Part shown: positions 1 through 25,951 of the stretch, in pieces
How the letters are laid out: each line of letters begins with the position of its first letter
Position numbering within the stretch: the stretch's first letter is position 1
Source: a virus
Taxonomy: Duplodnaviria > Caudoviricetes
DNA length: 25,951 bases
IMG/VR virus record: IMGVR_UViG_3300006752_000188
Location: 1 to 25,951 of that record
Direction: 5' to 3' (one strand)
Translations under genes and position numbers: made by a program
Notes under the pieces: model-generated
Told to the model about the DNA's origin: nothing
Database searches by the model: none
What the model saw: the letters and a program-made list of their open reading frames with translations, nothing else

Positions 1-186
1 TATAGATAGGTTTTTAGTTGAGTTATCTCTAGGATTACCGTTACGGTGATTTACATCTTTACCGTCACCTTTTTTAACTGCCCCAACTTTTTTAAGGGCA
101 TTACGTGCAGCATTTCTAGAAGCCCTATTCTTCTTTTGCTGGTCAGTACCTTGATAATTTTTGTACTCTTTTTTGTAATTTCTCAT
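1..186 (-). CDS. HNH endonuclease, N-terminal part (runs off the window edge; absent from the ORF track)
   Basis: Manual translation from ATG at 186: MRNYKKEYKNYQGTDQQKKNRASRNAARNALKKVGAVKKGDGKDVNHRNGNPRDNSTKNLSI. The KDVxH..G...N...NL pattern is typical of small phage HNH nucleases. Starts 11 bp after the endolysin stop. Confidence 0.8.
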   Translation of the reverse strand, partial: MRNYKKEYKNYQGTDQQKKNRASRNAARNALKKVGAVKKGDGKDVNHRNGNPRDNSTKNLSI

Positions 187-197
187 TACTATCCCAC

Positions 198-650
198 CTA
201 CATCAATTCAAAATGTGGGCCATCAATAAAAGGTCTTCGACCTTGTGACCTACGTAAATCTACGTATGCCATCATTGCATCTTCCGATGTACCTTCATAT
301 GTACGGATGTCACCTTCTGACCATGCAGCACCCCACTTGATAGCTACACCAAGTTCCTTAGCTGCTTCTTTCATTGCATCACAGAGGTCATCGTATACGT
401 TTAACTCCCAGCAGCCCTTACCATCCACGTAAGCCATAAGGTCTACTGCACGTCCTTCTAGGTGTTTAGACTTCATAGTCTGGGATTTACCTGCAGCTAC
501 AAGCTTCTCTTGCTCTTCTACTGTACGCAGACCGTACACTACACCAAAGTCTACCTTGGTTAGTTCAATAGCTCGTTTAACTACGGCTACTAGGTTTTCA
601 TCTACGCCTTCCATCTTAGCAAGACTGCGATTTGATAGCTTAAAGGACAT
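198..650 (-). CDS. Endolysin, M15 family (L-Ala-D-Glu peptidase type)
   Basis: GLRTVEEQ, SKHLEGRAVD (SxHxxGxAxD), WGAAW and DGPHFEL Zn-ligand motifs; next to a holin-like gene. Confidence 0.93.
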   Translation of the reverse strand: MSFKLSNRSLAKMEGVDENLVAVVKRAIELTKVDFGVVYGLRTVEEQEKLVAAGKSQTMKSKHLEGRAVDLMAYVDGKGCWELNVYDDLCDAMKEAAKELGVAIKWGAAWSEGDIRTYEGTSEDAMMAYVDLRRSQGRRPFIDGPHFELM

Positions 651-1006
651 TATTTCTTCCCTGTAAAGAATTTAGATACGGATCTCATACCAATGCTGGC
701 AGAAACTATCCCGCCTAGTGAATACTGATACCAAGTAGGCATAGCTTCTAGTGCTGTAAAGCCTGCCTGTACAATTTCGTTGCCCCATTCCCCACAAAAT
801 GCAAGAATAAGGGGGATAGAAAAGAGAAGGGTAATCCACTCGTCTTTCCAAGAGTTCTGAGTAGCTCTGATAGCTTCGATATCCCAATCAATCTCACCAG
901 TAGCTTGTTTTACACGTATTTCTGCGTTAGCTTTTTGAATAGCTACCTTACCGTCAAGATAAGATGAAGCTAGACCGCCTACTGCACCTATTATTTGACC
1001 TATCAT
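650..1006 (-). CDS. Holin-like membrane protein (GTA 3TM holin-like)
   Basis: Amphipathic N-terminus, SWKDEW motif, two hydrophobic segments, P.WY motif, basic C-terminus; stop overlaps the endolysin start. Confidence 0.7.
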   Translation of the reverse strand: MIGQIIGAVGGLASSYLDGKVAIQKANAEIRVKQATGEIDWDIEAIRATQNSWKDEWITLLFSIPLILAFCGEWGNEIVQAGFTALEAMPTWYQYSLGGIVSASIGMRSVSKFFTGKK

Positions 1007-1323
1007 TTACTCGGAACCTTCTTAGCTAAGTTAGTTACACCCATAAATACTGATACTACGCCAGCGACAGAGACGAAATAGACAGATGCCATGCTGCCGA
1101 TAATAGTCGAGGCGTTTTCTAAGCCCATTAACCCAGTGAGGACAACACCTGAAGGATACAGAAGCATTCCCCACAGTGCAAACCAAGCCATTTTCCTAGT
1201 CTGATCTCTGTGTGCATCTTCATCCTCAATACGCCTTCTTTTATCGTCTAAAGCTAACTTATCCCACTCCGATTCGTCAATACAACCGCTACCATCTACG
1301 TCAACTTTGTCAAACTCAGTCAT
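1003..1323 (-). CDS. EF-hand-containing two-TM membrane protein (possible holin/antiholin)
   Basis: FDKV-DVDGSGCIDESE-W is a canonical 12-residue EF-hand loop, followed by two hydrophobic helices. ATG at 1323 overlaps the upstream TGA (ATGA coupling). Confidence 0.7.
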   Translation of the reverse strand: MTEFDKVDVDGSGCIDESEWDKLALDDKRRRIEDEDAHRDQTRKMAWFALWGMLLYPSGVVLTGLMGLENASTIIGSMASVYFVSVAGVVSVFMGVTNLAKKVPSK

Positions 1324-1556
1324 TCCCAATCTCTCTTTCGTCCAGGATCAAAAACGTCTCTAGCATTGAGCATTCCTTCGAGGAACATCGCTCTTTCTAC
1401 TCTGTCTAGAGAGTATTTAATACCTGTGTCTTGAAATATAGCTTCTCTTACGTAAAATACATCGGATCTTGGTATGTGTACTCTACGCATCTTGCCTTCG
1501 TTCTTGTCAGCTAAAGCTCTATAGAACTCTTCAACGACATTATCCGAGGCGTACAT
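1320..1556 (-). CDS. Hypothetical protein (78 aa, MYASDNVVEEF...)
   Basis: ORF-track frame 1320..1643. Start moved to ATG 1556 because a consensus promoter lies at 1575-1603, inside the longer version. Confidence 0.65.
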   Translation of the reverse strand: MYASDNVVEEFYRALADKNEGKMRRVHIPRSDVFYVREAIFQDTGIKYSLDRVERAMFLEGMLNARDVFDPGRKRDWE

Positions 1557-1574
1557 GTGTCTTTTTCTCATATA

Positions 1575-1603
1575 GTTATACCTTGGGGGAGGGGTAAAGT
1601 CAA
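1575..1603 (-). promoter_or_regulatory. Sigma70-type promoter for the lysis cassette
   Basis: Minus strand TTGACT (1603-1598), N17, TATAAC (1580-1575). Confidence 0.75.
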
Positions 1604-1650
1604 TACTTAAAATTGGACGACAGAAAAAACTTTGTACGTCCATAAAGTAC

Positions 1651-1770
1651 TACTTAAAGTTACTTAAAGTACTTAATAACTATTAATATATAAGAGATAA
1701 TAGGAAACTTAAGGGTACTTTAAGTAACTTAAAGTAACTTAAAGTTACACAGAGGTTACTTTAAGTATAA
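1651..1770. repeat. ACTTWAAGT quasi-palindromic repeat cluster, locus 1
   Basis: Copies start at 1652, 1662, 1717, 1727, 1737 and 1758, in 10-bp phase within groups, separated by a very AT-rich spacer (about 1671-1705). Confidence 0.9.
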
Positions 1771-1778
1771 TTACATTA

Positions 1779-1811
1779 AGTATTATATAATACTCTGTGC
1801 CCCGCCGTCAA
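1779..1811 (-). promoter_or_regulatory. Sigma70-type promoter with a 16-bp palindrome over its -10 box
   Basis: Minus strand TTGACG (1811-1806), N18, TATAAT (1787-1782). AGTATTATATAATACT (1779-1794) is a perfect palindrome. Confidence 0.65.
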
Positions 1812-1850
1812 GGGGTAGACAAAAATATTTTTATTTTTATTGATTTTTTA

Positions 1851-1893
1851 TTTGTGATCACAAAATATAATGGATAACACGATGTGATCACAT
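1851..1893. promoter_or_regulatory. Two TGTGATCACA palindromes 30 bp apart (operator-like)
   Basis: TTTGTGATCACAAA (1851-1864) and ATGTGATCACAT (1882-1893), both perfect palindromes. Confidence 0.6.
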
Positions 1894-2126
1894 AAAAGTG
1901 CGACAATTTGACCAGAACTAAAAAATCCCATCTCTGTCATTGGGCATATATACTATCTACGCACACCCCCCTGCCCCATACCCCCCGTAACATATTCAAG
2001 ATCGTGAATACTATCAGACATATTCAAGAATTTGAATGTGTTCGTATATCAACGTATTCTTATATATGGATGTATTATACAATATATGATTATATATGAA
2101 TATGTGAATGTGTTATACTGTAACAT

Positions 2127-2249
2127 TTAACTGACCGGGCGTTCAATTAACTCGGGCAAGTACCACTCACCACCACACACCGCAACACATTCAGATATTC
2201 GCATATGTAAATGTATACCCCCACCTTAATTGAACAAGCGTTCATTTAA
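2127..2249. promoter_or_regulatory. Two copies of a 24-bp imperfect palindrome (operator-like)
   Basis: TTAACTGACCGGGCGTTCAATTAA (2127-2150) and TTAATTGAACAAGCGTTCATTTAA (2226-2249). Confidence 0.55.
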
Positions 2250-2376
2250 TATATATCCGGTCGCATTGCCTCATAACGAGAACAAAACGTGAAACATGCC
2301 TGACACTCAATGTAAGCCCCTTACAAGCCCGAAAGAGGTTTTAGGGTATATTGACCCATAAAAACCCTATTCCCTG

Positions 2377-2428
2377 CAACTTATTGTTTTTGTTCTGTTT
2401 ATTTATTTATAGATATAAACAATTGATT
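2377..2428 (-). promoter_or_regulatory. Two IHF-consensus sites
   Basis: Minus strand AATCAATTGTTTA (2428-2416) is a perfect WATCAAN4TTR match; AAACAATAAGTTG (2389-2377) has one mismatch. The context is AT-rich, so chance matches are possible. Confidence 0.45.
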
Positions 2429-2591
2429 TAATTAACAAATAAATAAAAATGCAATAAAACGACAATAAATATACCAATTGTCGCAAAAGAGACATGAACA
2501 GTCGCAAACAGAATATAAAGCTACCTCAATACCCTGTTTAAGTCTCTTATAGGCCACGCCTATGCGTTATTTGACATTTTTGAGTTGCCAC

Positions 2592-3060
2592 GGTTTTCGG
2601 TCAATATTCCACTCGGAATTGCGGCCACCCTTAAAACCAAGTCTATATTCCTCAGTCAGTGGGAATACAGGGGCAATTCAATCCATACTCGGTAAACTGA
2701 CAACTGGTATGACAAGCCGGTTCAACCGATACCCGCCCAATGACTTAGGCAATAGCTCATTCAATCTGCGTGACTTCAAATAGAAGTAGTCCAGAAAAAT
2801 CGAAAGAGGTTTTGAGATTGCCAATCATAGTCAGAGGGCCATGGGGGAAAGGGTTGCGGGTAGCAAATGCAAAACCCGAAATGCAAAAGGTAACAGTCCT
2901 GATATGCAATGCGGTATGAATTGAGGTTCATATCAAGTGGCATATCCATTCAATCCTATTGATACGGGTTGAGTGATAGGGATAAACGCCACAAGGATAA
3001 CAATTCATAGGCCATTGCAATTGCTTTGGCCTATTGGTGGTTATCTTGTAACCGAAAACC
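2592..3060 (+). ncRNA. Candidate large structured RNA or highly structured 5' leader (~470 nt)
   Basis: 10-bp perfect closing pair GGTTTTCGGT (2592-2601) / ACCGAAAACC (3051-3060) enclosing many nested stems, some with G-U pairs on the + strand. No convincing ORF. Confidence 0.6.
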
Positions 3061-3083
3061 CCAAACAAAAAGGATATGGGAAA

Positions 3084-3548
3084 ATGAAAAATATCGTAAC
3101 AACTTTCAATCGTTCACTTGGCAATGGCGCAGCAATGGGCAAGGCTTTCAAAGAGGCAATAGACCATGTAATTGCAGAACGTGACACAACTGTAATTGTG
3201 AAGCTGATAAACGCCTGCAAAGCTAAGGGTGACACTCAGGCCGAAAGAGCAATTCGGGTGACGTTTGCAGCAATCTTTGACGGCTCAAAAGTGACAAAAA
3301 CAAAAACGGGTGGAGTAGCAATTAAGATTAAGGATGCCACCCTGAGCAATGCTGCGGTTGATACCCTTGCAAATTTAGTGGGTGATGAAACTTCCATGCG
3401 TGGTGCGAATTGGGCCAAGGCTTTTGCAGGCGATAAGGCTGAGGCTGAGTTGGATTATATCAAAGCTGCCACCAATTTGCTGAAACGTGGTTTCGACCCA
3501 GTCGCATTGATTGCAGCAATTCAACAACAGGCAAAACAGGCGGCATAA
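3084..3548 (+). CDS. First early protein, hypothetical (154 aa, Ala/Lys-rich, helical)
   Basis: ATG 3084 (MKNIVTTF...) with AAAGGA upstream; the ORF-track extension to 2973 runs through RNA hairpins. Followed by a terminator. Confidence 0.8.
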   Translation: MKNIVTTFNRSLGNGAAMGKAFKEAIDHVIAERDTTVIVKLINACKAKGDTQAERAIRVTFAAIFDGSKVTKTKTGGVAIKIKDATLSNAAVDTLANLVGDETSMRGANWAKAFAGDKAEAELDYIKAATNLLKRGFDPVALIAAIQQQAKQAA

Positions 3549-3580
3549 ACTATCATACAAATAAAAATAGATAAAACCTG

Positions 3581-3613
3581 AGCACCTCATGTTAACGCAT
3601 GGGGTGTTTTATT
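3581..3613 (+). terminator. Rho-independent terminator
   Basis: AGCACCTCATG-ttaacg-CATGGGGTGTT stem (2 G-U pairs) ending in a T-rich tract. Confidence 0.75.
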
Positions 3614-3639
3614 GTGTCTATTTAACAGGAGGTTATGAC

Positions 3640-3843
3640 ATGACTGCAATAGATAGTGACGGTAAAATGTGGATGCTGGTGGATGGTGACGGGAACCCTG
3701 TGTCTAAGGGTGATGCAATTACAGATTTTCGTGGTGATGCGTGCACACTCGACAGTGCCGAAATCCCACGACACTCTGCGTCCACGGGACGGGTGAACAA
3801 CTTTTTTCCAAGTGTTTTCGGCCTAAAATGGGTGGTTGTGTGA
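3640..3843 (+). CDS. Hypothetical early protein (67 aa)
   Basis: AGGAGG RBS before ATG 3640 (MTAIDSDG...). Confidence 0.7.
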   Translation: MTAIDSDGKMWMLVDGDGNPVSKGDAITDFRGDACTLDSAEIPRHSASTGRVNNFFPSVFGLKWVVV

Positions 3844-3848
3844 CATTG

Positions 3849-3956
3849 ATGCAACGAAAAAACAAATGGGTGTTGTATAATAGCAACGGGCAAGTTTTAA
3901 TTATCACCACCAACAAAAAAATTGCTGAGGAGATGATGCAAAATGGCAACAAATAG
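3849..3956 (+). CDS. Small hypothetical protein (35 aa)
   Basis: MQRKNKWVLYNSNGQVLIITTNKKIAEEMMQNGNK fills the gap between its neighbours and overlaps the next start. Confidence 0.55.
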   Translation: MQRKNKWVLYNSNGQVLIITTNKKIAEEMMQNGNK

Positions 3957-4275
3957 TGTGTTTATTGAGGATGATGAACAGGACAAATCCGTTCGTCAAC
4001 ACTCATTTCGTACAAGATACCTGCGGTATTCTTTTGCGCAGGATCGAGAGGCTCTTGAGGATGCTCAGGAGCCTTTCCGTTATGTTCTTGATGGTGCATA
4101 TCACAATGGTGTGACCCTGATACCTGTCGAGATCATGGGGAATAGTCTGGAGGATTGTGTCGAAAAGTTGAGACTTTCTGACCCAGATTTTACTCTGTCG
4201 CCCACCCTATCCCTAACTGGTGGATGGGTGTGTGCAGATTATGATGTGACTGCGAAGGTTCGCAGTTTAGTGTAA
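3943..4275 (+). CDS. Hypothetical early protein (110 aa)
   Basis: GAGGAG upstream, operon packing. Confidence 0.65.
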   Translation: MATNSVFIEDDEQDKSVRQHSFRTRYLRYSFAQDREALEDAQEPFRYVLDGAYHNGVTLIPVEIMGNSLEDCVEKLRLSDPDFTLSPTLSLTGGWVCADYDVTAKVRSLV

Positions 4276-4304
4276 ACCCAAATCAAAAACTGTAGGAGGT
4301 TAAA

Positions 4305-4802
4305 ATGGGTAATTCAGTATATACAAGTGAGTTCAAAGCAGAGGTTGTGGAGTATTACAAAACTCACACTGCCAAGGAAACTGCGGAGAAGTTTTCTGTC
4401 CAAACATACACTGTCGAGTGGTTTGGCAAAAGTGCAGGACTTGCCAAGGGTAATGACAAGTACCCTGTCGATTTCAAGCACGAGGCTTGCCAATTCTATG
4501 AAACACACACGGGCAATGAAACTCTCGCCAAGTTTGGAATTACTATAGCAGCATTGTGTAAGTGGCGCAAAGAGCTTGGATATCGTAACAAGCATCGTGG
4601 GTATAACTTGTACACTGAGGCTCTCCAGCCCACTGTAACAAAACGTGAACGCCGTAACTTTGTGATGACTCGTTCAGAGAATGGGCAACTCAAAGCTGAG
4701 TTACAGCAACGTGACGAACGTATCACGTCATTAGAGGAACGCCTAACTCAACTCGAAGGCACATCAACTATCATATCCCAACTAAAACAATTACTTAACT
4801 AG
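4305..4802 (+). CDS. Tandem helix-turn-helix protein with C-terminal coiled coil
   Basis: AGGAGG RBS. Two ~47-aa repeats (YTSEFKAEVVEYY..TAKETAEKFSV..VEWF and YPVDFKHEACQFY..TGNETLAKFGI..LCKWR) resemble transposase OrfA-type HTHs; heptad Leu pattern at the C-terminus. Confidence 0.75.
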   Translation: MGNSVYTSEFKAEVVEYYKTHTAKETAEKFSVQTYTVEWFGKSAGLAKGNDKYPVDFKHEACQFYETHTGNETLAKFGITIAALCKWRKELGYRNKHRGYNLYTEALQPTVTKRERRNFVMTRSENGQLKAELQQRDERITSLEERLTQLEGTSTIISQLKQLLN

Positions 4803-4810
4803 GAGGTAAC

Positions 4811-5302
4811 ATGAATATATTTGCACTCTCTGAGTGTCCTGAGCAGTCAGCATTGTGGCTAGATGACATACGCAAGAACAAGATGATCTTGGAATCTGCA
4901 CAAATGTTATCTACCACAGTCAGGCACCTAACGCCTGACACTGACTTGCCAGTGTATCGGGTGGCGTACTTAAACCACCCGTGCACCATCTGGGCCAGAC
5001 AATCCCGTGATAACTTTCGTTGGCTGGTGAGTCACATGAGATCGTTATTCAATCAGAAGTCGGGACTGCACAAGTCGGCAGACTTACTCCCTCACTTTGA
5101 CAAGTATGCAGAGGATGGTGCCTTCCCATCTGAAGGTAGAACACCCTTTGCAAACTGTGCACGTAATCAAGAACGTGGTGTAGATTACTCAGACGTTTCT
5201 GATGTGCATGGCGCATACCGCCTGTATATGAATGACAGGTGGAAAGAACGTACAATAACCCTGACATGGCGTTGGGGTAAGGAACCTGAATGGAGGAACT
5301 AA
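4811..5302 (+). CDS. Pyrimidine dimer DNA glycosylase family protein (DenV-like)
   Basis: MNIF.L..CP...A, KMILESAQML and HPCTIWAR.S..NF.WL motifs; AGGAGG RBS. Confidence 0.8.
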   Translation: MNIFALSECPEQSALWLDDIRKNKMILESAQMLSTTVRHLTPDTDLPVYRVAYLNHPCTIWARQSRDNFRWLVSHMRSLFNQKSGLHKSADLLPHFDKYAEDGAFPSEGRTPFANCARNQERGVDYSDVSDVHGAYRLYMNDRWKERTITLTWRWGKEPEWRN

Positions 5303-5303
5303 C

Positions 5304-6893
5304 ATGAGCTATACTATTCGTGCAGTGGACAAGTCTCTTATAGAGACTATGCCCGAGCAGATAAATGTGGAGTTTGAGATGTTCAAGCCCTACGAATTTG
5401 ACCCAGCATTTTTTACTCACGAGGGTGTTGCCGGTGCTGGTCACATCACTATCGGTGACAAAAAGTGTTACTTGGTTAGACCGTCAGAGTTTGGCTTTGT
5501 GGTCAAGAAAGTCTACACCCAAGACGATTCAGAGCCTGACCCTGTGCTACGTGCATGGGGTCGGTATCGAGAGTACGATATATTTCAATCCTCAGATAAC
5601 AGACTACAGAATTGGGTTGAGAACATAGTACAGGTAGTTGCTAATCTGGAAATGTCTGATGAGTGTCGTGTGTCACTGCGGTGCCGTGCACTAGGTGCTC
5701 GTAGGTCTGAGAGATTTCACCCTAAGATTACCTTGTGGTTATCTCAAGAGCATCGTGACACTGACAGGCTAACTGCCATGAAGCCTACCCGTGCTTTCGG
5801 CACATTGTTTCCCGAGCTTGAGCATAAGCAACTCATGCAGATTACAGATCTGTACTTGCGAGAGTTTGCACCTCGTGAGTTTACAGTGCACGTATCTCAA
5901 GAGGCAGATGACTTCAGACGTGCCTATGCTGGTAATCAGTCAGCCACAGAGAATATCGACACCACCCGTACCCGTAAGCACAGTGCACACAGCTGTATGC
6001 GGTATGAGTTCGGTCATCTACCCTGTCACCCTGCCACTGCATATGCTAGTGGTGACTTCTCTATCGTCTTTGTCACTGACCAGAACGGCGATATTGCTGG
6101 TCGTTGTGTAGTGTGTACAAGCCCTGACTTTGACATGCCACAGGCTGGGCCTATCTATGGTGTATCTGAGCAAGCCATTGACTGCATTGAGGAACGCCTA
6201 GAGTCTATGGGTGCAAGGTACGATGACAATGCAAGTTGGTTAGGTGCACGTCTTAAACGTATCGAGATGTGTGACGAAGGTTTCGTCGGCCCTTATCTAG
6301 ACTTGATTCCGCAACGGTTATCTGATACAGGTGAGTACCTAGTTGTAAGTCACACTGGTGAGATTGATGCCAGTGTTTACAGTGGCTTACTCGGTGGTAG
6401 TTATGCTGAGTGTACCGAGTGTGGTAGAGGTATAGATGAGGATGACACCTTCCATTCTGATACAACTCAGGAGTGTTACTGCGAGTCCTGCTACTACAAC
6501 GAGCATTTCTACTGCGAGTATGCAGAGTCAGATACACACACGTCAGAAGCCATAGAGTGCCGTAAGGTAACGTGCTACGGTCGTACTCAGGTATTCCTAG
6601 TGTGTGAACACCACGTACTTAACGGTGATGATTTTGTACTCTGCACTGACGATGAGTGGTGGCATATTGACGATGTTCAATACTGTGAGCACGATGACGT
6701 GTGGATTTCACCTGACAGCATTGACGAGTACTTTCGGTCTGATTGGGATGGCGAGTTGTACCCCAACAGTATGTCATGCACCACTGTTGATGGTGAGGAG
6801 GTATCTAAAGAAGAGATAGAAAATGATTCGGGCATCTGGCAAAAGAATGATGCTAACTTATGGGAACAAGTACAAGAGGAGATGGAAGTATGA
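5304..6893 (+). CDS. Hypothetical protein with a HSCM...GRCVV...IYG core and an acidic Cys/His-rich repetitive C-terminus (putative Zn-ribbons)
   Basis: GGAGG RBS, 529 aa; CTEC, CYCESC, YCEY and YCEH repeats in the last third; ATGA-coupled to the peptidase. Confidence 0.75.
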   Translation: MSYTIRAVDKSLIETMPEQINVEFEMFKPYEFDPAFFTHEGVAGAGHITIGDKKCYLVRPSEFGFVVKKVYTQDDSEPDPVLRAWGRYREYDIFQSSDNRLQNWVENIVQVVANLEMSDECRVSLRCRALGARRSERFHPKITLWLSQEHRDTDRLTAMKPTRAFGTLFPELEHKQLMQITDLYLREFAPREFTVHVSQEADDFRRAYAGNQSATENIDTTRTRKHSAHSCMRYEFGHLPCHPATAYASGDFSIVFVTDQNGDIAGRCVVCTSPDFDMPQAGPIYGVSEQAIDCIEERLESMGARYDDNASWLGARLKRIEMCDEGFVGPYLDLIPQRLSDTGEYLVVSHTGEIDASVYSGLLGGSYAECTECGRGIDEDDTFHSDTTQECYCESCYYNEHFYCEYAESDTHTSEAIECRKVTCYGRTQVFLVCEHHVLNGDDFVLCTDDEWWHIDDVQYCEHDDVWISPDSIDEYFRSDWDGELYPNSMSCTTVDGEEVSKEEIENDSGIWQKNDANLWEQVQEEMEV

Positions 6894-7864
6894 CCTACAG
6901 TTTAATTGAGATGCTGCGTTACAAACGCCCAGAGGGTAGTCAAACGCAGAAAGAATTTTGTCAAAGGTTTCTCGAACCTACGTTCGGTTTACCTGACAAG
7001 CATGGCAACTACATACACATCGTTGGCGATGAGCCTAACCTGTGTTTCACTGCACACCATGACACTGTGCATAAGACTGAGGGTATGCAGCAACTCGTTG
7101 TTATCAATGATGTAATCTCTGTTGCTGATGCAAAGGTATCTAGCTGCCTTGGTGCTGACTGCACCACGGGTGTGTGGCTTATCCTTGGTATGATTGAAGA
7201 GGGTGTAGAGGGTGTCTATGTCATCCATGCAGCTGAGGAAGTAGGGTGCAAAGGTAGTCGTGCACTTGTTAATGATAACCCTTGGTGGCTGAGTTATATC
7301 GACGCAGTGATTAGCTTTGATCGGTACGGCACAGAGTCTGTTATCACCCACCAGATGGGCTTACGTACAGCCTCGGATGAGTTTGCAGCATCCTTCTCTG
7401 AGGCAATCAACTTGCCGCAGTTCAAAGCCGACTCGGGTGGCTCTTACACTGACAGCAACGAGTACATGCTCGACGTATCAGAATGCACAAATATCAGTGT
7501 CGGATATTACGGACAGCATGGTGTCAATGAGACTCAAGACATTGATTTTGCTAATGTCTTACTCACTGCCCTGTGTCTAGCTGACTGGACACGCCTGGTG
7601 TTCAAACGTGACCCTAGTGTTGTTGAGGACAGGTATGTGTACAGCTCTCAGGCCACTGGTTACGAGCCAGTGTGTAATGAGGACAACATAGACCAACTCG
7701 AGACATTGGTCATCGACTACCCGCATAAGATTGCAGAGATGCTAGATCAATACGGATTTACACCCCATAGCCTCATGGAGGAATGCCAAATTGATGATGT
7801 AAAACAATACTATAACTACTACGATGCGTATGCTACGAGGTTAGGTAAAAAATATTTAGGTTGA
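6890..7864 (+). CDS. M20/M28-type binuclear Zn metallopeptidase/amidohydrolase
   Basis: AHHDTVH, LGADCTTG, AAEEVG, FDR and N(I)SVGY..QH motifs. Start moved to ATG 6890, which overlaps the upstream TGA. Confidence 0.85.
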   Translation: MTYSLIEMLRYKRPEGSQTQKEFCQRFLEPTFGLPDKHGNYIHIVGDEPNLCFTAHHDTVHKTEGMQQLVVINDVISVADAKVSSCLGADCTTGVWLILGMIEEGVEGVYVIHAAEEVGCKGSRALVNDNPWWLSYIDAVISFDRYGTESVITHQMGLRTASDEFAASFSEAINLPQFKADSGGSYTDSNEYMLDVSECTNISVGYYGQHGVNETQDIDFANVLLTALCLADWTRLVFKRDPSVVEDRYVYSSQATGYEPVCNEDNIDQLETLVIDYPHKIAEMLDQYGFTPHSLMEECQIDDVKQYYNYYDAYATRLGKKYLG

Positions 7865-7868
7865 CCCC

Positions 7869-7896
7869 TTGACATACGAAATAAAGTGTCTATTTT
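7869..7896 (+). promoter_or_regulatory. Sigma70-type promoter for the tRNA/integrase/replication arm
   Basis: TTGACA (7869-7874), N16, TATTTT (7891-7896). Shares the CCCCTTGAC context with the promoter at 1811. Confidence 0.55.
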
Positions 7897-7900
7897 ATAT

Positions 7901-7967
7901 TACTTAAAGTAACTTAAAGTTACTGTAATAATTATTATTATAGTAATAATAGATACTTTAAGTATAA
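7901..7967. repeat. ACTTWAAGT repeat cluster, locus 2
   Basis: Copies at 7902, 7912 and 7955 around an almost purely A/T spacer. Confidence 0.88.
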
Positions 7968-7978
7968 CTATAGGTTCA

Positions 7979-8055
7979 CCATCCTTAGCTCAACTGGATA
8001 GAGCAACTGCCTTCTAAGCAGTAGGTTGCAGGTTCGAGTCCTGCAGGGTGGGCCA
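7979..8055 (+). tRNA. tRNA-Arg (UCU)
   Basis: Full cloverleaf: acceptor CCATCCT/AGGGTGG, D arm GCTC/GAGC with A20, anticodon arm ACTGC-CTTCTAA-GCAGT, T arm GCAGG-TTCGAGT-CCTGC, discriminator G, encoded CCA. Confidence 0.97.
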
Positions 8056-8071
8056 ATCTATGGAGGCTAAC

Positions 8072-8119
8072 ATGGACGATCCACATGACGATTGTACACA
8101 CTGGTTAGGAAAGTTATGA
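8072..8119 (+). CDS. Putative 15-aa leader peptide MDDPHDDCTHWLGKL coupled to the integrase
   Basis: GGAGG (8062-8066) 5 nt before ATG 8072; its TGA overlaps the integrase ATG (ATGA 8116-8119). Confidence 0.5.
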   Translation: MDDPHDDCTHWLGKL

Positions 8120-9000
8120 GATTTAGAACAGCAGTAGATGAATACCTACACACACGTCAATTTGCATCGCTGGCCGCATCCTCTCAAAAAGGCTACGAGT
8201 CAGCACTACATTCTTTCTGTCGCATGTCCGTAGGTGGAAGAACTCTGGGTAATATCTCCATCAAGAATCTTAACGTCCCACTTTGCACGGAGATTTACGA
8301 TACGTGGGAGATGGAGACATCTACATCCAACGCAAACCACAAGGCACGTATATTCTCTGTCCTGATGAATTATCTAATCACGATGGAAAAGATGCCCACC
8401 AACCCTATGTCACGAGTACGCAAACGTACAAGTGAGCCACGTTCAGTTATCTGGACACACGATCAAGTACTATCATGCCTCGACGCAGCATTCCAAAACT
8501 TTGACTGGAGAAACCTGGGTTTGATTATCTTGATGTGTTATGAGTGGGGGCAGAGGCCCATAGACATACGCAACTTGCAATGGGATCAAGTTGACCTTGA
8601 GAGTGAGGTAGTGACAATCACTCAAAGCAAACGAGGTGCAACTGTTGAGCTACCTATTCCAGACAACTTACTCACCATGCTCAAACAGCAGAAAGAGGAC
8701 TGGGACTTCCAGCCCTACGTAGTACCTCACCACAGGCCGCAGGACAGTGCCTACAGGCCTCTAACGATTGTCCAGATGACAACACTGCTCACAGACGTTA
8801 AGGCTGCTGCAGGGCTTCCTGATGACCTCCGAGTGGGTGACCTTAGAAAGACCGCCATTGTGCAGATGATCGAGAGCGGTGTAGACCACCTTGCAATTCA
8901 ATCCGTATCAGGTCATAAGCATGTACAAAGTCTAAACCCGTACAACAAGTTTAGTTTAAAAACCGCAAAGTCTGCATTGGATAGGAGACAAAGAGTATGA
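8116..9000 (+). CDS. Tyrosine recombinase/integrase
   Basis: Core-binding domain, then GQRPIDIRNL (Arg I), TQSK (Lys), GDLRKT (Arg II, His replaced by Gly), SGHK and NPY (catalytic Tyr). Confidence 0.9.
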   Translation: MRFRTAVDEYLHTRQFASLAASSQKGYESALHSFCRMSVGGRTLGNISIKNLNVPLCTEIYDTWEMETSTSNANHKARIFSVLMNYLITMEKMPTNPMSRVRKRTSEPRSVIWTHDQVLSCLDAAFQNFDWRNLGLIILMCYEWGQRPIDIRNLQWDQVDLESEVVTITQSKRGATVELPIPDNLLTMLKQQKEDWDFQPYVVPHHRPQDSAYRPLTIVQMTTLLTDVKAAAGLPDDLRVGDLRKTAIVQMIESGVDHLAIQSVSGHKHVQSLNPYNKFSLKTAKSALDRRQRV

Positions 9001-9170
9001 TATATCTGTTAATATGGTTTGTACTAGTGCCTGAACAAGGTGTTAGGTATTATCACCTAGGTACTTACGGGAACGAAACACTCTGTAAGACTGCGTTGAG
9101 AGATGCAGCAATTATGGTCAACGATAAGGATGAGACAGTAGAATGTATTGGAGTACAGACAGATGATTGA
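8997..9170 (+). CDS. Small hypothetical protein with hydrophobic N-terminus (57 aa; not in ORF track)
   Basis: [57 protein letters not shown]; AGGAG RBS; overlaps both neighbours. Confidence 0.7.
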   Translation: MIYLLIWFVLVPEQGVRYYHLGTYGNETLCKTALRDAAIMVNDKDETVECIGVQTDD

Positions 9171-9831
9171 AGTAACATACATAGATCACATGGGGTCAGA
9201 CCTATCTGTGGTCAATGCAGCTAGGGTTAGCTTTGGTAAAAAGAGTGAGGCACTAGGTGAGGTGGGTATAGGTGATGACCCAATCATAGTGCCTGTACTG
9301 CATGACAATGACGTAAGGCTAATCAGGTATCTTGCCAAGCACAACCACAAGTCTCCATTCAACCATGCCTTTGCTACGTTCCATGTTAAGGCACCGATCT
9401 TTGTAGCACGTCAGCTAGTCAAGCATGAGTACATGCCTTGGAATGAGATCAGCCGCAGGTACGTTGATGATGAACCTGAGTTCTATGTACCTGCTGTGTG
9501 GCGTGGGCGTAGTGCTGATAAGAAGCAAGGCTCCGATGGTGTCGTTGATGTGGGCGATTGGGGTGATACTAATTGGGCATGTCTTACCGCATACAAAGAT
9601 TTACTTGAACAGGGTGTGGCACCGGAACAAGCACGTATGGTACTGCCACAGTCTACTATGACTGAGTGGTACTGGTCAGGTTCCCTATTTGCCTTTGCTA
9701 AGATGTGCGGCCTGCGTCTCAAGGATGACACTCAGTACGAGACAAGGTTAGTGGCTCAAGAAATTGAGGATGTTATGATGGACATATACCCTAATTCTTG
9801 GGAAGCATTGAGGATGTATGACGATGAGTAA
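9163..9831 (+). CDS. thyX: Flavin-dependent thymidylate synthase
   Basis: [25 protein letters not shown]....[15 protein letters not shown] and Q.ETR motifs. Start at ATG 9163. Confidence 0.95.
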
Positions 9832-10036
9832 GATGTATGAATTAGAACCAATGATAATGGACTGTTGGCATGTCTGTGATGACCTACAGGTAGTATTCAG
9901 ACAGATAGGTGATGGTGAACGTGAGCCTACGTATGATGAGATGATGAACACCTTGATGGGTATGCAGCAGTTATATCAGTGGAAGTTTGAGCAACTGTTC
10001 AACAAGTATGAGGATGTACTCCGTGACAGACAATGA
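9824..10036 (+). CDS. Hypothetical protein
   Basis: Overlapping operon packing with thyX. Confidence 0.7.
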
Positions 10037-10196
10037 GTGGCCCTTAGAGGCAGACTTCACAGATGTCAGGCCTATGACACCAGAGGAACGTAAAGCATCT
10101 TTTGATCGTGACGCAAAGAACAAATGGCGTAAGTGTGTCAGTTGTGGTAATGCAAGTAGAGACACATGGTGTGGTTTCTGTCTGGAGGAAGAATGA
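10023..10196 (+). CDS. Small Zn-finger protein
   Basis: C-terminal CVSC...WCGFC; start uncertain (GTG 10023 or ATG 10014). Confidence 0.65.
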
Positions 10197-10504
10197 TAAA
10201 GAGTGAATGGAATTGTCTAATAAAAGAACGTGAAGACTTTAAGGAGAGTGTATTGGCAGAGCATACATCAGACATCGTGAATGAGCCTAAGCACTACGCA
10301 CGGTGGGCCATTGAGCCTATCACATACATCATGCGTAATGGCTTTGAGTTCTGGCGTGGCAACATTGTTAAGTATGCCAGCCGTGCAGGCTACAAGCTGT
10401 ACGAGGGTAAGACGCAGGTAGAAAGTGAGATCATTGACTTGGAGAAAGTTCAACGCTATTGTCAGATGCGTATCAATCAACTTAATGGAGAGGAGAAGTT
10501 ATGA
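10193..10504 (+). CDS. DUF3310 family protein (related to T7 gp1.7-type nucleotide kinases)
   Basis: VNEPKHY...EPI...F..GNIVKY..RAG.K...DLEK signature; GGAGG RBS. Confidence 0.8.
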   Translation: MIKSEWNCLIKEREDFKESVLAEHTSDIVNEPKHYARWAIEPITYIMRNGFEFWRGNIVKYASRAGYKLYEGKTQVESEIIDLEKVQRYCQMRINQLNGEEKL

Positions 10505-10641
10505 TACCTGTAGGTCAACTAAGATTGCTACTCACTAAGGCGGGACTAGAGTACGTCATAACTCGTGTTGAGGGTAACATAGCACACGTCAACATTCTTG
10601 TAGCGGAGCAACCAGATGTACACAGTAGAACTGGAATATGA
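10501..10641 (+). CDS. Small hypothetical protein (46 aa; not in ORF track)
   Basis: MIPVGQLRLLLTKAGLEYVITRVEGNIAHVNILVAEQPDVHSRTGI; GAGGAG RBS and ATGA overlap. Confidence 0.65.
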   Translation: MIPVGQLRLLLTKAGLEYVITRVEGNIAHVNILVAEQPDVHSRTGI

Positions 10642-10858
10642 TTATGCCCTTATTAGAACACTTGACGAGGAGGACAGACACGAGGATGTTGAAGTTGTGA
10701 TAGGGGAGGGCGGAGAGGTTTTTATACTTCAGTATAACGAATCTCGCCAAAGAAATTCTGTCATAGCTATGTCTTTACAACAGCTCGTAGATCTGTATGC
10801 TGCAATGGATAGCCCAGAAGGGCTTTTTCAACTGGAGGTCAAACGTGGCAAACAATGA
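10616..10858 (+). CDS. Hypothetical protein (80 aa)
   Basis: GGAG RBS; packed between neighbours. Confidence 0.7.
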   Translation: MYTVELEYDYALIRTLDEEDRHEDVEVVIGEGGEVFILQYNESRQRNSVIAMSLQQLVDLYAAMDSPEGLFQLEVKRGKQ

Positions 10859-12458
10859 TAATCCACACCTAGCTTGTCCCTATCAAGACTGCGGATCAAG
10901 TGATGCATTTAATTGGAATGATGATGGCTTCGGCCATTGCCATTCTTGCTCTAGGGCTTACCCAATGCGAGACATGCCAGATGTTTTCGAATGGGTCAAG
11001 TCCGAGTATCCATTGAAGGAGAGGAGAAACCCTATGGATATACCAATTGTGTCTCAGACATATGAGGGCATACGAGGCTTAGATGCTGACGTGTCCGAAC
11101 TGTATGGCATTGCTATACAGCAAGGTGATGACGGACGACCTGTTCGTTATGCCTACAAGTACCCACACACAGTTAAGTATAGGCTAGTCGATGACAAGTC
11201 TAAGACTTGGACAAAGGATCGGGGCATGGGTATGAACCACCTGTTTGGCCCTGAGTTTAATGCAGGGACAAGTCAACGTATTTACTTGACGGAAGGTGAG
11301 TTTGATGCAGCATCCCTGTATCAGATACTTGGCAAGACCTTCCCCGTAAAATCCTTGCCCAGCGCAAGTATCGGTGAAAAGTTCATAGCCCACAATCATC
11401 TTTATCTGTCGTCATTCAAAGAGATTATCTACGCAGGTGAACTTGATCCTGCAGGACGTAGGGCAGCAGATAAGTTGTATCAGGCATTCCCTGATAAATT
11501 CTTCTACGTACCTATGTCCAAGCACAAAGATGCCAACGACTTCCTTCAAGCAGGAGATGGCAAAGACTTGATGTGGGCAGCTAAGAAGCCCATGCGGTAC
11601 AGCCCAGAGAACTTCTTTTGTTCCAGCGAGGATTTTTCTAGTGCACTACGTACAGAAAATCCTTACGAGTATGTACCTACTGGTCACTCAGGTCTTGACG
11701 AAAAGATCCGTGGAATGGTTAAAGGGGGACTAACCTTTATTAAGGCTCCCCGTGGTACTGGTAAGACTGAGGTGATCCGTTACTTTGAGACAGGCCTTCT
11801 TCAGAACGAGGGTGTCAAGGTTGCACTACTACACATGGAGGAGATGAAGTCCACTACACTACGTGCTATGGCTACCTACGAACTTGGTGCCAATGTTCGG
11901 ACCAAAGAGGATACCGAACGCAATGGCTACACTCTAAATGATGTTGAGGCCGCAGCTAATAAGATTGCCGACTCTGAGAACAACAGGACAATCATCTTTG
12001 AGATGCAGTCTCACGATAACCCACTGACACTGCTCGACTACACTCGTATGGCCGTGACATCATTCGGTGCTGACTTTGTTTTCGTTGATCACGTACAACG
12101 TCTGGCCTACCTGTCTAGCTCAGGTGTTGATGGTGCAACGAGTACATTGACCACACTAGGTTCACGTATGGCACAGCTTGCTAAGGAGCTAAACATAGGT
12201 GTGGTATTTATCTCACAGGTCAATGATGATGGGCGTACAAAGTATGCAGCATCACTTGAAGAGGAGGCTATCATTTGTGTAAAGATAGAACGAGACACTG
12301 AGTCCGACGACGAGATACTTCAGAACACAACTGAGTTTATTGTTGACAAGAACAGGCCATTTGCTAAATTGGGCAAAGCAGGTTCGGTCTACTACGATCC
12401 GGAGACAACGATCCTCAGTGAAGATGTACCGTATGATAGGAGTGAGATAGCAGCATGA
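10845..12458 (+). CDS. DNA primase-helicase (T7 gp4-like)
   Basis: GTG start after GGAGG; Zn finger CPYQDC..CHSC; TOPRIM TEGEFDA and KDAND; Walker A APRGTGKT; FVDH; ISQ; KNR. Confidence 0.95.
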   Translation: MANNDNPHLACPYQDCGSSDAFNWNDDGFGHCHSCSRAYPMRDMPDVFEWVKSEYPLKERRNPMDIPIVSQTYEGIRGLDADVSELYGIAIQQGDDGRPVRYAYKYPHTVKYRLVDDKSKTWTKDRGMGMNHLFGPEFNAGTSQRIYLTEGEFDAASLYQILGKTFPVKSLPSASIGEKFIAHNHLYLSSFKEIIYAGELDPAGRRAADKLYQAFPDKFFYVPMSKHKDANDFLQAGDGKDLMWAAKKPMRYSPENFFCSSEDFSSALRTENPYEYVPTGHSGLDEKIRGMVKGGLTFIKAPRGTGKTEVIRYFETGLLQNEGVKVALLHMEEMKSTTLRAMATYELGANVRTKEDTERNGYTLNDVEAAANKIADSENNRTIIFEMQSHDNPLTLLDYTRMAVTSFGADFVFVDHVQRLAYLSSSGVDGATSTLTTLGSRMAQLAKELNIGVVFISQVNDDGRTKYAASLEEEAIICVKIERDTESDDEILQNTTEFIVDKNRPFAKLGKAGSVYYDPETTILSEDVPYDRSEIAA

Positions 12459-14308
12459 TTGTATTTGATGTAGAAGCTGATGGACTACTTGATCAGGCTA
12501 CAAAGATACATTGCTTATCCTATACCCACGATGGTAAAACTTATCACAGTTTGCATGATTACTCTGCTATGCGTGATCTCCTACTCAGTCAGCCTGGTCT
12601 GATTGGTCACAACATTATCAGGTATGATGTACCACTTGTTGAAAAGATCTTGGGTATCAAGGTGACAGCACGTCTCTTTGACACGCTGCCAATGTCTTGG
12701 GTACTCAACTACACTCGATCCGATTCAAAGCACGGTCTAGAGTCTTTTGGTGAGGATTTTGGTATCCCTAAACCTAAGATTGATGACTGGGAAAACTTAA
12801 CCCTTGAGGAGTATATACACAGATGTACAGAGGATGTAAAAATCAATTGGTGCTTGTGGCAAAATCTTCTAAAGAGATTTATGTTCATCTACAAGGACAA
12901 GTTAAATCTGGATCGGTTCTTCCGGTATCTGGAGTTTAAGATGAACTGTGCTGCTACTGCCGAAGCCCTTGGATGGAAGCTAGATATTGATCTTGCACAG
13001 AGATGTGTAGACGACATCATCAAGCAGAAATCTCATAAGGAATCTGAGTTAGGTGCAGTCATGCCCAAACGTAAGGTCACTTCAAAAAAGACTAAGCCAA
13101 AGAACTGTTTCCGTAAGGACGGTACAGCATCGGCTCATGGTCAACGTTGGTTTGATCTATTGCAAGAGCAGAGCCTACCACCACACTTTGACGGTGAGGT
13201 AGAGGTCATCAAAGGTTGGAATGAACCTAATCCAAACTCTACCGATCAGGTCAAGGACTGGCTATACTCTATGGGTTGGGAGCCATGCACATTTAAATAC
13301 GACAGGAATAAGGAGACTGGCGAAGAGAAAAAGATACCTCAAGTACGTAAAGATGGAGAGCTGACCGACTCAGTAAAGTTGATAGCAGAGAGTAACCCTG
13401 CTGTTAAAGTTCTTGAAGGTCTGACCGTCTTGCAGCATAGACTCAAGATCTTTGAAGCATTTCTCGAATGCCAACAAGATGGCTACGTCAGAGCTGAGAT
13501 AGCTGGACTTACCAACACTCTCCGTTTCAAACACAAGAAACCACTGGTCAACCTTCCTGGGGTAGACAGGCCGTGGGGCAAAGAAGTACGTGGTTGCTTG
13601 ATTGCTCCAGAGGGCTACATCCTATGCGGTGCTGATATGACATCCCTTGAAGATACAACTAAGAGACACTACATGCACCCTTACGATCCTGACTACGTGC
13701 AAGAGATGTCTCAAGAAGGTTTTGATCCACACCTTGACTTGGCTAAACATGCAGGTGCTATTAAACAGACTGACATTGATTCTTACAACCAAGGTCAACG
13801 TCCGGAGTTGAAGACACTACGCAAGAACTATAAGGTAGTTAACTATTCTGCTACTTACGGAGTTGGTGCAGCTAAGTTGTCCCGTACTACTGGTATGGCT
13901 GTTCCCCATGCACAATCTATCTTAGATGCATACTGGGAACGTAATTGGTCTGTCAAAGCATTTGCCGAGGATCAAAAGGTTCGACAGATCAACGGAGAGA
14001 TGTGGGTACAAAACCCTGTCAGTGGCTTCTGGCATTCTCTTCGTTATGAGAAAGATGTATTCTCTACACTCAACCAATCCACCGGAGCTTACTGCTTTGA
14101 TAAGTGGGTTGCCTACTACAGATCACGCAGACCTAATATCATAGGTCAGTTTCACGATGAATCAATCAACCTTGTTAAGGAAGGAGAGCAAAATGAGCAC
14201 ACAAAAACATTGATCTGGGCTATTGAAAAACTTAATCAGGAACTTAAATTAAATGTTGACTTGGGTATTGATGTTCAATATGGTCAACGGTATAGTGACG
14301 TACACTAA
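12455..14308 (+). CDS. Family A DNA polymerase with 3'-5' exonuclease
   Basis: Exo motifs FDVEAD, GHNIIRYD, C..DV; Pol motifs ADMTSLE, RKNYKVVNYSATYG, FHDE. Confidence 0.96.
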   Translation: MIVFDVEADGLLDQATKIHCLSYTHDGKTYHSLHDYSAMRDLLLSQPGLIGHNIIRYDVPLVEKILGIKVTARLFDTLPMSWVLNYTRSDSKHGLESFGEDFGIPKPKIDDWENLTLEEYIHRCTEDVKINWCLWQNLLKRFMFIYKDKLNLDRFFRYLEFKMNCAATAEALGWKLDIDLAQRCVDDIIKQKSHKESELGAVMPKRKVTSKKTKPKNCFRKDGTASAHGQRWFDLLQEQSLPPHFDGEVEVIKGWNEPNPNSTDQVKDWLYSMGWEPCTFKYDRNKETGEEKKIPQVRKDGELTDSVKLIAESNPAVKVLEGLTVLQHRLKIFEAFLECQQDGYVRAEIAGLTNTLRFKHKKPLVNLPGVDRPWGKEVRGCLIAPEGYILCGADMTSLEDTTKRHYMHPYDPDYVQEMSQEGFDPHLDLAKHAGAIKQTDIDSYNQGQRPELKTLRKNYKVVNYSATYGVGAAKLSRTTGMAVPHAQSILDAYWERNWSVKAFAEDQKVRQINGEMWVQNPVSGFWHSLRYEKDVFSTLNQSTGAYCFDKWVAYYRSRRPNIIGQFHDESINLVKEGEQNEHTKTLIWAIEKLNQELKLNVDLGIDVQYGQRYSDVH

Positions 14309-14324
14309 CGTAATGGAGGGCCAA

Positions 14325-14825
14325 ATGGCTACACGTAAAGTAAAAGTATCAGGCATTGCTGAATGGGCAAAAGTATTTCCACAGAACCGTGATATGGAAG
14401 GTTTTGATGGTGTGTACAGAGACCATGACGGTGCTTGTACAATTGACATTATTATGGATGAGGACAACCTAACTGCATTAAAGGCTTCACGTTCTATGAA
14501 GAAAGGATCACCCGATCCTCAAGGACGTGGTACTAAGGTTAAGTTTATCCGTAAGTATGATACAGGAAGGGATTGGGACAGTGGTGCGCCTATTGTTACT
14601 TGGGCTGATGGCAGCCCTTACGACCTTGATACCGATGGCTCTATTGGTAATGGATCTACAGTAGAAGTAGAGCTATCAGTCTATGATACTAGCCGACCTG
14701 CTATTGTTGGCACACGACTTGACAAAGTTACCGTGCTTGATAAGGTAGATTATATTAGGGATACTGCAGGGGAAACCGCTTCGCCACCCGCTGCAGCTAA
14801 ACAAGAAGGCGAAGTGTTGTTTTAA
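14325..14825 (+). CDS. Putative single-stranded DNA-binding protein (gp2.5-like)
   Basis: GGAGG RBS; beta-rich with IGNGS motif; flexible tail ending in acidic residues and Phe (EGEVLF); lies between the polymerase and the exonuclease. Confidence 0.7.
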   Translation: MATRKVKVSGIAEWAKVFPQNRDMEGFDGVYRDHDGACTIDIIMDEDNLTALKASRSMKKGSPDPQGRGTKVKFIRKYDTGRDWDSGAPIVTWADGSPYDLDTDGSIGNGSTVEVELSVYDTSRPAIVGTRLDKVTVLDKVDYIRDTAGETASPPAAAKQEGEVLF

Positions 14826-14845
14826 CCTCCTCTGAAAACAACTAG

Positions 14846-14865
14846 TGGCCCCCTTCGGGGGGCCA
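14846..14865 (+). other. GC-rich cUUCGg tetraloop hairpin (stabiliser or weak terminator)
   Basis: TGGCCCCC-TTCG-GGGGGCCA, with no U-tract after it. Confidence 0.7.
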
Positions 14866-14882
14866 TAACTTAAGGAGATCTT

Positions 14883-15737
14883 ATGAAAAAGATTGAGACA
14901 TTAGTAGAAGACCTAGAGTCCGTTCTCTACGGCCTTGGTGGATGGAACGGTACGATAGGATCAATGTTAGGTAATAACATTGCAGATTCTGCCAACAAAA
15001 GATTTAGCAAACCGCAAGAGCCTCGGGGATACCTATCTCTGTCGTCTATCGGTACTCCGTGCAAACGTAAGTTATGGTACAAAGTTAATAAGCCTGGAAC
15101 TGGAGAGCCACTGAGTGCTAACCTACTTCTCAGGTTTTTTTACGGTGACATGATTGAAGAATTAATCCTATCAATGGTTGTTGCTTCTGGTCATAGTATG
15201 GAAGGTTCTCAAGATAGACTTACTGTACATGGTATCCGTGGTCACCGTGACTGTGTTATTGACGGAATGACTGTAGATGTTAAGTCCTGCAGCCCATTCG
15301 CATTCAAGAAGTTTAAAGAGGGCAAGCTCCGAGATAATGACGCTTTCGGCTACATTAGTCAGCTAAGTTCTTATGTATATGCAGGTAAAGATGATCCGTT
15401 AGTTACAAATAAAACACATGGTGCATTTCTTGCTGTTGACAAAGTTAGCGGTGAGATTTGCTTGGACGTACATGACTTTACAGAAGACCTTAAGACCAAA
15501 GAACAGGAGATGCTTGCAGCTAAAGAGATGGTTGCTGGTGATTTACCTGCAGATCGTATCCAACCTGTGCCTGCAAGTAAGGCAAGTCCTAATACCAAGT
15601 TAGATAAGTCCTGCCAGTTTTGTGAGTATAAGAAAATATGCTGGCCTAATCTTAGAATGTTTAAGTATTCATATGGTACTGAGTACTTAGTGCACGTAGA
15701 GAAAGAGCCAAAGGTTGATGAGGTCTTCAATGACTAA
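14883..15737 (+). CDS. PD-(D/E)xK (Cas4/RecB-like) exonuclease
   Basis: SSIG.PC.R.LWY, GH.D.......DVKS, Y..QL..Y and C-terminal CQFCEYKKIC. Confidence 0.85.
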   Translation: MKKIETLVEDLESVLYGLGGWNGTIGSMLGNNIADSANKRFSKPQEPRGYLSLSSIGTPCKRKLWYKVNKPGTGEPLSANLLLRFFYGDMIEELILSMVVASGHSMEGSQDRLTVHGIRGHRDCVIDGMTVDVKSCSPFAFKKFKEGKLRDNDAFGYISQLSSYVYAGKDDPLVTNKTHGAFLAVDKVSGEICLDVHDFTEDLKTKEQEMLAAKEMVAGDLPADRIQPVPASKASPNTKLDKSCQFCEYKKICWPNLRMFKYSYGTEYLVHVEKEPKVDEVFND

Positions 15738-16071
15738 AGCAGCTAAGGCTAAGGGCAGAACTGGCCAACAAGAAATCAGGGACAAGCTCTTAGAAACATT
15801 TCCAGAGTTTGAACCTGATGACATCAAGTCTACAACTATGGGTGATACCGGAGAAGATATCCAGCTATCACCTGCAGCTAGGAAGAAGCTACCTATTACT
15901 GTAGAGGTAAAACGCAGGAAGTCTGGCATGAAGATGGCTTACGACTACATTGAGCAAGCTAGAAAACATGGTAAAGGTGAGCCAGTTGTATTCTTCAGGG
16001 CAGATAGAAAGGAGTGGATTACGATGGTAAGTCTGGATCATTACATGGAGTTGTTGAAAAAATGGAAGTAA
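15730..16071 (+). CDS. Putative Holliday junction resolvase / PD-(D/E)xK endonuclease
   Basis: AKAKGR..Q, GEDI, VEVK and EPVVFFR motifs. Confidence 0.7.
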   Translation: MTKAAKAKGRTGQQEIRDKLLETFPEFEPDDIKSTTMGDTGEDIQLSPAARKKLPITVEVKRRKSGMKMAYDYIEQARKHGKGEPVVFFRADRKEWITMVSLDHYMELLKKWK

Positions 16072-16313
16072 AGATATGGGGAGTTATGGAAGGTCCGATG
16101 TCTATCGAGGATGTAGAAGACCCTGATGATCTTGATTATGCTCCGGAAGGCTCTAAGTACTTTATGGTATGTAAAACAGAAATTGATGGTGAGATAGCTA
16201 ACGATAACTTCTGGTTTGATGACTTCGAATCTGCATACGAGTGGCAGAAACATTTTTCTGAAACTATCGACCCAATCGTCATTGACATGACAGGTAATAA
16301 TCAGTATAACTAG
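16062..16313 (+). CDS. Acidic hypothetical protein
   Basis: ATG 16062 overlapping the upstream gene end; GGAG upstream. Confidence 0.7.
   Translation: MEVKIWGVMEGPMSIEDVEDPDDLDYAPEGSKYFMVCKTEIDGEIANDNFWFDDFESAYEWQKHFSETIDPIVIDMTGNNQYN
16282..16310 (+). promoter_or_regulatory. Sigma70-type promoter for the MazG/RNR operon
   Basis: TTGACA (16282-16287), N17, TATAAC (16305-16310). Confidence 0.75.
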
Positions 16314-16324
16314 GAGTCTTTCCA

Positions 16325-16486
16325 ATGAGGTTTGAGCTAAACATAATAATAAAAGTAGACCCTAGTGCAAACTTCCTAGAGACATTTGGGAATAATGCTG
16401 AGGTAATCTCAGAACTCGTGCAGGGTAGCTTGTACGATATAGATGATATTGTTGTAGAGGAATGTGAGGTCAAGTATGATAAGTGA
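16325..16486 (+). CDS. Small acidic hypothetical protein (53 aa; not in ORF track)
   Basis: MRFELNIIIKVDPSANFLETFGNNAEVISELVQGSLYDIDDIVVEECEVKYDK; AGGAG upstream; fills the gap. Confidence 0.7.
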   Translation: MRFELNIIIKVDPSANFLETFGNNAEVISELVQGSLYDIDDIVVEECEVKYDK

Positions 16487-16832
16487 AGTTGATATAGAAG
16501 CTTGGGATTTTTATGGCTCAGGTCAGTTTAATGACTACCAAAATGCTGCGGTAGGGACTGCAATTTACAAATCCGAGCACTCAGTAATTTATCCTGCACT
16601 GGGATTAGCTGCTGAGGCAGGCGAGGTGGCGAACAAGGTTAAGAAAATTATCCGTGATGGTACATTTGATAGGGATGCAATTGCAGACGAGCTAGGCGAT
16701 TGTCTTTGGTACATAGCTGCACTATGCCGTGATCTCAATGTTGACCTGAGTGTAGTTGCAGATGCCAATTTAAAAAAGCTCCACGATAGACAACAACGTG
16801 GTAAGATAAAAGGATCAGGAGATAAGAGATGA
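16476..16832 (+). CDS. mazG: MazG-like nucleotide pyrophosphohydrolase
   Basis: GLAAEAGEVANKVKK...DELGDCLWY and N..KL.DR..RG.I.GSGD.R motifs. Confidence 0.88.
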   Translation: MISEVDIEAWDFYGSGQFNDYQNAAVGTAIYKSEHSVIYPALGLAAEAGEVANKVKKIIRDGTFDRDAIADELGDCLWYIAALCRDLNVDLSVVADANLKKLHDRQQRGKIKGSGDKR

Positions 16833-18724
16833 GTAACCAATTACCAACAGACTATCAGGCATTCATTCACAAGTCACGATATGCTAAGTACTACAAAGGT
16901 CTGGGCCGTGAATCTTGGAGTGATACTGTATCTCGTTTTATGTCTAACGTGGTCGGTGACCTGGTCGATCCTGCTACAAATAGCCAACTAGAACAGTCCA
17001 TACTAGGCTTGGAAGTAATGCCTTCTATGAGATCTCTTATGACAGCTGGGCCTGCTGCAGACCGTGACAATACCTGTATGTACAACTGCAGTTACTTAGC
17101 CGTAGATGACCTTAAGTCCTTCGATGAGGCTATGTTTATCCTCCTCTGTGGCACGGGAGTTGGCTTCAGTGTAGAGAGGCAGTCCATCAATAAGCTTCCA
17201 GATGTTCCTCAGCTCTTCATCAGTGAGACTAATATCGTCGTCAAGGACTCCAAGGAGGGGTGGGCTAAGGCTCTTCGTCAATTGATTGCACTCCTATACT
17301 CTGGTGAGATCCCAACTTGGGATGTGTCTAAGGTACGCCCGGCTGGAGCACCTCTTAAAACTTTTGGGGGTAGAGCTTCTGGCCCAGCGCCCTTGGTCGA
17401 TCTGTTTAATTTTACTATCAACACTTTCAAAAAAGCTTCGGGACGTAAACTAAGCTCTATCGAGTGTCACGATATTATGTGTAAGATCGGTGAGGTAGTT
17501 GTAGTAGGCGGTGTTCGTAGGTCAGCTATGATCTCTTTGTCTAACCTAAGTGATGACCGCATGCGTACAGCCAAGTCTGGTTCTTGGTGGGAGAATAATC
17601 CACAACGTGCCTTGGCTAACAACTCTGTCTCTTACACTGATAAGCCTGACAGTCTGTCCTTCATGCGTGAGTGGATGGCTTTGGTTGAGAGTGGATCAGG
17701 TGAGCGTGGTATCTTCAATCGTGAGGCCTCTAAGAAACAAGCAGCACTGAATGGACGCCGTGATGCTGATTACGAGTTTGGGACTAATCCGTGTTCGGAG
17801 ATAATTTTACGCCCGATGCAGTTCTGTAACCTAACAGAGTGTGTTGTACGAGCTACCGACACTTTAGAAACTCTATCTGATAAAGTAAGATTAGCTACTA
17901 TCTTAGGTACAATTCAATCTACTTACACTAAGTTTCCGTACTTGCGTAAGAAGTGGGCAGACAACACAGAAGAAGAACGTCTCTTAGGTGTGTCTCTCAC
18001 AGGCATTATGGATAACCCTTTAATGACAACTAAGAACAAAGGACTGGAGAAGACTCTTGTACATCTTAGATCTGTGGCTATTGCCACTAATACTGAGTGG
18101 TCTAAACGCCTTGGCATCCCTGCTGCTGCTGCTATCAGCTGCGTTAAACCTTCGGGAACAGTATCACAACTGGTTGACTCCGCTTCTGGTATTCATGCTC
18201 GTCACAGCCCCTATTATATTCGTACTGTTCGTGGTGACAACAAAGACCCTCTGACACAGTTTATGATTGACCAAGGCATTCCCAATGAGCCTGATGCATT
18301 TAAACCTGACCAGACTACAGTCTTTAGCTTTCCACAAAAAGCACCTTCAGGTGCCATATGTACGGCAGATATGTCTGCCATTGAACAGCTGGAGATGTGG
18401 TTAGCTTATCAGAGGTTTTGGTGTGAGCATAAGCCATCGGTTACCATTAATGTAAAATCAAGTGAGTGGTTAGAAGTTGGTGCCTTTGTGTATAAGCATT
18501 TTGATGAGATGTCTGGTGTATCGTTCCTGCCGTTTAATGAGCATACGTATCAGCAAGCACCTTATCAGGACTGTGGTAAGTCAGACTACGACACACTTAA
18601 GTCTATCATGCCTAAGCGTATTGACTGGTCTAAGCTCTCAGAGTATGAGAGTGAAGACAATACATCGGGTAGTCAAACACTAGCCTGTACCGGCGACTCA
18701 TGCGAAATCGTAGACCTAGTTTAG
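16829..18724 (+). CDS. nrdJ: Ribonucleotide reductase, probably class II (adenosylcobalamin-dependent)
   Basis: YNCS, GGVRRSA, TNPCSEI, FCNL, VKPSGT, CEHKPS and C-terminal ACTGDSC; no nrdB in the contiguous operon. Confidence 0.88.
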   Translation: MSNQLPTDYQAFIHKSRYAKYYKGLGRESWSDTVSRFMSNVVGDLVDPATNSQLEQSILGLEVMPSMRSLMTAGPAADRDNTCMYNCSYLAVDDLKSFDEAMFILLCGTGVGFSVERQSINKLPDVPQLFISETNIVVKDSKEGWAKALRQLIALLYSGEIPTWDVSKVRPAGAPLKTFGGRASGPAPLVDLFNFTINTFKKASGRKLSSIECHDIMCKIGEVVVVGGVRRSAMISLSNLSDDRMRTAKSGSWWENNPQRALANNSVSYTDKPDSLSFMREWMALVESGSGERGIFNREASKKQAALNGRRDADYEFGTNPCSEIILRPMQFCNLTECVVRATDTLETLSDKVRLATILGTIQSTYTKFPYLRKKWADNTEEERLLGVSLTGIMDNPLMTTKNKGLEKTLVHLRSVAIATNTEWSKRLGIPAAAAISCVKPSGTVSQLVDSASGIHARHSPYYIRTVRGDNKDPLTQFMIDQGIPNEPDAFKPDQTTVFSFPQKAPSGAICTADMSAIEQLEMWLAYQRFWCEHKPSVTINVKSSEWLEVGAFVYKHFDEMSGVSFLPFNEHTYQQAPYQDCGKSDYDTLKSIMPKRIDWSKLSEYESEDNTSGSQTLACTGDSCEIVDLV

Positions 18725-18882
18725 GCACTGTACCCTCACCCTGCGTAAAGATCTGTCGCATAAAAGACGATTACTGCGCAGGGTGTTTAAGAACCATAGA
18801 TGAAATACGAGACTGGATGGTGATGTCAAACTATGAACAAGAGGAATTATTGAAGAAACTAGAAGGGAGAAAAAGAACGTAA
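18700..18882 (+). CDS. DUF1289 family Cys-rich small protein
   Basis: SPCVKIC.....C.GC.RT.DEI..W signature. Confidence 0.8.
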   Translation: MRNRRPSLGTVPSPCVKICRIKDDYCAGCLRTIDEIRDWMVMSNYEQEELLKKLEGRKRT

Positions 18883-19121
18883 TGTATGTGGTGATAACTA
18901 GACAACAGTGTAACTTTTGTGATCTGGCTAAGGCATTGCTGAAGAATAAAGATCTTAGCTACGTAGAATATGACGTACACTCTACCAGCTCTAAGTGGGT
19001 TTTAACCTTGCTAAAGAAAACAAATCTTACTACAGTACCGCAAGTCTTCGATGGATCTGGTAAATTAATTGGCGGCTTTAATGAACTTAAGGAGCATATT
19101 AATAATGGGAAAACCAGTTAG
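18882..19121 (+). CDS. Glutaredoxin
   Basis: CNFC active site, TVPQVF cis-Pro motif, IGGF. Confidence 0.92.
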   Translation: MYVVITRQQCNFCDLAKALLKNKDLSYVEYDVHSTSSKWVLTLLKKTNLTTVPQVFDGSGKLIGGFNELKEHINNGKTS

Positions 19122-19554
19122 AAAAGCTTTCAACAGGGCGCTTTACGAGGCCTACGATTCACAAGCTAAGGATGCTCTAGGGCAATACCTTTCGGAGAAA
19201 GGACATGTGTTAGTTAACAAGGAAGAAAATTACCATGTAGATCTTGTATCTCAAAAGCATGGCTATACTTACTTTAATGAAGCTGAAGTTAAGGTGGCTT
19301 GGGATGGGGATTGGCCTGAACACTGGGCTGAGATACGTATTCCAGAACGTAAGCAACGTCTTCTTGACAAGTATCAGGGAGAAAATGGAGTGCTTAACTT
19401 TTACGTTTTCAGAAAAGATCTCAAACAAGCCTGGCGTATTAGAGATTTCTTATTGACTAAAGAAAGTCTTGGCGAAGCAAAGGGTAGGTACATTAGACCT
19501 GGAGAACTGTTCTTTCATATTCCCTATACAGAAGCAGAGTTAATCATCTTATGA
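19105..19554 (+). CDS. Hypothetical protein, possible PD-(D/E)xK fold
   Basis: VDL........EAEVK pattern; AAGGAG RBS before ATG 19105. Confidence 0.65.
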   Translation: MGKPVRKAFNRALYEAYDSQAKDALGQYLSEKGHVLVNKEENYHVDLVSQKHGYTYFNEAEVKVAWDGDWPEHWAEIRIPERKQRLLDKYQGENGVLNFYVFRKDLKQAWRIRDFLLTKESLGEAKGRYIRPGELFFHIPYTEAELIIL

Positions 19555-19583
19555 TGTATTAATAGAGAGCAAGGAGCTGACAG

Positions 19584-19790
19584 TTGAAAGAGAGTTTAGA
19601 AAAAGAAGCAAAAAAGTTTGCCAAACAAAAACGTAAGACTCTTGAAAACAAAGCTTTGACTTCCCGGATTTATTTGGCAGGTCAGGCTTTAACTGGCCTT
19701 CTAGCAGGGGCAAGATCAAGTAACAATATGCAAGAAATAAAACGGCAAGCATATGATTGGGCAGATTATATGTTAGATGATGACACATAA
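19584..19790 (+). CDS. Hypothetical protein (68 aa)
   Basis: AAGGAG before a TTG start; AGQALTGLLA...AY..AD.ML is a pattern seen in small phage proteins. Confidence 0.7.
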   Translation: MKESLEKEAKKFAKQKRKTLENKALTSRIYLAGQALTGLLAGARSSNNMQEIKRQAYDWADYMLDDDT

Positions 19791-19815
19791 AAAAGGGGGC
19801 GTAAAGCCCCCTTAA
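19789..19815. terminator. Intrinsic terminator between the convergent arms (strongest on - strand)
   Basis: AAGGGGGC-gtaaa-GCCCCCTT with an A6 run on the left, which reads as a U-tract on the minus strand. Confidence 0.85.
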
Positions 19816-19816
19816 C

Positions 19817-22800
19817 TTATTGAACTACTTTGTTCCAGTCGTCGTAGGTATCAACAAGATTTTTAATCTTTAATAGTTGTTGATAACCATCCTCCATTTC
19901 CAGTATCTGCTCCATCTTTTGATCATAGGTATCAGTACTTCCAAATTCAAATGGCAGGAGATCTAATACTTTTTCTACTACTTTTTTCTTACTGCTAAGT
20001 TTTCTTACAACATCCATTGTTTGAGGTACTTGGCCGCCATTTTCCATCTGATTGACTACCATAGCTTTGGCACCCTCTCTAACCTCATTTAATACAAGTT
20101 CTTTTTGATCTTGCCGCATCTTAAAGTAATCAGGGTACTTAGCCATAGCCATTTCAGACTGGATCTGTAGTGCAGGTGCTAGCATCCCATCCATATAATT
20201 CTTTACTTTCGCAGGGCCAGTCCAACGAACTTGAGTAAAGATATTAGCACCAGCTGAGTTAAACATAGCCTCAACTAAGTTAGGATTTTTAGAAGACCTG
20301 ACTAATAATTGTTTCCCAACATCTACATCCTTACCAGAAGCAAAGCCTCTTGTAGGTGTAGCTCTTCTCTCCATACCTTCTGCTTGTCCGGTAAGTTGAT
20401 TAAGATAACGGCCTGCGTCATTAAAAAATCTATTACCTTGACGAAGGTCAGGATTCATTTCCTTACCCTCAAGCAATCCATAAGCAGTGTTGACTGGATC
20501 AAGATGTCGAGTAAAACCAGAGGCTATCTTTGAACCCGATGCAGCAAGCATACTGTAGGCAAGAGGGCCATAGTCACCATCTTTAGCCATCTGCCAAGAC
20601 CTTCCCATGGAAGTTCCAAGATCGTCAAGATCTCTTAGTGCTTGACCTGGACCCACTTGAACTGTGAGGTCAACCCAAAGATCGTCAGGAATACCTGACA
20701 TAAATCTTTTACGGAACTCAGAGTCCGTCAACATACGTTGAGCTGCCTTAGACATATCCATCTCACCAGTCTCAATCATACCATGAGCAATGGCCTGACT
20801 ACTGGCCCTTATCAGAGACATGGGCCATTCAAACTCACGGTTTCTGACAGTACCATCATTCTGTCTATCCTGTTTCCAGCTCAGTCCACTCTCTATTCTT
20901 TCTATAGCACTGTCACCAGTTTCAGTTTCAAAACCTACTTGACCTCCAACACCGTAGCTAACTGCACCCCAACCCACGACCATTTTAGAAAACAGCTCTG
21001 CACCATCGTCAGTTACAGGGTCAATTTTTTTACCGATAGTTTTAGCTGTAACATATCTTAGGTAGTTTACTCCACTAAGATCTCCAGCAGTTGCTATAGT
21101 TGTGTTCAAGAAGCTACCAAACGGTACAACATAACCACCCATAGAACGATTGGTAACGGTTTCAATAAACCTTGCAGACTTTCTCATAAAGTTTGTAGCA
21201 GGTAAGGTAGACCAGTTTACAGAGGCAGTTTCTCGCATAGTACGGTAAGCAGCTTGTTCCATAATTTCACGGAACTCTGGTTTAGCCATAGTAAACTCTA
21301 CATCGGGGTTGGAAAAGAACTCCTCCGGAGTTACCCCATACTTCTTCATAATACCCTGGTTAAGGTTTGTACCGAAAGCAAAACGTTTAGTAAGATTATC
21401 TTGAAGTCTGGCTAGTGTTAGTGTCTGCACACCTTTTGTGTATGCATCAGCACCCTTCCAAAGAAATTCTGTAGTTTTTCCTGCAGCTGTTGCTACAGGC
21501 CCAGCATCCTTTAGTCGTTTTTTGTAAGAAGCTCCATCAAGATTAAACATTGCCATAGAGTCATTGACACCACCATCACCTGCAATATCCCTAAATAACT
21601 TTTCTGCAATCTTAGGGTTCATTGTAAGAACAGCATCAGCATATTCAATAGGAATATCTGGAGATAATGCATCAGCAACTCTGCGGAATGACCCACCCCA
21701 TGCTCCGTAGGCTCTATTGTAAAAATTTACTGCAGCCTCTTCATTGCCAAGACCCTTTGCAATAGCACCACGAGACAAGTCTATAGCACCAGTAACGAAG
21801 TCTGCTGCATTGTTTAGGTATACAAGTGTTTTAAAACCTTGAAGGTTAGCACCAGTAGTTGATAGGTGAGAGGTAATTAGCCGTTTGTATAAAGATAGTG
21901 CAGCTTGATTGTGTTGTGGACCTTCCGAAGGTTGAATCCTTTTATATAACTCAAGCATACCTTTGTTACTAACACCTGCCTTTTGCAATCTGGATAGCTC
22001 GGACGCAATCCACAAGTTTTCACCTGCCAAGCTGGTGCTGTTTTTCATTACAGCTTCCATCATAGCAGGAGAAACTTTACCCTTATCGGTACGTACACCA
22101 TCAAGTACGTAACCAGTTTCTTCTTCCCAAGCCCTAACCATTTTATCAAGTTTAGACGGATTAATAAAACGAATAGTCCTGGCAAATGCACCAGTTGTTT
22201 TATACTTCTTAATAATCTCTGGATGCATTACAAACCCAGCATCATTTAATGCTTCAAAGTAACCCTTAACTCCATTCTCTGGGTCACCAAACCAAAAGAA
22301 TTTAGAGAATGCATTAGTGACTGCAAGGTCTCTTCTCTTCTCGCCCCTAGAAGCAATTAACCTATCAGCTTCATCTTTAGCTTGTTCCCAAGGTAGGAAG
22401 TTAATCTTACCTCTGGCAGACAGTACACCAAATTGATCGTCAAGAGATTGAAACAAACCGTTTTTGTCCAGTGCCTGACCAAGCTTTTTCCAAGCTTCAT
22501 CTGGACCATATTTCTTAATCATCTTATCAATATTTTGATACGAAAGAATAGTGTTCTGTGCAAAGGGAGACTTTCTAGCTTCCTTAAACAGTGCAGACCC
22601 ACCTGCAACTACAGGAAAAAGCATAGATCCTGCAGCAGTAAGGGCACCTTCAGCTTTGCTGTACTCGTCTTGTGCACCTACTTCTATCAGCTGCATCTGT
22701 CTGCCAAAGTCTTGGCCAAGTGCAAATGCACCATCTACTGTAGCCATTGGCATGGCCTTTGCCATAGCATTGCTTATAGCAATAGTCGCAGCTTTCTTTG

Positions 22801-23701
22801 TAGCACCTTTTTCAATGGCATTTGTATAAGCCGCAGTTAGCATTTTTTGTAGTGCAGCACCTGTAGCCTTTGTACCCCCTGCAGTTAATACTTTACCTAT
22901 GCCAAACGATAAGATTGTTACAGGATCCCATACTGCAGCTGAGGTATAGTCTACAATACCATCAAACATCTCTCCCCAACTACCCTCACCAGTAAAGATA
23001 TTATCCATCTGATTGAAGAGTAGGTAGCCTCCCGCCAGCCGCCTCTTAGTTTCGTCGTCAGCCCCTAGGGTATAAGTAATCTCATTAGCAACAGTAACTG
23101 ACTGTGCAGCATCAAAAGTTCTTTGATAATTTTGATAGATCTCAAATGCTTTTTCTGGCTCCATAGCCCTGTAGTTACGGTTCATTAGAGCAGAACCGCC
23201 AGTAGCACCACCCATCAAACCTGCAGTACTTTTGGCAACCTTACCGAAGGTTGTTGACTCAGGAAATCTTGCCTCTAGAGATTGGTACACAACCTCCATA
23301 AGATCTGGGTCTCCAATTATGTCTTCTTTAGTCAGAGGTTTATTGTCGTACTTCTCAAAGATATCGTACACGTTTAAGAAACGATCTTCTGCCTCTAGGT
23401 TAAAACTAAAAGGAGTTTGAAGATCTTTTAATGTAAATGGGGAGCTTAAATCTTGTGCTTGCTGTACTGGTGTTTCAGACACATCTGTTTGAGGGTACAG
23501 GTCACCCAGAGTAAACCCGTTGTCCACAGGTTCCTCTACAGTTTGTTCTGAGATAGGTACGTCTTCTACAGGCACTTCTGGTGTAAGTTCAGGTACCTCT
23601 GATGTAGGCTCTACTGTTGGTTCCAGAGTAGTTATGGTAGGTTCTACATCAGGTACGACAACATCTTTCTCTAGATCAGCTAGAGTGAATCCATCTGCCA
23701 T
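19817..23701 (-). CDS. Large protein, probable internal virion/ejection protein (1294 aa)
   Basis: Size, helical Ala/Gly-rich composition and position at the end of the late arm; no catalytic motif recognised. Confidence 0.65.
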   Translation of the reverse strand: MADGFTLADLEKDVVVPDVEPTITTLEPTVEPTSEVPELTPEVPVEDVPISEQTVEEPVDNGFTLGDLYPQTDVSETPVQQAQDLSSPFTLKDLQTPFSFNLEAEDRFLNVYDIFEKYDNKPLTKEDIIGDPDLMEVVYQSLEARFPESTTFGKVAKSTAGLMGGATGGSALMNRNYRAMEPEKAFEIYQNYQRTFDAAQSVTVANEITYTLGADDETKRRLAGGYLLFNQMDNIFTGEGSWGEMFDGIVDYTSAAVWDPVTILSFGIGKVLTAGGTKATGAALQKMLTAAYTNAIEKGATKKAATIAISNAMAKAMPMATVDGAFALGQDFGRQMQLIEVGAQDEYSKAEGALTAAGSMLFPVVAGGSALFKEARKSPFAQNTILSYQNIDKMIKKYGPDEAWKKLGQALDKNGLFQSLDDQFGVLSARGKINFLPWEQAKDEADRLIASRGEKRRDLAVTNAFSKFFWFGDPENGVKGYFEALNDAGFVMHPEIIKKYKTTGAFARTIRFINPSKLDKMVRAWEEETGYVLDGVRTDKGKVSPAMMEAVMKNSTSLAGENLWIASELSRLQKAGVSNKGMLELYKRIQPSEGPQHNQAALSLYKRLITSHLSTTGANLQGFKTLVYLNNAADFVTGAIDLSRGAIAKGLGNEEAAVNFYNRAYGAWGGSFRRVADALSPDIPIEYADAVLTMNPKIAEKLFRDIAGDGGVNDSMAMFNLDGASYKKRLKDAGPVATAAGKTTEFLWKGADAYTKGVQTLTLARLQDNLTKRFAFGTNLNQGIMKKYGVTPEEFFSNPDVEFTMAKPEFREIMEQAAYRTMRETASVNWSTLPATNFMRKSARFIETVTNRSMGGYVVPFGSFLNTTIATAGDLSGVNYLRYVTAKTIGKKIDPVTDDGAELFSKMVVGWGAVSYGVGGQVGFETETGDSAIERIESGLSWKQDRQNDGTVRNREFEWPMSLIRASSQAIAHGMIETGEMDMSKAAQRMLTDSEFRKRFMSGIPDDLWVDLTVQVGPGQALRDLDDLGTSMGRSWQMAKDGDYGPLAYSMLAASGSKIASGFTRHLDPVNTAYGLLEGKEMNPDLRQGNRFFNDAGRYLNQLTGQAEGMERRATPTRGFASGKDVDVGKQLLVRSSKNPNLVEAMFNSAGANIFTQVRWTGPAKVKNYMDGMLAPALQIQSEMAMAKYPDYFKMRQDQKELVLNEVREGAKAMVVNQMENGGQVPQTMDVVRKLSSKKKVVEKVLDLLPFEFGSTDTYDQKMEQILEMEDGYQQLLKIKNLVDTYDDWNKVVQ

Positions 23702-23702
23702 A

Positions 23703-25193
23703 TTATTTTCCTTTGTATGGACCTGTCACAGTTTTTCCATCAGCTTTAGTATAAGTTACAACATCACCTACTTTTATAATTCCGTATTCAATAAGAGATC
23801 TAAGCACAGAAACATTAGGGACTACGATAGGTTCCGCATCCTTAGCTTCTTTAAGGTAGTCGGGCAGAACTGCAGTTTTCAACTTAGGCTCTGCCTCCAT
23901 TGCCTCTCCAATAACATTGTTTCCATACAAAGAAGTTACACCGTAGTAATCTGGGTTATCACCTCTAGCACTATCTAGAGCCTCTTTAACTGCAAGACTC
24001 CTGGCTCCTAGCCAGTCCATCAGTTCTTTTGCCACTGCCTGTTGTTCAGGAGTACCTGTCTTAGACATTTCATTCACTGATGTCAAAGCTTTAGAGATGC
24101 TATTCTGTTCACTCCTACCTCTAGCAACTGCATTCTGAGTTATAATTTTTGTCCAATCACCAAGTTTAGATGTATCCAAAGGTTCAATAACTACAGGCTC
24201 AGTTACTGCTAAGGCAGATCCTGTCGTACCAACACTACTTCTGATAATGGACTTGGTAAGATCGTCTAAAGATTTACCAAGGGCAGTCTCCATGTTTGCT
24301 ATTACTTTATCAGCCTGAGCTGGATCAGGACTTGTAATCTCAATAGCACTTAAAAAGTCATTAGCCCCACTTCTAAACATGTCTAGGGCATTAGCATCTG
24401 TACGACCAGATTCTACAATCTTTGTATGATACTTTTGAAGTGTTTCGAACGTAGACTTCATCACTGCTGGATTGTTTAAACCTGCAAGTTTAGCAAGAAC
24501 AGGGTTATCTTTTTCTACACCTAATGCAGTAATAGCCGCAGAGTATTGTGCAATTTGAGCCATAGGATCACCACTGCCACCGACAGCAGCAGTAAAGTCT
24601 GCACCGATAGACTTACCGTCCATAACTCTTTCAAAAAGAAGTTGCTGCATATCATTTGCATGAGCAGCAATAGCAGCAGCTTTAGATGCTTCTGTTTTAA
24701 TACTGAACTGGTAATCAAATTGACTATTTGCAGCAGAAGTTCTTAAACCAATCTCTGATCGAAGATCTTCTTGTCTTGCTGCTCTATCCCGTTCAAATTT
24801 TTTCTGGTCCCAAGCCTGCAATCTACCTTCTGCATTAACTGCTTTTTGCTCGGCTTGTTTATTAAGAATAACTTGTTGGTCTTTCCACCACTGTTGAGCT
24901 GCATCCCTATCGTCTAGCTCGTAAGCCCTCTTCAGTGCTAACACATCAAGTTCAAATGCACGGCTCTCTTCTCTAACAGCAGCAGCACCTGCAGCAGCTT
25001 TTTCAGCAGCAGCTATAGCCTGTTGGTTAGTAATTTTATTACGTTCTAACCAAGTAGCATTAGCCTCTTCATTCTGAAGTTTAAAACGTGCATTCCATTG
25101 CTCATTAGCAGCATCTCTATCTGCTAAAAGCTCTTTCCTTTGCCTAATTCTTGTTTCACGGTTTCTTTGACCTGAGTAAAATCCTAATGCCAT
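23703..25193 (-). CDS. Probable internal virion protein with coiled-coil N-terminal half (496 aa)
   Basis: A/Q/E/R-rich helical N-terminus; packed in the late operon. Confidence 0.6.
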   Translation of the reverse strand: MALGFYSGQRNRETRIRQRKELLADRDAANEQWNARFKLQNEEANATWLERNKITNQQAIAAAEKAAAGAAAVREESRAFELDVLALKRAYELDDRDAAQQWWKDQQVILNKQAEQKAVNAEGRLQAWDQKKFERDRAARQEDLRSEIGLRTSAANSQFDYQFSIKTEASKAAAIAAHANDMQQLLFERVMDGKSIGADFTAAVGGSGDPMAQIAQYSAAITALGVEKDNPVLAKLAGLNNPAVMKSTFETLQKYHTKIVESGRTDANALDMFRSGANDFLSAIEITSPDPAQADKVIANMETALGKSLDDLTKSIIRSSVGTTGSALAVTEPVVIEPLDTSKLGDWTKIITQNAVARGRSEQNSISKALTSVNEMSKTGTPEQQAVAKELMDWLGARSLAVKEALDSARGDNPDYYGVTSLYGNNVIGEAMEAEPKLKTAVLPDYLKEAKDAEPIVVPNVSVLRSLIEYGIIKVGDVVTYTKADGKTVTGPYKGK

Positions 25194-25777
25194 TATCCTG
25201 CACTCCTAGCCATTAAACCTTTTAGCTCTTCCATAGGCGACTCTGTAGTCTCTTCTGGAGCAACCTCTTCCATAGGTTTCTCCTCTGCGTCAGCTACTAT
25301 CATAGCTTCCATCTGACCCTTCATGCCATCGTCTTCTTCTGTCTCTTCACCAGACATGGTATTCTCAGCACTTACACCGAGTTTCTCAAGCATTTTTTCT
25401 GCACGGGCTACGTTACGTTGGTAACGAATGACAGCTCTGTCTTTGTCATTACTAATACCCTCATCGTAGTCTACACCAGTTAGATCCCCAATATCTTTAA
25501 TAAACTCATGCAGAGTTGGGGCAACAATAAGACTCACATCAATACTGTGTACACCTTGAAACACAGCATTGCGAAGTATACCCTGGACCAAAGTGGGGAT
25601 ATCAATACCTTTTTCTAGAAAATAGCTAATATCCTCGAAAGCATCTGCATTGTTCATCTTATCCAGATGATACATTGCTGCTTCTTCGGGGTCTGTAATG
25701 TCTGGGGGATTCTCAAAAGGAGCACCTTTTGGTTCTTGAGTTAGTGAAAACCCTGGTTGTACTCTGTCAAAAATCAT
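25193..25777 (-). CDS. Hypothetical late protein with acidic tail (194 aa)
   Basis: PG.SLT..P...P.E.PP N-terminus and GLM.R C-terminus; overlapping start/stop codons at both ends. Confidence 0.7.
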   Translation of the reverse strand: MIFDRVQPGFSLTQEPKGAPFENPPDITDPEEAAMYHLDKMNNADAFEDISYFLEKGIDIPTLVQGILRNAVFQGVHSIDVSLIVAPTLHEFIKDIGDLTGVDYDEGISNDKDRAVIRYQRNVARAEKMLEKLGVSAENTMSGEETEEDDGMKGQMEAMIVADAEEKPMEEVAPEETTESPMEELKGLMARSAG

Positions 25778-25950
25778 TATTCTTGGCCCCTATAAAATTC
25801 TGTAATACTTGCCACCGTAGCATTACCGTCTGCTCCTGCCCAGCCAGGATTTTTCTCTAGTTCCTTGCTACCCTTTTCATAAACAACAGAATCAGGTGCA
25901 GCATCCCTATAACCAGGTGCAGCAACAAGAAGACCTAATGGTGCACTACC
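25777..25950 (-). CDS. C-terminal fragment of a late protein, possibly with a lysozyme-like domain (enters from the window edge)
   Basis: Open frame GSAPLGLLVAAPGYRDAAPDSVVYEKGSKELEKNPGWAGADGNATVASITEFYRGQE*; TAA overlaps the next ATG. The domain guess rests only on VY..GS.....NP.W...DG..T. Confidence 0.55.
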   Translation of the reverse strand, partial: GSAPLGLLVAAPGYRDAAPDSVVYEKGSKELEKNPGWAGADGNATVASITEFYRGQE

Positions 25951-25951
25951 A

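Follow-up and report, generated by a model that had tools for sequence, protein, structure and literature searches.

The window analysed here is a viral contig of 25,951 nt, about 46% complete, whose DNA polymerase is best matched by that of Roseobacter phage CRP-6 (55%) and next by those of Zobellviridae-type podophages. Two divergent arms are separated by an ORF-poor gap (1644-3083), which at about 1.4 kb exceeds the 470 nt of non-coding sequence originally described. The leftward arm carries an endolysin, and the rightward arm carries small ORFs, a peptidase, a tRNA-Arg, an integrase and replication genes, some of these labels being a reading of the translations. A comparable layout, with two arms transcribed in opposite directions and short terminal repeats, is described for cobaviruses in the accessible part of PMC6775973. 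The part of the window discussed below is presumably the early region and the host presumably a roseobacter.

Several other features of the window may be recorded. A tRNA-Arg(UCU) lies immediately ahead of a tyrosine integrase (7979-9000), a pair that suggests a temperate lifestyle; ARAGORN detects this single tRNA in the window (7979-8055), in contrast to the cultivated cobaviruses, which the accessible part of PMC6775973 reports to be without tRNAs. Similar units of nested-palindrome, AT-rich sequence occur at 1680-1775, within the inter-arm gap, and at 7899-7975, before the tRNA-Arg and integrase. The ORF at 4305-4802 weakly matches helix-turn-helix proteins and has a coiled coil at its C terminus; it is a possible early transcription regulator. 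A short direct repeat at 2480-2510 (two copies, 22 nt apart), possibly operator sites, is kept upstream of the leader in close relatives, and other relatives have palindromes in its slot.

At the right-hand end of the gap lies an element with a conserved core of about 420 nt (2578-2992, + strand), the parts of which are listed in Table 1. Its 5' boundary had been placed at 2592, and is now found earlier, at about 2565-2580.

Table 1. Parts of the RNA and its immediate surroundings, in window coordinates
Feature	Position	Strand	Remarks
Small leader hairpin (boxB-like position)	2549-2563	+	just before boxA; sequence varies between relatives
boxA-like motif	2565-2576	+	as in host rRNA leaders
5' junction	2580-2681	+	P1 2580-89/2672-81, P2 2592-97/2633-38, P3 2642-52/2661-71
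Pseudoknot	2655-2701	+	P3 loop 2655-60 pairs with 2696-2701, after conserved GUAAA linker
P4 hairpin	2702-2722	+	88% paired; U-R-R-Y-A loop
P5 long-range helix	2723-27/2852-56	+	98% paired; encloses variable long arm 2732-2847
P7 hairpin	2857-2878	+	mutual information and A5 pairing
Conserved 3' domain	2889-2990	+	P8-P12 and conserved internal loop; model R1
P8	2889-91/2988-90	+	96% paired
P9	2897-2900/2979-82	+	80% paired
P10	2901-07/2940-46	+	96% paired; 26 double changes, 1 break on tree
P11	2913-20/2927-34	+	96% paired
P12	2947-56/2966-75	+	74% paired
Long interrupted hairpin, predicted RNase III-type site	2991-3050	+	between RNA and ribosome-binding site
ORF, 154-aa basic, mostly helical protein	3084-3548	+	first sizeable ORF of rightward arm
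Second long hairpin, terminator-like or RNase III-like	3565-3623	+	after ORF 3084-3548

Searches with the protein of ORF 3084-3548 gave 75 close homologues, and the surrounding DNA provided 112 loci, which include duplicate contigs and the window's own contig. Using an iterated nucleotide profile, the RNA was found upstream of the ORF 3084 homologue in 90 of these loci, 75 of which extend to the RNA 5' end. Copies less than 96% identical to each other were counted as distinct, which leaves 54, with 44-89% identity to the window; 48 of them make up the alignment A5. The core varies from 350 to 502 nt, with large insertions confined to the peripheral arms and a widely varying length of the long arm inside P5. 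Stop-free runs in the core are short and not the same in the 12 copies examined, with no conserved reading frame. Domains reassort: 18 pairs of copies share a 3' domain at 90% identity or more while their 5' domains are less than 55% identical, and in five locus pairs the proteins are at least 90% identical, yet the 3' RNA domains are only 64-74% identical. Where the RNA was located by motif and downstream DNA could be inspected, an ORF 3084 homologue came next in six of six loci, four of them contigs new to the protein searches (five HMM-confirmed, L123 by reading); two further motif-found loci, L116 and L008, end too early to show the downstream gene. The stretch is carried by dozens of related marine phages, just ahead of what would be their first-made gene.

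Towards the margins of the family, the RNA becomes difficult to detect. Members of the divergent group L087, L089 and L091 are scored weakly by model R1 and the HMM, and L026-L032, L105, L290, L297 and L298 are undetected by both. The distant loci L290, L297 and L298 have boxA about 480 nt ahead of the gene, and in L297 and L298, which neither model scores, the P4 loop, P5 and junction motifs can be recognised by eye in the same order. As a separate observation, the same slot in L026-L032, some 350-400 nt ahead of the ORF 3084 homologue, holds a covarying structure of different appearance, without evident boxA and with a short motif in common with the P5/P6 junction. Outside these loci, no real BLAST match to the RNA was obtained among the cultured phages available for comparison (queries: the window and L022), neither the RNA nor the boxA pattern was found in CRP-6, and the RNA model matched none of 151 genomes of the family of G001, a roseobacter family. 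A motif scan of genome contigs, covering 11 of 64 parts with a pattern that was too loose, gave no good match among 120 loci.

Folding energy provides a first indication of structure. The interval 2592-3060 folds better than its shuffles, in agreement with the original prediction, with z-scores of -6.7 on the + strand and -5.4 on the - strand. When the 240-nt windows, 108 in all with 12 shuffles each, are ranked, those covering the element come second and fourth, with coding windows ahead of or beside them. The coding windows 15601-15840 and 10561-10800 have z-scores of -6.3 and -4.7, from only 12 shuffles. Since some coding windows fold as well, relatives are needed to decide. Helices were picked by mutual information on 53 copies. 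In A5, the 92 pairs are 79.0% paired, compared with 65.3% in shuffles and 31-44% with slid partners. Double-sided changes number 653 against 253 in shuffles, and 0 of 500 shuffles scored as high, although the structure was derived from the same sequences, a bias in its favour; the 5' domain is poorly aligned in A5 (47-76% paired). Mapped on a tree built from the 3' part, P4 has 31 double changes and P5 has 16, both counts being inflated by recombination; P10 has 26, P11 9, P7 8, P9 5 and P8 2, and slid-partner controls on the same tree give 0-2.

The covariation bears out the earlier view of a multi-domain phage RNA on the + strand, and 2578-2992 is almost certainly a conserved structured RNA. 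Part of the fold itself required revision. All the complementarities listed originally can be read in the sequence, and relatives support 2646-51/2662-67, the long arm 2735-2839, 2773-77/2783-87, 2857-61/2874-78, 2947-56/2966-75 and the 2991-3050 hairpin. Four inner helices, 2616-22/2673-79, 2706-10/2729-33, 2900-06/2929-35 and 2937-41/2988-92, do not hold as conserved structure: jointly they are 57.8% paired against 56.5% in shuffles, their covariation score is reached by 80 of 500 shuffles, and the last two show no double changes and 12 breaks each on the tree. The pseudoknot, the boxA-like motif and the long-range pairings P5 and P8-P10 had also gone unnoticed.

The 10-bp helix that was thought to close the structure (2592-2601/3051-3060) is not family-wide: it is perfect in three of 52 copies (the window, L054 and L061, among which one change is compensatory) and reaches 8 bp or more in six of 52. 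Its end-to-end helix length is on average slightly above shuffles (5.98 vs 5.54 +/- 0.12), and true 5'/3' pairs have a duplex energy of -17.0, compared with -16.3 +/- 0.5 when partners are swapped. In close relatives its 5' arm pairs locally with 2633-38, in P2, and the closing helix would be at most a subclade alternative to P2. Such an alternative next to the ribosome-binding site, found in one subclade only, raises the question whether the RNA is a leader that controls ORF 3084 in a riboswitch-like or autoregulatory way, by exchange of the local P2 for the 2592/3060 helix, and it is indeed always the same gene that the RNA precedes. However, the two arms of the switch helix reassort independently with a duplex energy no better than that of swapped partners, no helix over the ribosome-binding site appeared family-wide among relatives, no Rfam riboswitch matches, and a terminator-like or processing hairpin stands between RNA and gene. 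We consider such a leader unlikely.

Within the 5' part, the pseudoknot was examined by an alignment-free test. Pairing of 6 bp or more is found in 48 of 52 copies, whereas swapped strands give a mean of 18.5 copies and a maximum of 27, one more copy having no anchor and three being mis-anchored by the search pattern; with Watson-Crick pairs only, the count is 35 copies against 3.2. The loop of P4 is U-R-R-Y-A in 45 of 48 copies, which we take to be T-loop-like. What could point to a ribozyme, such as one with a group I-like core in rearranged form, is the segment 2886-2899, which in our view resembles the group I S element consensus and has a near-exact S match in L022, along with the presence of the pseudoknot and conserved internal loops. 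Nevertheless, C2898 pairs downstream with 2981 and varies among C-G, G-C and U-A, unlike the invariant G-site pair of the group I P7; no exon or splice junction is apparent, and no Rfam intron matches at E <= 5 in the window or E <= 2 in 16 relatives. A catalytic role of this kind appears improbable.

The strand preference also deserves mention. Among relatives, G-U cells number 176 and A-C cells 23, an excess which indicates that it is the + strand that folds, as RNA, as had been proposed from the G-U pairs of the window. This bias, the pseudoknot, the presumably T-loop-like loop and the RNA-level boxA motif leave very little room for a structure of single-stranded DNA that would serve genome entry or replication near the end of the genome. 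Such a structure would suit the location in the ORF-poor inter-arm gap, where cobaviruses have their terminal repeats according to the accessible part of PMC6775973.

The best-conserved 5' element, for which a -35 box was considered and rejected, is the boxA-like motif, present in 47 of 52 phage loci and, as a pattern, twice on the + strand of the window. Of 20 16S loci from the family of G001, 16 carry the same pattern at a distance of 228-299 nt ahead of the 16S gene, the four misses having only 231-270 nt of upstream DNA, and the 16S leader of L260 matches the phage consensus. It shares with rrn-type boxA both its identity with the host rRNA-leader motif and its place after a small hairpin; this likeness points to an early-transcription signal likely copied from host rRNA genes. 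As evidence on the host it is weak, since boxA is similar across bacteria. The accessible parts of PMC13753749 and PMC8632103 describe boxA as the site at which NusB-NusE is loaded and from which the complex for antitermination and folding of rRNA nucleates. The + strand just upstream shows no consensus sigma-70 promoter.

One to three boxA-like motifs also occur in six of nine other Zobellviridae-type early regions that do not match the RNA, which suggests, from the motifs, a family-wide use of host rRNA antitermination; boxA therefore need not serve the RNA. These motifs lie near the first early gene in CW02 (L286), T5S1 (L287), 1.253.O (L289), IME234 (L284), Pecta (L282) and CVT22 (L281), and repeated ones are about 210-270 nt apart. 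In CVT22, a non-coding gap after the first early gene (L281:46035-46500, - strand) contains a boxA motif and folds with a z-score of -3.3. Vibrio phage PS32B.1 (L285:2350-3225) and T4S1 (L288:2326-3360) have a second unannotated stretch of about 0.9 kb after the first early gene, with several common motifs, no Rfam match and weak folding scores.

Downstream of the RNA, the ORF is flanked by strong hairpins. One of -20 kcal/mol or below is found upstream of the ORF in 47 of 51 loci, compared with 0 of 51 coding controls, and downstream in 43 of 47; it is free energy that separates these hairpins from coding controls, as base-pair counts fail to do so (medians 26, 25 and 22). The divergent L086, L087, L089 and L091 group has a hairpin and a U-tract between RNA and gene. 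T7 early mRNA has an early-region layout with RNase III-type sites, and by analogy the flanking hairpins are likely RNase III-type processing sites.

The protein encoded by ORF 3084 has no PHROG, Pfam or clear PDB match, and its model is folded and helical (pLDDT 90.6). The net charge is +4 to +17 in all 45 of the family proteins considered, and the relatives form 197 protein clusters. Fold searches returned generic helical matches only (Z <= 7.3) and weak viral ones (best E 0.003), and the ESM Atlas only unnamed clusters. No real BLAST match was found in the cultured phages available for comparison (queries: the window and P0070), nor any match of the protein profile over 401 genomes of the family of G001. 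A link to the CVT22-type first gene was discarded, as hhalign was not significant; a broad profile reached E-values of 9e-4 (CW02) and 0.04 (IME234) among 591 frames, to be taken as a lead only.

Metatranscriptomes offer limited information on expression. Small shares of the stretch are contained in sixteen RNA runs, and the eight examined are all contigs of relatives at low depth. In X1, X2 and X7 the flanks are covered too; X3, X8, X13 and X18 have pieces only inside 2557-2996, and as these runs were chosen by that stretch, gaps outside it prove nothing. The contigs are compatible with transcription of the RNA region, DNA carry-over being possible.

Considering these features together, we favour, with a probability of roughly 50%, a stand-alone non-coding RNA that arises as infection starts, by cleavage of the first early transcript, for which we infer promoter, Nus loading, cleavage, partner and target. 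By its position, the RNA would be made right after injection, as the original prediction held. Host RNA polymerase would likely start just upstream. At the boxA-like motif, the complex that prevents termination in host rRNA operons would be loaded, and this complex may shield the untranslated RNA from Rho and aid its folding. Cleavage within the 2991-3050 hairpin, probably by RNase III, would next release an RNA of about 450-500 nt from the ORF 3084 mRNA. The freed RNA would most likely serve the early takeover of the host as a compact scaffold or a decoy, and the basic ORF 3084 protein may bind it. The lack of a consensus sigma-70 promoter, the boxA motifs of phages that do not match the RNA, and the occurrence of near-identical proteins next to fairly different 3' domains count against this reading.

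The fixed position ahead of one gene fits a cis role equally well. In the N/nut-like or put/EAR-like form of such a role, the RNA would remain attached to the host polymerase during elongation, together with boxA and perhaps the product of ORF 3084, so that the early arm is read through terminators such as 3580-3609. The order of promoter, boxA, RNA, hairpin, first gene and terminator-like hairpin resembles the lambda N operon, whose layout is comparable, and both the strict position and the boxA motifs in early regions of other family members agree with it. Precedents for RNA-based antiterminators are put and EAR, as given in the accessible part of PMC8632103; however, put is there about 65 nt, against a core of 350-502 nt with variable arms. 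Moreover, related phages transcribe the early arm with boxA and without this RNA, and the folded, helical model of the ORF 3084 protein is unlike the elongated lambda N. This antiterminator deserves serious attention as a possibility, but it is a clearly less probable one than the stand-alone RNA.

Pursuing the stand-alone RNA further, one may tentatively envisage a new class of phage ribonucleoprotein: an rRNA-style transcript would come first in infection, be folded by the antitermination machinery hijacked from host rRNA synthesis, gain its release through RNase III and associate with the first early protein to take over host transcription or translation; the family would span the 197 protein clusters, with divergent RNA forms in the same slot. 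To our knowledge, large structured RNAs of bacteria and phages are few, and several have proved to act as ribozymes, guides or RNA cages. As there are 54 distinct copies, a fold backed by covariation, a transcription signal likely taken from the host and only one candidate partner, the structure and function of this RNA are directly testable, and the finding points to boxA use in early regions across a whole phage family.

As for known families, Rfam 15 has no match within 2560-3090 at E <= 5, and in 16 relatives the RNA likewise has no hit at E <= 2, as the original prediction anticipated; the families covered include GOLLD, ROOL, OLE, HEARO, tmRNA, RNase P, 6S, SRP and riboswitches. No description of the RNA was found in the accessible literature, mostly outside subscription journals and including the available part of bioRxiv 10.64898/2026.09.22.753630. 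The accessible part of PMC10690425 lists IMG/VR candidates of 29-151 nt, among which pieces of the RNA could be present; three of its supplements, as far as available, gave no RNA motif match.

Among known systems, the rRNA operon leader (boxB-boxA) also has a hairpin followed by a boxA-like 12-mer, as described in the accessible parts of PMC13753749 and PMC8632103; here, however, a phage RNA follows instead of rRNA, and no leader-trailer helix is family-wide. HK022 put, B. subtilis EAR and lambda nut/N similarly have an RNA element that leads an early operon and is followed by terminator-like hairpins, but this RNA is much larger than put (~65 nt) and pseudoknotted, its hairpin precedes boxA as in rrn and unlike nut, and the ORF 3084 protein, in contrast to lambda N, is predicted to be folded and is without a detected family. 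The OLE and HEARO ribonucleoproteins share the combination of a large RNA with an adjacent candidate protein partner, although neither an Rfam match nor a Pfam, PHROG or clear PDB match of the neighbour protein connects them with this locus. GOLLD and ROOL are, in the accessible part of PMC12286853, likewise large, ornate, phage-encoded and of unknown function, and GOLLD has a conserved 3' and a variable 5' region to which those of this RNA may be likened. The core described here is shorter (350-502 nt, against 659 nt for ROOL env-120 and more than 800 nt for many GOLLD), has no tRNA island next to it in the window, where the one tRNA is 5 kb away, and is tied to one protein gene and led by boxA. 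By model, size and context it is not a member of either, and it is kin in kind to the GOLLD/ROOL-type large phage RNAs.
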